Origin: Candidatus Zhuqueibacterota bacterium
GTDB lineage: Bacteria; Zhuqueibacterota; Zhuqueibacteria; Oceanimicrobiales; Oceanimicrobiaceae
NCBI GenBank assembly: GCA_029262005.1
Contig: JAJDAG010000012.1
Coordinates: 3,161 to 67,160 of the forward strand
Reading direction: 5' to 3'
Length of the DNA: 64,000 nt
Shown here: positions 1-64,000 of the stretch, one piece after another
Numbering within the stretch: the stretch's first letter is position 1
Layout: each line of letters starts with the position of its first letter
The notes under the pieces: generated by a model
What the model was told of the DNA's origin: nothing
Database searches by the model: none
The model's input: only the letters and a program-made list of their open reading frames with translations
Position numbers and translations under genes: made by a program

Positions 1-1
1 T

Positions 2-1492
2 GCCGGACTGGCATTATCATCTCTATATTTAACCAACTTAGCCTGCGGGCAGAAAAAATCCGGGAGCTCCAAACGTCCTAATATTTTAGTTTTGATGTCG
101 GATAACCAATATGCGTCGCATTTGGGTTGTTACGGCGACCCGGTGGTTAAGACGCCGGCCATCGATCGTATCGCCACACAGGGTGTACGATTCCAAAATG
201 CCTTTTGCGCTGCACCTTCCTGCACGCCTTCACGCGCGGGATTTCTCACCGGGCAGGACATCTGGAGACTGGAGGAAGGCGCGAACTTATGGGGAACCTT
301 GCCCAATAAATATACTACTTACACCGACCTTCTGGAACAAGCAGGCTATCTGGTCGGCTACCAGGGTAAAGGTTGGGGGCCCGGCAACTTCAATGATGGC
401 GGATACGAAAGAAATCCGGCCGGAAACAAATTTGATTCGTTTGGAAACTTCCTGCAGACGACCACAGAGACAAAGCCGTGGACTTATTGGTACTGTTCGC
501 AGGACCCGCATCGACCGTTCACTGTGGGTTCCGGTGTGGCCTCCGGCATGAGTTTGGATGATGTGGAAGTGCCGCCGTATCTGCCGGACACGAAAGAAGT
601 GCGCAGTGATATTTGTGACTACTATCACGAAATCCAAAATTTCGATAAGGATGTTTCTGCTGCGCTTGACTTGCTTGAACAAAGCGGTCAGTCTGAGAAT
701 ACCATCATCGTCATCACCAGTGATAACGGCTGGATGATGCCGCGTGGCCTTGCAAACCTTTATGATTTTGGCAGCAATGTCCCACTTATCGTTTCATGGA
801 AAGGGCATATCCCGGCGAACCGTGTTGTTACTGATTTTGCTAATCTCAATGACCTTGCCCCGACATTCCTCGAGCTTGCCGGAGTACAAATACCTGGGGA
901 AATGACTGCTAAAAGTCTAAAGCAGGTTCTTTTCTCAGACAGATCCGGAAGAGTCGAATCGGAACGAAATGTTGTTTTCACTGCCCGTGAAAGGCACGCT
1001 CTGGTTCGTAAAGATGGGCTCGGATATCCAGGCCGGGCCATCCGCACGGATGATTTTCTCTATATTCGAAATTATGAACCCGACCGCTGGCCGGCAGGTG
1101 ATCCACCGCTATTTGGCGACATCGATCTGCACATGCTGCAAGAGCCGACTCCTACAAAAGAATACATGATGCTTCACAAAGATGCTCCAAAAGTAAAGCC
1201 GCTATATGAACTCGCATTTCTTAAACGACCCGAAGAAGAGCTGTTTGATCTACGAAAAGATCCAAGCCAGATGAAAAATGTCGCTGAGGATGACGAATAT
1301 TCAGACGCAAAGAAAGAATTGTCAGCTAAACTTGATAAATATTTGAAAGACACCGGCGATCCCCGCGTGCTCGGAAAATCGGTTATCTGGGACAATACCG
1401 AGTATTACGAGAAAAATGATTATGTCGGCCAACCCCGAAAAGAAGCGCAGGAATTGTTTAATCTGAAAGCCGAATACCCTTACATGCAATAA
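2..1492 (+). CDS. S1-family sulfatase (formylglycine-dependent), 5'-partial: the reading frame is open back to the window edge and upstream residues look like a lipoprotein signal (LTNLACGQ)
   Basis: PNILVLMSDNQ...CAAPSCTPSRAGFLTGQ (C-x-P-x-R formylglycine motif); frame translated from nt 2 has no stop before the listed Met at 92. Confidence 0.85.
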   Translation, partial: AGLALSSLYLTNLACGQKKSGSSKRPNILVLMSDNQYASHLGCYGDPVVKTPAIDRIATQGVRFQNAFCAAPSCTPSRAGFLTGQDIWRLEEGANLWGTLPNKYTTYTDLLEQAGYLVGYQGKGWGPGNFNDGGYERNPAGNKFDSFGNFLQTTTETKPWTYWYCSQDPHRPFTVGSGVASGMSLDDVEVPPYLPDTKEVRSDICDYYHEIQNFDKDVSAALDLLEQSGQSENTIIVITSDNGWMMPRGLANLYDFGSNVPLIVSWKGHIPANRVVTDFANLNDLAPTFLELAGVQIPGEMTAKSLKQVLFSDRSGRVESERNVVFTARERHALVRKDGLGYPGRAIRTDDFLYIRNYEPDRWPAGDPPLFGDIDLHMLQEPTPTKEYMMLHKDAPKVKPLYELAFLKRPEEELFDLRKDPSQMKNVAEDDEYSDAKKELSAKLDKYLKDTGDPRVLGKSVIWDNTEYYEKNDYVGQPRKEAQELFNLKAEYPYMQ

Positions 1493-1498
1493 AATGTC

Positions 1499-2947
1499 AT
1501 GAAGAATATGAATCGAAGAAAATTCCTTAAATTATCCGGTTCCATTACTGCCGGCTTGACTGTTTCTGGTTTTGGATATTCGAAACACTTCCATGAAAAG
1601 AGCCTGTCGATTCAGCCTGCAGCCGCAAAACCCAATATTCTTTATATTATGACCGACCAGCAATTTGCCGGTGCCATGAGTTGCGCCGGCAATCAATTTG
1701 TCCATACTCCGGCAATGGACAGCATTGCTGAAAATGGCGTCCTGTTTGAAAAGGCCTACTGTTCAAATCCGCTATGCGTGCCTTCGCGGACAACGATGAT
1801 GACCGGCAGGATGCCGCATGAGACCGGCATTACTTTTAATGTTCATCCAAAGGAAGATTCCATACGTTTTCCGCTGATGGGTAAAATCATGTCTGAAGCA
1901 GGCTACGATTGCGGTTATGTCGGCAAGTGGCACCTTCCGGTTCCGACTTCGCAGGATGAGCGGCACGGCTTCAAAACTGTTCGGCATGCGCGCGGCAACA
2001 AGGTTGATTTCGATGCTGATATTCCAACAGCGTGTTCTGAATTTATCAACCAACAAAGGGAAACGCCGTTTCTACTGGTGGCTTCCTTTGTTAATCCGCA
2101 TGACATTTGCGAGTGGGCACGCGGTGACAAACTTAAAAATGGCGATATTCCCGAGCCTCCGCCGGCAAGCGAATGTCCGCCTCTACCTGAGAATTTTGAA
2201 ATTCCACCGCTTGAACCCGACATCTTGCGAAAAGTCATGCAAAAAAACCAGCGCACTTACCCAACAGTCAATTGGGAAACTGATCGTTGGCGGCAGTATT
2301 TATGGGCCTATTACCGGCTTATAGAAAAAGTTGATTCACATATTGGCGCTCTTTTGGAGACATTGCGAGAATCCGGACAACTTGAAAACACGGTCATTAT
2401 ATTCACCAGCGATCATGGTGACGGCTCCGGGGCACATCGCTGGAATCAGAAACAGGTGCTTTATGAAGAGTCGGTTCGTGTTCCTTTTATTATAAGCCAA
2501 AAGGGCGTGACCAAGGGGGGTAGAAAAGACGATAAACACTTGGTTTCCAACGGTCAGGACTTGCTTCCGACGTTGTGTGATTATGCAGACGTAGCTGTGC
2601 CTGCCGGTTTAAGCGGCTTTAGTGTTCGAGACTTGGCCGAAGATTCTCACCGAAGTGACTGGCGAGAGTTTCTGGTTGCTGAAACAGAGTTTGGCAATTT
2701 TGGAAAATCATTCGGCGTTACCGGCAGGATGGTGCGTACTGGAAGATTCAAATACGTTATTTATTCGGAAGGGGATTTGCGCGAGCAGTTATTCGATCTC
2801 GAAAAAGACCCGGGTGAACTTCTCAATTTAGTAGAAAGCGAAATGCATAAAAGAATACTCGAAGAACATCGTAATCGCCTCATTGCCTGGTGTCGGGAAA
2901 CGAATGATCCGTTTATTGCCAATCTGGAAAAAATCGAAATTTATTAA
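1499..2947 (+). CDS. S1-family sulfatase with Tat signal peptide
   Basis: MNRRKFLKL Tat motif; KPNILYIMTDQQ; CSNPLCVPSRTTMMTGR (CxPxR); GKWHL. Confidence 0.85.
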   Translation: MKNMNRRKFLKLSGSITAGLTVSGFGYSKHFHEKSLSIQPAAAKPNILYIMTDQQFAGAMSCAGNQFVHTPAMDSIAENGVLFEKAYCSNPLCVPSRTTMMTGRMPHETGITFNVHPKEDSIRFPLMGKIMSEAGYDCGYVGKWHLPVPTSQDERHGFKTVRHARGNKVDFDADIPTACSEFINQQRETPFLLVASFVNPHDICEWARGDKLKNGDIPEPPPASECPPLPENFEIPPLEPDILRKVMQKNQRTYPTVNWETDRWRQYLWAYYRLIEKVDSHIGALLETLRESGQLENTVIIFTSDHGDGSGAHRWNQKQVLYEESVRVPFIISQKGVTKGGRKDDKHLVSNGQDLLPTLCDYADVAVPAGLSGFSVRDLAEDSHRSDWREFLVAETEFGNFGKSFGVTGRMVRTGRFKYVIYSEGDLREQLFDLEKDPGELLNLVESEMHKRILEEHRNRLIAWCRETNDPFIANLEKIEIY

Positions 2948-2980
2948 TGCTTTATAATTAAATTTATAAATTACAAATGG

Positions 2981-3970
2981 ATGGAGGTTAAAATGAAAAA
3001 ATCATTATTAGTTTTATTTTTGCTCATGAGCATCACCATATCCCTTCAAGCCCAGAGTCTAATCGGGCACTGGAAATTCGATGGCAACGCTGAAGACGCA
3101 GTGGGTGCAGCGCACGGGACGACCCATGGCGGTATTGGCTTTGTTGAAGGGAAATTAGGTCAGGCGTTATTTTTCGATGGCATCGATGATTATGTCGATA
3201 TGGATACCGTAGCACAAATACCCGACATTATGAGCATTTCGGCCTGGGTAAAAAGTAATGAGAAGTTTCCCACTACTTTTAGCATTATTGGAAGAAATGG
3301 TCTTTCCGCTGATAACAACAAGGGTACATTGGCGACAATTCTAGGCAATGGAAAAATCCAACTGCTGCAATTTGTCGGTGGAAAGAATGCCCGGGCGTCC
3401 TCGGATTCAGTTTGGGCTTCGGATAGCCTTTGGCATCATGTGGTATTTACGCGGGACTCTATTTCAACCAAAATCTATCTGGACAACGCTAACGTAGCCG
3501 AGAAATTTGGCAGTCCGCCGTTTGACAAATCGCGAAACCCACTTGCTGTCGGCGTCGGAAAGTCCACAGTTCCGGGTGAAGATGAAGATCGGTGGGCGCT
3601 GGGCTTCATTGATGATATTCGGCTCTATGATTATGCTTTGAGTGAGAGTGAAATCGCGAATTTATTCACGGTGGTTAGCACAGTGAACAGCGAAAATGTG
3701 CCGGAAAAATTCAACTTTGCGTTGGAGAATTATCCCAATCCATTTAATCCGTCCACACATATTGTTTACACTATTCCGAAGGCCGCGACAGTGAGACTCA
3801 TTATCTACAACTTGCGGGGTCAGCAGGTGGCAGAACTTGTGAACCAGCGCCAGGCTGCCGGCGATTACAAAGTACTATTTGAAATCCACAATTTAAACAG
3901 TGGAGTCTATGTTGCGAAATTAAGTGCGGATTCTCAAATTGCCACCCGAAAAATAATGTACCTTAAGTAA
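2981..3970 (+). CDS. Secreted LamG/concanavalin-like domain protein with T9SS C-terminal sorting domain
   Basis: signal peptide; GHWKFDGNAEDAVG...GKLGQALFFDGIDDYVDM LamG-type pattern; C-terminus NYPNPFNPSTHIVYTIP...GVYVAKL...KIMYLK is a type-A T9SS tail. Confidence 0.7.
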   Translation: MEVKMKKSLLVLFLLMSITISLQAQSLIGHWKFDGNAEDAVGAAHGTTHGGIGFVEGKLGQALFFDGIDDYVDMDTVAQIPDIMSISAWVKSNEKFPTTFSIIGRNGLSADNNKGTLATILGNGKIQLLQFVGGKNARASSDSVWASDSLWHHVVFTRDSISTKIYLDNANVAEKFGSPPFDKSRNPLAVGVGKSTVPGEDEDRWALGFIDDIRLYDYALSESEIANLFTVVSTVNSENVPEKFNFALENYPNPFNPSTHIVYTIPKAATVRLIIYNLRGQQVAELVNQRQAAGDYKVLFEIHNLNSGVYVAKLSADSQIATRKIMYLK

Positions 3971-3987
3971 GAATAGCAGGAGTTGCA

Positions 3988-5574
3988 TTGGATTTTAATG
4001 AATACACCCGCCGTGATTTTTTAAAAACTCTGGGACTAGGGGCGGCCACAATGGCGTTGCCGGGGTGCCTTGGCACGACTTCACCACAGAACAGGCCGAA
4101 TATCGTGCTCATCATGGCGGACGATATGGGCTTCTCCGACTTGGGGTGCTACGGCGGTGAAATCGAAACGCCTAACCTGGATCGTCTCGCAGACAACGGC
4201 CTTCGATTTACCCATTTTTATAACGCGGCAAAGTGCTGCCCCACTCGCGCCTCGTTGCTCACGGGCTTGTACCAGCACCAGGCGGGCGTCGGCGATATGG
4301 ATCATGACCTGGGATATCCGGAGTACCAGGGGTATCTGAATGACCGCTGTGTCACCATTGCCGAGGCTTTGAAGCAAGCCGGGTATGCAACCTATATGTC
4401 AGGCAAGTGGCACATCGGCAAAGAACCGCAAAACTGGCCGCGTAAACGAGGATTTGACCGCTACTTCGGTTTAATTAATGGCGCCAACAGTTTTTGGGAG
4501 ATTCTGCCAGGAAGAACGATGGCCCTGGACGACACGCCCTGGGAACCCGACCCCGATGATGATTCCTTTTACATGACCGATGCTTTTACTGACAACGCCA
4601 TTGATTTTCTCGACACGCACCCCACTAAAGACAAACCGTTTTTTCTTTACATGGCCCACACGGCGCCGCACTGGCCCTTGCATGCCTGGCCCGAAGACAT
4701 CGCCAAATACCGGAATAAATACAAGATGGGCTGGGATGCACTGCGCAAACAGCGCCACGAACGCATGATCGAAATGGGCATCGTGGATGAAAAATGGGCG
4801 CTATCCCCGCGCCACGAGAAGGTTCCGTCGTGGGATTCGGTGGCAGATAAAGATGTGCAGGACTTGCGAATGGCAGTCTATGCGGCCATGATAGACCGCA
4901 TGGACCAGGGCATTGGCAGAGTGCTGGACAAAATCAAGCAGATGGGCGCCGAAGAGAACACGCTGGTCATGTTTTTATCGGATAATGGCGCTTCGCAGAT
5001 TATGGTCAATCGTGGTGAACCCGGCATTCCGCCAGGTCCCAAGGGTGGTTTCTGGGGTTATGATTATCCCTGGGCCAACGCCGGCAGCACGCCGTTGCGT
5101 AAGTTCAAACGCTTCGCCCACGAGGGAGGTATTTCGACCCCGCTGATTTGTTCCTGGCCAAAGGGCATTAAGCCGAAAAACCGACTGACGCACCAGGTCG
5201 GCCATATCATCGATGTCATGCCGACGGTGCTCGACATTGCCGGTATTCAGCACCCGGAAGAAAGTCATGGAAAGTCATTGCTGCCTTTGGAAGGACAAAG
5301 CCTGCTGCCTGTTTTTAAAGGCAACCAAAGCAATGAACCCAGGACCCTGTTCTGGGAGCACATGGGCCATAAGGCAGTACGGGACGGAAAATGGAAACTG
5401 GTTTTAGATCGGCATAGGCAGGTTTGGGAATTGTACGACCTGGAGGCCGACCGCACCGAATTAAATGATTTGTCTGCCCAATTCCCTGAAAAGGTTGCGG
5501 TGCTCAAAACAAAGTGGGAAACGTGGGCTGAACGCTGCGGCGTATTGCCCTGGCCGCTCGAGAAAACGAAATAA
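3988..5574 (+). CDS. Arylsulfatase (S1 family) with Tat signal; TTG start
   Basis: RRDFLKTLGLGAA Tat motif; RPNIVLIMADDMGFSDLGCYGG; AAKCCPTRASLLTG (CxPxR); SGKWHIG; AGGAG RBS 8 nt upstream of TTG. Confidence 0.85.
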   Translation: MDFNEYTRRDFLKTLGLGAATMALPGCLGTTSPQNRPNIVLIMADDMGFSDLGCYGGEIETPNLDRLADNGLRFTHFYNAAKCCPTRASLLTGLYQHQAGVGDMDHDLGYPEYQGYLNDRCVTIAEALKQAGYATYMSGKWHIGKEPQNWPRKRGFDRYFGLINGANSFWEILPGRTMALDDTPWEPDPDDDSFYMTDAFTDNAIDFLDTHPTKDKPFFLYMAHTAPHWPLHAWPEDIAKYRNKYKMGWDALRKQRHERMIEMGIVDEKWALSPRHEKVPSWDSVADKDVQDLRMAVYAAMIDRMDQGIGRVLDKIKQMGAEENTLVMFLSDNGASQIMVNRGEPGIPPGPKGGFWGYDYPWANAGSTPLRKFKRFAHEGGISTPLICSWPKGIKPKNRLTHQVGHIIDVMPTVLDIAGIQHPEESHGKSLLPLEGQSLLPVFKGNQSNEPRTLFWEHMGHKAVRDGKWKLVLDRHRQVWELYDLEADRTELNDLSAQFPEKVAVLKTKWETWAERCGVLPWPLEKTK

Positions 5575-5601
5575 CAAGTAAGGTTATGGAGGGGTTACTA
5601 A

Positions 5602-7167
5602 ATGGATAGTGCAAATCGCACACGGCGTGAGTTTTTAAAAACCATGGGTTACGGCAGCGCAGCGCTTACTCTTGCCGGAATTGGGTTGCCTGGGCTCGTC
5701 CACGCGGGAAATGATCGCCCGAATATTATTTTTATCATGTCCGATGACCACGACAGCAGCGCCATCAGCAGTTACGGTAGCAAGATTAACAAGACACCAA
5801 ACCTGGACCGGCTGGCCGACGAAGGCATGCGATTTGACAATTGTTTCTGCACCAATTCAATCTGTGCGCCCAGCCGTGCGGCAATTCTGACCGGAAAGTT
5901 CAGCCATCTAAACGGTGTCTACGACAATGTTGCCCGCTTTGACGGTTCACAGCAAACCTTCCCCAAACTCCTGCAAAAGGCCGGCTATGAAACCGCTATG
6001 ATCGGCAAGTGGCATCTCAAAAGCGCGCCCACAGGCTTCGATTACTGGAATGTGCTGCCTGGACAGGGTTCCTACTACAATCCTGAATTCATCGAGATGG
6101 GTGAGCTGAAAAGTTATGAAGGCTATGTTACGGATATTACCACCGACTTTTCTTTAAATTGGCTGAAAGGGCGCAAAAAAGAGCAGCCTTTCTGTTTGAT
6201 GTACCAGCACAAAGCGCCGCACCGCTGGTGGCAGCCCGATGCCAAACATCTCACCATGTACGATGACGTTGAGATTCCTGAGCCGCCAACCCTGTTTGAT
6301 GATTATAAAACCCGTAGCGCAGCAGCGCATGAGCAGGAAATGACCATCGCCGAGCATTTGAATGAACGCGACCTCAAACTCATTCCCCAGGCAGGATTGA
6401 ATGATGAACAACGCAAGGCCTGGGATGCGGCTTACGGTCCTAAAAACGAAGCCTTTCGCAAAGCCAATCTCGAAGGGGACGACCTGGTTCGCTGGAAATA
6501 CCAACGCTACATTAAAGACTATTTGCGCTGTGTCGCCTCGCTGGATGACAACATCGGCCGCCTGCTCGATTATCTCGACGCCTCCGGCTTAGCGGAAAAC
6601 ACGATTGTGGTTTACACCTCCGACCAGGGATTTTACCTTGGCGATCACGGCTGGTTTGACAAGCGCTTCATGTACGAACAATCCCTGCGCATGCCGCTGC
6701 TGGTGCGCTATCCGAAAAAAATTAAACCCGGCTCGGTGAACAAAGACCTGGTGATGAACGTTGATTTCGCCCCGACATTTCTGGATATGGCTGGTGTTGC
6801 CAGGCCCGAAGACATACAGGGCGAGAGCATGAAATCGATTCTGCAGGGAGAAACACCGCAGGATTGGCGCGCCTCGGTCTACTATCACTATTACGAATTT
6901 CCGAGCTGGCACATGGTGAAGCGGCATTACGGCGTGCGCACACAACGCTACAAGCTCATGCATTTCTACTATGACGTCGACGCCTGGGAGCTTTATGATT
7001 TGCAGAAGGATCCGCAGGAGCTGAACAATATTTATGACAATCCGGCTTATGCGGATGTTATTGCGGAGCTCAAAACCGAGTTAAAACGGCTGCGAAAACA
7101 ATACAACGATACAAACCTGAAAAGCGAAGAGATGATCAAAGACTATATGGAGAAGCGGAAGAAGTAG
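5602..7167 (+). CDS. S1-family sulfatase with Tat signal
   Basis: [14 protein letters not shown]; [13 protein letters not shown]; [15 protein letters not shown]; IGKWHL. Confidence 0.85.
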
Positions 7168-7186
7168 GGACGTTAAGCCTCAAGAC

Positions 7187-7221
7187 AACCCTCGCAGAGT
7201 TTGAACCCCTGGAAGGGTTAC
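7187..7221. repeat. GC-rich palindromic intergenic repeat (family 1, inverted orientation relative to the other copies), 20 nt after the sulfatase stop
   Basis: AACCCTCGCAGAGTTTGAACCCCTGGAAGGGTTAC; its reverse complement aligns with the 28541 copy (AACCC-TTCCAGGGGTTCAA...GAGGGTTG). Confidence 0.5.
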
Positions 7222-7245
7222 TAAAGATACCGATGGAGAAAACCT

Positions 7246-10122
7246 ATGATAAATAAAGGAAAAATTACCTGGATACGCTGGATCAATTTTCCACTCGCAG
7301 CGCTTTTACTGGGCTTGTTCATCGCTCCAGCAACCCGCGCCACCGCTTCGGATGAGCTTGATCAGAGCCGGAAAAAGTACATGGATTGGGTGATCGGCCC
7401 GAACCTGGATTATGAAGCCGCCCCGGTTAAGCAACGCTATAATGCCTTGAAAAGCTATATCTCCCGCGCGCACCGGAACTACGCTGATTACGATTATGCT
7501 AATCCCGGCGCGGCATACGATTTAAACAATTCCACAGACTATGACGAGTTGAAAGATATATTCCAATCAGTCATCCTGCCCCTTTCTGTGAGTTACCATT
7601 TGGCGGGCCCGACCTCCGATCCGAATCCCGATTTTCACAATGCCGAAGTTTTAAACAAGATTTTGAATGTCTTTAACTATATGCATGCCAGGGGCTGGAA
7701 AAAAGGCATCGTCATCCCGCTGAAAGATGGCGTTACTCTGGATGACGATATCAATGTCTATGTTCCATTTTCAAATTCAATTCTCATGCGTTCGGCGGGA
7801 TATGCACACAGTGTTTTGATCATGCGCGACGCGTTGAAGACAGCGGGTCTTTTAGCGCGCGAGCTGGAAACCCTCGATTGGACGACGCGCCTGCTGACGC
7901 CTCCCGACCAACCCTGGGCGTTCACCCATACCGGTTTTAATACCGACGGTGTACGCACAATCGCCATTCACCGGCTGCTCTACGTTCTCGCCCAGGATGC
8001 CACCGACTCTACCCGAGTCAACAATATCCAGGCGCTGGTGGACTTTCTGGAGAATGCCCTCAGTCTTGCCAATGGCTGGGCGGATATGATCAAACCGGAT
8101 TACCTCGGTTATCATCACAAAATCGCCTACGGCAGCGCCTATGTACCGCAGGCGCTGCATTGCGCAGCGCTCACCGCCTATCTTCTGCAAGGCACCCCAT
8201 TTTCTCTGCCGGAGCAGACGCTGGAGAATATCAAAAAATCGCTTCTGGCGCACCGCCTCATCGCCAATAAATATGATATCCACGACGGCGTCACCGGGCG
8301 TTTCCCGGATAATCTCGACGGCCTGGCCAAACACCTGCCGGCCTATGCCTACATGGCGCTGGCGACTGAGCCCATCGACACCGAGATGGCCGCTGCGTTT
8401 ATGCGATTGTGGCAGCCCGGATATTCAAGCGTGCAATCGAAACTTTTTAAACAAGTGAAAAGCACTATCAGTTATTTTCATACCATGGGTTCTCTCGATA
8501 TTATGTTGCAGCTTGCGCAGCAAGGAATTGCCGCCGAACCGGATCCCGCCGGTCACTGGGTAAAACCTTATGCCGCCATGTCCATTCACCGCCGCGATGA
8601 CTGGATGGTGGCTGTGAAAGGCTACAGTAAGTACATGCTGAGTTATGAACAATCTGACGACGAGAATGTTTACGGGCGCTATTTCAGCTATGGCTTCATG
8701 AAAATATTGTCGCAGGGAAATCCGGTTAACAGCGAAGCCAGCGGCTTTATCGAAGATGGCTGGGATTGGAAACGCCTGCCGGGCGTTACGGCGATCAATG
8801 TGCCGTTGAGCCAGTTAAAAGGCGACGAGCCACACGGTGATCGCAAATTTACCGACCAGTCCTTTGCCGGTGGCGTGAGCTTGTCAGGCAAACACGGCGT
8901 CTTCGCGATGAAACACTTTGACGTTAACTCAAACAGCCAAATGCGCGCCAATAAATCGATGTTTTTTTTCGATAACCAGATCGTTTGCCTGGGTTCGAAT
9001 ATCATCAACGGCAGCAGCTTCAACCAGACAGAGACGACACTGTTTCAAAGTCATCTCGCTTCTCGCACCACGCCGAACAATGTGGACGCACAAGAAATCA
9101 CTGCTTTCCCGTATGATTATGCCGCTGACGGTTCGGAGGCTATTTGGCTGACCGATCCCGTTGGCAACGGCTATTATTTGCCAAATCGAGAAGGCGTGCA
9201 TGTCCTGCGTTCGACGCAGGAATCCCGAGACAACGGTGACAAGGGCACGACCAGAGAGAACTTCGCCACAGCCTGGATCGACCATGGCAAAAAACTTGAA
9301 AACGCAGCGTACGAGTATGTCGTCCTGGTCAAAAGCACACCGGAGGAGGTGCAGGATTTTGCCCAAAACGCGTCAGCGCAGTACACGGTTTTGCAGCGGG
9401 ATAGCAGCGCCCACATCGTGCGGCACGAGCAACTCGGACTGACGGGCTACGCCCTGTTTCAGGCGCATGCAAGCCTTGAAGTTGAAGGCGATTTGCAAGC
9501 AACCGACACGCCGAGTCTGGTTATGACGAAAAGCGAGCCTGGTAAACTGACCGTGAGTGTCTGCAATCCTGATTTCGGCTGGCTTGCTGAAGACCAATTT
9601 ATTGTCTTTGACAACCTCAGCAAAAACAATAATCTTGAATTATTAAATACACCTTCCAAAGTTTTGCCGGTGCAGATTACATTGAAAGGCGTGTGGAGGC
9701 TCGATAGCCAGGCGGACAACGTTCGCATTCTCGAAAGTGACAGCGACAAAACAGTCGTACAATTTGACTGTTTTGACGCCCAAAGTGTCGAAGCGCAATT
9801 GGTTGGCCAAACTACCGGGGTTGTGGATGACTCTAAAAGCATACCTGAAAACTACATCAGCACCAATTACCCGAACCCATTTAACCCGGCAACAACCATT
9901 GAATACTCCGTTCAACAGTCGGGATTTGTCTCAATAAAAATTTATGCCGTTAACGGTAGATTGGTTCAAATTCTTGTTGCTGAGAAAAAACATGCGGGTC
10001 AACACACCGCTGTTTGGGATGGGAAAAATGTAAATGGGAAAACCGTCAGCAGTGGTTCGTATTTCTATCAAATAAAGGGCGACAGTTTCACCGCAACAAA
10101 AAAAATGCTTTTTATTAAATAA
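7246..10122 (+). CDS. Polysaccharide lyase family 8-like (chondroitin AC/hyaluronate/xanthan lyase fold) secreted through T9SS
   Basis: signal peptide; NGWADMIKPDYLGYHHKIAYGSAY reproduces the PL8 catalytic His-x3-(A)Y-x2-AY spacing (compare HTNVAYTGAY of hyaluronate lyase); C-terminal NYPNPFNPATTIEYSV...GSYFYQIKG...KKMLFIK T9SS tail. Confidence 0.7.
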   Translation: MINKGKITWIRWINFPLAALLLGLFIAPATRATASDELDQSRKKYMDWVIGPNLDYEAAPVKQRYNALKSYISRAHRNYADYDYANPGAAYDLNNSTDYDELKDIFQSVILPLSVSYHLAGPTSDPNPDFHNAEVLNKILNVFNYMHARGWKKGIVIPLKDGVTLDDDINVYVPFSNSILMRSAGYAHSVLIMRDALKTAGLLARELETLDWTTRLLTPPDQPWAFTHTGFNTDGVRTIAIHRLLYVLAQDATDSTRVNNIQALVDFLENALSLANGWADMIKPDYLGYHHKIAYGSAYVPQALHCAALTAYLLQGTPFSLPEQTLENIKKSLLAHRLIANKYDIHDGVTGRFPDNLDGLAKHLPAYAYMALATEPIDTEMAAAFMRLWQPGYSSVQSKLFKQVKSTISYFHTMGSLDIMLQLAQQGIAAEPDPAGHWVKPYAAMSIHRRDDWMVAVKGYSKYMLSYEQSDDENVYGRYFSYGFMKILSQGNPVNSEASGFIEDGWDWKRLPGVTAINVPLSQLKGDEPHGDRKFTDQSFAGGVSLSGKHGVFAMKHFDVNSNSQMRANKSMFFFDNQIVCLGSNIINGSSFNQTETTLFQSHLASRTTPNNVDAQEITAFPYDYAADGSEAIWLTDPVGNGYYLPNREGVHVLRSTQESRDNGDKGTTRENFATAWIDHGKKLENAAYEYVVLVKSTPEEVQDFAQNASAQYTVLQRDSSAHIVRHEQLGLTGYALFQAHASLEVEGDLQATDTPSLVMTKSEPGKLTVSVCNPDFGWLAEDQFIVFDNLSKNNNLELLNTPSKVLPVQITLKGVWRLDSQADNVRILESDSDKTVVQFDCFDAQSVEAQLVGQTTGVVDDSKSIPENYISTNYPNPFNPATTIEYSVQQSGFVSIKIYAVNGRLVQILVAEKKHAGQHTAVWDGKNVNGKTVSSGSYFYQIKGDSFTATKKMLFIK

Positions 10123-10141
10123 AGTGGTTTTTAAACCATGA

Positions 10142-10200
10142 TAACTGAAACAAAGATATTGAGTTATTGCAAACGCATTATAAATATACGGTTTCAGTTA
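10142..10200. promoter_or_regulatory. Perfect 10-bp inverted repeat TAACTGAAAC-N39-GTTTCAGTTA upstream of the MFS/ROK genes (candidate operator)
   Basis: read directly in the 104-bp gap before the GTG start at 10227; RBS AAGGATGGAG follows. Confidence 0.4.
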
Positions 10201-10226
10201 GTCACTAAACAAAGGATGGAGATCAA

Positions 10227-11489
10227 GTGAACAGGAATTATTATACCGTCGGCTTAATTTTACTCATTTTTTTCGTCATCTCATTTTTAACGAACATTCT
10301 TGGGGCCTTAAATCCAAGTGCGTCGTCGAGCTATGGTTTGAGCGAAACCATGGCCGGATTTTTACCTTTCTCGTTTTTTATCGCCTACGGCGTCATGTCG
10401 ATTCCCGCCGGTTTTATGCTGGAGCGGTTCGGCGAAAAAAAGATGATGGTTTTTGCCTTTATCCTCGCCCTGGCAGGCTCGCTCCTGTTCGCAGGTGTGC
10501 CCTCGTTCGGAGTCTTTGTTTTTTCATTATTTACCATCGGCACCGGCATGGCGGTTTTGCAGGTGGTGATCAATCCGTTGCTCAGAGTAGCAGGCGGTGA
10601 AGAGCACTATGCTTTTACATCGGTGCTGGCGCAATTGATTTTTGGGTTGGCTTCTTTCATAAGCCCACAAATGTACACCTGGTTGGTGACCGGATTAGAT
10701 AAGAGCACTGCGCACACCGGCGGCATCATCGGTTTTCTCTCAAATGTGGTGCCCGCAGATATGTCCTGGGTCTCGGTTTACTGGATGTTCACCCTGTTCA
10801 GCCTAGGGATGATCGTTGTCGTTTTTCTTTCCAGCTTTCCGAAAGTGGAGCTGAAGGACGATGAGAAAGTCGGCAGCAAAGAGAGCTACTTTGACCTGTT
10901 CAAAAATAGAATGGTTATTCTCTACTTCCTTGGCATTTTTGCATACGTTGGCGCCGAACAGGGCATTTCCTACTGGATGTCAAAATTTCTGCAAGTTTAC
11001 CACGGCTATGATTATGAAACCGTTGGCGCCGGCGCTGTGGCCAATTTCTGGGGCCTGATGACCATCGGCGGCCTGCTGGGATTGGTTCTGTTGAAAATTC
11101 TGGATAGCAAATTAGTGCTGAAACTCTTCACCTTGCTGGCGATCATCTGCCTCCTGGCGGCGCTGTTTGGCCCGGCCGAAACCGCCCTTTATGCTTTCCA
11201 GGCGAGTGGATTCTTTCTCTCGGTCATGTACCCGATTATCATTTCCCTGGCCTTGAATTCGGTCAGCAAACATCACGGTTCTTTCGCAGGAATTTTAATG
11301 TCCGGAATCATGGGCGGCGCTGTGGTGCAGTTGCTCATCGGCTTTATCAGCGATTTTACCTCGCTCAAAGTCGGCATGATGTTTATCTTCGTCGCCCTCG
11401 GCTATATTCTCAGTATCGCCTTTTGGGCCAGGCCTTTAATTGAAAATAAAACAATTAATTTGAAGAAAAAAGAGCCTGTGACAGTTTAG
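10227..11489 (+). CDS. MFS sugar permease of the FucP/GluP (glucose-galactose/hexosamine) type
   Basis: 12-TM profile; N-terminus YYTVGLILLIFFVISFLTNILGALNP...MAGFLPFSFFIAYGVMSIPAGFMLERFGEKK is typical of the L-fucose/glucose-galactose permease family. Confidence 0.8.
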   Translation: MNRNYYTVGLILLIFFVISFLTNILGALNPSASSSYGLSETMAGFLPFSFFIAYGVMSIPAGFMLERFGEKKMMVFAFILALAGSLLFAGVPSFGVFVFSLFTIGTGMAVLQVVINPLLRVAGGEEHYAFTSVLAQLIFGLASFISPQMYTWLVTGLDKSTAHTGGIIGFLSNVVPADMSWVSVYWMFTLFSLGMIVVVFLSSFPKVELKDDEKVGSKESYFDLFKNRMVILYFLGIFAYVGAEQGISYWMSKFLQVYHGYDYETVGAGAVANFWGLMTIGGLLGLVLLKILDSKLVLKLFTLLAIICLLAALFGPAETALYAFQASGFFLSVMYPIIISLALNSVSKHHGSFAGILMSGIMGGAVVQLLIGFISDFTSLKVGMMFIFVALGYILSIAFWARPLIENKTINLKKKEPVTV

Positions 11490-11531
11490 ATTTGGCATAT
11501 TCATTCACGATTGAGGAAGGTTTTTATTTAG

Positions 11532-12377
11532 ATGAAATCTGTTATTGGCGTTGACCTGGGGGGCACGAAAGTCAGCCTTGGCAAGGTGCAGGATCAAAGG
11601 ATTGTCGCTCACTACAAAACGAATGTTTCTGCCGACAAAGAGAGCGATTTCGTTGTGCAGGAAATCATCGAGGCCATTGACATGGTATTCGACGATTCTG
11701 TTGTCGGCATCGGCATTGGCGTGCCCAGCCTTGTCGATGTAAAACGAGGGATCGTCTACGATGTGCAGAACATTCCTTCGTGGAAGGAAGTGCATTTGCA
11801 AGAAATACTGGAGGCCCGTTTCGATATCCCGGTGCGAATCAATAACGACGCCAACTGTTTTGCGGTCGGTGAAAAATATTTTGGCAAGGCGCGTGATTAT
11901 CAAAATATCGTCGGCGCGACTATCGGCACGGGCTTTGGCACCGGGGTGATCATCAACAATAAATTGTATTCCGGTAAAAATTGCGGCGCGGGCGAGTTCG
12001 GCATGCTGCCTTACAAAGACCACGTTTTGGAATACTATTGCAGCGGCCAGTTTTTCAAAAACATGCATTACGTCAAAGGCGAAGAAATTTACGCACGTGC
12101 GCGGGAAGGTGATGAATCCGCAATCAAACTGTTCGACGAATTCGGCGCCCACGTCGGCGCGGCAGTGAGCACGATTTTGTACACAGTCGATCCTGAAATT
12201 ATCATTTTCGGTGGTTCGATCAGCAATGCCTACCCACTCTTTCAAAAAACGATGTGGCAGTATCTTGAATCTTTTGCTTACCAAAAGGCTTTGCAAAAAT
12301 TACAAATTGAAATCAGTGAAGAACCCAACATCGCTGTCCTGGGCGCTGCGGCGCTCTATTTGGATGCGCATAACTGA
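11532..12377 (+). CDS. ROK-family sugar kinase (short form without the CxCGxxGCxE zinc motif); likely hexosamine/glucose kinase
   Basis: MKSVIGVDLGGTKVSLG (N-terminal ATP-binding motif), NDANCFAVGEKYFG, GTGFGTGVI. Confidence 0.75.
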   Translation: MKSVIGVDLGGTKVSLGKVQDQRIVAHYKTNVSADKESDFVVQEIIEAIDMVFDDSVVGIGIGVPSLVDVKRGIVYDVQNIPSWKEVHLQEILEARFDIPVRINNDANCFAVGEKYFGKARDYQNIVGATIGTGFGTGVIINNKLYSGKNCGAGEFGMLPYKDHVLEYYCSGQFFKNMHYVKGEEIYARAREGDESAIKLFDEFGAHVGAAVSTILYTVDPEIIIFGGSISNAYPLFQKTMWQYLESFAYQKALQKLQIEISEEPNIAVLGAAALYLDAHN

Positions 12378-12390
12378 GAGAAATAATAAA

Positions 12391-15300
12391 ATGTTAAAGA
12401 GAAAAGTAACAAACGTGGTCATGTTTTCCTGCATGATTTTCAGCATGTTTTCTGCGTTGAACGCTTTTTCGCAGGGAAAAGATACTTTCAAAAACTGTGA
12501 ATCCTTTGAGATGCAAATTATTCCCGATGCCTGGCAGGTTGCCGGTGGCAGCTCACTCGAACTGTCGACGCGCCATTTCAAGCACGGCAAACGATCCCTT
12601 CTATGGCAATGGCAGGCAGGCGCGATGCTGACGGCAACCAAGCCGCAGGGATTGCAAAAAGCTACAGCGGCAATCGGCGGTGGCGATACCGGAAGGGATG
12701 AAAATGAACCCAAATATATCTCAAAGAATAGCAAACAGGGTGGTTTCAAGGCCTGGATTTACAATGAAACGCCGGTTAAAGATTTCGTGACCTTTCGCTT
12801 TGGCTCGGCTGCCGATTTGCAGCAGAACATGCCGCGCTACAGCTTTGATTTCCACCTGAATTTTAAAGGTTGGCGCGCAGTTTGGGTGCACTTCGAACAG
12901 GATGCGCGCAACCCGAATTATACCGGCGACAGTCCGGTGGCAGTCATGGACATCATCCCGCCGCAAAGCGTGAAAGAAGGCGCCTTGTTTTTTGACCTTA
13001 TCGAGTTCGTGGATTACATGTCGTGGAAACGCAGCGCGGATTATCAGTTTCCCAAAAAGAGCGTCCATGCTGACGCGGGAAAATGGGGAAAAACCTATAT
13101 TTACAGCCAATTAAATCCACCGGAAAAAGCGAAAGACGCCATTAGCGATGCTGAAAAAGAAGCCTTTCGCACTATTGAAAAACGCTACACAAAATGGGTT
13201 CTGGGCGACAATATAGATTTAAACAACGAATCCATAAAAATACGCTACGATGCGCTGACAAAATTTATCCACAAGGGCATCAAAGCCTATGAACGACTCA
13301 ATATTCAAATTAAAGACGGCGCAATTACCGGACTGCCGCTTTTCTCCAGCCGCAGCCCGCACAAACCAAAGATCGGCAAGACTGTGCTGGCCCCTGTTTT
13401 TCTGCCGCTTGCTTTGGATTATTTGATCAACGGTAATGCGCAGAGCAAAGAGAAAGTGATGACTTTATTCGATTATGTGCATGACCAGGGCTGGGCAGAT
13501 GGCAGTGGCATGGGCACGCTGAATCACCAGGGAAACCGCGTTTCGGGTTATATGCACGCTGTTATGTTGTTGCGCGATGAGTTGCGCAAGGTCGGCAAGC
13601 TGGAACGTGAAATGGCGGCGATGGCGTGGTTTACCGATTTCGGGCAGATTTACGTTGAGAATGAAGTGGGGGACGAAATCAGCGCCGACAACCTCAGAAC
13701 GAAATTTATGTACCGCCTTTTGGTTGTGCTTTGTATGGAAGACTCCCCCGAAAAAGTGGTGAAGATGCGCTATCTCAACCGCTGGATGAATCGCGCGCTG
13801 GCCATCATGCCGGGTTTTCTGGATACAATCAAGCCAGATTATACCGGCTATCACCACCGCGGCGTTTATAGCGCGGCTTACGCGCCGATGGCTTTTCATC
13901 TTTCTTCGGCGGTCACCTATTTGGTGCACGGCACCGAATTCGCCGTGCCGCAAGAGGGCATGAACAACCTGAAAAATGCGCTGCTGACCATTCGGACTCA
14001 CGCCAACAAATACGATGTGCCCGCCGGTATTTGCGGGCGCTTTCCCGAAAATTTGAGCGTGCTCAATCGCATTCTTCCCGCCTATGCCTACATGGCGCTA
14101 TCGAGCGATCCCATCGATAGCGAGCTGGCTGCAGCCTTTATGCGTTTATGGAAACCGTCCTCAAAGCGCTTGCGCGAGGGACTGTTCAGGCGCGCTGCCA
14201 GCAACATTGAATATTACGACACAATCGGCGCTATTCAGATTATGCAGGAACTGGCGGCCAAAAACATCGCTGCTGAAAAAGCGCCGGTCGGTCACTGGTA
14301 CAAGCCGTACGCCGGTTTAACGATTCACCGCCGCGGCAACTGGATGGTGAGCGCCAAGGGATGGAGCCAATATATTTGGGATTACGAATCCAGCGGCACC
14401 GAAAATAAGTTCGGGCGCTATCTCAGCTATGGCGCGATTCAAATTTACAGTGGAAAAGGATCCATCGCCAGCGGCTATAATCTGAAAAAAGGCTGGGACT
14501 GGAATCGCTGGCCTGGCGCCACCACCATTCATCTCCCTTTGAAAGATTTGAATCACAAGGGACGCATCTCGGCGACATATAAAGAAGGCAGGCATCGCAA
14601 TTTCTCCGATGAGACATTTATGGGCGGCGTCACTCTCGGCCAGCGCAACGGTATTTTCGCGATGAAGCTGCACGACACCGCTTATAATCCCAGCTTCCGC
14701 GCCCGGAAATCGGCCTTCTTTTTTGATGATCAGGTGGTCTGTCTCGGCTCGGGAATCGAAAATAACGACGCCGAACATGCGACGGAAACGATGATTTTTC
14801 AGACCTACCTGACTGCGCCCGAAAATCCGCAGTGGGTGAACGACGAAGAGCCGACGACACAATTCCCCTTCGAGATAAAATTTGCTGACAGCGAAACCGT
14901 GTGGCTGATGGATCCGGTTGGAAATGGCTATGTCGTGCCGCAAGCGCACAATCTTCAGGTCAGCCGCGCACAGCAAAATTCCATACATCACAAAGGCAAA
15001 AAGAAAACCGTTGGCGATTATGCGACCGCCTGGTTTGCTCACGGTACCCAGCCCGCGGGAACGGGCTATGAATATGCCATACTCGTGAAATCAACGCCGC
15101 AGAAAGTCAAAGCCTACGCAGCCGCGCCCGAATACAAAACGCTGCAAAAAGACAACAATGCGCATATCGTTCGACACGAGAAAAAGCGCACAACCGGTTA
15201 TGTTATTTTTGAGGAAAAAGAAACGATTACCCACGGCGCTATTCGCCGCGCGAGCGCACCTGTGCTGTTGATGGTTAAAGACGCAAAAAATGGCATGACT

Positions 15301-15546
15301 TTGAGCCTGTGCGATCCCGACTTCAGAAGGCCGAAAGTGGGCAATATCTCAGATATTTCGGGGGATGTGCTCGTCGCTCCAAGTGTCATGCAAAAAGTGC
15401 AGGTGGAATTGCAAGGCGTGTGGAAACTGGATGGAAGCTACGCCAGCGCCCGTATGGTGCAGGCTTCCGGAAACGGCAGTGCAAGCGTCATCGAGTTCGA
15501 TTGTATTGACGCCAAAACCATCGAAGTGAAGTTGGTAAAGGAATAA
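12391..15546 (+). CDS. Second PL8-family-like lyase paralog (no T9SS tail, signal peptide only)
   Basis: start moved to the ATG at 12391 (MLKRKVTNVVMFSCMIFSMFSALNAFSQG signal peptide) because the upstream extension overlaps the ROK gene; IKPDYTGYHHRGVYSAAYAPMAFH gives the same H-x3-VY-x2-AY catalytic spacing; paralogous blocks ILPAYAYMAL / AAAFMRLW shared with the 7246 gene. Confidence 0.7.
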   Translation: MLKRKVTNVVMFSCMIFSMFSALNAFSQGKDTFKNCESFEMQIIPDAWQVAGGSSLELSTRHFKHGKRSLLWQWQAGAMLTATKPQGLQKATAAIGGGDTGRDENEPKYISKNSKQGGFKAWIYNETPVKDFVTFRFGSAADLQQNMPRYSFDFHLNFKGWRAVWVHFEQDARNPNYTGDSPVAVMDIIPPQSVKEGALFFDLIEFVDYMSWKRSADYQFPKKSVHADAGKWGKTYIYSQLNPPEKAKDAISDAEKEAFRTIEKRYTKWVLGDNIDLNNESIKIRYDALTKFIHKGIKAYERLNIQIKDGAITGLPLFSSRSPHKPKIGKTVLAPVFLPLALDYLINGNAQSKEKVMTLFDYVHDQGWADGSGMGTLNHQGNRVSGYMHAVMLLRDELRKVGKLEREMAAMAWFTDFGQIYVENEVGDEISADNLRTKFMYRLLVVLCMEDSPEKVVKMRYLNRWMNRALAIMPGFLDTIKPDYTGYHHRGVYSAAYAPMAFHLSSAVTYLVHGTEFAVPQEGMNNLKNALLTIRTHANKYDVPAGICGRFPENLSVLNRILPAYAYMALSSDPIDSELAAAFMRLWKPSSKRLREGLFRRAASNIEYYDTIGAIQIMQELAAKNIAAEKAPVGHWYKPYAGLTIHRRGNWMVSAKGWSQYIWDYESSGTENKFGRYLSYGAIQIYSGKGSIASGYNLKKGWDWNRWPGATTIHLPLKDLNHKGRISATYKEGRHRNFSDETFMGGVTLGQRNGIFAMKLHDTAYNPSFRARKSAFFFDDQVVCLGSGIENNDAEHATETMIFQTYLTAPENPQWVNDEEPTTQFPFEIKFADSETVWLMDPVGNGYVVPQAHNLQVSRAQQNSIHHKGKKKTVGDYATAWFAHGTQPAGTGYEYAILVKSTPQKVKAYAAAPEYKTLQKDNNAHIVRHEKKRTTGYVIFEEKETITHGAIRRASAPVLLMVKDAKNGMTLSLCDPDFRRPKVGNISDISGDVLVAPSVMQKVQVELQGVWKLDGSYASARMVQASGNGSASVIEFDCIDAKTIEVKLVKE

Positions 15547-15550
15547 AAAA

Positions 15551-16834
15551 GTGACGACACGCTTTTTCATTATATTCGTTCTTGGATGCATTGCGGGTAC
15601 GGCAGGGGCTTCCGAAGCAGGCGCCCAAAAAATAAGAATTGATCTCGATAAAGCTATTGGCGCACAGGGAACGGTGAGTTTCATGCTGTGCACACAGCAA
15701 GCTTACAGCAATGGGCCGGATCGCAAAAAGCTCGAGCACGCGCTTTTGCAAATTGGCAGGATTGCAAAGCTCAGTATTCAGCAATCGAAAAGCGCCTGCT
15801 CATTGCTGTGGCAGTGGGATGAATCGGAGGTGAAAGGTGTCCTGGCGATAAAAACCACACTGCCCGAATTGCCCGGCCCTGAATGGTACCACCTGCTTTA
15901 TAGCTGGGATGCCGAAAACGGGCTGTTCAACGGTTATTTGAACGGTATGCCGCTACGGCTGCCGGGCACGGTCGTGGAAGCGTGGAAGATGAAACCACAG
16001 AAGCGCATCACTTTGAATGTTGGTTCTGCAGAAGTGAAAGATGTATCGGTGACGCCGGATTATTTTTCACAGCAAACAGCGCAGGCAAAAACGCCGAAAA
16101 CAATCCGGCTCCGCTACAGCCACCTGGTTGGCGATTTCGACCGTATTGAACCGGCTTCTGTAAAAGAGCGACTGGGACGCCTGCTCTACGCATCCAGCCT
16201 TGCAGACGGCGCCGTTATCGAAAACTGGACGCTGGAAGGCCCGGGTATTATTGACCATGCAGACGGCTGGATGAAAATGTATTCCAAACGTCCTGATGGA
16301 CCGCAAGGGCACCTGGTGCATTGGGCGCTGGTGGATTTTCCGGCACGTTTCGTGGCTGAATGGGAAATACAGCCATTATCCGAGCAAGGTCTGTGCATCA
16401 TTTTTTTTGCGGCCACAGGCAAGAACGGTGAAGATATTTTCGATCGCGAATTGCCCAAACGGGAAGGCGTTTTCAACCACTATATTCGCGGTGATATCAA
16501 CAGTTACCACATCTCGTATTATGCCAACAATCCCATTCTTGCGCCGGGGCGGATCACATCCAATTTGCGTAAGAATGCCGGGTTCTACCTGGCCGCCAAT
16601 GGCCCGGCCGGCATTCGCCCGGGTTCGCGGGATATTCATACGATCCGCTTGATCCGGGACTTCGAGCATATCCAACTGCTGGTTGATGGTGGGGTTGTCA
16701 TCGATTACGTGGATGACGGTACAAAATACGGCCCTGTGCTGGGCAGTGGAAAAATCGGGTTCCGGCAAATGCAGTGGATGATCGCCCGCTATCGTAATTT
16801 CAAAGTTTGGGAATTAAAAAACAAAGATTCTTAG
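15551..16834 (+). CDS. Secreted jellyroll (concanavalin/LamG-like) protein with a DUF1080/3-keto-disaccharide-hydrolase-like C-terminus; GTG start 4 nt after the PL8 stop
   Basis: signal peptide; C-terminal GKIGFRQMQWMIARYRNFKVWEL resembles the DUF1080 terminal signature G-x-IG-x-Q...FRNI-x-I-x-EL. Confidence 0.5.
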   Translation: MTTRFFIIFVLGCIAGTAGASEAGAQKIRIDLDKAIGAQGTVSFMLCTQQAYSNGPDRKKLEHALLQIGRIAKLSIQQSKSACSLLWQWDESEVKGVLAIKTTLPELPGPEWYHLLYSWDAENGLFNGYLNGMPLRLPGTVVEAWKMKPQKRITLNVGSAEVKDVSVTPDYFSQQTAQAKTPKTIRLRYSHLVGDFDRIEPASVKERLGRLLYASSLADGAVIENWTLEGPGIIDHADGWMKMYSKRPDGPQGHLVHWALVDFPARFVAEWEIQPLSEQGLCIIFFAATGKNGEDIFDRELPKREGVFNHYIRGDINSYHISYYANNPILAPGRITSNLRKNAGFYLAANGPAGIRPGSRDIHTIRLIRDFEHIQLLVDGGVVIDYVDDGTKYGPVLGSGKIGFRQMQWMIARYRNFKVWELKNKDS

Positions 16835-16851
16835 TAAAGGAGTTATGTTGA

Positions 16852-18210
16852 ATGGATCGTCGAAAATTCATTAAAACCTTGGGTGTTGGCACCGCGGCAG
16901 TTTCATTGCCGGGCTTCGGTTGTGTTTCGTCCCAAAATGAACCGGCAAAACCCAATATCGTATTGCTATTTGCCGACGACATGGGTTACGGTGACCTTGG
17001 CTCATATGGCCATCCAACCATCAAAACACCTAATTTGGATCAAATGGCGCAGGACGGTATCCGGCTCACGTCCTTCTATGTGGCGGCGCCGAGCTGTACA
17101 CCATCGCGGGCCGCTCTTTTGACCGGCCGCTACCCGTTTCGGTCCGGACTGTCGAACGTATTGCTGCCTGAATCTGAAAACGGCATTCCCCAAACCGAAG
17201 TGACGCTTGCTGAAAAACTTAAAGAGCAGGGCTACAATACGATGGCAATCGGCAAATGGCATCTTGGTCATGCCAAACCCGAATACCTGCCCACGGCTAA
17301 TGGCTTCGACAACTACTTAGGTTTGTTGTACAGCAATGACATGATCCCGCCCTGGGTAGAAACAGATAAGCCTTTAGAACTTTATCGCGATACTGAACCG
17401 GTCGAACATCCGGTTGACCAATCGACGTTGACAAAACGGTACACCGAAGAAGCGCTAAAATTTATAGAATCCCAAAAAGACGATCCGTTTTTTCTGTACC
17501 TTCCCTATAACATGCCTCACCTGCCCATTAACACGGCCGCCGAGTTCAAGGGGAAATCAATGGCGGGATTATACGGCGATGTGATCGAAGCGATTGACTG
17601 GAGCGTCGGACAGATATTGAGTGCACTTGATAAAAATGGTCTTGACGAAAATACGCTTGTGATATTTACCAGCGACAACGGCCCGTGGATCAATATGCCG
17701 GACCGAATGCTTCAGGCAGGCAATGAGCGCTGGCACGTGGGTTCGGCAGGGCCTTTGCGCGGGGCAAAGGCGAATACCTATGAAGGCGGCATGCGGGTCC
17801 CGGCCATCATGCGCTGGCCGGGGAAAATCACCCCTGGACAGACTTCTGCCGAGATGGCCACGGCAATGGATCTTTATCCAACGATTATCAAAGCCTGCGG
17901 CGGTGCGGTACCAGACGATCGGGTCATAGACGGCAATGATATTTTGCCCATGCTAAAAGGGCAAGCACCCTCGCCAACGACGGAGTTGTACTATTTCAGG
18001 CGGGAAGAGCTGGAAGCTGTCAGAAGCGGCAAATGGAAATTGCGGCTCTCCGGTCACCTGCGAACTGATGTGAAACCGGAGGATTTACCAACACCTGAAT
18101 TATTCGATCTCCATGTCGATCCTTTTGAACGGAATAATGTGGCGGAGCGGCATCCCGATGTTACGGAGCAATTGCGGGAGAAACTGCACCAATTCAGAAA
18201 ATCTATGTAA
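16852..18210 (+). CDS. S1 sulfatase, arylsulfatase-B (N-acetylgalactosamine-4-sulfatase)-like, Tat signal
   Basis: MDRRKFIKTLGVG; KPNIVLLFADDMGYGDLGSYG; APSCTPSRAALLTGRYPFRSG (compare ARSB CTPSRSQLLTGRY); IGKWHLG. Confidence 0.85.
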   Translation: MDRRKFIKTLGVGTAAVSLPGFGCVSSQNEPAKPNIVLLFADDMGYGDLGSYGHPTIKTPNLDQMAQDGIRLTSFYVAAPSCTPSRAALLTGRYPFRSGLSNVLLPESENGIPQTEVTLAEKLKEQGYNTMAIGKWHLGHAKPEYLPTANGFDNYLGLLYSNDMIPPWVETDKPLELYRDTEPVEHPVDQSTLTKRYTEEALKFIESQKDDPFFLYLPYNMPHLPINTAAEFKGKSMAGLYGDVIEAIDWSVGQILSALDKNGLDENTLVIFTSDNGPWINMPDRMLQAGNERWHVGSAGPLRGAKANTYEGGMRVPAIMRWPGKITPGQTSAEMATAMDLYPTIIKACGGAVPDDRVIDGNDILPMLKGQAPSPTTELYYFRREELEAVRSGKWKLRLSGHLRTDVKPEDLPTPELFDLHVDPFERNNVAERHPDVTEQLREKLHQFRKSM

Positions 18211-18282
18211 CACAATGTTTGCAAAGCCTTGGCGGGTTCAGCTCGACCAATAACAAAATTTTGACAACCAGATGGGAACACG

Positions 18283-19467
18283 ATGAAAAAAATTAATACA
18301 AACTACGCAACTGCCATTCTACATGCTCTGCTTCTCGTTTGTGTGCTCGGCTCGACCGGTTTTTCTCAGGATTTGCCGGCACAAATTGACTTGATCAAAA
18401 AGCAGCTCATCAAAAAAGACGACATCATTGCCGGACGCTTCCCCGAATATACGATCAATGGGAAATGGCATTATTCAGAGGGCCTAAACTGGTTTGCCGG
18501 TTTTACAGGCGGTGAATTGTGGTATTTGTTTGAGCTGACCGGCGAGCAGGAGTTGAAGAAACGCGCGCTAGCCCATGCCGATAAATTGACTGCCCACGCG
18601 GATAGTGATTTCACCCATGACGTGGGATTTATCTTTCAACCTTCTTGCATAAAAGCCTATCAAATCACGGGAGAAAAAAAATACAGGGAAGCGGCCATCA
18701 AGGCGGCTGAGATGCTGACCCGAAGATTTAATAGCAAAGGCGAGTTTATCAGGGCCTGGGGAAAGTTAAGCTCACCGGCGCAGGCAGGAGTCATGATCAT
18801 CGATTCGATGATGAATATTGAATTGCTGTTCTGGGCGGCGGAGGAAACCGGTGATAAAAAATTCTACGACATCGCTTACAAACATGCAACAACGGTGATG
18901 AACCAGAACGTCCGCAGCGATGGCTCATCTTACCACTTAATCGAATTTGATCCCGCAACCGGCAAGGTACTCGACAAAAGAACCAAGCAGGCTTATCGCA
19001 AAGAATCCACCTGGGGACGCGGCCAGGCCTGGGGTATTTACGGCTTTGCCAATGCTTATCGCCGCACCGGCGATGAAAAATTCCTGTACACATCGAAAGA
19101 ATTGGCAAACTTTTACATCAGTCGCCTGCAGGATGATCATCTGTCAAATTGGGATTTGAATTTAAGCGGCCCCGGTATCAAGCGCGATGCTTCTGCAGCC
19201 GCCATTGCCGCCTCGGGATTGTTCCTGTTGTCGGAGCAGGTCAAGACCGATGACTTGAAAGAGAAATACCAATCCTATGCAGAAAAGATCACCAAATCCC
19301 TGTTGAAAAAATGCTTGTACACCACCAGCACCCGCGAGATAGAAGAGGGCATTTTGATTCACCAGGTGTTACAGCACAATCGCGGAAAAGGTGTCGATGA
19401 ATCGAATCCCGCAGGCGATTATTATTTTGTTGAAGCGGTGAAAAAACTGCATGACAGGTTGAAATAA
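18283..19467 (+). CDS. GH88 unsaturated glucuronyl hydrolase (periplasmic, signal peptide)
   Basis: HDVGFIFQPS, IIDSMMNIELLFWAAEETGD, TWGRGQAWGIYGFANAYRRTGDEKFL are conserved UGL blocks. Confidence 0.8.
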   Translation: MKKINTNYATAILHALLLVCVLGSTGFSQDLPAQIDLIKKQLIKKDDIIAGRFPEYTINGKWHYSEGLNWFAGFTGGELWYLFELTGEQELKKRALAHADKLTAHADSDFTHDVGFIFQPSCIKAYQITGEKKYREAAIKAAEMLTRRFNSKGEFIRAWGKLSSPAQAGVMIIDSMMNIELLFWAAEETGDKKFYDIAYKHATTVMNQNVRSDGSSYHLIEFDPATGKVLDKRTKQAYRKESTWGRGQAWGIYGFANAYRRTGDEKFLYTSKELANFYISRLQDDHLSNWDLNLSGPGIKRDASAAAIAASGLFLLSEQVKTDDLKEKYQSYAEKITKSLLKKCLYTTSTREIEEGILIHQVLQHNRGKGVDESNPAGDYYFVEAVKKLHDRLK

Positions 19468-19469
19468 GA

Positions 19470-20678
19470 ATGGTGAAACATAATATGAAATCTTTTGCGC
19501 TCAAAACTTTGGGCGTGGCTGTTCTTTTAATTGGTGCGCTTTCTTGTTCTCAGAACAACACAAATTTAAAGGAAGTCTTCGTTTCCAGCTTACGGTTTTC
19601 GCAAGCGCAGTTAAAAAAGGCCGTTGCCGAAGTGAATGACCCTGCGCAATACCCCCGAAGCACATTGGAAAACGGCAAGTGGGGAACAACATCTTCGACA
19701 GATTGGACAGCCGGTTTTTTCCCGGGTTGCTTGTGGTATATGTACGACTGGACATCCGATTCTTCCTGGCAGGAACTGGCTGAAAAATGGACCAACGGAC
19801 TGGAGAAGGAAAAATATAATACCAACACCCATGATGTCGGTTTTATGATATTTTCCAGTTTTGGCAATGGCTACCGCTTAACCCGCAATCCGCATTATAA
19901 GGATGTTATTCTGCAAGCGGCGCAAACCTTGGCGAACCGTTACAATCAAAAAGTGGGATGCATTAAATCCTGGGATTTTATGGGCGACGATAAATATCCG
20001 GTAATCATCGATAATATGATGAACCTGGAACTCCTTTTCTGGGCCTCAAAAAATGGCGGCAAGAAAGAGTGGTACGATATTGCAATCAGCCACGCTGAGA
20101 AAACCATGAAAAATCATATTCGCGACGATGCCGGCAGCTATCATGTCGTGCTTTACGATACGCTCACCGGCAATGTCAAAGAGAGAATTACTTTTCAGGG
20201 TTATGCCGATGAATCGACATGGGCGCGGGGACAAGCCTGGGGGATTTACGGTTTTACCATGGCATTTCGCGAAAGCGGCGATGAGCGATTCCTGAAAACA
20301 GCGCACAGGCTGGCCGCCTTTTTTATCCGCCATCTGCCTGAAGATTATATCCCTTATTGGGATTTTAACGCGCCTGAAATACCCAATGAAGAAAGGGACA
20401 CTTCAGCAGGTGCTGTTGCGGCGTCCGCCCTGCTTGAATTGATGAAATTCACCCGCGAACCCGAATTGAAAGAGCAGTATTACAAAACAGCCCGGACAAT
20501 TCTCGCGAACCTTTCAAAACCCCCATACCTAGCAAGGGGAGCGGAGAGCAGCGCCATTCTTCTGCAAGCTGTCGGCGCAAAGACGCGAAACAAGGAAATT
20601 GATGTGTCCCTCATTTATGGTGATTATTATTATTTAGAAGCTCTGTTGAAGTTTCAGAATATGAAAAGGAAAAATTAA
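19470..20678 (+). CDS. GH88 unsaturated glucuronyl hydrolase paralog (lipoprotein-type signal)
   Basis: HDVGFMIFSS, IIDNMMNLELLFWASKNGG, TWARGQAWGIYGFTMAFRESGDERFL; tandem with the 18283 gene. Confidence 0.8.
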   Translation: MVKHNMKSFALKTLGVAVLLIGALSCSQNNTNLKEVFVSSLRFSQAQLKKAVAEVNDPAQYPRSTLENGKWGTTSSTDWTAGFFPGCLWYMYDWTSDSSWQELAEKWTNGLEKEKYNTNTHDVGFMIFSSFGNGYRLTRNPHYKDVILQAAQTLANRYNQKVGCIKSWDFMGDDKYPVIIDNMMNLELLFWASKNGGKKEWYDIAISHAEKTMKNHIRDDAGSYHVVLYDTLTGNVKERITFQGYADESTWARGQAWGIYGFTMAFRESGDERFLKTAHRLAAFFIRHLPEDYIPYWDFNAPEIPNEERDTSAGAVAASALLELMKFTREPELKEQYYKTARTILANLSKPPYLARGAESSAILLQAVGAKTRNKEIDVSLIYGDYYYLEALLKFQNMKRKN

Positions 20679-20690
20679 ATATTTTCACCC

Positions 20691-20726
20691 AACCCTTTCA
20701 GGGATTACAAGCCCCGGAAGGATTAC
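20691..20726. repeat. GC-rich palindromic intergenic repeat (family 1), 13 nt after the GH88 stop
   Basis: AACCCTTTCAGGGATTACAAGCCCCGGAAGGATTAC; arms CCTTTCAGGG/CCCCGGAAGG can pair (9/10 including a G-U). Confidence 0.5.
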
Positions 20727-20765
20727 TGACAATAGTGTTAAGAAAACCCGAATTGGAGATAAATT

Positions 20766-21596
20766 ATGGATAGAAAATGTTTTGCGGATGAAATTCGCTA
20801 CCAAAGGATGAGCACGCAGGAGCTGCGAGAATCGTTTTTGGTCGATAAGCTGTTTCAGCCGAACGTGATCGACCTTTGTTATACGGACGCTGATCGCGCG
20901 ATTGTTGGCTCTGCCGTTCCCGGTGCGGAGAGTTTGCGCCTTGCCACTGCCAAATACATGGCCTCGGATTATTTTGCTGAACGTCGGGAAATCGGCGTCA
21001 TCAATATCGGCCAAACCGGTTCAATTACGGTCGATGGCGAGAAATACAATTTGGACCACCGCGACGGCCTTTATATTGGCCGCGGCAACAAGGAGATTCT
21101 TTTTAGCAGCGAAAACGCGGCTGCTCCGGCTCGATTTTACATTTTGAGTTATCCTGCTCACACTGAATTCCCCACCACACATATCAAAGCTTCGACCATC
21201 GATCCGGTCCAGATCGGGGTGAATGAGGAAGCCAACGCGCGCGCCATTTATAAATACATCCATCTCGAAGGCGTGCGAAGCTGCCAGCTTGTCATGGGTC
21301 TTACTGAATTGCAAAAGGGCAGCATCTGGAACACGATGCCGGCACACACGCATGATCGGAGAACTGAAATTTATATGTATTTCGACTTGGGGAAAGATGA
21401 TTTGGCTTTCCATTTCATGGGTATGCCAGATGAAACACGACATATTGTGATCAGAAATCAACAGGCGGTTTTATCGCCGGGTTGGTCCATACACTGCGGC
21501 GCCGGAACCAGCAACTACACATTTATCTGGGGCATGGGCGGGGAAAACCAGGATTATGGCGATATGGATATGGTTGGAATGAAGCAATTGCTGTGA
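20766..21596 (+). CDS. kduI: 4-deoxy-L-threo-5-hexosulose-uronate ketol-isomerase
   Basis: near full-length similarity to E. coli KduI: GLYIGRGNKEILFSS, LTELQKGSIWNTMPAHTHDRRTEIYMYF, TRHIVIRNQQAVLSPGWSIHCGAGTSNYTFIWGMGGENQ. Confidence 0.9.
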   Translation: MDRKCFADEIRYQRMSTQELRESFLVDKLFQPNVIDLCYTDADRAIVGSAVPGAESLRLATAKYMASDYFAERREIGVINIGQTGSITVDGEKYNLDHRDGLYIGRGNKEILFSSENAAAPARFYILSYPAHTEFPTTHIKASTIDPVQIGVNEEANARAIYKYIHLEGVRSCQLVMGLTELQKGSIWNTMPAHTHDRRTEIYMYFDLGKDDLAFHFMGMPDETRHIVIRNQQAVLSPGWSIHCGAGTSNYTFIWGMGGENQDYGDMDMVGMKQLL

Positions 21597-21622
21597 CATA
21601 AAACGGAAGGAGATATAAAAAA

Positions 21623-22783
21623 ATGCTTGGCAGGAAGCGACTTTACATTTTTCTATTCACAGCGCTGTTTTTTTCTCAGTGTAAAAGTAACCATGATAGG
21701 CTTTTGATCACGGCTGCGAACGATTTGAATATCGAGCGTAAAAGCGAAACGATTGAGCTGCGATGGCAACACATTATCGCGAAAATACCGACGCTCAACC
21801 CCGGGTCCATTGAACTGACCGAGCAGGCTTCGGGTGCAAAACTCATCTCGCAGACCATTGATTATGATCAGGACGGGTCTGTGGATGCCTTGCTCTTCCA
21901 GGCTGATTTCGCGCCGAAAGCAGTCAAAACATTTGTGCTGCAGGCCACAAAAGAAGCCGCTCTCGTGGAAACGGCGTCAAAAACATACGCCAAGTTTGTG
22001 CCGACCCGATTCGATGATTTCGCCTGGGAAAACGACCGCATTGCCTTTCGCATGTACGGCCCGGCGCTGCAAGCAAAAGGTGAGATCAACAGCGGTGTCG
22101 ATGTTTGGGTGAAAAGCGTGCCCAATTTGGTGCTCGATAAATGGTACGCCCCCGATTATGGCTCCTATCACGAAGACAAGGGTGAAGGACTTGATCATTA
22201 TAAAGTCGGCCCCAGCCGAGGCTGCGGCGGTCTGGCTATTTGGGCAGATGAAAAAATGATCCCTTCCAAAAATTTCATTGAATGGAAGATCATTGCCAAT
22301 GGCCCGATTCGTACGGTTTTCGAATTGACTTATGCACCCTGGGAGGTTGCCGGTGACAAAATCTCCGAAATCAAACGCATCACCCTCGATGCCGGTCAGA
22401 ATCTGAATCGATTCGAAAGCACGTTCAAGAGTGCGCAGAACCGCGAGACGCTGCCCATTGCAATCGGCATTGTAAAGCGCGACAAGCCGGGCGATGTTTC
22501 CATGGATACAAAAAACGGTGTGTTGCGATACTGGCAGCCTGCGCATGAAAAGCATGGTCATACCGGCTGCGGCGTTGTGATTGCTCCTGCAAAAGTAAAT
22601 GATATGAAAGAACTTTCCGACCATTTTGTGGTCAGCACTGAGGCGAAAACCGCAAGTTCTTTGACCTATTATGCCGGTGCCGGGTGGAGCAAAAATGCTG
22701 ACTTCCCAACGCTGGCTGCCTGGGATAATTATTTAGCGCAATTTTCCGCCGGGTTGGCTTCACCGCTGCGGGTTGAGTTTTAA
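21623..22783 (+). CDS. Lipoprotein of the DUF4861-like type that sits between kduI and kduD in many uronate loci
   Basis: signal + Cys (FFSQC); position between kduI and kduD; no catalytic motif recognised. Confidence 0.45.
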   Translation: MLGRKRLYIFLFTALFFSQCKSNHDRLLITAANDLNIERKSETIELRWQHIIAKIPTLNPGSIELTEQASGAKLISQTIDYDQDGSVDALLFQADFAPKAVKTFVLQATKEAALVETASKTYAKFVPTRFDDFAWENDRIAFRMYGPALQAKGEINSGVDVWVKSVPNLVLDKWYAPDYGSYHEDKGEGLDHYKVGPSRGCGGLAIWADEKMIPSKNFIEWKIIANGPIRTVFELTYAPWEVAGDKISEIKRITLDAGQNLNRFESTFKSAQNRETLPIAIGIVKRDKPGDVSMDTKNGVLRYWQPAHEKHGHTGCGVVIAPAKVNDMKELSDHFVVSTEAKTASSLTYYAGAGWSKNADFPTLAAWDNYLAQFSAGLASPLRVEF

Positions 22784-22805
22784 AAAGATAAGGGTGGATT
22801 GAAAT

Positions 22806-23567
22806 ATGATATTAGAACAGTTTAGACTGGATGATAAAATTGCCATCGTCACCGGCGCTAACAGGGGCATCGGACAGGCCATGGCGATTGGGCTGGCCGA
22901 AGCCGGGGCAGATGTTACACTTGTCAGCAGAAATCCGGCCGATGCCACGCAGCAAACCATTGAAAAGCTCGGGCGAAAAGCAATTGTCATTTGCGCTGAT
23001 CTCGCATCACCAGGCAGCATCGAGACTATTGTCAATTCCACGATAAAAAAGTTCGGCAGAGTTGATATCCTCGTTAACAACGCCGGTATTATTCGCCGGG
23101 CGCCCTTCACGGAATTTTCTGAAAAAGACTGGGATGACGTTATCAATGTGAATCAAAGATCGCTTTTCCTGTTAAGTCAGGCAGTCGCAAAAGAATTCAT
23201 CAAACAAAGTGATGGCGGCAAGATAATCAATATCGCTTCAATGCTTTCTTTTCAAGGGGGTGTTTTTGTGCCATCCTATACCGCTTCGAAAAGCGCGGTG
23301 ATGGGATTGACGCGTTTGATGGCCAACGAATTAGCGCCGCATAATATCAATGTAAATGCCATTGCTCCGGGCTACATCGCGACCGACAACACCGCCCCTT
23401 TACGACAAGATGCAGCACGGAACAAAGCGATTCTCGAACGAATTCCGGCCGGGCGCTGGGGCCAGCCTGAAGACTTGAAAGGCATCGTCGTGTTTTTGGC
23501 ATGCGCTGCTTCGTCGTATATGCACGGTTATACGGTGGCAGTAGATGGCGGATGGCTGGCCAGGTAA
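22806..23567 (+). CDS. kduD: 2-dehydro-3-deoxy-D-gluconate 5-dehydrogenase (SDR)
   Basis: near-collinear with E. coli KduD: KIAIVTGANRGIGQ, DILVNNAGIIRR, FSEKDWDDVINVN, GGKIINIASMLSFQGG, VPSYTASKSAVMGLTRLMANE, NAIAPGYIATDNT, RIPAGRWG, GYTVAVDGGWLAR. Confidence 0.9.
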   Translation: MILEQFRLDDKIAIVTGANRGIGQAMAIGLAEAGADVTLVSRNPADATQQTIEKLGRKAIVICADLASPGSIETIVNSTIKKFGRVDILVNNAGIIRRAPFTEFSEKDWDDVINVNQRSLFLLSQAVAKEFIKQSDGGKIINIASMLSFQGGVFVPSYTASKSAVMGLTRLMANELAPHNINVNAIAPGYIATDNTAPLRQDAARNKAILERIPAGRWGQPEDLKGIVVFLACAASSYMHGYTVAVDGGWLAR

Positions 23568-23661
23568 TTATTTTAGACGATTGCTTCCAGGGTTTGCTAT
23601 CCTTCGATGCTTTAGCTTGATCGATTCACAAATCGACAATTTGCGACCATAAAATATGAGT

Positions 23662-23774
23662 CGGGTTGTCACTCAGGAGGCGTCTTTGTAATAAAGTAAG
23701 CTGCTGTGAATCAATAGGATTCCTCCTGATTGACAAGGATGTTGTGAATTGTTCAGGTTAGAAAAAAGAATGAG
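23662..23774. promoter_or_regulatory. Conserved ~110-nt intergenic element, copy 1 (15-bp inverted repeat TTGTCACTCAGGAGG / CCTCCTGATTGACAA with 56-nt arm-to-arm offset, then GGATGTTGTGAATTGTTCAGGTTAGA...AATGAG), 34 nt upstream of the TonB-dependent receptor start
   Basis: near-identical architecture and flanks recur at 33940-34052; spacer core CTGCTGT conserved. Confidence 0.5.
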
Positions 23775-23807
23775 ATTTATTAATTTTACCGGATTATGGA
23801 GGGTTAA

Positions 23808-26720
23808 ATGAGACAGAGAACGCAAATCAGTTTTTTGTGCTTTATCATACTTCTTGGCCTCAGCTTGTCAACTCTGACTGTTAACGCTGCTGTCAGTGGA
23901 AAGATAGCCGGCCAGGTGACTGATGCAAACACAGGGGAATCGCTGCCCGGGGCAAATGTTATGATAATCGGCACAAGTCTTGGGACTGCAACTGATCCTG
24001 AAGGAAGATACTTTCTGCCGAGAGTCCCGCCAGGTCAATATACACTAAAAATCAGTTATATCGGCTATCAAGAGATAGAACTACCGGTAACGGTTTATGC
24101 TGATCAAACCTTAACCCAGAACGGACAACTGTCCTTCCAGGTTGTCGAAGGGGAAAGCATTTTTATCACAGCCCAGGCGGAAGGGCAAATGGAAGCGATT
24201 AACCAGCAACTCTCATCAACCAGCATTAAAAATATCGTTGCTTCCGATCGCATTCAGGAAATTCCAGATGCCAACGCCGCTGAATCCGTGGGCAGGTTAC
24301 CAGGGGTTTCCATACTGCGCAGTAATGGTGAGGGCAACAAGGTTGTTGTTCGCGGGCTTTCACCTCAGTACAACTCGGTAACGGTTAACGGCGTCCGCAT
24401 GGCCTCCTCCGGCAATGATCGGAGTGTGGATATGTCCATGATTTCATCTAATCTGCTGTCCGGTATTGAGGTTCAAAAATCGCTTACGCCGGATCGGGAT
24501 GCCGATGCCATCGGTGGTATTGTAGATTTCAAACTGAAAGAAGCGCCAAACGGCTTTAATACGGATCTTTTGTTGCAAGGAGGTTACAACGGCCAGCAAT
24601 CAGAAACGGATAATTACAAAATGGCTGCTTCGTTCAGTAACCGGTTCTGGAACGATAAGTTCGGTGTTATCGTGCAAGCGAATACCGAGCGATTCAATCG
24701 CAGCTCGGATAATTTGAGCGGTAGTTATCGCATTGAAAAAGAAGATTTGGAAACCAACACCGCCGATATTCTGCTCAGTTCCATCACCCTGACCGATCAC
24801 CTGGAGTCGAGAAAACGCACCGGCGCCAGCCTTTTTCTGGATTATAAATTACCCCAGGGCAAGGTTGCTTTTCATAACTTCTATTCCTTGATGGACCGGG
24901 AAATTACGGATTATAAGGAAACGCTGAATATAAATGAAGTCCAACACAATTACCAGCCCACGCAATCGAATAGGAAGACCACCACGTTAACCAATGCGCT
25001 TTCTATGGAGAGCGTCTTGTTTGGTTCGAAAATCGATGCAAGTCTTGCTCATTCCTTCGCCTCCTCAAAAATACCGTGGCAGCATTCATGGACTTTCCAG
25101 GAGCCGGGTGGTTTTGCCAGCGGTTTTGATCCGGAGGCCATTTTGCCGGTTGATGTGCAGGCCTTCGCGAAAAACGATAGCGTCGCTGCCTTTTTGAATA
25201 ACATGAGCCGGGTCAACAGTTTTACCGAAGAGAGGGAATATACAGCCCAGGCCAATATCGAGATGCCTTTCGCGTTGACAGACAATATAAGCGGTGCCTT
25301 CAAGTTTGGCGGTAAATATCGTTACAAAACCCGAGAACACGACATCAATGAAAGGACAGTGCTCTTTAGAGTTGAGGAAGCCTTGCGCGCTGAGGTATAT
25401 GGAGCCTATCCCTTCATCGGAGATAACGTTGTTGGAGAGAAAGTGCCAATCTGGCTTTTGCAAGATCGCAATTATGATCCGGGTGAGTTTCTCGGCGGCA
25501 ACTATGATTTAGGCTATACCGCTGATTTGGATATAATGGAGCACATTACCGAACTGGGCCGATCTTACGAAAAAAATGACGCGACTGAGTCATTGCAAGA
25601 TGATTATAGTGGTAACGAAGCTTTGGGCGCCGGTTATGCCATGGCTGAAATCAACCTGGGATCGAAACTCCTGTTTATCCCCGGCGTCCGCTATGAGCGC
25701 ATCCGGACGGAATATCAGGCATGGAAGGCCAGTGATAATACCGACCCCGGCAACCCTGAAGATACCGATGCCGTGGATACAACCACTGTGCGAATCAACA
25801 GTCATTTTTTCCCGATGTTCCAGTTGCGCTACAAGGTCACAGATTGGTTTGATGTTCGCCTGGCGCGAACAAAGTCCCTGACGCGCCCTTCTTACCGGGA
25901 CATTATGCCCAAGCAGTTTTTGGACACACGCGACAATAAATTCTTTTTCAATAACCCTCAACTTGAACCTTCCATTTCGGTGAATTACGACCTCTACCTG
26001 TCGTTTTACGGCAATCGTATCGGTCTCTTTACAGTTGGCGGATTTTACAAAGAAATCGATGGGCTTATTTGGCAACGGCAATGGTCCTTGTTGCGCAATT
26101 CGTCTGACACCGAGGCATTTTTGGCTGAAAACGGACTGAGCAATACCATCGTTGGCTACGAAGTGACAACAGACATCAACAATCGATTCAAGGCATCTTT
26201 CAAAGGGGTAGAATTTGACTGGCAGACGAACTTTTGGTATTTGCCAAATCTGTTCCGCAATCTCGTGCTGAATATAAACTACACTCATATTTTTTCCGAG
26301 ACCACTTACCCGCGTGTGCTGTTGCGGACCCAATACTTAAACGAAGCACCCTGGGTTTTGGAAGAAAACCTGACGGCAGATCGCGATGGCCAGATGCTGC
26401 ATCAACCGAATAACGTTGTAAATATTTCGCTTGGCTATGATATTAGTGGCTTCTCTGCGCGTCTCTCGATGTTGTACCAGGGAGAAATCCTCTCCAGGTT
26501 GGGTGCTCGCCCCGAGGTCGATGGTTTTACCGAAGACTATGTTCGTTGGGATCTCTCGGTGAAACAAAATCTGCCTTTTAGCGGGCTCCAGTTATATTTA
26601 AACCTGAATAACATATCTGATCGTCCGGATATATCTCGTCGACCGATTGAGACTTTCGTCACCAGTGAGCAATATTATGGCAGGACAGGTGAAATTGGAA
26701 TTCGATACGTCATCAAGTAA
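23808..26720 (+). CDS. TonB-dependent outer-membrane receptor with N-terminal carboxypeptidase-regulatory-like domain (SusC-like architecture, no SusD partner)
   Basis: signal peptide; GKIAGQVTDANTGESLPGANVMIIGTSLGTATDPEGRYFL...ISYIGYQEIE (CarbopepD_reg); plug region DRIQEIPDANAAESVGRLPGVSI...VVRGL; long beta-barrel; GGAGGG RBS. Confidence 0.8.
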   Translation: MRQRTQISFLCFIILLGLSLSTLTVNAAVSGKIAGQVTDANTGESLPGANVMIIGTSLGTATDPEGRYFLPRVPPGQYTLKISYIGYQEIELPVTVYADQTLTQNGQLSFQVVEGESIFITAQAEGQMEAINQQLSSTSIKNIVASDRIQEIPDANAAESVGRLPGVSILRSNGEGNKVVVRGLSPQYNSVTVNGVRMASSGNDRSVDMSMISSNLLSGIEVQKSLTPDRDADAIGGIVDFKLKEAPNGFNTDLLLQGGYNGQQSETDNYKMAASFSNRFWNDKFGVIVQANTERFNRSSDNLSGSYRIEKEDLETNTADILLSSITLTDHLESRKRTGASLFLDYKLPQGKVAFHNFYSLMDREITDYKETLNINEVQHNYQPTQSNRKTTTLTNALSMESVLFGSKIDASLAHSFASSKIPWQHSWTFQEPGGFASGFDPEAILPVDVQAFAKNDSVAAFLNNMSRVNSFTEEREYTAQANIEMPFALTDNISGAFKFGGKYRYKTREHDINERTVLFRVEEALRAEVYGAYPFIGDNVVGEKVPIWLLQDRNYDPGEFLGGNYDLGYTADLDIMEHITELGRSYEKNDATESLQDDYSGNEALGAGYAMAEINLGSKLLFIPGVRYERIRTEYQAWKASDNTDPGNPEDTDAVDTTTVRINSHFFPMFQLRYKVTDWFDVRLARTKSLTRPSYRDIMPKQFLDTRDNKFFFNNPQLEPSISVNYDLYLSFYGNRIGLFTVGGFYKEIDGLIWQRQWSLLRNSSDTEAFLAENGLSNTIVGYEVTTDINNRFKASFKGVEFDWQTNFWYLPNLFRNLVLNINYTHIFSETTYPRVLLRTQYLNEAPWVLEENLTADRDGQMLHQPNNVVNISLGYDISGFSARLSMLYQGEILSRLGARPEVDGFTEDYVRWDLSVKQNLPFSGLQLYLNLNNISDRPDISRRPIETFVTSEQYYGRTGEIGIRYVIK

Positions 26721-26879
26721 AGAAGAGGACTAAAAGAATCCTGAGCAGACACATTCAGATAAACTAATTTCCACGTGGCTTTTAATCAACACGCAGTTCT
26801 TCAGAAAGGAGGTTTAAAGAATTTTTTTTAGTAAGTGAATAAATAATTAGAACCAATTATTTAAAGGAGGGTTTGCAAA

Positions 26880-28514
26880 ATGCATTCACATCAAAAAAGT
26901 AGTTTTATTTTTGCCATGATACTGTGCTTAAGCATGGTTATGCCTGTAGTTGTGCTGGCTCAACCCAATACCGTTGTTGTCGAGCCCGGGGTAGGCACTC
27001 TGAATGATGCTGTGGCGGCCAATCAGAATTCCGATACTATATTGCAACTGCGGCGTGGCGGCCGTTATACTTTAAACGGCAGACTGAAAAATGACGGTTT
27101 TACGCTTCACATCGAAGGCGAAGCTGATGATCCGAACAATCCATTGCCGCCGGCAACCATTTGGCCGATAACCAAATCGGACGGCACTTCTGACAACCCG
27201 CTCATCGAAATGAAGGGGGATGGCATATTCAAGAATATCGCTTTCCTGGGAATGAATTCCCAACTAGTCCGGATGGCAAATGCTATAAAAGTTCAAGCTG
27301 ACAGCGTTCGTCTTGTTGTTGATAACTGCCTCTTTGAGCATTTCAGGAACAGGGCTATCCGGGCCAAATCAAACGGGATCGATGTTTTTTTAACCAACAA
27401 TATTTTCAGGAATATTCTGGACAAGACGCGCAACTGGTATAATGCGGGCGCGCTCTCGCTCGATCACCTTCCCGCCGATACAGTCTGGTATGAAAACAAC
27501 ACCTTTGTCAACGTCCAGAGCTTTGTCTTCCAGGTCAGGTTTAATGTTGTCAACCATGTCCATTGGAATCACAACACCGTGGTCAATAATTCAAAGAATA
27601 CTTTTCATTTCGAGCAATGGACCGATGGCGTCGTTACCAACAATCTTTTTATCAACACTCAATTCTCCGGCGATTCCGATTCGGAAAGATCCGGCCAGGA
27701 TTTGGATGGTTTGGCCAGAGGCTCATGGATGATTGATACATTGGATGTTGCATTGGGTATTCCCGAGGCATCAAGAAAAGTTCTGCTGGGCAACAATAAC
27801 TGGTATCTGGATCCAAAATTCATCGATTTCTACGCCACCAACGATACGGTGCAGGCGCAACCTTTCTTTAATGAAACTGCGGCAGCCTTTTTCGCCGATA
27901 ATGTGAACTACCCCGATGTAATCGAGCAAAACAATACCCAGATCGATCCCCAGTTCACCACGCCACCGGATAATATCGATGCGATTATTGCCTGGTCAAC
28001 GGAACGGCGCATGAATCCGGTACCGAATGAAGTCACTGAATGGGCATGGGACCCGGATGGTGATCCATTAACAATTGGTTGGCCGCTCTCTGAGGACTTG
28101 AGCTACGCGAGCAGCAGCCCTCTCTATACCGCCGGTAGTGATGGGTTCCCTCTTGGTGATCTAAACTGGTTCCCGGATAAAAAAGCAGAGTTTGTGACGA
28201 GCGTTGAAACTGAAACACCTTCATCTATTCCGAGTGCTTTCGAGTTGTCACAAAACTATCCAAATCCCTTCAATCCTGAAACGTCCATCCAATACGCTCT
28301 GAAGAAAAACGGCCACGTGACATTGACCGTGTTCAACGTGCTTGGTCAGAAGTTCGCCACCCTTGTCGATCAAAAACAACAGGCCGGCCAGCACAGCGTG
28401 CACTGGGATGGCCGGGACCAAAGAGGTGAGCTTGCACCAAGCGGTGTATATTTCTACAAACTTGCACTGGATGGCTTTCAAAGTCAGACACGTAAGATGG
28501 TTTTGATGAAGTAG
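26880..28514 (+). CDS. Secreted right-handed parallel beta-helix protein (polysaccharide lyase/hydrolase-like) with T9SS C-terminal sorting domain
   Basis: repeats NNIFRNIL..., NNLFINTQF..., NCLFEHFRNRAIRAKSNG; C-terminal NYPNPFNPETSIQYAL...GVYFYKL...RKMVLMK. Confidence 0.65.
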   Translation: MHSHQKSSFIFAMILCLSMVMPVVVLAQPNTVVVEPGVGTLNDAVAANQNSDTILQLRRGGRYTLNGRLKNDGFTLHIEGEADDPNNPLPPATIWPITKSDGTSDNPLIEMKGDGIFKNIAFLGMNSQLVRMANAIKVQADSVRLVVDNCLFEHFRNRAIRAKSNGIDVFLTNNIFRNILDKTRNWYNAGALSLDHLPADTVWYENNTFVNVQSFVFQVRFNVVNHVHWNHNTVVNNSKNTFHFEQWTDGVVTNNLFINTQFSGDSDSERSGQDLDGLARGSWMIDTLDVALGIPEASRKVLLGNNNWYLDPKFIDFYATNDTVQAQPFFNETAAAFFADNVNYPDVIEQNNTQIDPQFTTPPDNIDAIIAWSTERRMNPVPNEVTEWAWDPDGDPLTIGWPLSEDLSYASSSPLYTAGSDGFPLGDLNWFPDKKAEFVTSVETETPSSIPSAFELSQNYPNPFNPETSIQYALKKNGHVTLTVFNVLGQKFATLVDQKQQAGQHSVHWDGRDQRGELAPSGVYFYKLALDGFQSQTRKMVLMK

Positions 28515-28540
28515 GCTGGTTACAACGTTTGCAGAATTCT

Positions 28541-28576
28541 AACCCCTTCCAGGGTTTCAAGCCCTGGAGGGGTTGA
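28541..28576. repeat. GC-rich palindromic intergenic repeat (family 1), 27 nt after the beta-helix gene stop
   Basis: AACCCCTTCCAGGGTTTCAAGCCCTGGAGGGGTTGA; 11-bp stem with one bulged T, loop TTTCAA. Confidence 0.5.
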
Positions 28577-28834
28577 CTTAATGTTATTGCAATCAGGTTA
28601 GAAATTGTTTGTCCCGGCCTTTCAGGAGCAGGGGAAATCCGTGGCGAATGCTTATCTTGGTGCGTGCTCGATAACACCATAACCCCCACAGATCAACATA
28701 GAACTAAAATGGGGGCTTGCAATACCATTTTCAAGGGCAGGGTGGATGTGTACTGTAATTGTTTACTCTATTCAGGATTTGTACATTGTTTTTGAGTAGC
28801 CAGGTGATTTTAATTGATGTCGGATTGAGATAAG

Positions 28835-30139
28835 ATGCCTTCAGCATTTCACATAATGGCCAAACCTATTGGCCCGGTTTGCAATATTGACTGCACCTAC
28901 TGTTTTTACCTGGAAAAGGAGAAACTGTATCCGCAAAAATCGGACTTCCGTATGTCTGATGCAGTGCTGGAGTCATTCATCCGTCAGAAAATCGCCAATC
29001 ATTCGGTTCCAAAAGTTACATTTGCCTGGCAGGGTGGCGAGCCGACCCTTTTGGGCGTTGATTTCTTTCGCAAGGTCGTCGCGCTGCAAAAGAAATATGC
29101 CGACGGCAAAGAAATTGAAAACGGGTTTCAAACCAATGGCGTTTTGCTCGATGATGAGTGGTGCACGTTTTTCAAGGAGAACAATTTTCTCGTCGGATTG
29201 TCTTTGGATGGTCCGGAAGAGAGCCACAACCGTTTTCGGATCAATAAAGGTGGCAAAGGCACATTTCAGCAAGTCATGCGTGGATTGGAGTTTCTTAAAA
29301 AGAATGGTGTGGAGTTTAATACTCTGACAGTGTTGCAACGGGATAACTCCTGTCATCCGCTGGAGATTTATCGTTTCCTGAAAGAAGTGGGCAGCGGTTT
29401 CATGCAATTTATTCCAATTGTGGAGCGAGTGGCTCAAGATTCTCCCGGGGACGGGCTTTCCCTGGTCGCACCAAATTTTACGGCCGCATCCCAGGTGACG
29501 GATTGGTCGGTGGAGCCGGTACAATATGGCAAATTTCTCTGCGCTATTTTCGATGAATGGGTTCGCAAGGATGTCGGCGAACAATTCGTGCAGATGTTTG
29601 ATGTTGCACTGTCGGCCTGGCTGGGCTTAGAGCCCCCGCTTTGTGTTTTTCGCAGGACCTGCGGTGACGCCCTTGCCATTGAACATAATGGCGACGTTTA
29701 TTCATGTGACCATTTTGTCTATCCGGAAAATAAACTGGGTAATATTATCGACAGCCCGCTCGAAGCACTGATTTCATCGGACAAGCAAGTCAGGTTTGGC
29801 CGGGACAAATTGGATCAGCTTCCGAAGTATTGCGGGGACTGTGACGTTAGATTTGTTTGTAACGGTGAATGCCCCAAACATCGTTTTCTAAAAACACCGG
29901 ATGGAGAAGAAGGACTGAACTATTTGTGCGCCGGATACAAACAGTTTTTTAAACACATCGATCCATTTATGAAATTTATGGCAAATGAATTACGAAACCA
30001 GCGCCCACCGGCCAATGTGATGGCCTGGGCAGAAGAAAAGGACAAAGGTTTTCCTTCTCACAACATAGGGCGCAATGAGCCCTGTCCATGCGGCAGCGGC
30101 ATAAAGATCAAGAACTGTTGTGCTTCCAATAAAAAATAG
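28835..30139 (+). CDS. Anaerobic sulfatase-maturating enzyme (radical SAM/SPASM) with extra C-terminal SEC-C-type Cys motif
   Basis: HIMAKPIGPVCNIDCTYCFY (CxxxCxxC); SPASM Cys cluster CGDCDVRFVCNGECPKH; C-terminus EPCPCGSGIKIKNCC. Confidence 0.85.
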   Translation: MPSAFHIMAKPIGPVCNIDCTYCFYLEKEKLYPQKSDFRMSDAVLESFIRQKIANHSVPKVTFAWQGGEPTLLGVDFFRKVVALQKKYADGKEIENGFQTNGVLLDDEWCTFFKENNFLVGLSLDGPEESHNRFRINKGGKGTFQQVMRGLEFLKKNGVEFNTLTVLQRDNSCHPLEIYRFLKEVGSGFMQFIPIVERVAQDSPGDGLSLVAPNFTAASQVTDWSVEPVQYGKFLCAIFDEWVRKDVGEQFVQMFDVALSAWLGLEPPLCVFRRTCGDALAIEHNGDVYSCDHFVYPENKLGNIIDSPLEALISSDKQVRFGRDKLDQLPKYCGDCDVRFVCNGECPKHRFLKTPDGEEGLNYLCAGYKQFFKHIDPFMKFMANELRNQRPPANVMAWAEEKDKGFPSHNIGRNEPCPCGSGIKIKNCCASNKK

Positions 30140-30171
30140 AATTAGATCTAAAAGAAAAAGCGAAACAAGTT

Positions 30172-31161
30172 ATGAACTTTAATCACGGAAAGATCCACAG
30201 ATGTTTATTTCTCCTGATGGCCTTTCTTCTTATCGCCGGTTGCAATAGCGAAAGAAAAGTGCGGGTGATCAAGCTCGCCCATGTTCTGGATACGCAGCAT
30301 CCGGTGCACAAAGCCATGGTTTACATGGCCGACCGGGTGGTTGAAAAATCAAATGGGACCATGCGCGTTGACATTTATCCCGGCGGTCAACTCGGAGGGG
30401 AGCGCGACCTGATAGAGTTGCTGCAAATCGGTAGCCTGGCAATGACCAAAGTGTCCGCCGCTCCACTGGAAGCCTTTGTTCCGGAAATGAAATTATTTGG
30501 TATTCCCTATGTGTTTCGTGATGATGAACAGCGCTGGAAAGTACTGAACGGGGACATCGGGAAAAAACTTCTGCTTGCGGGCGAACCGTTTTTCCTGCGT
30601 GGTATGTGCTATTACGACGCCGGCAGCCGCAGTTTCTACACCAAAGAAATGCCCGTAAACACGCCGGTCGATTTAGAGGGTTTAAAAATCAGGGTGATGA
30701 AGAGTATAACAGCCGTGAAAATGGTGCAGGCTTTGGGGGGCGCCGCCACACCTATCCCATGGGGAGAGCTTTATACCTCGCTGCAACAAGGCGTTGTTGA
30801 TGGCGCTGAGAACAATCTCCCCACTTTCTACCTCTCGCGCCACTATGAAGTGTGCAAATATTTCAGTCTCGACGAACACACCGCCATTCCCGACATTTTG
30901 CTCATGAGCACAGTTGTCTGGAAAAGTCTCTCCAAACAGCAACAAATATGGTTGCAGGAGGCTGTGGACGAGTCGGTCGGGTACCAAAACAAATTGTGGC
31001 AGGAAGCCAGCGAAGAAGCGTTAAACGCGGTGCAAAAAGCCGGTGTTGAGGTCATCTATCCCGATAAGAGTCCGTTTCACGAATCGGTGAAAGAAATGCA
31101 TGACTCTTTTCGTGGCACGTCGATCCACCGCCTGCTCAATGAAATCAAAGATATCCAATAA
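30172..31161 (+). CDS. dctP: TRAP transporter solute-binding protein, DctP family (lipoprotein)
   Basis: IAGCNS lipobox; DctP-family blocks (VIKLAHVLDTQHPVHKA...YPGGQLGGERDLIELLQIGSLAMT). Confidence 0.8.
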   Translation: MNFNHGKIHRCLFLLMAFLLIAGCNSERKVRVIKLAHVLDTQHPVHKAMVYMADRVVEKSNGTMRVDIYPGGQLGGERDLIELLQIGSLAMTKVSAAPLEAFVPEMKLFGIPYVFRDDEQRWKVLNGDIGKKLLLAGEPFFLRGMCYYDAGSRSFYTKEMPVNTPVDLEGLKIRVMKSITAVKMVQALGGAATPIPWGELYTSLQQGVVDGAENNLPTFYLSRHYEVCKYFSLDEHTAIPDILLMSTVVWKSLSKQQQIWLQEAVDESVGYQNKLWQEASEEALNAVQKAGVEVIYPDKSPFHESVKEMHDSFRGTSIHRLLNEIKDIQ

Positions 31162-31171
31162 GCTCGTGGGA

Positions 31172-31690
31172 ATGAAAATGCAAAAATTAACCTATACAAT
31201 AACCCGAACACTGGAGATCATGCTGATCGTCCTCATGTCAGCCATCGTCATCGATGTCACCTGGCAGATTTTCACTCGTTTCATTTTACGCGATCCCAGC
31301 TCGTTTACCGAAGAGCTGGCGGGTTTCTTGCTGGTCTGGATTGGCCTGTTGGGCGCCAGCTATGCTCTGCACACACGGGCGCACCTGGGAATTGATATTT
31401 TAGTCGCCAAACTCGACGGCTTGAAAAAGCAGTTTGCAGAGGTTCTGGTCTATTCTGTGGTGCTGCTCTTTGCTCTGTTCATTCTTTTAATCGGCGGCTT
31501 GAAACTGGTAAAGCTCACTTATGTTCTCAACCAAATTTCACCGGCGATAGGCATTCCGATGTGGTATATCTACCTGGCCCTGCCACTCACAGGCATGCTG
31601 ATGATGTTTTATTCGCTGGTATTTATCGTTGATGCTTTGAAAAAATCATCTCCCTCCGATGGAAGGCCACACGTGAGTCCGGTTAATTAA
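31172..31690 (+). CDS. dctQ: TRAP transporter small permease, DctQ family
   Basis: 4-TM small protein between dctP and dctM; start placed at the first ATG after the dctP stop (31159-31161). Confidence 0.7.
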   Translation: MKMQKLTYTITRTLEIMLIVLMSAIVIDVTWQIFTRFILRDPSSFTEELAGFLLVWIGLLGASYALHTRAHLGIDILVAKLDGLKKQFAEVLVYSVVLLFALFILLIGGLKLVKLTYVLNQISPAIGIPMWYIYLALPLTGMLMMFYSLVFIVDALKKSSPSDGRPHVSPVN

Positions 31691-31708
31691 TCAAAAGGAA
31701 GGAAATGA

Positions 31709-33004
31709 GTGGAAACGTCTATTTTTATACTGATCATTAGTTTTGTTGTACTGTTAGCGCTCAATGTTCCCATCGCCATCAGTATCGGTGTGTCAACGGT
31801 ATTGACCATGCTGTTTACCATTGCCCCGGGCCCGGCCATTACGACGGTTGCGCAGCAGATGACCACGGGCATCAACAGTTTTACTTTGCTGGCCATCCCG
31901 TTTTTCATCCTCTCCGGATTGCTTATGGGCCGAGGAGGCATTGCCCGTCGTTTAATCGATTTTGCCAAAGTCGTTGTCGGAATGTTCCCCGGTGGCCTGG
32001 CTTACGTCAATGTCTTGGCCTGTATGTTTTTTGGCGCAATATCAGGTTCGGCAGTTGCCGCGACCTCCGCGATCGGCGGATTTATGATCCCTTCGATGAA
32101 TAAAGAAGGCTACGATGACGAGTTTAGCACGGCGGTTACCGTCACGGCTTCCACCACGGGATTGTTGATACCGCCGAGCAATATTCTCATTGTCTATTCG
32201 CTGGCAAGCGGCGGCGTTTCCATTGCCGCATTGTTCATTGCCGGTTACTTGCCCGGCTTGCTGGTTGGCATGGGTTTGATCGTTGTCGCAGCGATTACTT
32301 CCATTGTGAGAGGCTACCCGGTGGGTGCGAAAGCCGGTTTGCGCGAGTCGATGCTCAAGTTTTTGGCTGCCATTCCCAGCCTTTTGCTCATCATCATTGT
32401 TATTGGTGGCATCATTGCGGGCATTTTTACGGCCACGGAAGCCAGCGCGGTTGCGGTGCTCTATTCATTGTTCCTGGCTGTCGGCGTTTATCGTGAAGTC
32501 AAAATAAAGGAACTACCGGCGATTCTACTTAAGACAGTCGAAACCACGGCCATTGTGATGCTGCTCATCGGTACTTCAAAAGCGATGTCCTGGATTTTGT
32601 CTTATGAAAATATTCCACAAAATATCAGCACTGCGCTGGTTGGCTTGACCGACAATACCATTGTCATCCTGTTGCTCATCAATCTCATTTTGCTTGTTGT
32701 CGGCACTTTCATGGACATGACGCCCGCCGTCCTGATTTTCACGCCAATCCTGTTGCCGGTTGTGATGAAACTGGGTATGACGCCACTGCATTTTGGTATT
32801 ATGATGGTACTTAATCTTTCTATCGGCTTGTGTACGCCGCCTGTGGGCAGCGTACTATTTGTTGGCTGCGGAATCGGCAAAACGTCCATCGCAAAACTGA
32901 TCAGGCCTCTGGTTCCGCTTTATATCGCCATGCTGATTGCCCTCATGCTGGTGACTTACATTCCGGCAATCAGTCTTTGGCTGCCGGAACTTTTTGGTTA
33001 TTAA
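31709..33004 (+). CDS. dctM: TRAP transporter large permease, DctM family
   Basis: polytopic 431 aa; typical DctM N-terminus METSIFILIISFVVLLALNVPIAISIG and GxxSGS motifs. Confidence 0.85.
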   Translation: METSIFILIISFVVLLALNVPIAISIGVSTVLTMLFTIAPGPAITTVAQQMTTGINSFTLLAIPFFILSGLLMGRGGIARRLIDFAKVVVGMFPGGLAYVNVLACMFFGAISGSAVAATSAIGGFMIPSMNKEGYDDEFSTAVTVTASTTGLLIPPSNILIVYSLASGGVSIAALFIAGYLPGLLVGMGLIVVAAITSIVRGYPVGAKAGLRESMLKFLAAIPSLLLIIIVIGGIIAGIFTATEASAVAVLYSLFLAVGVYREVKIKELPAILLKTVETTAIVMLLIGTSKAMSWILSYENIPQNISTALVGLTDNTIVILLLINLILLVVGTFMDMTPAVLIFTPILLPVVMKLGMTPLHFGIMMVLNLSIGLCTPPVGSVLFVGCGIGKTSIAKLIRPLVPLYIAMLIALMLVTYIPAISLWLPELFGY

Positions 33005-33009
33005 TTAAC

Positions 33010-33040
33010 GAAGACTACTATTTTTGGTCTTCATTTTTGT
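33010..33040 (+). terminator. Rho-independent terminator after dctM
   Basis: GAAGAC-(11 nt)-GTCTTC stem followed by ATTTTTGT. Confidence 0.5.
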
Positions 33041-33077
33041 AAGAATCTAAGCGGTTTATTACTTGGGGTGTTGAAAG

Positions 33078-33884
33078 ATGAGAATAGTCATTCATAAAGA
33101 CAAGTACAGCCTGAGTAAGTGGGTTGCCTGTTACATTGCGCATAAAATAAATAGTCATAATGCTACTTCGCAAAAGCCATTTGTCCTTGGCCTTCCCACC
33201 GGCTCATCTCCATTGGAAACATACAAAGAGCTCATTCGCCTTCATAAAGATGGAAAAGTATCATTTAAAAATGTGATAACATTCAATATGGATGAATACG
33301 TTGGCCTGCCTGAAGATCATGATCAGAGTTACCACTATTTTATGTGGCATAATTTCTTTAATCATATCGATATTCCCTCCGAAAATGTAAATATTTTGGA
33401 TGGTATGGCGCCGGACCTTGAGAAAGAGTGCAAACAGTATGAAAAGAAAATTAGTCAGACCGGCGGCATTGATCTTTTTCTCGGAGGTATTGGCCCGGAC
33501 GGGCATATTGCCTTTAACGAACCTGGTTCCTCCCTGTCATCACGAACCAGAGTGAAAACCCTGACCTATGATACGAGAATGGCTAACTCTCGATTTTTTA
33601 AAGATATTGAAGAGGTGCCGAGTACCGCACTTACTGTTGGGGTAGGTACGGTTTTGGATACCCGCGAAATAGTAATCATTATCAGCGGATACAGTAAAGC
33701 CCGGGCACTGCAAAAGGTGGTTGAAGAAGGTGTTAACCACATGTGGACAGTTTCAGTAATGCAATTACATCAGAATTGCATCATAGCCTGTGATGATGAA
33801 TCGACAATGGAATTAAAAGTGGGTACAGTTAATTATTTCAAGAATATTGAAATGGAAAATATTAATAAATTATTAGACTTATAA
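33078..33884 (+). CDS. nagB: Glucosamine-6-phosphate deaminase
   Basis: near-collinear with E. coli NagB: [91 protein letters not shown]. Confidence 0.9.
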
Positions 33885-33939
33885 CAATATCAGCCTGAGT
33901 AATTCATAAATTTACAATTTAAGGTCAAACGTCAAGCAC

Positions 33940-34052
33940 CGGCTTGTCACTCAGGAGGAGTCCTGTTAGCTTGGCAAACTGCTGTTAGTTAACAAGATTC
34001 CTCCTGAATGACAAGGGTGCTGTGAATTATTCAGGTTAGATGATAAATGAGG
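33940..34052. promoter_or_regulatory. Conserved ~110-nt intergenic element, copy 2 (TTGTCACTCAGGAGG / CCTCCTGAATGACAA, identical 56-nt offset, then GGGTGCTGTGAATTATTCAGGTTAGA...AATGAG), 93 nt upstream of eda
   Basis: direct comparison with 23662-23774; same mismatch position in the stem in both copies. Confidence 0.5.
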
Positions 34053-34144
34053 ATGATCAGAGTCGCGCAATGCGGTACCGTAGCGATTGCACGGTTCCTT
34101 GCCGCTTCTGAGATTGCCTCTAAGCTTCAAATCCGGGAGAAAGA

Positions 34145-34807
34145 ATGAATCGTTCAGAAATCGTGCAAAGAATCATTCGGGAGGGTGTTGTTGCGGTCAT
34201 CCGCATGACGGATTCCGACAATTTTATACGGGTTGCCGAAGCCATTCATAAGGGTGGCGTATCGTCTCTTGAAATAACCATGACGACGCCGAATGCGCTC
34301 AAAGTTATCGAAGAATGTAACAATGTACTCGGGCAGAAAATGCTGATAGGGGTTGGCTCCGTTTTGGACGCAGAGACCGCAAGGCTGGCGATTTTGGCTG
34401 GCGCGCGGTATGTCGTGAGCCCGATTACGAAAGCAGAAATCATCCAGACGGCGCACAGGTATGATGTACCCGTAATGACGGGCGCATTCACACCGACAGA
34501 AATTCAGGTAGCCTCCGAATTCGGTGCAGATATTGTCAAAGTTTTTCCGGCAGATATTGTTGGAATGGCTTTTTTCAAGGCCGTGAAGGCTCCCATGCCA
34601 CATGTCAATCTCATGCCGACCGGAGGGGTTTCTCTCACCAACGCCGGTGACTGGTTGAAAGCTGGTGCCTGTGCTGTTGGTGTCGGTAGTGCACTACTTG
34701 ACAAGAAAGCAATTGCCGAAGGAAGATATGACATGTTAACAGAAAATGCAAAAATTATAGTGGGCAGTATCCTGGCGGGACGCAAAGCAACACAAGAGGG
34801 CAATTAA
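34145..34807 (+). CDS. eda: 2-dehydro-3-deoxy-phosphogluconate (KDPG) aldolase
   Basis: KDPG/KHG aldolase blocks: VVAVIRMTDSDN, SLEITMTTPNALKVIEE, IVKVFPA. Confidence 0.85.
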   Translation: MNRSEIVQRIIREGVVAVIRMTDSDNFIRVAEAIHKGGVSSLEITMTTPNALKVIEECNNVLGQKMLIGVGSVLDAETARLAILAGARYVVSPITKAEIIQTAHRYDVPVMTGAFTPTEIQVASEFGADIVKVFPADIVGMAFFKAVKAPMPHVNLMPTGGVSLTNAGDWLKAGACAVGVGSALLDKKAIAEGRYDMLTENAKIIVGSILAGRKATQEGN

Positions 34808-34808
34808 A

Positions 34809-35843
34809 ATGGCACATAAAGTTGTGACATTCGGAGAAATCATGTTGCGGTTATCGACACCGGCTTTTAGTCGTTTTGTTCAGGCACAGAGTTTTGACAT
34901 GACTTTCGGCGGCGGAGAGGCTAACGTTGCGGTTGCATTGGCAAATTATGGTTTGGACAGTTATTTCCTATGCAAATTACCGCAGCATGAAATTGGCCAG
35001 GCAGCGTTGAATCATTTACGCCGGTTTGGAGTTCAGTGCCGGTACGTAATTCGCGGCGGGGACCGCGTCGGTATATATTTCCTGGAAACCGGTGCCAGCC
35101 AAAGAGCTTCCAAAGTTATATACGATCGTGCCCATTCCGCTCTGAGTCAGATGCAAAAAGACGAGGTGAATTGGCAGGAAATATTTGATGGTGCTGCATG
35201 GTTTCACTGGACCGGCATTACCCCGGCGCTTGGTGCCAAAGCAAGAGAATGTGTCAAATGCGCATGCGAAGCTGCTAAGGAGGCAAACGTAACAATTAGT
35301 TGCGATTTGAATTTTCGAAAGAAGTTGTGGTCTGAACGCGAGGCTCAGGCTTTCATGCAACCGTTGATGGAATATGTGGATGTCTGCATTGCCAATGAAG
35401 AAGATGCCGAAAAGAGTTTGGGGTTGAAGGCAGGTGAATCCGACGTTGAATCCGCAGAACTTGAAGAACAATCCTATTTCGAAATGGCCAGGAGGCTGAA
35501 AAATAAATATGATTTTCAGGCTGTTGCCATTACGCTGCGCGAAAGTTTTTCAGCATCGAGGAATGGCTGGAGTGCTATTCTTTTGGATGACAGGGATTGC
35601 CCTGTACCCAGCAGATCCCGGCGGTATGACATCCAGCTCATTGACCGGGTCGGTGGAGGCGATGCTTTTGCAAGCGGTTTGATTTATGGATTGCTTGCCA
35701 ATGAGAATTCCAAGGAAGCTCTTGAATTTGCAGTTGCTGCATCGTGCCTAAAACAAACCATTCCCGGAGATTTCAATCTTGTCACTGTCGAGGAGGTCGA
35801 AAAACTGGCAACCGGCAGCGGGTCGGGAAGGGTAGAAAGGTAA
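34809..35843 (+). CDS. kdgK: 2-dehydro-3-deoxygluconokinase (PfkB/ribokinase family)
   Basis: VVTFGEIMLRL...GGGEANVAVALANYG (PfkB N-terminal motif); DRVGGGDAFASGLIYGL (C-terminal anion-hole motif); start 2 nt after eda stop. Confidence 0.8.
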   Translation: MAHKVVTFGEIMLRLSTPAFSRFVQAQSFDMTFGGGEANVAVALANYGLDSYFLCKLPQHEIGQAALNHLRRFGVQCRYVIRGGDRVGIYFLETGASQRASKVIYDRAHSALSQMQKDEVNWQEIFDGAAWFHWTGITPALGAKARECVKCACEAAKEANVTISCDLNFRKKLWSEREAQAFMQPLMEYVDVCIANEEDAEKSLGLKAGESDVESAELEEQSYFEMARRLKNKYDFQAVAITLRESFSASRNGWSAILLDDRDCPVPSRSRRYDIQLIDRVGGGDAFASGLIYGLLANENSKEALEFAVAASCLKQTIPGDFNLVTVEEVEKLATGSGSGRVER

Positions 35844-36138
35844 GGAAAACTCTAACGTCAAATTATCCGGGAGTTGGAGGTATTGAAGTAGAATTTGGAA
35901 AATGGTGAATTACCTGAAAAAGACAAGCGTAACAGGCCGGTCGAAGAAATAAAAACAGAGAATACAATGAAATATAACTTGCTATTTTATGCCTGTGGTT
36001 TATCGCAATTGTTGCAACCTTTCGCATTGAAGGAACCGGAGTTTTCACTTACCTCGGTCCATTATATGCGGTTTGTTGCATCGGCTCGGTTCTGATCCTT
36101 CGTCCGGCCAGGCATGCAACCCAAAATTAACATAGCAT

Positions 36139-36804
36139 CTACCCCAGGACCACTTGATATTCAAACAGCGCCTGCCCGCTCAGCCAGTACTTTTTCTCAA
36201 ATGCTGAAACCGGCTCTTCAATAGTCAATTGGCTGACAGGTGCGCTCACGCTCTTGGCCACTTTGACAGCCGCGGCAAATTCCTCAAGATAGAGTTTCCA
36301 GTTGCTGCGCAGGTGCAGTGTGCCACCCAGCGCCAGCAACTCTGGAAATACCGGGTGGCCGTGCCAACGCCGTTTGAACTGACGTTTTTTAGGCCATGGA
36401 TTGGGGTACAACAGGTAGTGATGTTGCAGGCGCCAGCCAGCCTGATTTGCCATCCGCCAGATATCGATAAGCTCAGCGCGAACCAACACAACATTTTTGT
36501 GAGCTTGCAGTTTGAAGTCGGCCTTAATTGTTCGCATCTCAGATTTGTCGATGCCAATCACCAAACAGTCCGGATGCTTTAGGCCTAGTAAAAACGTGCT
36601 ATCCCCGGTGCCGCAGCCGGAGTCAAAAATCAATGGTCCTTTGTGCCCCAACACACGATCGCGAATCCGTTGAAAAATTTCATGACTAACAGATTTGAAT
36701 GGCTGCCTGAACTCTGCATTTAAATGCCTTTGCACGACGGCCGCCAGATCTGGGTGTGTTTCAGTCTGATTGCTGGTAATTGTTTTAGAATTGGCTATCA
36801 TCAA
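36139..36804 (-). CDS. trmB: tRNA (guanine-N7)-methyltransferase-like SAM methyltransferase
   Basis: IFDSGCGTGDSTFLLG (SAM motif I) and LLYPNPWPKKRQFKRRW (compare TrmB FPDPWHKARHNKRR). Confidence 0.65.
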   Translation of the reverse strand: MMIANSKTITSNQTETHPDLAAVVQRHLNAEFRQPFKSVSHEIFQRIRDRVLGHKGPLIFDSGCGTGDSTFLLGLKHPDCLVIGIDKSEMRTIKADFKLQAHKNVVLVRAELIDIWRMANQAGWRLQHHYLLYPNPWPKKRQFKRRWHGHPVFPELLALGGTLHLRSNWKLYLEEFAAAVKVAKSVSAPVSQLTIEEPVSAFEKKYWLSGQALFEYQVVLG

Positions 36805-36806
36805 AT

Positions 36807-38069
36807 TTACCTGAATGAGACTGGTGGTGGTGATTTCAGCGCAACCCGTACAGAGTCCAGGCTGCCATCATTCGGGGCCGGATTAATACCCAGAATGTGC
36901 GTCATCAGCTCGTACAGATGAATATTTGACAACGATGGCATGACAAAACCTGTCTTAAATGCCGGTCCGTGCGCAACAAACAGTCCGCCCATGGACTGCA
37001 AGCCATTGTCATAGCCATGCGTGCCGCCATCAAACCTCGACTCTCGCCCGAGATAATAATCGTGACTGCTAATGGACCAACCTTCCGCGGCAATGGCAAT
37101 AATCGCTGGAATTCGTTCATGCTTACTGTAGTGAAAACGGGCCGGCATTTCTTGCTTGCGGTAAACTTGCATGTGCGGGTGCGCATTAACCAGCGCCGCA
37201 TAGACGCTATCTTCTTTTCCGGGCGCAGGGTTGATTGCCGCTAGCGGATCCCAATCCACCACTTGCACGGCGCTGAGACGAATGTAATCATCGAGAAAAA
37301 TAACGCGGTCGCGACTGATCGGTGCCATGCCATGATCAGATACAATTATCACATTGACTGAATCGAGGCATCCTCTCTGCCGCAAACCGTCTAGCAATAT
37401 TCCCAGGAGCTGGTCGATAGTCTCAATTGCCACAACCACCTCCGGTGACTCCGGATCGAAGTCATGGCCGGCATCGTCAAGAATACTGAAGTATGAAGTC
37501 AGAAATCCGGGGCGTTTGTCACCTGGCAAATCTAACCAGCGCAGCAACTGTTCAACGCGTGTTTCATTGGCAACGCTGCCATTATATTCATACCAATAAC
37601 TTGGAAGTTTTCCTTGAATTCGTGTGCTCGTCCCAGGCCAAAAGTAACTGGCCGCTCTAATATTCTGTTTTTCAGCGGTAACCCAAACCGGCTCACCGCC
37701 CCACCATACCGGATCATGAATGGCCTCGCTATTGCTCAAACCAAAGTATTTATCACGCAGTGGATCATACATGTTATTGGCAACAATGCCATGATTTTCC
37801 GGATACAACCCGGTAACAATGGAATAATGATTTGGGAAGGTTTTCGTGGGAAAACAGGGAATGAGCGACTCGGCCCGTACACCGTGCTCAATCAAGTAAT
37901 CCAGGTTAGGTGTGTTTGCTTTTTGGGTATAGTCCCAGCGAAACCCATCGACAGAAATCAAGATTATTGTTTCCGTATCTTTGGGGTTGACCGAATTGGT
38001 GCTGCAGGCCAAAAACACGGCTGCACAAGCGGAGAACACTGTAAATAATCGCAATATCCAAACTTCCAC
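36807..38069 (-). CDS. Ectonucleotide pyrophosphatase/phosphodiesterase (alkaline-phosphatase superfamily, type I phosphodiesterase) lipoprotein
   Basis: ILISVDGFRWDY...PTKTFPNHYSIVTGLYPENHGIV (catalytic Thr region); VIIVSDHGM. Confidence 0.8.
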   Translation of the reverse strand: MEVWILRLFTVFSACAAVFLACSTNSVNPKDTETIILISVDGFRWDYTQKANTPNLDYLIEHGVRAESLIPCFPTKTFPNHYSIVTGLYPENHGIVANNMYDPLRDKYFGLSNSEAIHDPVWWGGEPVWVTAEKQNIRAASYFWPGTSTRIQGKLPSYWYEYNGSVANETRVEQLLRWLDLPGDKRPGFLTSYFSILDDAGHDFDPESPEVVVAIETIDQLLGILLDGLRQRGCLDSVNVIIVSDHGMAPISRDRVIFLDDYIRLSAVQVVDWDPLAAINPAPGKEDSVYAALVNAHPHMQVYRKQEMPARFHYSKHERIPAIIAIAAEGWSISSHDYYLGRESRFDGGTHGYDNGLQSMGGLFVAHGPAFKTGFVMPSLSNIHLYELMTHILGINPAPNDGSLDSVRVALKSPPPVSFR

Positions 38070-38387
38070 TTTTGATAGAATTTTTCGGTTGGCAATACTT
38101 CAAGAAACGAAAGCTGCCATTTAATAGAAAGGAAAATCTTAGTGACAGACATTTTCAATATTGAGTAAATATCTTCTAAGAGTTTCTCAATAATTACAAA
38201 CATCTTTCCCAAATTTAACAAAATATGCTGATTTAGTTTGTCCTGGCGATTGGTTGCACTAGACCAATCTCATTAATAAACAAACCTTTAATACAAACCT
38301 TTTAATGAGACGCGGCGTGGTATGTCCCTTGCTATTGGTTTGTTCTAATTATTTTCAATTATTTCTCACCAAAAAAAGTATAGAATT

Positions 38388-39698
38388 ATGGAAACAGCAA
38401 CGCTTAATCCACGAGTCACAAAAAAGCACAACAAACATAGCCAGGGTGCTAAGCTGCAAACCGCGCAACCAGCCGGTGGTTTCTGGTATTTCCCGTGGCA
38501 ATATCGGCAAACGGTGGTGATCATGGTTTTGCTACTGCTCTCAGGTTGGCTCCTGGGGATTGTCACAGAGGGAAGCGGCCTGACGATTCCGCCATGGCCG
38601 ATGAACCTATACCTGCTCATTGGGTTTGCCCTCACACTAGCCCTCATGGCTCTCACGGCTGAGAACAACCGGGCCGTGGCCTGGCTGGCCAGCATCCCGG
38701 TTGCCATTTGCTCTATTGCTTTCATGGGGCTACTTTCTTTAATTGCCGGAATTTTGCCGCAAGATCCTGAGTTTGGCGGCACCTGGGTGCGACTCCTTGG
38801 TTTCAATTATGTTTTTACCAGTTGGCCATTTGCATTCAGCATTCTTTTTTTACTAAGCAATCTCGGCATTGCCGCCTTCAGGAGGTTGTACACTTTCAAG
38901 AGTCAAAATCTTCGTTTTGTTCTCAACCATGCAGGCTTGTGGATTGTAATCGCAGGCGGAACCATCGGCGCCAGCGACCTCCAACGTTTGCGAATTTATG
39001 TAAATGAAGGCGAAACAACCAGCCATGCCATGCGACAACAGCGGCAAGCAGTCAGCATGCCTTTTGACATTACTCTGCAAGACTTCCGCATGGAACTCTA
39101 TCCTCCGAAAATGACATTTGTTGACCGTCAGACCGGCTCCGTGCTTCTTGAAGGACCCGCAGCCAGCGTTGAAACAATAAAGGGCGCTTCTCTGAACATG
39201 AGCGGCTGGCAAGTGCAAGTGCTGAAATTCCTTCCCACTGCCATCTTTCGCAACGGCGGTTACGAAGCCTCTTCCGAAGTAGAGGCAGCGCCGGCCGCAC
39301 AAGTTCAATCCATTAACACCTACACTCGCGAAACGAAAACCGGGTGGATCAGCAGTGGCAGCAGCTTTGCCAGAGCCCGTTATTTTGAAGTGGGACATGC
39401 AGTTTTGGTCATGACAACACCGCAGCCTAAAAAATATCAGTCTGAAGTTATTTTGCGCGAGGCCGGCCGCGAGCGACATGAAACACTTGAAGTAAACAAA
39501 CCCATTGCCATTGCCGGTTGGAAACTGTACCAACTGTCTTATGATGAAAAATTAGGACAGTGGTCGAAACTCAGCATCATCGAGGCCATTCGTGATCCCT
39601 GGTTGCCTTTTGTCTATCTCGGGATTGCCATGCTGATGCTTGGCACGTTACAAATATTATGGTCCGGAACCAGAATAAGAGGAGTCAACGAATCATGA
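38388..39698 (+). CDS. ccsB: Cytochrome c biogenesis protein Ccs1/ResB-like (System II); the exact start is uncertain
   Basis: N-terminal TM helices, large periplasmic region, C-terminal TM; ATGA-overlapped with the following ccsA. Confidence 0.55.
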   Translation: METATLNPRVTKKHNKHSQGAKLQTAQPAGGFWYFPWQYRQTVVIMVLLLLSGWLLGIVTEGSGLTIPPWPMNLYLLIGFALTLALMALTAENNRAVAWLASIPVAICSIAFMGLLSLIAGILPQDPEFGGTWVRLLGFNYVFTSWPFAFSILFLLSNLGIAAFRRLYTFKSQNLRFVLNHAGLWIVIAGGTIGASDLQRLRIYVNEGETTSHAMRQQRQAVSMPFDITLQDFRMELYPPKMTFVDRQTGSVLLEGPAASVETIKGASLNMSGWQVQVLKFLPTAIFRNGGYEASSEVEAAPAAQVQSINTYTRETKTGWISSGSSFARARYFEVGHAVLVMTTPQPKKYQSEVILREAGRERHETLEVNKPIAIAGWKLYQLSYDEKLGQWSKLSIIEAIRDPWLPFVYLGIAMLMLGTLQILWSGTRIRGVNES

Positions 39699-40495
39699 CC
39701 TGGAACATATTCCCATATATCGTCGGTGGTACAATCGGCTTGTGGTCGGCTGGAGTTGGCCTGAGCCTCTTTTCGCCAAAAGCCAAACTGGCAAATTTAT
39801 TTAGCAAGCTGGCCTATCTCGCCGGCAGTCTGGTTGTCATCACTTTTGTTGTGATGCTTTGGCAGACTCTGGATCGTCCACCCATGCGCACGCTTGGTGA
39901 GACCCGTCTCTGGTATGCCGTATTTCTGCCTGTGGTCGGGTTTGCAGTGCACTATCGCTGGGGCATTAAGTGGCTCAATATTTATTGCGTAGCCCTTGCC
40001 AGCATGTTTTTGTGCATCAATTTAATGAACCCGGAAACTTATGATAAAGCTCTGATGCCCGCTTTGCAAAGCATCTGGTTTGTGCCACATGTTATTGTTT
40101 ATATGATTAGCTACGCGCTGTTGGCGGCTTCATCCCTTGTCGGATTTCACGGTGTATTTCTTTCATATAAGCAGCGGCCCATAAACGGCACACTGCGGCT
40201 GGCAGATCAGATTGTCACGCTGGGCTATGGTTTTCTTACCACCGGCCTGCTCTTCGGCGCTTTGTGGGCCAAAGAAGCGTGGGGACATTACTGGACCTGG
40301 GATCCAAAAGAAACCTGGGCCTTCCTCACCTGGATCGCCTATCTTGTGTTCTTGCACATACGCCACCATCACAAACAATCGCAGAAGCTCGCTTTGCAGT
40401 ATCTGGCATTTTCATTTATCGTCTTGCTGGTTTGCTGGTTCGGTGTAAACTACCTGCCATCAGCCAGTTACAGCGTGCATACTTACACGAATTAA
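39695..40495 (+). CDS. ccsA: Cytochrome c-type biogenesis protein CcsA (heme-handling WWD domain)
   Basis: WGHYWTWDPKETWAF (WWD motif); conserved His residues; start chosen at the ATG overlapping the upstream TGA. Confidence 0.8.
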   Translation: MTWNIFPYIVGGTIGLWSAGVGLSLFSPKAKLANLFSKLAYLAGSLVVITFVVMLWQTLDRPPMRTLGETRLWYAVFLPVVGFAVHYRWGIKWLNIYCVALASMFLCINLMNPETYDKALMPALQSIWFVPHVIVYMISYALLAASSLVGFHGVFLSYKQRPINGTLRLADQIVTLGYGFLTTGLLFGALWAKEAWGHYWTWDPKETWAFLTWIAYLVFLHIRHHHKQSQKLALQYLAFSFIVLLVCWFGVNYLPSASYSVHTYTN

Positions 40496-40620
40496 GCAAA
40501 ATGAACTCAGGCAGGGTTTTAGGCCCTGTCTGAGTTTGCAGCCGACTACACAATTCCTTCCTAAAATCGCATTACAGAATAAACATTGAATTCAAGTTTT
40601 AGCAACAAGGAGATCTTTTT

Positions 40621-40649
40621 TTGACACGGATAGTTTATTCCTTTATATT
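40621..40649 (+). promoter_or_regulatory. Sigma70-like promoter (TTGACA-N17-TATATT) for the DUF4339-MinD gene pair
   Basis: read in sequence ~60 nt upstream of the ATG at 40712. Confidence 0.4.
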
Positions 40650-40711
40650 GTCATTTGCCGGCAACCCGGTTTCTGATAGCTGTTGCACCATTTCAAGAAA
40701 AGGAATTCGCA

Positions 40712-42013
40712 ATGGAGAATTTGTTCATCAAGGTTGATGAGAAGGAATTTGGCCCTGTCTCACTCAAAGAACTTAAGGATTTAGCAAAGGAAGGTAGCTT
40801 CAGTAGAGAGGATTATATCTGGAGTGAAGATTTGGATGAGTGGGTGCCGGCAGAACACACCGTTGAACTCAAAGATGTGTTCACTGTTAACACCAACGGC
40901 CATTTCAAAAAACGCATTTATGCTGTTGCAAGCGGAAAAGGAGGTGTTGGTAAAACGGTGATTTCTTCTTCAATCGGCGTTGGACTGGCTTCCATGGGGC
41001 AGGAAGTCATTATGGTTGATGCCGATTTTGGTGGTGCAAACATGCACACCTGCATGGGAATTTTGGAGCCTGAACTCACATTTTTCGATTTCTATACCTT
41101 ACAAAAAGAAACATTGAGTGATATTGTCCTGGACACCCCGGTTGAAAACTTGCGTATGATCAGCGGCGCTTGCGGTACACTCGGGCTGGCGAATCCCAAA
41201 TACTTTCAGAAACAGCGGTTTATCCGAGAGCTCAAGAAGTTGCAGGCAGATAGCATTCTCATAGATCTGGGCGCAGGTTCCGGATTTCATACCGTTGATC
41301 TTTTTCTGCTCGCCGATGAAAAAATCCTCGTTATGACGCCGGAGCCCACTTCTGTGTTCGAAGCCTTTGGCTTTATCAAAATATGTCTGCTGCGTGATTT
41401 GAACCGGCGTCTTAAAAAGTATCCAGAGGCTCTTGCGGTTTTGGCAAAAGACGGCATAAATAAGCCCAATAATATTCAGTTGACCATTGGCGATTTGATG
41501 ACCGAAATAGAAAAAATCGACGAAGAGGCGTTGAATATTTTTAAAGAAACGCTGGCCGGCTTTTCGCCAAAGCTCATATTGAATATGGTAAAGGCGCGCG
41601 ATGAAATTAAGGAAGGGCAGGCGATTCAAGCTGCTGCGCTAGATTTGCTTTGCATCAACGTGGAGCTGCTTGGCTACATTTCTTTCGATTTTCAAGTGAA
41701 GGCAGCGGTTAAAGCAATGAAGCCATTTTTGCTTTTTGACCCAAAAGCCAAAGCCTCGCAGGATCTGTCCGCCTTGATCAGGGTAAATCTGCTTGGCAAA
41801 AAAGGCGTGCGTGAGATTCTTGAACGACGGCGGTGGCGAAAATTGGTGGAAAACTACTCCCGTGAATATCCGGAACAAAATATTTTAGAAAATGGGACTA
41901 TCTGCTCGGTGCGCTGTTTCTATTGGGGTGATTGTGAATATGAGGATGGCGGCAGCCATTGCCCTGTGCGGCACCTTGAACCCGTTTTAAAGGAACGACT
42001 CGTGTCCTCTTAA
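40712..42013 (+). CDS. Fusion of an N-terminal GYF-like DUF4339 domain and a MinD/ParA-type P-loop ATPase, with a C-terminal Cys/His-rich tail (paralog 1)
   Basis: N-terminus FIKVDEKEFGPVSLKELKDLAKEGSFSREDYIWSEDLDEWVPAEHTVEL fits the DUF4339 W...GP.S...L..L...G.I...W...W..A pattern; deviant Walker A VASGKGGVGKT; DADFGGANMHTCMG; tail CSVRCFYWGDCEYEDGGSHCPVRH. Confidence 0.6.
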   Translation: MENLFIKVDEKEFGPVSLKELKDLAKEGSFSREDYIWSEDLDEWVPAEHTVELKDVFTVNTNGHFKKRIYAVASGKGGVGKTVISSSIGVGLASMGQEVIMVDADFGGANMHTCMGILEPELTFFDFYTLQKETLSDIVLDTPVENLRMISGACGTLGLANPKYFQKQRFIRELKKLQADSILIDLGAGSGFHTVDLFLLADEKILVMTPEPTSVFEAFGFIKICLLRDLNRRLKKYPEALAVLAKDGINKPNNIQLTIGDLMTEIEKIDEEALNIFKETLAGFSPKLILNMVKARDEIKEGQAIQAAALDLLCINVELLGYISFDFQVKAAVKAMKPFLLFDPKAKASQDLSALIRVNLLGKKGVREILERRRWRKLVENYSREYPEQNILENGTICSVRCFYWGDCEYEDGGSHCPVRHLEPVLKERLVSS

Positions 42014-42122
42014 CCTTTCAGCACATTCAACCTGCCGACTCCGGCAGCTTATTTCTAATGTGAAGAAGTCTCCCCGATCGTCCGATGCTATAATTAAATC
42101 CAGTTCAATTTGAGGTTATGGC

Positions 42123-43337
42123 ATGCAGGATATTATAATAAAGGTTGAGGCCAACACCCTTGGCCCGCTTTCTCCCAAAAAAGTCCGCAATCTGATCAAG
42201 CAGGGCGTGTTCTCTTCAGCACATTTGGTTTGGAGCAATTCAGAAGGAGAGTGGGTGCCGGCATGGAGCGTGCCCGAGCTCAAAGAAATGTTCAATCTTA
42301 CTCATGCCAAGGCTGCGGGCCTCAGCAAAGTGCTCGCTGTTGCCAGTGGCAAAGGCGGTGTCGGGAAAACGGTTCTGGCTTCCTCTCTGGGCGTAGGGTT
42401 GGCCTCAGCCGGGCGTACGACCACAGTCGTGGATGCTGATTTTGGCGGTGCTAACCTGCATACGGCTATGGGCGTTCTTCAGCCGGAATATAATTTCGAT
42501 GACTTTTTTTCTAATAGCGGCAAACCACTTTCAGATTTTTTAATCGAAACGCCTGTCGCAAACCTCACCATGATCGGTGGCACATGTGGTTCTATTCTGA
42601 CCACCCCGAAATATCATCAAAAGCAGCGTTTCATAAGGACTTTGCGCAAGTTGACCGCAGAATATGTCGTTCTCGATCTGGGTGGCGGTTCCCAATTTAA
42701 TGTCATTGATTTTTTTCTGCTTGCTGATGAGCCGATTGTTGTCGTAACGCCTGAATTGCCCTCGGTGCAGGAGGCCTTTTCGTTTATAAAAATGGCCTTG
42801 CTGCGTCGTCTTGTGCGGGTGTTTAGACATGAACCCGCTGTCCTGGCTTTGGTAAAAGAAGGTGAGGTAAATCGGCCCGGGCATATCATTAAAACAATGG
42901 AAGATATTTATCACTGTTTAACCGAAATAGATATTGGCCTGGCCTTAAGGTTTCGTTCAACCCTCAATTCATTCGCGCCAAAACTTGTCCTGAACAAACG
43001 CTCGAAACGCAGTGACGACGAGGAAGCTGCTGCTATTCAAACTGCCGCATTCGAACTTCTTTCCATTGAAGTCGACTACCTCGGTCACATTTCGTTTGAT
43101 GAAAACGTCGAGAAAGCCATCCAGCAGTTTCGGCCGTTTCTGCTGCACTCTCCAGCAAGCCAGGCTGCAAGAGACATAGAAAAATTGATAGATGGTCATT
43201 TGCTTGGCCTGGGCAGCCTGCGGCGCACTTTGCGGAAACGCAAATGGCAGCAGGAGCTTAATTCAATAACTGAATACTATCCGGAAGTTAAGTTGGTAGA
43301 TGAAGTGCCAATTATGGATATCGTTAAGTCAAAGTAG
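42123..43337 (+). CDS. Fusion of a GYF-like DUF4339 domain and a MinD/ParA-type ATPase (paralog 2, lacks the Cys-rich tail)
   Basis: IIKVEANTLGPLSPKKVRNLIKQGVFSSAHLVWSNSEGEWVPAWSVPEL; VASGKGGVGKT; DADFGGANLHTAMG; collinear with paralog 1. Confidence 0.6.
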   Translation: MQDIIIKVEANTLGPLSPKKVRNLIKQGVFSSAHLVWSNSEGEWVPAWSVPELKEMFNLTHAKAAGLSKVLAVASGKGGVGKTVLASSLGVGLASAGRTTTVVDADFGGANLHTAMGVLQPEYNFDDFFSNSGKPLSDFLIETPVANLTMIGGTCGSILTTPKYHQKQRFIRTLRKLTAEYVVLDLGGGSQFNVIDFFLLADEPIVVVTPELPSVQEAFSFIKMALLRRLVRVFRHEPAVLALVKEGEVNRPGHIIKTMEDIYHCLTEIDIGLALRFRSTLNSFAPKLVLNKRSKRSDDEEAAAIQTAAFELLSIEVDYLGHISFDENVEKAIQQFRPFLLHSPASQAARDIEKLIDGHLLGLGSLRRTLRKRKWQQELNSITEYYPEVKLVDEVPIMDIVKSK

Positions 43338-43645
43338 CTTTACCGCGAGGGTGTGCCGCTGTGTTTCGGAGGGCAAAAGGGTGCTGCGTTTTTTCACCGT
43401 GTTGGCTGCCCGGTGCAATTGTGCCGTCGGCATGAGGCGCAATAGAAAGCGTGCTGTAGCACCCGTTTTTCCCATGGACTCACCGAGGTGCTGGTTTTTA
43501 CCTTGCATTTGTTTGCTCTCACCAATATATTTCCTTATTCCGAAACACACATTAGTTTTGTTGCCTAAGAAGAGGTTGTCGGAACTTAGGGTGTTTTTTT
43601 TTGTAAAATAGAGAATTCTTTCCACCGTAACTCTGGAGTCTGTGA

Positions 43646-44407
43646 ATGACAATCTTGTTGAACCTGACGTTTTTTTTACAACAAACGAACCCACAGCAAA
43701 TGCTGTCACGCAGTCCCATCGAACTGGTTTTGAATGCCGGCGTAATTGCACAAGTCGTACTCGGTATCCTTGCATTTTTCTCAATTATTTCCTGGGGAAT
43801 AATTTTAGATAAATTGCGCGTGTTTCGAAGAGTCCGCAAAGAATCCGACAAATTTTTAAACGCTTTCCAGCAAAAAAAAGGTGCCCGCGAGATAATGCAG
43901 GCAAGCCGTTTGTATCCTGGAAATCCGTTTGCAGCCGTTTACAAAGAAGCTTTTTGGCTTCTCAATCAGAGCGAGGGCAAGCCCGCTGGCGGCAGCCTGG
44001 GTATGATGCGTGAGCCGACGCCGAAGCAAAATCACACATCTGAAGATTTGCTGCGCCTTTTTGATTCCGTAGCAACTCGGGAAGTTCTCAGGCTGGAAAA
44101 ACATCTCGCATTTCTCGCTACCACAGGTAGTGTCAGTCCTTTTTTTGGCCTCTTTGGCACGGTTTGGGGTGTGATGGGCGCGTTTCTTTCCATTGGTTTA
44201 ACCGGGTCAGCTGACATCAGCGTTGTTGCGCCTGGCATTGCAGAAGCTTTGATAACAACAGTTGCCGGGCTCGGAGCTGCGATTCCGGCGGTGATGGCCT
44301 ACAATTTCTTTGTTAGCAAGCTGAAACGAATCAGTGCTGAACTGGAGATTTTTTATTCAAATTTGATTGAAGCATTTGTCAAGAGGGAAGTGAATGAAGT
44401 CCGGTAG
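43646..44407 (+). CDS. tolQ: Tol-Pal/ExbB-type proton channel protein
   Basis: MotA/TolQ/ExbB pattern ...TTGSVSPFFGLFGTVWGVMGAFLSIG. Confidence 0.8.
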   Translation: MTILLNLTFFLQQTNPQQMLSRSPIELVLNAGVIAQVVLGILAFFSIISWGIILDKLRVFRRVRKESDKFLNAFQQKKGAREIMQASRLYPGNPFAAVYKEAFWLLNQSEGKPAGGSLGMMREPTPKQNHTSEDLLRLFDSVATREVLRLEKHLAFLATTGSVSPFFGLFGTVWGVMGAFLSIGLTGSADISVVAPGIAEALITTVAGLGAAIPAVMAYNFFVSKLKRISAELEIFYSNLIEAFVKREVNEVR

Positions 44408-44795
44408 CAGGTACACGAGTTTATCCGAAATAAACGTGACGTCCCTGGTAGATGTGACGTTGGTTCTGCTGATCGTTTTTATGATTACAGCCCCTCTCTT
44501 GCGCTCCGGCATGTCCGTTGATCTGCCGCAAACCATGGCTAAAGAAATCGATCCCGGCGAAGCCATTGTTCTCACTGTTGACAAAAAGGGTGCCTTGTTC
44601 TGGGATAAAGAGAAAATCGATTTGCTCACCTTAAGAGAGCGGCTGCAAAAACGGGAGGCAGCGAATCGGTTAAAGCCGATTCTTCTTCAAGGTGACAAAG
44701 AGGTCTACTATGGGCATGTCATTGAAGTAATGGACATTATTAAAGAGCTTGGCATTGGCAAGTTGGGCTTGATATTGAAGCCGCGACAACGGTAG
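44394..44795 (+). CDS. tolR: TolR/ExbD biopolymer transport protein
   Basis: EINVTSLVDVTLVLLIVFMITAPL single TM and conserved Asp; overlaps tolQ by 14 nt. Confidence 0.8.
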   Translation: MKSGSRYTSLSEINVTSLVDVTLVLLIVFMITAPLLRSGMSVDLPQTMAKEIDPGEAIVLTVDKKGALFWDKEKIDLLTLRERLQKREAANRLKPILLQGDKEVYYGHVIEVMDIIKELGIGKLGLILKPRQR

Positions 44796-44799
44796 CACG

Positions 44800-45426
44800 G
44801 TGAAAGCGAGCATTTTTTTTTCATGCGTTCTGCATCTGGCTCTTTTTGCCGCATTGGTTTTTTCACGGACCACACCCAGGCGGTTTGAAGGTTATCCAAC
44901 CGTTCTGCCGGTTGAAATTGTTGACTTGAAGCCGGTTTCTTTTAAGGCTCCTGAAGTTGAAAAAATCGCGCCGAAACGCCGAAGGGCACTGCCGCAACCT
45001 AAGGAATTGAAGGGTGTAACTGTTGAGAAAGCGAAAATTGAAACGGAGGAGCCTGAGGAGCGGCCACGCAAACAAGTTGAGAAACCTGAAAAGTCCGACA
45101 AAGGGAAATCTCTAGCCAAAGGGGAAAAAGTCAGACTTGACGTAAAGGAATTCCCCTTTTCCTATTACCTGGCCCTGCTGCAATCGCGAATTAACGCCAA
45201 TTGGGAGCCTCCATTCGGTGTTGCAGGACGTGTTGTTGTCTTCTTCAAGATTCAGCGAAATGGGCACCTGACCAATGTGTTGCTGGAATTAAAGTCGGGA
45301 GATTTTTTACTGGATCGTGCAGCAATGCGTGCAGTGACGCTTGCTGACCCGTTACCACCGCTGCCATACGACTTTTCTGAGCCGGCACTTGGTGTGCATT
45401 TTGAATTTGAACAGGCAAGAAATTGA
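44800..45426 (+). CDS. tolA: TonB-family C-terminal-domain protein in the TolA position
   Basis: N-terminal TM, Pro/Lys-rich linker, C-terminal YYLALLQSRINANWEPPF...LPPLPYDF TonB/TolA-type fold. Confidence 0.65.
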   Translation: MKASIFFSCVLHLALFAALVFSRTTPRRFEGYPTVLPVEIVDLKPVSFKAPEVEKIAPKRRRALPQPKELKGVTVEKAKIETEEPEERPRKQVEKPEKSDKGKSLAKGEKVRLDVKEFPFSYYLALLQSRINANWEPPFGVAGRVVVFFKIQRNGHLTNVLLELKSGDFLLDRAAMRAVTLADPLPPLPYDFSEPALGVHFEFEQARN

Positions 45427-45610
45427 AAATATTTCTCTATCGAAAAGTAGAGCGGTTACGTTTGGTCTTACCATCATAGAGAGAGTTTGCTGAAAGATTG
45501 AATTGATTTTGCCGGGTTGTTTCGCGGGCTCCTGGGCCCTGTTTCATCCCGCTGTTTTGTGAAATAGTGAAATAATTTCAAATAGACAATGAAGAAAGGA
45601 AACAGATATT

Positions 45611-46906
45611 TTGGCCGCGACTTCCCGCAATCTTGCTTGTAAATTTATTATCATCCTTGGCATATTGATTTTTGTTTCGGTTGAAAATGCCTTTGCGCAG
45701 ACCGATATTTACCTTAAAGTTCATTCACAGATATTTCAGCGCATGGAGATCGATTTGTATCCGTTTACTGCAGAGACTCAAAGTATGGATTCAGAGGTTT
45801 TGGCAGGGACAATTACTGAGGTACTCAAAAACGACTTGTGGATGTCCGGTTATTTTAAGGTAAATCTAAAGTACGGAGCGCCTGAAAACGGCAACGGTGT
45901 TGCTGAAAAAGGCGGGGCGCTAACCTCAGTGAACGGCACATTCAGTTTTGACGCCAATTCGGTCAGGCTCCAACCCAATGTGATCGACAATACTTCCGGG
46001 CGTTTTATAATCCGCACCGCCTATGACGAAGTGGCGGGGAATGAGCGCACGGCGATTCACCGCCTGGCCGATGATATTGTGTACACCCTGACCGGAGAGC
46101 CGGGCATCGCCAACTCGAAAATCGCTTACATTCATGAGGGTGAAGATGGAACGAAAGAGGTCGCTGTGATGGATTATGATGGGCACCGAGCTTCAATTTT
46201 GACCTCTGACAAGAATTTGAATCTCTCTCCGGCCTGGTCGCCGAATGGGCATAAAATTTGTTACACTTCTTTCAAAGATGATAACCCTAATCTTTACGTT
46301 TATAATCTGAAAACAAATACACAAATTCAATTGTCAGCGCTTCATGGGTTGAATTCAGCGCCGTCATGGTCCCCGGACGGTGCCAGACTGGCTATTACTT
46401 TGTCAAAAGACGGCAACGCTGAAATTTACATTCTGGATGTTGAGAAAAAGCAGTTGCAGCGACTTACATACAATCGGGCCATCGATTCTTCCCCTGGTTG
46501 GGCGCCATCAAATCGGGATATTGTTTTTACATCAGATCGTTCCGGTTCGCCCCAGGTCTATATTATGGATTCTGATGGACTGAATGTTCGGCGGCTGACA
46601 TTTGAGGGGAATTACAATGATTCCCCAAGCTGGTCGCCGCGCGGTGACAGAATTGCGTATGTGTCGCGTACCGATTCCGGCTTTGATATTTATACAATTG
46701 ATACCCTTGGCGAGAACAGGATGCGGCTTACTGACAGTGCGAAAAGCAACGAAGATCCGTGTTGGTCGCCAAACGGGTTTTCGATTGTTTTTAGTTCGAA
46801 CAGAAATGGTAAACGGGCGCTGTATTCAATGTTTTGGGATGGGACTGATCAAAAAAAACTAACCAATGTCGGCGTTAATTACATGCCGGCCTGGTCTACG
46901 CGTTAA
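45611..46906 (+). CDS. tolB: Tol-Pal system beta-propeller protein TolB
   Basis: repeated PxWSPDG blocks (SPAWSPNGHKI, SAPSWSPDGARLA, SSPGWAPSNRDI, DSPSWSPRGDRIAY). Confidence 0.85.
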   Translation: MAATSRNLACKFIIILGILIFVSVENAFAQTDIYLKVHSQIFQRMEIDLYPFTAETQSMDSEVLAGTITEVLKNDLWMSGYFKVNLKYGAPENGNGVAEKGGALTSVNGTFSFDANSVRLQPNVIDNTSGRFIIRTAYDEVAGNERTAIHRLADDIVYTLTGEPGIANSKIAYIHEGEDGTKEVAVMDYDGHRASILTSDKNLNLSPAWSPNGHKICYTSFKDDNPNLYVYNLKTNTQIQLSALHGLNSAPSWSPDGARLAITLSKDGNAEIYILDVEKKQLQRLTYNRAIDSSPGWAPSNRDIVFTSDRSGSPQVYIMDSDGLNVRRLTFEGNYNDSPSWSPRGDRIAYVSRTDSGFDIYTIDTLGENRMRLTDSAKSNEDPCWSPNGFSIVFSSNRNGKRALYSMFWDGTDQKKLTNVGVNYMPAWSTR

Positions 46907-46924
46907 AAATAAAGGAGAAATGTC

Positions 46925-47473
46925 ATGTTTCAAAGTTTTCGGTTGTCTTATGTGATAATTTTGTTAATTTTAGGCAGCGTTTTTTTTGGATGCGGCGGCA
47001 GTAAGGAAACTGTTAATTATGAGCCTCCGCCGGATCCTTTTCCAAGACCTGAAGAAGAGACTTTTACTGAACGCGCAAGCATGCCGATTGGTCCACCTGA
47101 AGTCGAGGAGCCGAAAAATGAATTGGTTAAGGCGGTTCCACTTATTCTGACAACCGTGAATTTTGACTTTAATCAATCTCGACTGACGGATGAAGCCAAA
47201 GCGCTTTTGGCACAAAACGCAAGCACGTTGCATGCTCACCCGGAAACGAATATTCGCATTGAGGGGCATTGCGATGAGCGCGGCACGGTTGAATTCAATT
47301 TGGCGCTTGGTGAGCGTCGGGCAATGGCTGTAAGAAATTACATGATTAACTTTGGTGTGCCCGCACGTAGAATGACAATTATCAGTTACGGAAAAGAACG
47401 GCCCGTGGATCCCCGGCATACTTCGGACGCATGGGCTGCTAACAGACGGGCAGAATTTATTATCCGAAACTAG
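46925..47473 (+). CDS. pal: Peptidoglycan-associated lipoprotein (OmpA-like domain)
   Basis: lipobox FFGCGG; NFDFNQSRLTDEAK...IRIEGHCDERGTVEFNLALGERRAMAV...ISYGKERP...NRRAEF. Confidence 0.85.
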   Translation: MFQSFRLSYVIILLILGSVFFGCGGSKETVNYEPPPDPFPRPEEETFTERASMPIGPPEVEEPKNELVKAVPLILTTVNFDFNQSRLTDEAKALLAQNASTLHAHPETNIRIEGHCDERGTVEFNLALGERRAMAVRNYMINFGVPARRMTIISYGKERPVDPRHTSDAWAANRRAEFIIRN

Positions 47474-47495
47474 CTGGAAACCGAGCGAGAGACAA

Positions 47496-48275
47496 ATGAA
47501 AACAGTTGCTTTGATTTGTGCTGCCATAATTCTGGGGGTTGGTTGCGCCCCTCAAAACAAACGCATCAATGCCACGGGCATGGAGATGGAAAACTTGCGT
47601 CGGGATATCCGTTTCTTGAAACAACAAAACTCACAACTGCTGCGTGAGCTGGATAGTCTCAAGAAGCAGTTCGGTGAAATCGACCTGGCCAATCGTAAAG
47701 TTCGGGCAGATTTGTCAGCCCGGATTGATGAACTGACGGACCAACTTGAATCCGTCCAAGGTAATTTAAAGGATACGAATTACCGAATGACTAGCTTTGA
47801 TCAGCGGGCACCAAGACCTGGTGTTGCCGAAAATGAGAAAATGAATATTGCTGAAAATGACAGCCTTAAGAGATTGACCAGTCCGCAGGCCCTGGCCGTA
47901 AACCAATCCCGGGCGCTTTACAATACTGCTTACCGGGACCTCTCCCGTGGTAATTATCGGTTGGCATTGGAAGGATTCCGGCAATTCGTTAAAGACTACC
48001 CAAACTCGGATTTGACGGATAATGCGCAATATTGGACAGGGGAAGTTTACTACGCGCAAGGTCGCTACCAGTTGGCCATTGAAGAATTTGAACGGGTGGT
48101 GAAATGGTATGGAACCGGCGATAAAACAGCCTCTGCCTTGCTTAAAATTGGATTTTCCTATTTGAATATGGAGGAAACTGAGCAAGGGAAATTGTATCTT
48201 GAGGAGATTGTGAAAGATTACCCTGGCTCCGATGAAGCGAGCAGAGCACAGGGACGACTTGCTTCTCTTAATTAG
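47496..48275 (+). CDS. cpoB: Tol-Pal system protein YbgF/CpoB (coiled coil + TPR)
   Basis: coiled-coil N-half, TPR C-half (ALYNTAYRDLSRGNYRLALEGFRQFVKDYPNSDLTDNAQYWTGEVYYAQGRYQLAIEEF), position after pal. Confidence 0.75.
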   Translation: MKTVALICAAIILGVGCAPQNKRINATGMEMENLRRDIRFLKQQNSQLLRELDSLKKQFGEIDLANRKVRADLSARIDELTDQLESVQGNLKDTNYRMTSFDQRAPRPGVAENEKMNIAENDSLKRLTSPQALAVNQSRALYNTAYRDLSRGNYRLALEGFRQFVKDYPNSDLTDNAQYWTGEVYYAQGRYQLAIEEFERVVKWYGTGDKTASALLKIGFSYLNMEETEQGKLYLEEIVKDYPGSDEASRAQGRLASLN

Positions 48276-48411
48276 TGTTCGGGGCCGAAACTCTAGTTTG
48301 TTTTTATTCTGAATCCGTTGTCCGCAAGGCAAATAGAACTCACAAAAGTGATTTTTTATAGCACTTTTAAAAGTTGGAACATAAAAAATTAAGCAAGTAA
48401 AATCGACTAAA

Positions 48412-48834
48412 TTGATTGGTACTATCTTTATTAGTGCCTCAATTATTTTTAACATTTCCGTGAGTGCGGTATTCATTGCAGTAAAACTAGATAAGCAGTC
48501 CCTCTTGCAAGTGTTTGGTGCGATTACACTTGCTATGGCACTGCCTTTCACTGTCACATTGATCGGCTATTGGCAAGATAAAGCAGAAAAAAAGATAATC
48601 GTATCGCATATATTTATTCTCTTCTATCTGTTTCTGGAATTATTACTAGACTATATACTCAAGATTCCGTTTAGAGAAATACTTGCACTTCATATTCCGT
48701 ATATTCTTTTCTTCTATGCTGCAACGTTCAACATGATAGTCGTTTCCTTCAAAATAAATAAGAAAATGGGATTTGTCGTGACAGGAACATTTCTGGTATT
48801 GATAGGATGTCTAATTTACTTGTATTTAGGTTGA
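48412..48834 (+). CDS. Hypothetical small integral membrane protein in an AT-rich (~36% GC) islet
   Basis: four predicted TM helices; no recognisable motif; composition differs from the ~50% GC flanks. Confidence 0.3.
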   Translation: MIGTIFISASIIFNISVSAVFIAVKLDKQSLLQVFGAITLAMALPFTVTLIGYWQDKAEKKIIVSHIFILFYLFLELLLDYILKIPFREILALHIPYILFFYAATFNMIVVSFKINKKMGFVVTGTFLVLIGCLIYLYLG

Positions 48835-48987
48835 TTGTGAACAGATGAAGATGTTTGACGGAAAACGCCAAGTTTCAAATAAATAAAGATTAACAATAAT
48901 GTCGTGCGTTGACAATGGAATATTTTGAAAAACGAAACAGCCCTATACTCAGCGAAATAGAATTTATTAATTCTCCTGGTACCGATT

Positions 48988-49509
48988 ATGCATACTAAAA
49001 ATTATTCTCAATTCTTGTCAGTGGTGATTTTGACGTTTGTTGCTTGTGTGGTTTTCGCCGACGAAGACATCGACAAAGTTTTGGACAAAGAACAAGCCAA
49101 GTTACAAGCTGAAATCGAGCACAGCCTGGTTTCCCCTTGCTGCTGGAACATGACGGTTGATCAGCACGAATCGGGCACCTCAAGGCAAGTGCGTTTAAAA
49201 ATTGCAGATTTAATAAAGGCCGGTAAGAATAAAGAAGAGATTCTTGATTATTTCGTTGCGCAGCCGCAGTACGGTGAACGAATTCTTGCGACACCATCAC
49301 AGGATAACTGGCTGGGTAAATCCGCTTACTGGTTGATACCACTGTTCCTGGTCTTTGGAGGCAGCGTTGTGATTGTAGTTATTCGGAATTTGTCAAAATC
49401 CGGACAGGCGGTTGCACCCACTGCCGAACAAAAAATGACAAAGGGCCAGGCAGCGAGCAATGTTTACTCTCAACGCGTTGAAAATGAATTGAAAGAATTT
49501 GATACCTGA
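48988..49509 (+). CDS. CcmH/NrfF-like cytochrome c-type biogenesis protein with a variant Cys motif
   Basis: signal peptide; LVSPCCWNMTVDQHESGTSRQVRLKIADLIKAGKNKEEILDYFVAQPQYGERILATP parallels CcmH LRCPKCQNQSIADSNAP...GKSKKEIVDYMVARYGDFV but has adjacent CC instead of CxxC; C-terminal TM helix. Confidence 0.45.
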   Translation: MHTKNYSQFLSVVILTFVACVVFADEDIDKVLDKEQAKLQAEIEHSLVSPCCWNMTVDQHESGTSRQVRLKIADLIKAGKNKEEILDYFVAQPQYGERILATPSQDNWLGKSAYWLIPLFLVFGGSVVIVVIRNLSKSGQAVAPTAEQKMTKGQAASNVYSQRVENELKEFDT

Positions 49510-49934
49510 TGCCCAAACTCGCGCGAATGCATACTGCCGAACATCTCCTCTCTGCGGTGATGCGCAAACATTTTCACGCACCACGTAACCTTGAATTTCA
49601 TCTTGGCGAAAAGAAAACCAAGTGTGATTATGTTGTGCCCGGCCCGCTCTCTGTCGATGACATTCGCAAGGCTGAGCAGTTGGTAAATGAACAAATTCAA
49701 GCAGCACATCCCGTGACTGCTTTTAAAATTACCCGTAAAGAAAATACCGATTACGACCTTTGGAAAGTGCCGGAGACGGCTGAGGAAATCAGAATTGTTC
49801 GCATCGGGGATTATGATGCACAACCATGCAGCGGCGAGCATGTTTCTCTGTCGTCTGAAGTGGGCACTTTTCGGGTGGCCAGTTTTGAGATGCGCGACAA
49901 AGATCGGGTGCGCATCCGGTTTAAGCTAAATTGA
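49509..49934 (+). CDS. AlaX-S-like tRNA editing protein (alanyl/threonyl-tRNA synthetase second additional domain)
   Basis: zinc-binding motifs HTAEHLL and CSGEH at the expected spacing in a ~140-aa protein; TGATG overlap with the upstream gene. Confidence 0.6.
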   Translation: MPKLARMHTAEHLLSAVMRKHFHAPRNLEFHLGEKKTKCDYVVPGPLSVDDIRKAEQLVNEQIQAAHPVTAFKITRKENTDYDLWKVPETAEEIRIVRIGDYDAQPCSGEHVSLSSEVGTFRVASFEMRDKDRVRIRFKLN

Positions 49935-50011
49935 AGCGAATTTGTTAATCAAAAATTTGCTTGACACAACCATTCAATTAGAAATCTAATTCAGTTTAAT
50001 TTGTACGAGCA

Positions 50012-50051
50012 ATCATATTTGATTTATTGAATAAAATCAATCAAATATGAT
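50012..50051. promoter_or_regulatory. Perfect 13-bp inverted repeat ATCATATTTGATT-N14-AATCAAATATGAT immediately upstream of the GTG start at 50062 (candidate autoregulatory operator)
   Basis: read directly; reverse complement of the left arm equals the right arm. Confidence 0.45.
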
Positions 50052-50061
50052 TTTGTGGTGA

Positions 50062-50727
50062 GTGACCGATGTGACTGACACGCAATCATTTGACAAAGAG
50101 TACTATCTGCTTTTGATTGACATCAAGGGCTCCACAAGCCTCACCCAGGCTGACAGAGCCTGGCTTTTTGCTGAATTGGAGCAAAAGTTGGATGAGCTGA
50201 ATCACCATCTTGTGCCGAAACCAGTAGTGCCGCTTGCAATCAATTATGGCGACGAAGTTGCGGGTGTTTTTGACAGCCCTGCTCTGTTCTACCAAATCGT
50301 TGCCAGCCTGCGGGAAACAATGTACCCGGTCACCACCTTCCGCTTTGCAGCGACTTACGGACAGATAGGAATTACTTCAACAGACATTAAGAAAGTTGGC
50401 GGAAAAGTATTTAAGGAAGCGGATAAATATATCGGTCAGCTCAAAAAGAAAAAGAATTTTTGCTGGTGGGCATTGAAAGACAATAGTATGAATGCCAGTC
50501 TCAATGTGCTGACTGAAATGAGCAATGCGTTGCTCGAAAGAATGACAGAGTATCAGCGGACAGTTTGCCGTTACCTGGCTGCGGGTTTCTCGCAAAAGCA
50601 AATTGCAGAAAAATTGGAAAAGCACCCACAATCGGTATCAAATGCAGTGAGGAAAAGTTCGGCAGACAAAGTGGTCAACGCAGGCAAGGTTATTACGGAT
50701 TTATTAAAAAGAAGCGCACATGTTTGA
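50062..50727 (+). CDS. Class-III nucleotidyl-cyclase-homology-like (palm) domain fused to a C-terminal LuxR/sigma-region-4-type HTH
   Basis: YLLLIDIKGSTSL (compare cyclase FADIVGFT) and AINYGDEVAGVF (compare GDxxxAxF); the two Asp are 44 residues apart as in class III cyclases; C-terminal TEYQRTVCRYLAAGFSQKQIAEKLEKHPQSVSNAVRKS HTH. Confidence 0.5.
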   Translation: MTDVTDTQSFDKEYYLLLIDIKGSTSLTQADRAWLFAELEQKLDELNHHLVPKPVVPLAINYGDEVAGVFDSPALFYQIVASLRETMYPVTTFRFAATYGQIGITSTDIKKVGGKVFKEADKYIGQLKKKKNFCWWALKDNSMNASLNVLTEMSNALLERMTEYQRTVCRYLAAGFSQKQIAEKLEKHPQSVSNAVRKSSADKVVNAGKVITDLLKRSAHV

Positions 50728-51094
50728 AATTTTGAGCAAAGCGGTTCCGGCCTTTGCTGTGTCATTCCTGTTGACAACCTGGCTGATCAGGTGGGGAATC
50801 CCGAAACTGGAAACAGACAAAGGCGATGAACCTTTGCCTGAAAGCGGCGCCACCGACAAGATTTTAAACGTTGGCTCTGTCGGCTTCTGGATAGGGTTTT
50901 GTGAGACCTTGTTGGTTTTCACTTTTGTTTACAAAGGCGAATATGGCGCCCTCGCGATCATTATTGGCGCCAAGCAGTTTGTGCGAAAAGAAAATATTCA
51001 GAAAAATCCGTCTTATTACCTTCTTGGCACACTCATCAATATTTCGTTGGCGCTATTGTTTGCTTTATGGGCAAAAGCTTTGATTGGGCCTTAA
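50720..51094 (+). CDS. Small integral membrane protein (3-4 TM) overlapping the preceding gene by 8 nt
   Basis: hydrophobic segments AVPAFAVSFLLTTWLI, VGSVGFWIGFCETLLVFTFVY, YLLGTLINISLALLFALWA; translationally coupled. Confidence 0.4.
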   Translation: MFEILSKAVPAFAVSFLLTTWLIRWGIPKLETDKGDEPLPESGATDKILNVGSVGFWIGFCETLLVFTFVYKGEYGALAIIIGAKQFVRKENIQKNPSYYLLGTLINISLALLFALWAKALIGP

Positions 51095-51128
51095 GTCATT
51101 CGCTTCCCATTTGTTTTTCATCAAAATC

Positions 51129-53702
51129 TCACACCACAAAGTTAACCAGCCTACCAGGAACCACAATCACTTTCCGCAGAGATTTTCCGCCCAGCCGATC
51201 TTTAATTTTTTGCATGGCCATATTTTCGAGCGTTGCCTTGTCGCGTGCCACATCGGTTGGTACCACAAGTTGGTCACGTAGCTTACCATTCACTTGAATA
51301 ACAATGGTTATTTCGTCGCGCTTCAAGGCGCTCTGGTCTGCCTGCGGCCATTTTTGTTTAAGGACAGCAGAGTCGTTACCAAGCAGGCGCCACAGCTCTT
51401 CGGCGATAAACGGCGTCATCGGTGACTGCAAAAGAGTCAGGTTCTCCAGCACCTTTTTTAGCAAAGGTGCATTTAATTTATGATTGCCGCGCTCACAATC
51501 TGTGCAATAGTCGGAAAGTTCATTGCTTAATTCCATGCAGGCTGCAACCGCCGTATTAAAATGAAATTTGAGAAAGTCTCTGGTGACGGAATCGATTTTT
51601 TCATTGGCCAGATGCCACAACTGTTTGTCGCGTTTGTTGAGACTTTCCAAGTCAATTGTTGTATCGGCTGTGGCGTTCACAACGTCCTTGTATTTTTGTA
51701 CAATATTCCACACACGGTTCAAAAAGCGATGGCCACCGCGTATACCTTCATCATTCCATTCTATTTCTTTTTCCGGCGGCCCCATAAAAAGTGTGTAAAG
51801 CCGCTCGGTATCCGTGCCATATTTATTGATGATGTCTGTCGGTGCCACGGTATTTTTTTTTGATTTGCTCATTTTCGCCAACTCGGATGCGAGCTTGTTA
51901 CCACAATGCGGGCAAGCATTGCCGTCGGCAACTTCATGGGATGGAATCCAGCCGTGTTCTTTGCAGCGGAAGGCCTGGTGCGTGATCATGCCCTGCGTAA
52001 ACAGACGCTTGAATGGTTCATCAAAATTGATCAGCCCCAGGTCGCGAACTGCTTTGGTGATGAAACGCGCATAAAGCAGATGCAAAATTGCATGTTCGAT
52101 TCCACCGACATATTGGTCAACCGGCAGCCATCGGTTAACCATCTCAGAGTCAAATATTTTTTCATTATCTTGCGATGAAATATAGCGCATGAAATACCAG
52201 GATGAATCGACAAAAGTGTCCATTGTGTCGGTGTCGCGACGGGCTGCTGCGTTGCATTTCGGGCAATTAACTTCATAGAATTCCGGTATTTCGGCGAGAC
52301 CTTTTTTACCGAGAAATTCGACGTCGGGCAGTTGAACAGGCAAGTCGGCTTCCGGCACCGGCACAACGCCACATGCTTCGCAGTGAATCATGGGAATGGG
52401 TGTGCCCCAATAGCGCTGTCTGGAAATGAGCCAGTCTCGCAGGCGAAAGTTGACTTCGCCTTTGCCCAGTCCTCTTTCTTGCAAAAATTGAATGAATTTG
52501 CTGATGCTTTCTTTGCCGGCAGCCAGACCGTTAAATTGACTGGAGTTGATCATCACTACGTCACCCGGAAAAGCTACGGTCATGTCTTCCGGATTTGTTG
52601 TTTGGTCCTCGGTTGCAATGACGGCAATCACCGGCAACTGAAATGCCCGGGCAAATTCAAAATCGCGTTGATCGTGCCCTGGAACTGCCATGATGGCGCC
52701 GGTGCCGTATCCCATTAAAACATAGTCGGCAATCCAAATCGGTATTTTTTCGTCATTGACCGGGTTAACACAATAAGCCCCTGTGAACTTTCCGGTTTTT
52801 TCACGCTCTGTCTGCTGCCGTTGGATATCACTTTCTGCGCTTACTTCTTTTACGTAAGCCTGAACTTCTGCGAGTTGCTCTTTTGTTGTCAGTTTTTCAA
52901 CCAAAGGATGCTCGGGTGCCAAAACCATAAACGTGACGCCAAAAATGGTATCCGGTCGCGTCGTGAACACTTCAATGGATTCATCCAGTCCATCAATTGG
53001 AAAGTTGACCCGAGCGCCCTCGCTGCGGCCAATCCAGTTTTGCTGCATGGTTTTTACGCGTTCCGGCCAGTGTTCGAGTTTATCCAGATCATCCAGAAGC
53101 TCCTGGGCGTATTGGGTGATTTTGAAAAACCACTGCGTCAGATTTTTTTTGGTAACGTCAGAGTTGCAGCGCTCACACTGGCCGTCAACCACCTGTTCGT
53201 TGGCTAAGACTGTATCACAACCCGGGCACCAGTTCACTTGCGATGCCTGGCGATAAGCCAATTTTTTGTGAAATAATTGAATGAAAAGCCACTGGTTCCA
53301 CTTGTAGTAGGCCGGATCGCAGGTGGCCAGCTCACGCCGCCAATCGAAAACCACGCCCCACTGACGAAACTGTTTTCTAAAAGATTCGATATTTGTATAG
53401 GTCCACTTTTTCGGGTGAATACCACGGTCTATTGCCGCATTTTCGGCCGGTAGGCCAAAGGCATCATATCCCATAGGATTGAGCACATTGTGGCCGTTCA
53501 TGAGCAAATAACGGCTGTAGGCATCGCCAATGAGCCAGTTGCGGCCATGTCCGACGTGCATTTCTCCGGATGGATACGGGAACATGTTGAGGTAATACAT
53601 TTTGTTGGAAGTTGCGTCGAGGTCTGGCTCAAAGAACTTATTCTCCTGCCAGTAATCGCGCCATTTTTCCTCTATGGCTCTGAAATCGTAAGAATGGCCC
53701 AT
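51129..53702 (-). CDS. leuS: Leucyl-tRNA synthetase
   Basis: class I HMGH-type motif (PYPSGEMHVGHGRNW), KMSKSKKN, CP1 editing domain, 857 aa. Confidence 0.95.
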   Translation of the reverse strand: MGHSYDFRAIEEKWRDYWQENKFFEPDLDATSNKMYYLNMFPYPSGEMHVGHGRNWLIGDAYSRYLLMNGHNVLNPMGYDAFGLPAENAAIDRGIHPKKWTYTNIESFRKQFRQWGVVFDWRRELATCDPAYYKWNQWLFIQLFHKKLAYRQASQVNWCPGCDTVLANEQVVDGQCERCNSDVTKKNLTQWFFKITQYAQELLDDLDKLEHWPERVKTMQQNWIGRSEGARVNFPIDGLDESIEVFTTRPDTIFGVTFMVLAPEHPLVEKLTTKEQLAEVQAYVKEVSAESDIQRQQTEREKTGKFTGAYCVNPVNDEKIPIWIADYVLMGYGTGAIMAVPGHDQRDFEFARAFQLPVIAVIATEDQTTNPEDMTVAFPGDVVMINSSQFNGLAAGKESISKFIQFLQERGLGKGEVNFRLRDWLISRQRYWGTPIPMIHCEACGVVPVPEADLPVQLPDVEFLGKKGLAEIPEFYEVNCPKCNAAARRDTDTMDTFVDSSWYFMRYISSQDNEKIFDSEMVNRWLPVDQYVGGIEHAILHLLYARFITKAVRDLGLINFDEPFKRLFTQGMITHQAFRCKEHGWIPSHEVADGNACPHCGNKLASELAKMSKSKKNTVAPTDIINKYGTDTERLYTLFMGPPEKEIEWNDEGIRGGHRFLNRVWNIVQKYKDVVNATADTTIDLESLNKRDKQLWHLANEKIDSVTRDFLKFHFNTAVAACMELSNELSDYCTDCERGNHKLNAPLLKKVLENLTLLQSPMTPFIAEELWRLLGNDSAVLKQKWPQADQSALKRDEITIVIQVNGKLRDQLVVPTDVARDKATLENMAMQKIKDRLGGKSLRKVIVVPGRLVNFVV

Positions 53703-54155
53703 TTTATAATGCTCACGTTTAAAAAAAAGTCTAATCTGGATTATTTTATAACATTTTGTAAAACTGAACTTAACCTAATGTAAGTTCAAGTAATAATACT
53801 TAGCACGTTTATCATTATTATTAGCGTGAAAAATAAATTTTTAACGCGGAGGATGCAAGGAACTCAGGGAAAGGGGAAGAATCAATTGTAGAATTCTTGC
53901 ATAAATAGCTAATTTTTATAATATTAGCTGTTTAGATTTCTCTGCGAATTCTGCGTTAAATTTATTATGCATAACTCAGGCTAAATGATTAAAATAGTGT
54001 CTAAGTGCTCCACACGGCGAAACCGCGATTCAAAAGTACATCTCCGTGCACGCAGACAGTCAAATTTTTGTTTGAATGTTTGCAGTACAGGGTTTATATT
54101 ATTTTTTCTAAAGCTGTTAAAGATAGAATTTATTAACCTATTTGCAAGGCAAAAC

Positions 54156-54662
54156 ATGGATGTGAAGAAAGCAAGATGGCGCCGGATAAACAGTCGGTTT
54201 CTGCTGAAACTTGCCTGGACGCTTTGGGTGCCGACACTGTTTATGGCGCCCGCCGGCGCCGGGGCGCAGGAACATGGCTTTGGGCTTGGCGTTATTCTTG
54301 GAGAGCCCACCGGCATCAGCGGCAAAAAATGGTTGTCAACCACCACTGCTCTGGACTTTGCAGCAGCCTGGTCTTTCCGCAAAGAGGACTCCCTGACGCT
54401 GTATGCAGATATTCTCAGCCATAATTTCCGCATGATTCCGGTCAAGAGCGGCCGCCTGCCATTTTATTACGGCATTGGCGCCCGCATGAAGTTTGATGAT
54501 AAAGATCCACGGTTGGGGGTGCGCATTCCTTTTGGCCTGAACTACCATTTTGCAGATGTTTCGCTGGATCTGTTTTTCGAAATTGTACCGATTCTCGAGC
54601 TACTGCCGGAAACGGAGTTCGAACTCAATGCGGCAATTGGTATCCGCTACTTTTTTCAGTGA
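54156..54662 (+). CDS. Putative small outer-membrane beta-barrel protein
   Basis: signal peptide (LFMAPAGAGAQE), alternating amphipathic beta-strands, C-terminal IGIRYFFQ; start moved to the internal ATG at 54156 with N-terminal signal. Confidence 0.4.
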   Translation: MDVKKARWRRINSRFLLKLAWTLWVPTLFMAPAGAGAQEHGFGLGVILGEPTGISGKKWLSTTTALDFAAAWSFRKEDSLTLYADILSHNFRMIPVKSGRLPFYYGIGARMKFDDKDPRLGVRIPFGLNYHFADVSLDLFFEIVPILELLPETEFELNAAIGIRYFFQ

Positions 54663-54897
54663 TGTGATTTATACACATTCAAATGACACGCTTGTTGAGT
54701 TCGACTGGACTGAAATCGCGTGCACGACAAGTTTGAACTTGCTGGACTAAGAATATTTTCCGGTGCGGTGCTAAACATGATATTCTTAGTCTTAAAGAAG
54801 TAGCACGGTGGTTTGAAAACAGTGATTACCGCTTCGCCAAATTGCAGTTCCTGGAAATCGGGAAAACGATTGTGATTAAAAAAAAGGGGATGTTTCA

Positions 54898-55476
54898 ATG
54901 AGAATTCACCATCTGTTTTTTGTTTGTCTAGTGACTGTGTTTCTGTCTTCGTGTAGCAACGTAATTGTTCGGAAATCGTATCCGCAGAAATTCCAGGGCC
55001 TGACTCAATTGGTTCTGGCTTCGGAAACGACGAACATGGATTTTGTAGAGGTCAAGAAAACAAAGTTTCTATTTTTGACACTGAGTTCGGCAAAAATTAG
55101 AGTCATTGCCAATGCCACATTTGATTTTTATTGTGATTTTCAAAAAGACGGCTATCAAATACAAGTCAATGAAACGCAAGATGAAATGACGTTTCTGGCG
55201 CCGCCGATTCATGCGAAAAAACCACAATTCAATTCCACGCAGGTCAGCTATCCGGATCGAGGGCTGCTTGTGGATGAAGAGAAGGCAGCGAGAAAAATAT
55301 TACAGGGTTTGAGTAAACGAGTCATGTCAGAGGGTGAAGCGCTGTTACAGGAGCAGTATGTAATTGATGAATGCAGAAAGCAATTAACTACGTTTGTAAC
55401 TGATTTATGCCAAAAACTCGGTTACAATTATAACACGATTAAAGTGGCGTTTTATGGAGAACCCGCGACGACTTAA
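54898..55476 (+). CDS. Hypothetical lipoprotein
   Basis: lipobox LSSCSN; no catalytic motif. Confidence 0.4.
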   Translation: MRIHHLFFVCLVTVFLSSCSNVIVRKSYPQKFQGLTQLVLASETTNMDFVEVKKTKFLFLTLSSAKIRVIANATFDFYCDFQKDGYQIQVNETQDEMTFLAPPIHAKKPQFNSTQVSYPDRGLLVDEEKAARKILQGLSKRVMSEGEALLQEQYVIDECRKQLTTFVTDLCQKLGYNYNTIKVAFYGEPATT

Positions 55477-55550
55477 GGGGAAAAATGAAATTCAAAAATA
55501 AAAGGCTGAAAAAACAGCTCTATCCAGCTCATAAATTAAAGGGAAAAAAC

Positions 55551-58373
55551 ATGAAGCAATTCAAATTACTTCTGTTCTTAATTTTGGCCATTGTTGTCAG
55601 GTCAGCGGCCGCTCAGGTAGGAAGTCTTGCCATTGATGAGAAACTGCCCACTGATTCCAAAATTACTATCGGCAAACTCGACAACGGCATCACCTACTAT
55701 ATCCGGGAAAACAAAAAGCCTGAGAACCGGGCCGAGCTGCGGCTTGCTGTCAATGCCGGCGCCATTCTTGAAGATGACGATCAGCGCGGTCTGGCGCACT
55801 TTGTCGAGCACATGGCGTTTAACGGCACAAAGAATTTTGCCAAACAGGAAATTGTAAATTTCCTCGAATCCATAGGCATGCGTTTCGGTGCAGACATCAA
55901 CGCTTACACCGGCTTTGATGAGACCGTTTACATGCTGCAAGTGCCCACAGACAGCGCGGCAATTGTCGAGAAAGGGTTTCAAATTCTCGAAGAATGGGCG
56001 CATAATGTCAGTTTTGACAAGAAGGAAGTTGACAAAGAACGTGGTGTTGTGGTTGAAGAATGGCGTATTGGCCGTGGTGCTGATGCCCGCATGCGCGACA
56101 AACAGTTTCCAATCCTTTTTAAAAATTCCCGTTACGCGGAACGCCTGCCAATTGGCAAAAAAGAGACCTTGGAAAATGCCTCAGTCGAAACGATTCAGCG
56201 TTTTTACAAAGATTGGTACCGGCCCGATTTGATGGCCATTGTGGCTGTAGGCGATTTTGACAAAACATGGATTGAGAAGTTGATTCAGGAACGTTTTAGC
56301 GGCATCAAAAATCGCAGCGACGTGCGCAAGCGCGAAATGTACGAAGTGCCAAATCACAGCGAGACCCTGTTTACCACCGCCTCGGATCTGGAAGCTACCA
56401 ACACCAATATAAGTGTCTATCGTAAAATGGAAGTGGCCGCACAGGGAACCGCACGCGCTTACCGCCAATCGCTGGTTGAAAATTTGTACAACGCCATGCT
56501 CAACAGCAGGCTGCAGGAACTGTTGCAACAATCTGAGCCGCCTTACCTGGGTGCTTTTTCAGGCAAGGGCAGATTTGTACGTAGCAAAGAGTTTTATGTT
56601 CTCGGCGCAGTCGTTAAAGAGGATGGCATTTCCACCGGGTTGGAAACTATCCTCACAGAGGCCGAACGTGTAAAGCAGTTTGGTTTTACGCAGTCAGAGC
56701 TGGAGAGAGAAAAAGTTGAAATGCTGCGCGGCATGGAGCAAGCTTACAATGAGCGTGACAAGACACGCTCACGAAATTACGCCAGCGAGTTTATTCGCAA
56801 CTTTCTCACCGATGAGTCTTTGCCCGGAATTGAATACGAATTCATGCTCTACAATAAATTTATCCCGGAGATCACGCTTGATGAAGTAAGCCAACTCTCT
56901 AATGAATGGCTTCGAGAAGACAGTCGCGTGGTCACGCTCAGTGCACCGGAAAAAGAGGGCATTGCTCTGCCGGCAGAAAAGGCTCTGCGAGCTGTTATAG
57001 AGGCAGTCGCGCAAAAAGAAGTAACGGCATATAAGGATAATGTTCCTGACATGCCTTTGGTTGAAAATCCACCTGTGCCGGGCAGTGTGACCAGCGAAAA
57101 GAGCATTACCGAAATTGGCGTGACTGAATGGCAGCTAGCAAATGGTGTTCGGGTTGTTTTGAAACCGACCGATTTCAAAAATGATCAGATTCTGTTCACC
57201 GCGTTCAGTCTCGGTGGTCATTCGCTTGTGACCGATAAAAATTATATCCCCGGAAGATGGGCAAGCTCAATTGTCCGTCTGAGTGGACTCGGCCGCTTTA
57301 ACCAGATAGCGTTGCAAAAGAAACTCGCTGGAAAACTGGTGTCTGTTTCACCCTATATAGATGAACTTGAAGAAGGCATTGCCGGCAATGCAGCACCACA
57401 GGATATCGAAACAGCAATGCAATTGATTTATCTCTATTTTACCGCACCACGCAAAGATCAAACGGCATTTGAATCTTTGCGTGAACGCATTCTCGGGTTT
57501 ATTCAAAACCGCGGCGCCAGCCCGGAGGCAGCTTATCAGGATACCATTCAAGTCACCATGACAAACTACCACCATAGGAGTCGGCCCTTGTCTGAGGCAG
57601 TGGTAAACGAGTTGGATCTCGATGAGTCATTCCGAATTTATCAAGAGCGTTTTGCGGATGCGGGTGATTTCACATTCTTCTTTGTCGGCAATTTCAAGCT
57701 CGATGAAATGAAACCTCTTGTAGAAAAATACATCGGCGGGTTACACACTATTGGGCGCACGGAAACATGGAAAGATATCGGGGAGAAAGCGCCTGTCGGG
57801 ATTATTCACAAACAAGTCAAAAAGGGCCTGGAACCGAAGAGCCGGGTCAGTATTGTTTTCACCGGTGCATTTGATTGGAGTCGTAAGAACCGCTATCACT
57901 TTAGTTCCATGGCCGCCGCCCTGCGCATCAAACTGCGGGAAATTCTGCGTGAAGATCTTGGCGGCACTTATGGCGTTAGGGTTTCTGCGGCCAGTTCGCG
58001 TTTTCCAAAATCAAACTACAGCATTAATGTTGGCTTTGCTTGCGCACCGGAGCGTGTGGATGAATTGACTCAAACCGTTTTTCAACAACTGGATAGCCTG
58101 AAAACGGTTGGCACAACAGAAAAATATTTGAACAAAGTGAAAGAGACTCAATTGCGTACGCGCGAAACAGATTTGCAAGAAAACCAATTCTGGCTTAATA
58201 CATTGGAGGCCTTGTACTACCACGAATCAGATCCAAAAAATATCTTCGATTATGAAAATCTGGTTAAAAGCCTGAGTCTTGATGATGTTCAGCAGGCGGC
58301 AAAGAAGTATTTTGATTTGAATAATTATGTCCAGGTGGTTTTATATCCTGATGAATCCAAAAGTCAGAAGTAG
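55551..58373 (+). CDS. M16-family zinc metallopeptidase (pitrilysin-like, tandem M16 modules), secreted
   Basis: inverted zinc motif HFVEHMAFNGT (HxxEH); signal peptide at the internal ATG 55551; ~940 aa two-module architecture. Confidence 0.85.
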   Translation: MKQFKLLLFLILAIVVRSAAAQVGSLAIDEKLPTDSKITIGKLDNGITYYIRENKKPENRAELRLAVNAGAILEDDDQRGLAHFVEHMAFNGTKNFAKQEIVNFLESIGMRFGADINAYTGFDETVYMLQVPTDSAAIVEKGFQILEEWAHNVSFDKKEVDKERGVVVEEWRIGRGADARMRDKQFPILFKNSRYAERLPIGKKETLENASVETIQRFYKDWYRPDLMAIVAVGDFDKTWIEKLIQERFSGIKNRSDVRKREMYEVPNHSETLFTTASDLEATNTNISVYRKMEVAAQGTARAYRQSLVENLYNAMLNSRLQELLQQSEPPYLGAFSGKGRFVRSKEFYVLGAVVKEDGISTGLETILTEAERVKQFGFTQSELEREKVEMLRGMEQAYNERDKTRSRNYASEFIRNFLTDESLPGIEYEFMLYNKFIPEITLDEVSQLSNEWLREDSRVVTLSAPEKEGIALPAEKALRAVIEAVAQKEVTAYKDNVPDMPLVENPPVPGSVTSEKSITEIGVTEWQLANGVRVVLKPTDFKNDQILFTAFSLGGHSLVTDKNYIPGRWASSIVRLSGLGRFNQIALQKKLAGKLVSVSPYIDELEEGIAGNAAPQDIETAMQLIYLYFTAPRKDQTAFESLRERILGFIQNRGASPEAAYQDTIQVTMTNYHHRSRPLSEAVVNELDLDESFRIYQERFADAGDFTFFFVGNFKLDEMKPLVEKYIGGLHTIGRTETWKDIGEKAPVGIIHKQVKKGLEPKSRVSIVFTGAFDWSRKNRYHFSSMAAALRIKLREILREDLGGTYGVRVSAASSRFPKSNYSINVGFACAPERVDELTQTVFQQLDSLKTVGTTEKYLNKVKETQLRTRETDLQENQFWLNTLEALYYHESDPKNIFDYENLVKSLSLDDVQQAAKKYFDLNNYVQVVLYPDESKSQK

Positions 58374-58466
58374 ACATTTTTGCAAGAATGCCATTCTCCC
58401 ATCGGTGCTATGATTGCATGGGAGAATGAATGGGTTGCATAGAAAAATATTTTAACAGGCGAGGTT

Positions 58467-58986
58467 TTGTTGGAGAAAACACGCAACGCAGCGCTAGTCT
58501 ATATTCCGCCTGATGAGTGTTTGCAGCCCATCCAGAATATTAGAAGAAAGTATGCAAAGAATTTTCGGCGCTGGATGCCGCACATGACACTCCTTTATCC
58601 ATTCTGTGATCGCAAGGGATTCAACAATGTCCGTCAAGGGTTTGGTAATATTTGTAAAAGTTGTGCACCTTTTGATTTGAGTTTTGCAGCGTTTTGTTAT
58701 CTGGCTGCTGCCTGAGCCGGAAAGCCCGATAGAAAAAATTCAGGAATTGCTTTATCAGCAAGTTCCTGAATGCGATGATAGAAGACGATTTTCAGGAGGG
58801 TTTAAACCGCACCTTACAGTGGGCACTGTTCGTGGAGAAGAAGCGCTTGAAGAGGTTATGGCAGAATTGCAGTCGAATTGGCAGCCGATTAAAATGTTGT
58901 TTGACAGGGTCAGTTATATTTGGTGCAACGCCCCGCCGGATGATGTTTTTCGGGTTGGAGAATATTTCATATTAGGTGAAAACTAG
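58467..58986 (+). pseudogene. 2H phosphoesterase (LigT/ThpR-like) split by a frameshift near 58685-58700
   Basis: first HxT motif (PHMTLLYP) in ORF 58467-58715 and second HxT motif (KPHLTVGT) in overlapping ORF 58684-58986 in another frame; indel near a T4 run. Confidence 0.5.
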
Positions 58987-58993
58987 GGACGAG

Positions 58994-60352
58994 ATGAAAA
59001 ATCTTTTAAAAAAAACGGCTGAGCGAGCCACAAACTACCTTGAAGGCCTGCCGGCAAGAAGCGTTGCGCCTCAACAAGATTCAGTCGCAAAACTGAGCGT
59101 GCTAAAAGAACTACTGCCTGAGCAGGGCACTGACCCGGAATCAGTGGTGCAGCTTTTAGACGAAACCGTCTCGCCCGCCACCATGGCCATGGCCGGGCCG
59201 CGTTTTTTTGGTTTTGTGATTGGCGGCGCTTTGCCGGCCACCTTGGCAGCCAATTGGCTAGCAAATACCTGGGATCAAAACAGTGTTTTGGCAAATGTTA
59301 CGCCGGGGACGGCGCTTGTTGAAGAAATTGCTCTAAGCTGGTTGCTCGATATTTTCAAGCTGCCGGATGATTGCGCCGGCACATTTGTAACCGGGGCCAC
59401 CGTGGCGAATTTTTGTGCCCTTGCTGCCGCCCGGCGCTCGGTTCTTGAAAAAGTAGATTGGAATGTTGAAGCGGACGGGATGTTTGGCGCGCCACCGATT
59501 ACGGTTATCGTTGGCCAGGAAGCACACCCCACATTGATGAAATCGCTGGGCATGCTTGGTTTGGGCCGCAATCGTGTTGTTCGGGTGGCAGTCGATGCCC
59601 ATGGCAGGATGCGTTCCGACGCACTACCCAAATTTTCCGGCCCGACCATCGTTTGCACGCAAGCAGGCAATATCAACACCGGCGCTTTTGATCCATTTGC
59701 GGAAATCTGTGATGCCGCGCATGAAGCCGGGGCATGGGTGCACGTCGATGGGGCGTTTGGCCTGTGGGCGATTGCCGCACCAAAACTTATGCATCTTACA
59801 ACCGGCATGAACCAGGCTGATTCATGGGCCACAGATGCACACAAATGGCTTAACGTGCCTTACGATAGCGGTTTGGCATTCGTACGTGATTCCGATTCAC
59901 TGCGAGCCGCCATGGCCATCACAGCGGAATATTTGCCAACTGAAAGTCAGGCTCGCAATCCGTCAGACTACACGCCGGAACTCTCCCGGCGCGCCCGTGG
60001 CATTGAGGTTTGGGCCGCGCTAAAATCGCTTGGACGTGCCGGTGTTGCAGAAATGATTGAGCGCACTTGCCAACATGCAAAACGATTTGCTGCAGGATTT
60101 GAGGCGGCCGGTCATCGCGTCCTTAATGAAGTGGTGCTCAATCAGGTGTTGGTTTCTTTTGGCGACAAAGAAACCACGCAACAAGTCATTCAGGAAATTC
60201 AGGCCGAGGGAACATGTTGGTGCGGCGTTACGACTTGGCAGGAGCAGACTGCCATGCGCATCAGCGTTTCTTCCTGGGCAACCACGGAAGCAGATGTTGA
60301 GCTTTCTTTGCAAGCCATGCTTAAGGTTGCGGCAGAGCACGGGAAAAAATAA
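58994..60352 (+). CDS. Group II PLP-dependent amino-acid decarboxylase
   Basis: TDAHKWLNVPYDSG (PLP-Lys), fold-type I layout; ATG at 58994 chosen over the in-frame GTG at 58976. Confidence 0.8.
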   Translation: MKNLLKKTAERATNYLEGLPARSVAPQQDSVAKLSVLKELLPEQGTDPESVVQLLDETVSPATMAMAGPRFFGFVIGGALPATLAANWLANTWDQNSVLANVTPGTALVEEIALSWLLDIFKLPDDCAGTFVTGATVANFCALAAARRSVLEKVDWNVEADGMFGAPPITVIVGQEAHPTLMKSLGMLGLGRNRVVRVAVDAHGRMRSDALPKFSGPTIVCTQAGNINTGAFDPFAEICDAAHEAGAWVHVDGAFGLWAIAAPKLMHLTTGMNQADSWATDAHKWLNVPYDSGLAFVRDSDSLRAAMAITAEYLPTESQARNPSDYTPELSRRARGIEVWAALKSLGRAGVAEMIERTCQHAKRFAAGFEAAGHRVLNEVVLNQVLVSFGDKETTQQVIQEIQAEGTCWCGVTTWQEQTAMRISVSSWATTEADVELSLQAMLKVAAEHGKK

Positions 60353-60382
60353 CCGTAGAGATCCTCCTGAAAGCAAGGGCGA

Positions 60383-60961
60383 ATGGTTGCGGAATGTGAA
60401 GGTCCGGTACATTTGATAAATCCATATACAATTATTGAAAAGTACTACAAACGCGGTAGCAAAGCGCATAAAATTTTATTGGTTCACAGTGAAATGGTGC
60501 AGCAAAAGGCGTTGCAATTGGCCGAGCGTGTTGGTCACTTGCAACCGGATATTGAGTTCATTGAGCAAGCGGCCATGTTGCACGATATTGGCATTTTCCT
60601 CACACACGCACCCGGCATCGGCTGCAATGGCCTGCATCCGTACCTTTTGCACGGGCCACTCGGTCGCGAGTTGCTGGAGAAAGAAGATCTGCCGCGGCAC
60701 GCACTTGTTTGTGACAGGCACACAGGCGTTGGTTTGAGCAAAGAAGACATTATTCAGCAAGAACTCCCTTTGCCGCATCGCGACATGTTACCGGTCAGCA
60801 TCGAAGAAAAAATCATCTGTTTTGCCGATCTGTTTTTTGGCAAGAATCCCCGGAAACCTCACAAGGAAAAAGACATGGACAAAATCACCACAACGGTGGC
60901 TAATTATGGTGAACATTATTTACGACGGTTGCAGGTGTTCAGAGATTTGTTTGGAGTTTAA
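60383..60961 (+). CDS. HD-domain phosphohydrolase
   Basis: MLHDIGIF...H...CDRHTG (H...HD...H...D pattern). Confidence 0.7.
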   Translation: MVAECEGPVHLINPYTIIEKYYKRGSKAHKILLVHSEMVQQKALQLAERVGHLQPDIEFIEQAAMLHDIGIFLTHAPGIGCNGLHPYLLHGPLGRELLEKEDLPRHALVCDRHTGVGLSKEDIIQQELPLPHRDMLPVSIEEKIICFADLFFGKNPRKPHKEKDMDKITTTVANYGEHYLRRLQVFRDLFGV

Positions 60962-60999
60962 CGGCTGGTCAAAAGGATCGAAGCTAACTTAATTCAAAC

Positions 61000-61020
61000 A
61001 AAAGCCCCGGCTTTTCATTT
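61000..61020 (+). terminator. Rho-independent terminator after the HD-domain gene
   Basis: AAAGC-CCCG-GCTTT hairpin followed by TTTTCATTT. Confidence 0.5.
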
Positions 61021-61055
61021 GCATTTCCTTGCTTTGCTTATTATATTCTGCCCCT

Positions 61056-62210
61056 ATGCGAGATCTTATTGAAGAATCCATTCGGCTCTTACAAATAGAC
61101 CAGCCGTTCGTGCTGGCGACCATTGTGCGCACCCGTGGCATGACGCCGCAAAAAGCAGGCGCCAAGCAAATATTCAAGCTGGACGGCGCCAGTCTTGGCA
61201 CGCTCGGAGGCGGCTGTCTGGAGGGCGACATTGCGTACTGCGCCAATCAAATACTGCAAAATAAGTCCGGCCCCGAGTTTCGAGTTTTCCATTTGAATGA
61301 AGCGTTTGCGGCGCAGGATGGTTTTGTCTGCGGTGGAACCATGGAAGTATTTATCGAGCCGCTCCGTGATGCAAAAGAAGCCCTCCCGCTTTTTCAGGAG
61401 AAAGTTCGGTCTTTCGACAAAGGACCTGCCATTGCTGTGGCCACCGTTGTCAAATCGGCTGACTCAAGCGTGCCTTGCGGAAAAAAAATGCTTGTGCGTG
61501 CGGACGGAACAACGGTTGGCGCGGTCGGTGACATGCGCCTGCAAAACCAAATCGTTGGCTCAGGAAAAGCGCTGGCTCCTTACGGCCACAGCCAATTAAT
61601 CGCGGGGGATGATTTAACCCTTTTTATCGAAGGCTACACAACCACACCCACTTTGATTATACTGGGTGGTGGTCACATAGGTTTGGCTGTTTACAATCTG
61701 GCCTTGACACTTGGTTTCAGTGTAATCGTCATCGATGACCGTGCAGAGTTTGCTGCTCAGGAACGTTTCCCCAAAGCAGCCAAATTAATGGTGGAAGAAT
61801 ATGACACGGCCCTCGCCGGACTGGAAGTCAACTTCAATTCATTTATTCTCATCGCCACGCGTGGCCATCGTTACGACGAGCAGGCGGTGCGCGCCGCAGT
61901 TGCCACCAACGTCCGTTACATCGGCTTGTTGGGAAGTAAACGCAAAAATTCATTGATTTTTAGTGCGCTACAGCAAAGCGGTATCCCTCTGGAAAAACTC
62001 AAAAATATTTATGCACCAGTGGGGCTTGCTATCGGTGCATTAACTCCTGAGGAGTTGGCGGTGAGTATTTTAGCCGAAATTATTCAGAATCGACGCGGCG
62101 GTGATGGTCGCTCGCTGAAAAGTTTTGAAATGGAAGTGGTTCGACCTCTTGCCGGCCCCATTTGCGACAATGGCTCAAGGGCAAAAACCAAAGGCGAAAC
62201 AAAGAAATAA
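61056..62210 (+). CDS. XdhC/CoxI-family accessory protein (XdhC N-domain + Rossmann C-domain)
   Basis: FVLATIVRTRGMTPQKAGAK...GTLGGGCLE and second-domain IILGGGHIGLAVYNLALTLGF; ATG at 61056 chosen over the TTG at 61029. Confidence 0.75.
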   Translation: MRDLIEESIRLLQIDQPFVLATIVRTRGMTPQKAGAKQIFKLDGASLGTLGGGCLEGDIAYCANQILQNKSGPEFRVFHLNEAFAAQDGFVCGGTMEVFIEPLRDAKEALPLFQEKVRSFDKGPAIAVATVVKSADSSVPCGKKMLVRADGTTVGAVGDMRLQNQIVGSGKALAPYGHSQLIAGDDLTLFIEGYTTTPTLIILGGGHIGLAVYNLALTLGFSVIVIDDRAEFAAQERFPKAAKLMVEEYDTALAGLEVNFNSFILIATRGHRYDEQAVRAAVATNVRYIGLLGSKRKNSLIFSALQQSGIPLEKLKNIYAPVGLAIGALTPEELAVSILAEIIQNRRGGDGRSLKSFEMEVVRPLAGPICDNGSRAKTKGETKK

Positions 62211-62258
62211 ATCCTTGCAGTTTCAAGGAAGACTTTATAATTGAGATAAAAAGGAACA

Positions 62259-62798
62259 ATGACTGTAATGAAACGATTTTACATGATGTTGATAATTCTC
62301 GTCACCTGTTTTGGTTGCGATCAGGTAAGTAAGCATGTGGCCAAAAGCACCCTGGAAAATGCCCCCTCTCTTTCATATTTGGGAGATACGTTTCGGTTGA
62401 AATACGCTGAAAATTCCGGCGCTTTTTTAAGCCTTGGCTCCAGCCTTTCAGACACAGCACGACTCTGGTTATTCGAGATTTTGAGTGGGTGTCTGCTCGC
62501 TGCATTGCTGTTTTACATTTTGTATAGCCGGGAGCTGGACCGCAACCACACATTTGCGTTATCCCTTATTTTTGCCGGGGGTTCCAGCAATCTGTTTGAT
62601 CGTCTGGTCAATGATGGCAAAGTCATTGATTTTATGAATATGGGAATCGGCGGTTTACGTACCGGTATTTTCAATTGGGCGGATGTTGTGATTATGGTCG
62701 GCATGGGCTTGATTGTCTTGCTTAACTTCTCCACGAGCAAAAAACATGACGGTAATGACACAGGTGATAAAGTTGAAGAAAGCAGTCTGGATTCGTGA
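62259..62798 (+). CDS. lspA: Lipoprotein signal peptidase (signal peptidase II)
   Basis: 4-TM; YAENSGAFLSLG, FNWADVVIMVG conserved LspA blocks. Confidence 0.85.
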   Translation: MTVMKRFYMMLIILVTCFGCDQVSKHVAKSTLENAPSLSYLGDTFRLKYAENSGAFLSLGSSLSDTARLWLFEILSGCLLAALLFYILYSRELDRNHTFALSLIFAGGSSNLFDRLVNDGKVIDFMNMGIGGLRTGIFNWADVVIMVGMGLIVLLNFSTSKKHDGNDTGDKVEESSLDS

Positions 62799-63163
62799 AA
62801 AAAATGGCTGAAAATAAATTGACTGTTTAAATAATTTATAGCCTTTCTTCCTGGGTATCCTTTTTTTACTTGTCTGGCGGCTACTTTGAAGCCGAGATTG
62901 AGGCTGCCATTTTTACGAATAGTTAATTTTTGGCACGGTGTTAAACCCCGGGTGTGCGAACGAGAGTGAGTTCCCCGGGTGTTTCGTAACAGTTGAACCG
63001 GTTTTTGATAACAGGTCTTTCTGCAGGAACGCTGGTTCCTTTGTTGTGCTTTTTTCGCTGATGTTGAGCTCGCTTGTGCTCGAAAATTTGTTCAATGGTT
63101 GATGTTAGCTGCGTCAACACACAGGGGGTGAGGCCAATTTTTAGTTAGAGAGATGAGATTACC

Positions 63164-63451
63164 CTATTGCCGAAAGAGCATTTTTTCGGATTGAACAAAT
63201 CCATCGGTTACAAGTTGGCATACATACACGCCACCGGCCATTCGCCGGCCGGAAGCGTCTCTGCCGTCCCAAACCATTTTATAAAAACCAATGGGTTTTT
63301 CTTTATTCACAAAAGTGCGAACTTCCGGACCCAGCAAATTCCTGATTTCTAACCTGATACGCGCCTGGCTTGAAACTTCGTAGATGATTTTAGCCTCAGA
63401 GTTGAACGGGGTTGGATATTTTTCCTTGACAAACCTGCAACATTTTCCCAC
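63164..63451 (-). pseudogene. Orphan T9SS type-A C-terminal sorting domain without a protein body or signal peptide (gene remnant)
   Basis: KYPTPFNSEAKIIYEVSSQARIRLEIRNLLG...GGVYVCQL...EKMLF matches the tails of the secreted proteins in this window; an in-frame stop lies 11 codons upstream of its Met. Confidence 0.4.
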
Positions 63452-63600
63452 ATTGTATGTGGAGCATCTTCCAGAGGCCGTTCTCAGAAACTGATTCCGA
63501 CAGAATGCATATCAGAACCAGTCGCAATGATTGCTCCGGTTGAATTTCGCGAACATATCCCGTGCTGTATTTACGAACACTAAAGTTGAGGTGAATAACT

Positions 63601-64000
63601 ATGTTTGGCTCGCAAATCCTTGAGATTGTTATCGGACTTGTCTTTGTTTATTTGTTGTTGAGCCTTCTTGCCACAACCGTAAGCGAGTTGGTTCTGCAAT
63701 ATTTTGTCTCACGTGGTGAACATTTGCAGATGGTCATAAAGACCATGCTTAATGATGAAAATTCGCAGGCGCTTGGGGAGAAGTTTTTTGGTCACGCCAC
63801 AATCCGTAAATTCTACAATACGCCTGACGGGGTGAAACCATCGTATTTGTCTAGCCGGTCTTTTTCAAGGAGCCTCGTTGAAGTGCTTACAGATGAAGCT
63901 GACAGTGGTATTGCCTTTGGTAAACTGGAGGAAACCGTATCTGCTTTGCCGGTTGGTGAGACCCGGATTGCTTTGCAGTCCCTGCTTAAGAACGCCAATC
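63601..64000 (+). CDS. Hypothetical membrane-anchored protein, 3'-partial (runs off the window; not in the supplied ORF track)
   Basis: own translation from the ATG at 63601 (GAGGTGA RBS 7 nt upstream): MFGSQILEIVIGLVFVYLLLSLLATTVSELVLQYF... with no stop to the window end. Confidence 0.35.
   Translation, partial: MFGSQILEIVIGLVFVYLLLSLLATTVSELVLQYFVSRGEHLQMVIKTMLNDENSQALGEKFFGHATIRKFYNTPDGVKPSYLSSRSFSRSLVEVLTDEADSGIAFGKLEETVSALPVGETRIALQSLLKNAN

Follow-up and report, generated by a model that had tools for sequence, protein, structure and literature searches.

What is the function of two adjacent paralogous genes of candidate division KSB1 (Zhuqueibacterota) that each fuse a GYF-like head to a MinD/ParA-type ATPase and lie directly upstream of the tol-pal cluster? 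The genes, here called A and B, are located in a 64-kb stretch of DNA (referred to as the window), and an initial annotation had suggested that they form a spatial-organisation or envelope-associated system. With a probability of roughly 0.6, we favor the reading that A and B are ATP-dependent, dimerizing positioning or adaptor switches from an orphan clade of the MinD/FlhG branch, which would act on a proline-rich client in an envelope process. The initial annotation knew of no described function for this domain combination. As no paper on a GYF-MinD/ParA fusion was found in the literature searched, this statement stands within that literature.

Organization of the locus

The open reading frames of 433 and 404 aa were confirmed, and the Pfam assignments of the flanking genes place the pair between ccsBA and tol-pal, both in agreement with the initial annotation. 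The locus contains the following elements, with the flanking genes identified by Pfam.

38388–39698, ResB/CcsB gene, upstream of gene A
39659–40495, CcsA gene, upstream of gene A
40621–40649, + strand, sigma-70-type promoter-like site TTGACA-N17-TATATT(G), upstream of gene A
40712–42013, + strand, gene A, 433 aa: GYF_2 head, FlhG/MinD-like ATPase, basic helix, Cys4 tail
42032–42047, + strand, weak hairpin resembling a terminator, within the 109 bp that separate A from B
42123–43337, + strand, gene B, 404 aa: GYF_2 head, FlhG/MinD-like ATPase, tail-less
43501–43531, + strand, promoter-like block CCTTGC-N19-TATATT, located between B and tolQ
43646–44407, + strand, tolQ, downstream of gene B
44394–44795, + strand, tolR, downstream of gene B
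44800–45426, + strand, tolA/TonB_2, downstream of gene B
45611–46906, + strand, tolB, downstream of gene B
46925–47473, + strand, pal, downstream of gene B
47496–48275, + strand, cpoB-like TPR gene, downstream of gene B

The open reading frame of gene A offers alternative starts at 40655 and 40712. The ATG at 40712, which is preceded by the Shine-Dalgarno-like sequence AAGGA, yields the protein of 433 aa and agrees with the N-termini of the homologues in the alignment. The product is identical to an NCBI protein (P0001) encoded on a 75-kb contig. Over 404 aa, the two proteins share 46% identity (E = 2e-126), as expected for the tandem paralogues that had been proposed. A role of the pair in anti-phage defence or conflict, with an inactive ATPase, was rejected, as the PADLOC defence-system models gave no match and the catalytic motifs of both proteins are intact.

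The TTGACA-N17-TATATT site that had been described in front of the pair is present and agrees with the consensus at 11 of 12 positions. The same block keeps this position upstream of A-type orthologues at the loci L169 and L001; in L084 it does so in part. In the region as a whole, promoter-like sites are not in excess (3 found versus 4.1 expected from shuffled sequences), and the count of terminator-like sites is not above that of the shuffles either; the hairpin between A and B has a 6-bp stem with five G-C pairs and a poor T-tract. In the alignment of the B-tolQ spacer from six genomes, CCTTGC-N19-TATATT is the sole strongly conserved block. It precedes tolQ in eight of nine loci and occurs only once within the window. 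Since tolQ is thus equipped with its own conserved promoter-like block, co-transcription with B is not implied.

GYF head and ATPase core

Both proteins start with a GYF_2 domain, which is followed by the ATPase core.

40712–40894, + strand, GYF_2 domain of gene A (aa 1–61; PF14237)
40913–41791, + strand, ATPase core of gene A (aa 68–360; deviant Walker A, switch I, Walker B, ~50-aa helical insert)
Gene B, aa 1–57, + strand, GYF_2 domain (PF14237)
Gene B, aa 69–360, + strand, ATPase core (P-loop models)

The Pfam search confirmed the DUF4339/GYF-like head: GYF_2 (PF14237/DUF4339) matches at aa ~5–53 with 44.5 bits for A (E = 1.3e-11) and 36.1 bits for B, versus a gathering score of 25.8. The head of A also aligns to the NMR structure of the GYF domain of GltJ/AgmX (7z3c; E = 4.4e-7 over 54 aa). 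AlphaFold2 (AF2) models were obtained with a mean pLDDT of 91.6 (pTM 0.84) for A and of 88.8 for B, the latter with the same fold and low confidence beyond aa 390. The head of A is modelled with four strands (aa 4–8, 11–16, 35–38 and 43–46) and two helices (aa 18–27 and 51–61), and the head of B likewise has four strands and two helices, as described for GltJ.

In GltJ from Myxococcus xanthus the GYF domain binds a proline-rich segment of the partner protein AglZ (PMC11135422), the only case in which such binding is known for a bacterial GYF_2 domain. A and B share with GltJ (AgmX; 7z3c, PMC11135422) a homologous GYF head at the N-terminus, where it is found in most bacterial GYF proteins, and A moreover carries a Cys-rich putative metal module on the same polypeptide. 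However, GltJ belongs to the gliding machinery as a TonB/TolA-like membrane protein, whereas the GYF domains of A and B are fused to a soluble ATPase. In addition, the cysteines of A are spaced 3-5-8 and do not form the CxxC...CxxC zinc ribbon of the ZnR-linker-GYF arrangement of GltJ, and the tail of A is located ~340 residues from the GYF head, beyond the ATPase. As a possible GYF ligand, a conserved cytoplasmic Pro-rich segment was looked for in the neighbouring TolQ and not found. In TolA, the part rich in Pro and Lys lies in the periplasm, which likewise counts against the proposed reading.

The core motifs VASGKGGVGKT (Walker A; K76, K81), DADFGGAN (switch I; D103, D105) and DLGAG (Walker B; D185) are found in both A and B, with K76 as the signature lysine and K81 as the Walker A lysine of A. 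Neither protein has lost a nucleotide-binding or dimer-signature residue. The columns SGKGGVGKT, DADFGGAN and DLGAG are invariant throughout the family alignment, A and B included, and the P-loop models ParA, CbiA and AAA_31 of Pfam score above their gathering scores in both proteins. Judged by these motifs and by the MinD/FlhG-type fold of the models, A and B are deviant-Walker-A ParA/MinD (SIMIBI) ATPases, as the initial annotation had proposed.

Family history and linkage to tol-pal

The GYF-ATPase architecture is kept in KSB1 (Zhuqueibacterota) and allied MAGs, mostly as one solitary gene, and members of the family are spread widely across KSB1/Zhuqueibacterota-type MAGs. The A/B duplication is confined to one sub-lineage (97.5% bootstrap; support for the duplication and for the clades ranges over 93–100%). 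The tail-less proteins P0292, P0124 and P0293 form a group with B, with 100% bootstrap for the split of window B and P0124, and all four have the C-terminal motif YPEV+LVDEVP in common. The solitary gene is the ancestral state and the A/B pair a lineage-specific duplication. The tail is also ancestral and was lost from B, of which no Cys tail remnant was found downstream in any reading frame; the tail-less form represents a conserved sub-clade and not a degenerate copy. In another lineage the loss of the tail is reciprocal, which hints at a joint action of A and B, e.g. as a heterodimer needing one tail.

The proposed association with the envelope receives some support from gene order in the duplicated sub-lineage, where 9 of 12 loci lie 181–418 bp upstream of tolQRAB-pal-cpoB, but not in the older clade (0 of 14). 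Besides the window, the tol-pal cluster is located downstream of one or more family genes in L084, L085, L089, L166, L167, L169, L170 and L171; L168 and L172, two loci of the duplicated lineage, are without it. The tolQ junction persists even where the upstream flank differs, and at least five such flanks were observed (ccsBA, glyoxalase/SLT-LysM, Nramp, DUF2194, a third family copy). On a 403,469-bp contig of GCA_029261995.1, the gene for the B-type protein P0293 is directly upstream of tolQ, and the gene for the A-type protein P0009, apparently of the same genome, is not tol-linked. Where A and B appear to have been separated in one genome, B stays with tol-pal. The tol-linked loci have a wider synteny in common that includes unrelated genes (M16 peptidase, CcmH, tRNA_SAD, LeuRS), so part of the tol-pal adjacency may reflect shared ancestry. 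No coherent neighbourhood was found in the older, larger clade. As the pair is not ancestral, the adjacency is limited to the duplicated sub-lineage and tolQ has its own promoter-like block, the link of the family to envelope morphogenesis would be lineage-specific; it is plausible, with some support, but unproven.

The orphan clade with the same core comprises ~1,600 clusters at 50% identity. Among the relatives this core is fused to MreB, RodZ-type HTH_25, TPR, DnaJ and GrpE domains, and SLT-LysM genes are found among their neighbours. The tol-pal adjacency might be inherited gene order only, and the true role of A and B might be unrelated to Tol-Pal and concern proteostasis or a cytoskeleton of the actin/Hsp70 fold, e.g. 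the positioning or regulation of DnaK- or MreB-associated assemblies. Apart from the fusions to DnaJ, GrpE, MreB and RodZ-type HTH_25, this is supported by J-domain+HTH_25 genes downstream in L022, L009 and L011, by a GroES-like gene that adjoins the A-type copies in L169 and L172, and by Hsp20 and Lon downstream in four older-clade loci; the lack of tol-pal in the older clade and the separate promoter-like block of tolQ point in the same direction. However, each of these associations occurs in few loci, with differing partners, and none within the window, whereas the B-tolQ junction outlasts several independent upstream rearrangements as well as the apparent separation of A and B in one genome. 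We regard a role of this kind as unlikely, if still worth considering, and prefer positioning or adaptor switches that work in an envelope process.

Basic helix and four-cysteine tail

Two further segments of gene A follow the ATPase core.

41792–41869, + strand, basic amphipathic segment of gene A (aa 361–386), LGKKGVREILERRRWRKLVENYSREY; conserved, at the site of the MinD/FlhG membrane-targeting helix
41897–41980, + strand, Cys4 tail of gene A (aa 396–423), TICSVRCFYWGDCEYEDGGSHCPVRHLE; C398, C402, C408 and C417, Cx3Cx5Cx8C

In the AF2 model of A, a helix of aa 367–385 comes straight after the last core helix. It is very basic, has a hydrophobic moment of ~0.7 and is followed by ~48 more residues before the C-terminus; the family consensus of the segment reads LLGKKGxKEIxEKRKWRK. 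This helix may be the equivalent of the membrane-targeting helix, and membrane binding is predicted. Its start, 'KKG' followed by hydrophobic residues, is similar to the way in which the membrane-targeting sequence of E. coli MinD begins, a likeness that serves as a lead only.

The initial annotation had assigned a Cys/His cluster to the C-terminus of the first gene only. The four cysteines are indeed restricted to A within the pair. In a logo of 158 sequences the four cysteines and a tryptophan are 100% conserved and a GG pair 92–98%, which makes the tail a near-invariant module within the family alignment. The histidine part of the claim fared less well, as His421 is conserved in only about 80%. 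The tail and the GYF head each occur without the other, and of 149 cluster representatives that lack GYF, 32 carry the tail. No relatives of the tail were found in Pfam, where the zinc-ribbon models were also unmatched, or in the PDB. AF2 models it with a pLDDT of ~87–93 and little regular secondary structure. Most likely, the tail binds a metal (Zn, possibly Fe-S) and serves as a module for docking or regulation. Since the tail-less proteins B, P0124, P0292 and P0293 are conserved with every other feature intact, the core function does not depend on it.

Many SIMIBI relatives (NifH, Nbp35, CooC, Get3) bind metals via cysteines. The tail might accordingly hold an Fe-S cluster and the proteins might be Mrp/NBP35-type Fe-S carriers or redox/oxygen sensors instead of positioning proteins. 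This would fit the four invariant cysteines, which lack a CxxC zinc knuckle, and the highest-scoring Pfam model, PF10609 'NUBPL iron-transfer P-loop NTPase', which is matched above its gathering score. It would also be in line with the lifestyle of KSB1, the members of which are mostly anaerobes or facultative anaerobes (PMC11683472). A and B do share with Mrp/NBP35/ApbC (PF10609) the P-loop core and the presence of conserved cysteines. However, the PF10609 match of A spans model positions 3–74 of 246, i.e. the generic P-loop part only, and the scores fall short of the NCBIfam equivalog cut-offs by about 300–400 bits (MrpORP: A 42.7, B 48.7 bits versus a cut-off of 450; ApbC: A 29, B 34.4 bits versus 348). 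Judged by their cysteine positions, A and B lack the CxxC motif that marks the Mrp/NBP35 core (114, 154, 225, 314, 398, 402, 408 and 417 in A), and the greatest fold similarity is to FleN and FlhG. Together with the conservation of the tail-less forms, this renders Fe-S carriers or sensors an improbable explanation, and we keep to positioning or adaptor switches.

Relationship to FlhG, MinD and other positioning ATPases

FlhG and FleN are MinD-like ATPases that set flagellar number and placement, and the N-terminus of FlhG carries an FlhF-activating peptide with a DQAxxLR-type motif. FlhG (YlxH)/FleN (PDB 4rz2, 4rz3, 5j1j, 8p53) are the nearest relatives of A and B by sequence (E = 1e-20) and by AF2 fold, followed by MinD. 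In Foldseek searches with the AF2 model, FleN and FlhG ranked first (target TM 0.79–0.89), FleN, FlhG and MinD were all matched at probability 1.00 (target TM 0.75–0.89), and McdA, BcsQ and Soj followed at lower ranks. A and B have in common with FlhG/FleN the signature lysine of the deviant Walker A, the DxD of switch I and, at the membrane-targeting position, a C-terminal helix, and with MinD the same fold and motifs. The top NCBIfam models are minD_arch and minD_bact, many family members are labelled 'flagellar biosynthesis protein FlhG' by JGI, and flagellar genes are present in some KSB1 clades (PMC9012183). All this could be taken to mean that A and B are the host's own FlhG or MinD with decorative extensions.

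However, minD_arch and minD_bact reach only about 71–85 bits versus cut-offs of 202–213; individual MinD models give 71.5 (A) and 67.9 bits (B) versus 212.9 for TIGR01968, and 50.8 and 48.2 bits versus 508 for NF008079. The identity to FlhG/FleN is ~24%. FlhG aligns to aa 68–224 and 312–352 of A, and the insert in between (aa ~225–311; AF2 helices 238–249, 259–269 and 271–283) stays unaligned; the ~50-aa helical insert of the family is absent from FlhG and MinD. At the N-terminus a GYF domain takes the place of the FlhF-activating peptide, and no DQAxxLR-type motif is visible in the N-terminal 61 residues of A in the A/B alignment. The C-terminal helix carries many charges and, unlike that of MinD, is not the end of the protein; the GYF module and, in A, the Cys4 tail are additions. 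A flagellar context (flhF, fliA, che) is missing: neither flagellar nor minC/minE neighbours were found in about 30 family loci inspected, no flagellar operon context was found for the nearest GYF-less relatives, and minC/minE are absent from the annotated ORFs of the window. With a significant GYF head, scores far below the MinD and Mrp cut-offs and no flagellar or Min context for A/B or their closest relatives, the proteins are, on present sequence evidence, not canonical FlhG, MinD or Mrp, and no link of their clade with flagella or the Min system is apparent. The outcome that would have refuted the initial annotation is thus not seen. That they are the FlhG or MinD of the host is very improbable, and the JGI name is a recurring mis-annotation.

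As positioning ATPases, A and B would instead share the concept of an ATP switch with one cargo and a specific adaptor with orphan ParA/MinD proteins such as MipZ, PomZ, McdA, ParC/PpfA and BcsQ. In these systems the adaptor is usually a protein of its own, with the nucleoid or a pole as the matrix, whereas in A and B the candidate adaptor, GYF, is present in cis.

Proposed mechanism

ATP binding would lead to a sandwich dimer of the A/B ATPases, which may expose the basic helix and the tail to the membrane or a partner and present two GYF heads, so that a cytoplasmic proline-rich client could be recruited or sequestered; ATP hydrolysis would reset the switch. In one KSB1 sub-lineage, the solitary ancestral gene moved beside tol-pal and was duplicated; B remained locked to tolQ and lost the tail, and A kept it. 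The weakest step concerns the cargo or process, for which cell-envelope morphogenesis (Tol-Pal, CpoB, peptidoglycan remodelling, MreB/RodZ) appears the most likely candidate. A more far-reaching proposal is a hitherto unrecognised, metal- or redox-gated envelope positioning system of KSB1/Zhuqueibacterota, in which an ATP-dependent heterodimer of the tail-bearing A and the tail-less, tol-pal-locked B would time or place Tol-Pal/CpoB-dependent outer-membrane constriction via the GYF heads, and the orphan clade as a whole would comprise regulators of actin/Hsp70-fold and envelope machines. This is speculative, and we would give it little chance of being right in full.

ParA/MinD ATPases are the general positioning engines of bacteria, and few of their cargos are known. 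With the candidate adaptor fused in cis, the client of A and B should be easy to fish out. The four-cysteine module is undescribed, extremely conserved and common to many orphan MinD/FlhG-like ATPases, and the persistent location of one paralogue beside tol-pal provides a testable hypothesis on how an uncultured phylum might control outer-membrane constriction in space. Among the relatives of A and B two themes are seen side by side, one of envelope and cytoskeleton (MreB, RodZ-type HTH_25 and TPR fusions; SLT-LysM neighbours) and, contrary to it, one of proteostasis (DnaJ/GrpE fusions; GroES, Hsp20 or Lon neighbours).

Domain architecture of the gene pair

The two tandem genes analysed here are preceded by a promoter-like site:

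40621-40649, promoter-like site TTGACA-N17-TATATT upstream of gene A, 11 of 12 consensus positions matching
40712-42013, + strand, gene A, 433 aa counted from the ATG (homologues share the MENLF start)
42123-43337, + strand, co-oriented with A, gene B, 404 aa

The initial annotation had described them as a paralogous pair placed behind this site and between ccsBA and tol-pal, and these points were borne out. A pairwise alignment of the full-length proteins shows 46% identity (E = 2e-126), and Pfam searches identified ResB and CcsA upstream and tolQ-tolR-tolA-tolB-pal-cpoB downstream of the pair. Although the number of promoter-like sites in this region is not above that in shuffled sequences, the TTGACA-N17-TATATT site is probably a real promoter, because it recurs at the same position 5' of the orthologues in the related loci L169 and L001. 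A search for defence-system membership with PADLOC gave zero matches.

Both proteins carry the predicted DUF4339/GYF-like head (GYF_2), which scores 44.5 bits in A and 36.1 bits in B as compared to a Pfam gathering score of 25.8. This head aligns over 54 residues with the GYF domain of Myxococcus GltJ/AgmX as determined by NMR (7z3c, E = 4.4e-7) and consists of four strands and two helices in the AlphaFold2 model of A, matching the GltJ/AgmX domain. The GYF domain of GltJ binds a proline-rich segment of AglZ via a non-canonical beta-sheet surface, and bacterial GYF domains are usually N-terminal and often combined with a zinc ribbon as a switch module (PMC11135422). Fusions to ParA or MinD are unmentioned in that paper, and a literature search found no published GYF-ParA/MinD fusion, in agreement with the earlier statement that no function has been described for this domain combination.

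Relationship to FlhG, FleN and MinD

The assignment of both genes to the deviant-Walker-A MinD/ParA ATPases was confirmed. Scores for the Pfam P-loop models ParA, CbiA and AAA_31 pass the gathering threshold in A and B alike. Both proteins also have intact motifs for the deviant Walker A (SGKGGVGKT), for switch I (DADFGGAN) and for Walker B (DLGAG), all of which are invariant throughout the family. In a sequence search of the PDB, Geobacillus FlhG (4rz2/4rz3, E = 1e-20) and Pseudomonas FleN (5j1j) ranked first, followed by MinD. The AlphaFold2 model of A, calculated from an input alignment of 111 sequences, has a mean pLDDT of 91.6 and a pTM of 0.84; with this model, FleN and FlhG also lead the Foldseek matches (target TM 0.79-0.89), followed by MinD and then by McdA, Soj and BcsQ. 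The model of B shows the same fold (pLDDT 88.8). It is near certain that MinD/FlhG-type switch ATPases are the core biochemical class of both proteins.

On sequence scores, A and B nevertheless lie outside the curated minD_bact (71.5 and 67.9 bits, respectively, vs a cut-off of 212.9), MrpORP (43 and 49 vs 450) and ApbC (29 and 34 vs 348) families. FlhG aligns only to residues 68-224 and 312-352 of A, whereas the roughly 50-residue helical insert between these parts (helices 238-249, 259-269 and 271-283 in the model) is unmatched; this insert is characteristic of their clade. The N-terminus of FlhG is the FlhF-activating peptide, whereas A and B have the GYF domain at that end instead. Flagellar genes, minC and minE are absent among the annotated ORFs of the window, none were seen in about 30 related loci, and none stand beside the nearest GYF-less relatives. 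With a significant GYF_2 match, scores far under the MinD and Mrp family cut-offs and no flagellar or Min neighbours, A and B are thus not GYF-less proteins clustering with canonical FlhG or MinD and their partners, the alternative named in the initial annotation.

The Cys4 tail

Only A of the pair ends in a cysteine cluster (C398-x3-C402-x5-C408-x8-C417), and inspection of all reading frames downstream of B revealed no remnant of a decayed tail. A Cys/His cluster restricted to A had been proposed; the four cysteines and the restriction to A stand, but the histidine is the weaker part. In 158 tail-bearing sequences the motif reads I-C-S-x-x-C-F-Y-W-G-D-C-E-Y-Q-x-G-G-x-P-C-x-V-R-H-L-E-P, with a conservation of 100% for the four Cys and the Trp, 92-98% for the GG and about 80% for the trailing His.

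An exhaustive profile search yielded 28,989 matches at E <= 1e-3, of which 1,633 reach E <= 1e-30. Among its best 149 representatives at 50% identity, 4 combine GYF, ATPase and tail, 11 GYF and ATPase, and 32 ATPase and tail without GYF, while 102 have the ATPase alone or with other modules. The tail is a modular unit. It has no relatives in Pfam, even at E <= 10, and none in the PDB by sequence and profile searches; a homology search with the tail alone was uninformative, returning three fragments only. In the AlphaFold2 model the tail is almost devoid of regular secondary structure at a pLDDT of about 87-93, and this confident yet irregular prediction would be typical of a metal-organised knuckle, the putative metal being Zn or an Fe-S cluster. 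A zinc ribbon, including one of the GltJ ZnR type, was ruled out, since the tail lacks CxxC.

Ahead of the tail lies a conserved basic helix, LLGKKGxKEIxEKRKWRK (residues 367-385 in A). It occupies exactly the position of the membrane-targeting helix of MinD and FlhG, and its putative role is likewise membrane targeting.

Distribution and duplication history

Full-length homologues are abundant in metagenomes and metagenome-assembled genomes, with source labels candidate division KSB1, Candidatus Zhuqueibacterota, Calditrichaeota or plain 'bacterium'. They are annotated as 'DUF4339 domain-containing protein' or 'P-loop NTPase', and in JGI entries as 'flagellar biosynthesis protein FlhG'. Metagenomes were scanned with a Walker-A-trimmed alignment in place of the full alignment; a scan of genome contigs with the full alignment gave mostly distant MinD/FlhG-like genes among the matches listed and served for outgroup architectures only.

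In a neighbour-joining tree (200 bootstrap replicates), a duplicated lineage (97.5%) is nested inside an older clade, whose genes are solitary, and splits into A-type and B-type clades, with support of 84.5% for the core A clade, 93% for the B clade and 100% for B of the window with the homologue P0124. The idea that B is a broken gene was rejected, because the other members of its tail-less sub-clade (P0292, P0124 and P0293) have the same replacement C-terminus, YPEV+LVDEVP...; B is a conserved variant. The reverse state, a tail-less A-type and a tailed B-type copy, occurs in another lineage, represented by L172 and the P0052/P0294 pair. At least one copy retains the tail in every pair examined, which fits with A and B working together.

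Two further arrangements were observed ahead of tolQ. In L089, the B slot that separates the A-type gene from tolQ contains only a 66-aa mini-ORF (3042-3242), which encodes just a B-like GYF domain (MQDIFVKVQENTIGPLSEEKIKVLIDQGVF...); it is apparently the remnant of a B copy that has lost its ATPase. L167 (1-3724) contains three tandem family genes, namely a tail-less A-like gene clipped at the contig end, P0025 and P0043.

Adjacency to tol-pal

The initial annotation had suggested an envelope-associated system beside Tol-Pal. The adjacency holds for the duplicated lineage, where tolQ-tolR-tolA-tolB-pal-cpoB begins 181-418 bp 3' of the family gene(s) in 9 of 12 loci (the window, L084, L085, L089, L166, L167, L169, L170 and L171), but not for the older clade, where it was found in none of 14 loci, each of which has a downstream flank of 4.7 kb or more. 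An unconserved neighbourhood, as seen from A-type and older homologues, was dropped for the duplicated lineage once the B-type loci showed tol-pal. The upstream flanks of the linked loci vary (ccsBA, glyoxalase/SLT-LysM, Nramp, DUF2194 or a third family copy), with the tolQ junction being retained. All four tail-less B genes adjoin tolQ. The B-type gene P0293 lies directly 5' of tolQ on the 403,469-bp contig of GCA_029261995.1, and A-type P0009, for which a longest contig of equal length is listed, is away from tol-pal, behind an M16 peptidase and SLT-LysM; both are probably on this one contig, B being the paralogue that stays with tol-pal.

The following features flank tol-pal in the window:

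43501-43531, promoter-like block CCTTGC-N19-TATATT upstream of tolQ, conserved in 8 of the 9 linked loci
48988-49509, CcmH, after tol-pal
49509-49934, stand-alone 141-aa ORF, after tol-pal; counterpart at the same position in L084, L169 and L170 is a tRNA_SAD-domain (AlaX-like editing) gene
51129-53702, minus strand, LeuRS, after tol-pal

The block upstream of tolQ, with counterparts at equivalent positions in L084, L085, L089, L166, L167, L170 and L171, probably serves as the promoter of tol-pal. An identical TATATT(G) box lies 5' of gene A, which hints at a promoter consensus of the lineage. The order CcmH, 141-aa ORF, LeuRS is common to the window, L084, L169 and L170 and shows macro-synteny across these genomes. 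The functional reading of the Tol-Pal link is limited by the promoter-like block of tolQ itself, by the wider synteny including unrelated genes, by the exceptions L168 and L172 within the duplicated lineage, and by TolQ, whose cytoplasmic loop was searched for a GYF ligand and has no conserved proline-rich stretch. The B-tolQ spacer gave no sign of a structured RNA or riboswitch (folding z-score -0.33; no Rfam match at E <= 1).

Candidate partners and proposed function

Among 40 long relatives, which share the ATPase core including the insert with A and B, the ATPase is fused to RodZ-type HTH_25 (five), TPR (four), MreB (two), a DnaJ J-domain (two) or GrpE (one); P0233 carries a receiver-domain fusion. 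The fused or partnered relatives are P0168, P0205, P0206, P0233, P0150, P0217 and P0272 together with L022 (8896-9660), L009 and L011. In Halobacteriovoraceae, Anaeromyxobacter and Holophagae, a J-domain+HTH_25 gene directly follows the ATPase gene. The common theme of the MreB, HTH_25, TPR, DnaJ and GrpE associations may be partners of actin/Hsp70-fold proteins.

A stand-alone 94-aa GroES-like (Cpn10) gene was seen right after the A-type gene in L169 (9311-9595), where it fills the slot held by B in the window, and in L172 (7214-7498); groEL was not called in the stretches fetched for these two loci. In L098, L102, L106 and L107, a TrkA - Hsp20 - Lon - UDP-glucose pyrophosphorylase (- AsmA-like) block lies 3' of the solitary older-clade gene, and six loci have a large S8 subtilase upstream of the older-clade gene.

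As a lead, the fusions and neighbours hint at either cell-shape/envelope machinery or chaperone partners, and they also underlie one rival explanation. The B paralogue is associated with Tol-Pal in one lineage, which suggests that envelope morphogenesis is the process served. Most likely, A and B would dimerise in an ATP-driven manner and function as an adaptor for the recruitment of a proline-rich client; their cargo and the role of the Cys4 tail are putative only.

Overall, the GYF head, the clade-specific insert and the novel Cys4 tail make up a new variant of the MinD/FlhG-type switch ATPases, which is kept in an uncultured phylum and of whose function nothing has been described in the literature. 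The hypothesis is testable, although the system is not categorically novel in kind.

Remaining part of the window

Neither tRNA genes nor Rfam families at gathering score were found across positions 1-64000. A long co-oriented block on the + strand (92-35843) is devoted to polysaccharide utilisation of the glycosaminoglycan (chondroitin/hyaluronan) type. It encodes five sulfatases, two PL8 lyases (one with a T9SS Por_Secre_tail), two GH88 proteins, KduI and a KduD-like SDR. It further contains a Laminin_G_3 protein with a T9SS tail, DUF1961, DUF4861, a TonB-dependent receptor, a TRAP transporter, KDPG aldolase, a PfkB kinase and an anSME-like radical-SAM/SPASM protein with a terminal SEC-C motif.

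Follow-up and report, generated by a model that had tools for sequence, protein, structure and literature searches.

A SatD/SatE-family operon with a cyclase-like palm domain fused to an HTH and 28-bp-phased palindromic operator sites

Introduction

A gene that joins a domain resembling nucleotidyl cyclases directly to a DNA-binding helix-turn-helix (HTH), that is followed by a gene for a small membrane protein and that is preceded by a perfect inverted repeat raises the question of what such a two-gene unit senses, makes or controls. A locus of this kind is found in the 64,000-nucleotide stretch of DNA analyzed here (the window). An initial annotation made from the sequence had compared it both with nucleotide-based conflict modules of the mCpol/SMODS type and with SatD/SatE pairs. 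SatD and SatE have been a named family since 2001, and nonpolar satD and satE mutants of Streptococcus mutans reportedly show no acid-tolerance phenotype. In the searchable literature, which does not extend to the original 2001 paper, we found no paper that says how either protein folds, which ligand or DNA target it has or by what mechanism it works; the family is mentioned there in a Tn-seq study of S. pyogenes and in an annotation paper.

Results

Gene organization and family membership

The features of the locus are listed in Table 1. The locus is a genuine two-gene operon of the SatD/SatE family. The Pfam SatD model (PF16264) matches residues 30-203 of the first gene product with 30.6 bits (cut-off 29, E 3.4e-7), and it matches 34 of 34 members of the window subfamily (best 6.2e-10). 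All the family-wide motifs are present in the window protein, namely D-x-x-x-S after beta1, a G-D-E hairpin and R-F at beta4, together with the family motif G-x-[AV]-F-x-x-A and a C-terminal HTH bearing Q165 and V192-S193; these motifs are kept among 78 distant representatives. The predicted SatD structure (pLDDT 94.8) has the palm topology beta-alpha-beta-beta-alpha-beta. Since an in-frame TGA (50059-61) lies directly upstream of the first GTG, no satD start is available 5' of 50062. The NCBI gene call places the start at the GTG at 50071, which gives a protein of 218 aa.

Table 1. Coordinates of the features of the satDE locus in the window.
Feature	Position	Strand	Description
Possible weak third operator site	49980..49999		AGAAATCTAATTCAGTTTAA; PWM 4.87, rank about 22 of 63,981 positions
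Operator site 1	50008..50027		AGCAATC-ATATTT-GATTTAT, 20-bp 7-N6-7 palindrome; PWM 19.45 bits, best in window
Inverted repeat of the initial annotation	50011..50052		Perfect; arms of 14 nt each, 50011-50024 and 50039-50052
-10-like hexamer TAAAAT	50032..50037	+	Overlaps left edge of site 2; putative, weak
Operator site 2, promoter-proximal	50036..50055		ATCAATC-AAATAT-GATTTTG; PWM 17.31 bits, second in window
satD-like gene	50062..50727	+	GTG start, 221 aa; alternative start 50071
Cyclase-homology-like palm domain	50095..50475	+	Residues about 12-138; Foldseek and N-domain profile
Palm key residues	D20 (50119-21), S24, G63-D64-E65 (50248-56), R94 (50341-43), G113-G114-x-V-F117	+	
LuxR/sigma-70 region 4-type HTH	50482..50718	+	Residues about 141-219
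HTH recognition helix	around P189-Q190-S-V-S-N-A-V-R-K198	+	Q190/R190 covaries with half-site
satE-like membrane partner	50720..51094	+	124 aa; overlaps satD by 8 nt
Conserved SatE C-terminal module	50858-51079	+	Residues about 47-120; invariant E62, K85, R89, YYLLGT

The second gene begins within the first, and the annotated overlap of 8 nt (ATGTTTGA) was found again. The structural model of its product has helices at residues 2-26, 54-71, 76-95 and 97-122, and therefore predicts three to four membrane helices; the partner had been described as a 4-TM protein, of which the multi-TM character holds and the count of four is only approximate. A Foldseek search of this model against PDB and viral structures gave nothing significant. 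No Pfam family was found for the window SatE, and DUF3307 was not matched at E<=10 in the window partner or in 42 homologues. A total of 159 homologues of the window SatE were found, and its profile matches the partners of eight distant SatD genes (E 1e-30 to 2e-5). Among the regions matched are the C-terminal 70 aa of DUF3307-bearing proteins of locus L048 and of Halorientalis; in the L048 partner, DUF3307 occupies residues 4-118, a section that is missing from the short partners. As judged from sequence, the window SatE is a homologue of the membrane module that forms the C-terminal part of SatE proteins with DUF3307. With the Pfam SatD cut-off reached and the partner related to this module, the comparison with SatD/SatE made in the initial annotation was borne out.

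A SatE-type gene follows satD at 24 of the 38 subfamily loci and at each of the eight distant loci inspected; the stop codon of the first gene often overlaps the start codon of the second. Eleven Hyphomonadaceae loci have kept satD and its operators and lack an adjacent satE, so SatE is not always required in cis.

Operator sites and promoter region

In order to score potential operators, we used a position weight matrix (PWM) built from 31 sites belonging exclusively to other loci. When 63,981 positions of the window were scanned, sites 1 and 2 ranked first and second, and the next best position reached 13.49. The family-type operator reads ATCAATG-N6-CATTGAT. Site 2 begins 28 bp after site 1 and stops 6 nt upstream of the GTG start codon. 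The weak third site lies exactly 28 bp upstream of site 1 and is notable for this phasing only. The same spacing is the mode of the family, found in 38 of 57 adjacent operator pairs across loci, and arrays of two to four such sites at 28-29 bp are present upstream of satD in both Bacteria and Archaea. Upstream of satD, matches to the two half-site motifs (up to two mismatches) have 98 times the density seen in the rest of the loci. In most loci, the end of the proximal site lies 1-6 nt ahead of the start codon. Phased 20-bp palindromes are also present, with different half-sites, at distant SatD loci of bacteria and haloarchaea.

The inverted repeat had been annotated as a perfect 13-bp palindromic operator with a 14-nt spacer. 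It is indeed perfect, and its arms are 14 nt long (AATCATATTTGATT at 50011-24 and AATCAAATATGATT at 50039-52), with 14 nt between them. No other perfect inverted repeat in the 64-kb window with a loop of up to 30 nt is as long, and when the 127-nt intergenic region was shuffled 2000 times, 13 nt was never reached. The proposed operator role stands, whereas the single 13-N14-13 unit does not: the repeat consists of the inner parts of the two 20-bp sites. Alternative operator sites starting at 50012 and 50040 score poorly with the PWM (-1.9 and -12.9 bits), and those starting at 50008 and 50036 were preferred.

At seven of eight loci from relatives of the window locus and Bacteroidota, as in the window itself, a -10-like hexamer overlaps the start of the proximal site by its last two bases. 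Its variants are TATAAT, CATAAT, TAAAAT and AATAAT, with five or six of six positions matching TATAAT; locus L001 matches at four. A generic promoter and terminator scan detected no plus-strand sigma-70 promoter and no terminator at the repeat. The closest homologue (L039, 73% identity) is preceded by 118 nt of sequence in which no operator is present; it lies on a short contig and has a different upstream gene.

The palm domain and its candidate active site

The ORF contains both elements noted in the initial annotation: the two-Asp arrangement, with D20 in LLIDIKGSTSL and D64 (codon 50251-53) in NYGDEVAGVF, 44 residues apart, and the segment RFAATYGQIGI...GGKVF. The N-terminal domain has a cyclase/GGDEF-type palm and not an unrelated fold, as found by both Foldseek and a sequence profile. 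Against the PDB, the SatD model matches class III cyclases and GGDEF domains with E values from 8e-5 to 1e-3; the match to Cas10 is weaker (E about 2e-3). The matches to the palm comprise Ma1120 (E 2e-4, target-normalised TM 0.53-0.56), Rv1900c, GGDEF domains, GTP cyclohydrolase III, Pycsar cyclases and Cas10. The five top PDB hits of the N-domain profile are all class III cyclases, and in this alignment D20 falls on FTDIVGST, G63-D64 on AGDG and R94 on vRiGihaG. D20, G63-D64-E65 and R94 thus align with metal- and phosphate-binding residues of cyclases, of which they are the predicted counterparts.

These positions are highly conserved. Among the 78 distant representatives, D20 and S24 are each present in 77, G63 and D64 in all 78, E65 in 75, R94 in 70, G114 in all 78 and F117 in 76, and D20, Gly63-Asp64-Glu65 and R94 are almost invariant over the 1,843 clusters of the SatD family. 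The homologues are SatD-like and nonetheless retain both candidate catalytic Asp residues almost without exception. The likeness to class III cyclases extends to the fold and the two Asp residues, but not to the transition-state Asn/Arg pair or the base-specifying Lys. In motif alignments, on which this comparison is based, the Asn/Arg pair was not evident in SatD, and by the same alignments the base-specifying Lys/Asp (or Glu/Cys) is not conserved. An Ile, and not a Lys, stands three residues ahead of the G of the G-D turn, and in the helix after G114 the residues F117 and A120 are invariant and the positions expected to hold Asn and Arg are variable. Neither Pfam Guanylate_cyc (at E<=10) nor Pfam GGDEF matches the window protein, whose hairpin reads NYGDEV. 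PF16264 itself presumably belongs to the nucleotide cyclase clan of Pfam.

Three tandem SatD-SatD fusions divide these elements between their two units. Unit 1 has D, GDE and R and lacks MDGxAF; unit 2 lacks D, GDE and R but has MDGxAF. This arrangement suggests a composite active site at a putative dimer interface, as in heterodimeric class III cyclases.

The HTH domain

The C-terminal domain matches Pfam GerE and Sigma70_r4_2 with 18.4 and 18.3 bits (E about 0.002), below the cut-offs of 23.5 and 25.7, and its PDB sequence matches to RcsB, sigma-H and DevR are weak. The annotated LuxR/sigma-4 type is therefore sub-threshold in the window protein itself and is supported by its relatives, since Sigma70_r4_2 matches 31 of 34 subfamily members (best 5.7e-6). 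Residue 190 in the recognition helix is Q at loci with ATCAAT-class operators and R at 14 of 14 loci with ATCTAT-class operators. A single clade contributes most of this covariation between half-site and recognition helix, and shared ancestry may account for part of it.

Neighbourhood and distribution

The satDE pair is flanked by housekeeping genes (Tol-Pal, CcmH, AlaX and LeuRS), and elsewhere by the trp operon and RNase PH. Even relatives with a SatD of only about 50% identity have the pair in the same position, between alaX and leuS. A conserved link to leuS was considered and rejected: the convergent class I aminoacyl-tRNA synthetase gene at locus L044 is not LeuRS-like. Recent horizontal acquisition of satDE was ruled out because the GC content of the pair is the same as that of the flanking genes. 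A comparison of homologous neighbourhoods, as the initial annotation had proposed, showed that the satE-type partner is recurrent and that the context is housekeeping and syntenic. The window operon is a further, vertically inherited member of a family already catalogued, and is ordinary for that family. Its relatives suggest a Calditrichota-like lineage as the source.

The SatD family has 1,843 clusters at 50% identity and extends over many bacterial phyla and haloarchaea; the window subfamily accounts for about 57 clusters at E<=1e-30. Viral contigs, a phage collection and plasmids searched with the window SatD yielded no match, and a distant family member matched on eight plasmids. PADLOC and Pfam gave no mCpol or defence-cyclase match for SatD. 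PADLOC gave only weak matches, with CARF3 models for the HTH part (E 5e-5) and with a 2TM effector for SatE (E 0.002). The neighbours of satDE include no CARF, HEPN or SLATT genes. According to a Tn-seq study of S. pyogenes, satD is essential where it is carried, and 29% of the strains are without it (PMC11323703).

Discussion

Proposed function and alternative explanations

On balance, we favour the interpretation that satDE is an autoregulated operon encoding a nucleotide-binding autorepressor and a membrane partner. SatD would act as a one-component autoregulator of satDE, its HTH binding, as a dimer, each of the two 20-bp palindromes in front of its own start codon. The fixed spacing of several sites, similar to that of lambda CI, implies cooperative dimer-dimer binding, and dimers on the 28-bp-phased sites probably cooperate by analogy, which would place satDE under tight control. 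Repression, and not activation, is assumed from the position of the operators because no plus-strand sigma-70 promoter was found. The palm, of a minimal class III cyclase type, retains both Asp residues of the two-metal site as well as the Ser and Arg predicted to bind phosphate, and so most likely binds Mg-NTP between two protomers. Nucleotide binding or turnover at the palm would then set the DNA-binding state of SatD. SatE may be a membrane signal input or a controlled output, presumably made in step with SatD through translational coupling.

A bolder version, in which SatD is an active, DNA-scaffolded minimal cyclase or oligonucleotide synthase whose product acts on SatE or on SatD itself, appears distinctly unlikely; here the assembly of operator-bound dimers, or contact with SatE, would complete the composite active sites. 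Because canonical cyclase domains are longer than the palm, catalysis of any kind is uncertain.

The operon could instead be a repressor-toxin cassette, in which SatE is harmful when over-produced, SatD represses or neutralises it, and the palm serves dimerisation or cooperativity with no ligand. A tightly autoregulated, translationally coupled two-gene unit would suit this explanation, as would the patchy distribution of the pair, plasmids included, the higher cross-phylum identity of SatE (50-70%) than of SatD (35-54%), and the weak match of SatE to the 2TM effector. In S. pyogenes, satD is classed as 'essential accessory' (PMC11323703), which likewise fits a repressor of something harmful. 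However, the near-invariance of D20, S24, GDE and R94 in 1,843 clusters is not expected of a pure dimerisation domain, and 11 Hyphomonadaceae species retain satD with no adjacent satE. The stable alaX-leuS synteny despite SatD identities of about 50%, the GC content shared with the flanking genes and the failure to find phage copies also speak against a cassette, which we regard as rather unlikely. The conflict module of the initial annotation, with SatD as a cyclase or oligonucleotide synthase whose product opens or activates SatE in an abortive infection of the mCpol or CBASS/Pycsar kind, would account for an intact two-metal site on a cyclase/Cas10-type palm, for the Pycsar cyclases and Cas10 among the structural matches, and for the adjacent small membrane partner at most subfamily loci and all distant ones. 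It is nevertheless a markedly improbable explanation and was not upheld: no mCpol or defence-cyclase model matches in PADLOC or Pfam, the Asn/Arg pair is absent, the neighbours are syntenic housekeeping genes and not defence islands, no phage copies were found, both proteins evolve slowly, and the HTH and the operator array indicate a transcriptional role.

The inverted repeat might also work as RNA, either as a 5'-UTR hairpin or as the terminator of the upstream alaX-like gene. The region does fold into a hairpin of -16.9 kcal/mol (z = -3.9 versus shuffles), but the stem is AT-rich, with only two G-C pairs out of 14, and has neither an Rfam match nor a terminator call. Among relatives, every 20-bp site forms a palindrome by itself, and adjacent sites lack complementarity to one another. 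Both the 28-bp phasing and the way the half-site covaries with the HTH are features of the DNA, and a function at the RNA level is extremely improbable.

Comparison with known systems

The closest known system is the sat operon of S. mutans (PF16264; DUF3307 PF11750). The likeness covers a protein of about 210-225 aa with palm, HTH and shared motifs, and a downstream membrane protein with the same C-terminal module, as in distant bacterial and archaeal members. The window SatD differs in having GG where the family has DG in the MDGxAF motif, and the partner is of the short form (110-140 aa) that lacks DUF3307. With class III cyclases such as Rv1900c (1ybt) and Ma1120 (4wp8/5d15), SatD has in common the palm fold, the sequence D-[ILV]-x-G/x-S-T/R after beta1, the second Asp in a G-D turn 44 residues further on, an Arg in the beta4 sequence R-x-G-x-x-x-G and, as the SatD-SatD fusions suggest, a dimer with complementary half-sites. 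In contrast, the class III domain is 160-180 aa long and the SatD palm about 135 aa, and the Asn/Arg and Lys/Asp residues are replaced in SatD by the motif [DG]-G-x-[AV]-F-x-x-A. The GGDEF and Cas10/mCpol palms belong to the same fold superfamily, and the SatD hairpin YGDE[FVI] resembles GGDEF, but the sequence profile of SatD selects class III cyclases and not GGDEF.

SatD shares with LuxR/FixJ-type regulators a four-helix sigma-4/LuxR-type HTH and 20-bp palindromes, which by analogy would be recognised by dimers. It differs from them in lacking a receiver or ATPase module, the palm being fused directly to the HTH, and in its operators, which are phased arrays abutting the start codon. Mycobacterial cyclase-ATPase-LuxR proteins, e.g. 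Rv0386, are a precedent for combining a cyclase domain with a LuxR HTH. The resemblance to lambda CI is one of analogy only: both have two to four similar palindromes at a fixed short spacing in their own promoter region, whereas the proteins are unrelated and the sites are 17 bp at 23-24 bp for CI and 20 bp at 28-29 bp for SatD.

If the palm is only a sensor, one-component regulators gain a new ligand-binding module. If it is active, SatD would rank as the smallest cyclase-like enzyme of class III type that is joined directly to DNA binding, and a DNA-scaffolded synthase, if real, would represent a new nucleotide-signalling system across Bacteria and Archaea. The locus offers testable items in its 48-bp operator and in the predicted switch from ATCAAT to ATCTAT with Q190R, and D20, D64, E65 and R94 are candidate catalytic residues for study. 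A cultured organism whose genome is complete, Hyphomonas neptunium ATCC 15444, also carries the pair, which lies there upstream of RNase PH and has HNE_3314 as its partner gene.

Family membership and fold of SatD

The two-Asp arrangement described in the initial annotation (D20 in LLIDIKGSTSL and D64 in NYGDEVAGVF, 44 residues apart) was confirmed, as was the overlap with a downstream ORF. An in-frame TGA at 50059-50061 rules out an earlier start for the satD-like ORF; the NCBI start is the GTG at 50071. The encoded protein lies narrowly above the threshold of Pfam SatD (PF16264; 30.6 bits versus 29), a family matched by all 34 aligned relatives, and the C-terminal part matches Sigma70_r4_2 in 31 of these 34. 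Searched exhaustively with a profile, the family comprises 1,843 clusters (50% identity) at E≤1e-3, a number that drops to 498 at E≤1e-10 and to 57 at E≤1e-30; almost all are 205-230 aa long and match the whole profile. Judged by these counts, lengths and matches, the window SatD is a member of a divergent subfamily within a large family of uniform architecture.

Features of the satD locus in the window
Feature	Position	Strand	Details
satD-like ORF	50062-50727	+	221 aa from GTG
Partner ORF	50720-51094		124 aa; 8-nt overlap with satD
Operator site 1	50008-50027		19.45 bits (weight matrix), rank 1 of 63,981 positions
Operator site 2	50036-50055		17.31 bits (weight matrix), rank 2 of 63,981 positions; starts 28 bp after site 1
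Weak candidate site	49980		in phase with sites 1 and 2
Stand-alone AlaX-type Ala-tRNA editing domain	49509-49934		141 aa; tRNA_SAD, AlaXM-like

An AlphaFold2 model made with the 34-sequence alignment (pLDDT 94.8) shows a palm of beta-alpha-beta-beta-alpha-beta topology at residues 13-101 and, C-terminal to it, helices at 141-219. Using Foldseek against the PDB, the model matched the class III adenylyl cyclases Ma1120 (E 2e-4, target-normalised TM 0.53-0.56) and Rv1900c, and further GGDEF domains, GTP cyclohydrolase III, Pycsar cyclases and Cas10/Cmr2. When a sequence profile was built for the N-domain only, from 28 diverse family members, the five best PDB matches were all class III cyclases (Rv1900c, E 0.018; Ma1120, about 0.05). 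In this alignment D20 falls on the Asp of FTDIVGST, G63-D64 on AGDG, and R94 (fRfavgrGei) on vRiGihaGEv; we take D20, D64 and R94 to be the equivalents of the two metal-binding Asp and the phosphate-binding Arg of a C1-type half-site. The Asp residues, whose loss in SatD-like homologues the initial annotation had named as evidence against its own reading, are retained in 77 (D20) and 78 (D64) of 78 distant representatives, together with S24 (77), G63 (78), E65 (75), R94 (70), G114 (78) and F117 (76). Other cyclase residues differ in SatD: Ile takes the place of the Lys that lies three positions ahead of the G-D turn, the positions expected for the cyclase Asn and Arg are variable, and the motif [DG]-G-x-[AV]-F-x-x-A is invariant where these would fall.

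Three natural tandem SatD-SatD fusions (P0224, P0239 and P0263; 413-422 aa), which are mutually related and count as one evolutionary observation, show complementary motif decay. In unit 1, MDGxAF is lost and D, GDE and R are retained; in unit 2 the beta1 Asp is lost, GDE has become HE or E, R has become L, and MDGxAFYRAR is kept. The same pattern is seen in heterodimeric class III cyclases. This decay suggests a composite dimer site in which the [DG]GxAF helix of one protomer works in trans with the Asp/Arg half-site of its neighbour. Another family protein, P0157 (288 aa), has a duplicated HTH.

Predicted phased operators upstream of satD

The palindrome noted initially upstream of the pair is perfect over 14 nt (arms 50011-50024 and 50039-50052); no perfect inverted repeat elsewhere in the 64-kb window is as long, and none of 2000 shuffles of the intergenic region reached it. 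The repeat is real, but it is not a single palindromic operator: its arms are the inner 14 nt of two separate 20-bp sites, and they are mutually reverse complementary because each site is itself palindromic. Upstream of satD in relatives, 20-bp palindromes ATC(A/T)AT-N8-AT(T/A)GAT, in fuller form ATCAATG-N6-CATTGAT, occur in 2-4 copies per locus. Matches to two half-site motifs (≤2 mismatches) were counted over 360 kb of loci; their density in the 170 nt preceding satD is 98-fold higher than elsewhere. Adjacent sites start exactly 28 bp apart in 38 of 57 pairs and 29 bp apart in 4 more, and the proximal site ends 1-6 nt upstream of the start codon in most loci. The weight matrix was built from 31 sites of other loci only; after the two predicted operators, the next-best window position scored 13.49 bits.

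In the closest homologue (L039; 73% identity, same 8-nt partner overlap), no recognisable operator was found in the 118 nt available upstream (L039:1-118), which hold a GC-rich hairpin-like segment instead; the upstream gene differs. The window's second-longest perfect inverted repeat (54745-54791; GACTAAGAATAT and ATATTCTTAGTC, separated by 23 nt) is intergenic and precedes ORF 54898-55476.

The recognition helix is p-R-S-V-S-N-A-K-K in 14 of 14 loci with ATCTAT half-sites, and p-Q-S-V-S in all 20 loci with ATCAAT half-sites and all 5 without a detected site. This covariation points to direct reading of the half-site by the HTH, which would also prevent cross-talk between paralogues wherever a genome carries two copies. 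Distant members have the same operator layout with other half-sites: ATACAA/TTGTAT (Aminicenantes), TACAAT-N8-ATTGTA (Methylomirabilales), TCACCC-N6-GGGTGA, TTAnCCC-N6-GGGnTAA (Sphingomonas and Agrobacterium plasmids) and GTTCGCC-N6-GGCGAAC (a haloarchaeal megaplasmid), spaced 28-29 bp in most examples. In Hyphomonas neptunium ATCC 15444 an array of two perfect-type sites with 28-bp spacing ends 2 nt before the ATG. The megaplasmid SatD/SatE pairs of Halorientalis pHOS300, a Sphingomonas plasmid and Agrobacterium pAt each have their own 7-N6-7 palindromes, 28-29 bp apart where at least two adjacent sites were scored; the pAt partner is seemingly truncated to 90 aa.

The membrane partner

The partner has 159 detectable homologues, many sharing contigs with SatD homologues, and is more conserved than SatD (50-70% identity across phyla); neither a Pfam family nor a significant structural neighbour was found for it. 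Its invariant positions include E62, which lies within the second helix (GFWIGFCETLL); K85 and R89, both part of a basic helix (GAKEFVRKEKI); and the stretch YYLLGTLxN. The partner profile matches the gene directly downstream of every distant satD examined, both short partners (111-138 aa; E 1e-30 to 2e-11) and the C-terminal 70 residues of long ones (250-254 aa; E about 1e-12 to 1e-13), whose N-terminal part is Pfam DUF3307 (annotated by NCBI as 'DUF3307 domain-containing protein'). On the strength of this profile match, the window partner is the conserved C-terminal module of SatE alone, whereas the long form carries DUF3307 as well. A partner gene directly follows satD in 24 of 38 subfamily loci; those without it are two truncated contigs, one apparent pseudogene and 11 Hyphomonadaceae copies.

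Proposed mechanism

We favor a reading of SatD as a nucleotide-responsive autorepressor. HTH dimers would occupy the phased palindromes, which extend over the promoter-proximal region as far as the start codon; a -10-like hexamer may overlap the proximal site in the window lineage and Bacteroidota. The palm dimer would bind Mg-NTP at composite sites, tuning DNA binding, and catalysis by the palm is possible. SatE, made in a fixed ratio with SatD, would be either a membrane sensor or the controlled product, with its buried invariant Glu and basic cytoplasmic helix as candidate functional elements. A repressor-toxin reading of satD/satE also stays alive: in S. pyogenes satD is essential only in strains carrying it (PMC11323703), as would fit a repressor of something harmful.

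The window locus belongs to a catalogued family; no paper on the fold, operators or mechanism of SatD was found in the library searched. Pfam already places SatD in its nucleotide cyclase clan, so the fold assignment may not be new. The phased operator arrays and their covariation with the HTH, the homology that links short partners with the C-terminal module of SatE, and the complementary motif loss in fused forms appear to be unreported, and all are directly testable.

Genomic context

The pair is flanked by genes for Tol-Pal/CpoB, CcmH and the AlaX-like protein on one side and by convergent LeuRS on the other. This order is kept in relatives with SatD only 50-54% identical, an AlaX-type gene also lies directly upstream of satD in relatives L001 and L040, and the GC content of the pair equals that of its flanks. 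Searches of PADLOC and of phage and viral sequences produced no meaningful match; nothing supports a defence-island or mobile-element setting for the window copy. Some distant family members are plasmid-borne.

In Hyphomonadaceae (L013-L017, L020, L022-L033 and L036), a satD cassette with operators, with or without satE, is inserted between trpB on one side and, on the other, a cutA-like gene with trpA and accD after it; 11 species keep satD and operators in this insertion between trpB and trpA with no adjacent satE. In other Hyphomonadaceae (L052, L053) a complete satD-satE pair is flanked by a DUF2975/HTH_26 pair and by RNase PH; the genes at the trp site may therefore be paralogues. A Holophagae satD (L018:6001-6549), probably a copy in decay, lacks satE and has an apparent frameshift beyond residue 180 or so; two operator-like sites are still present. 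In the window, a low-GC patch (0.34-0.37) between the cpoB-like gene and the ccmH-like gene contains a 140-aa multi-pass membrane ORF (48412-48834) with no Pfam match.
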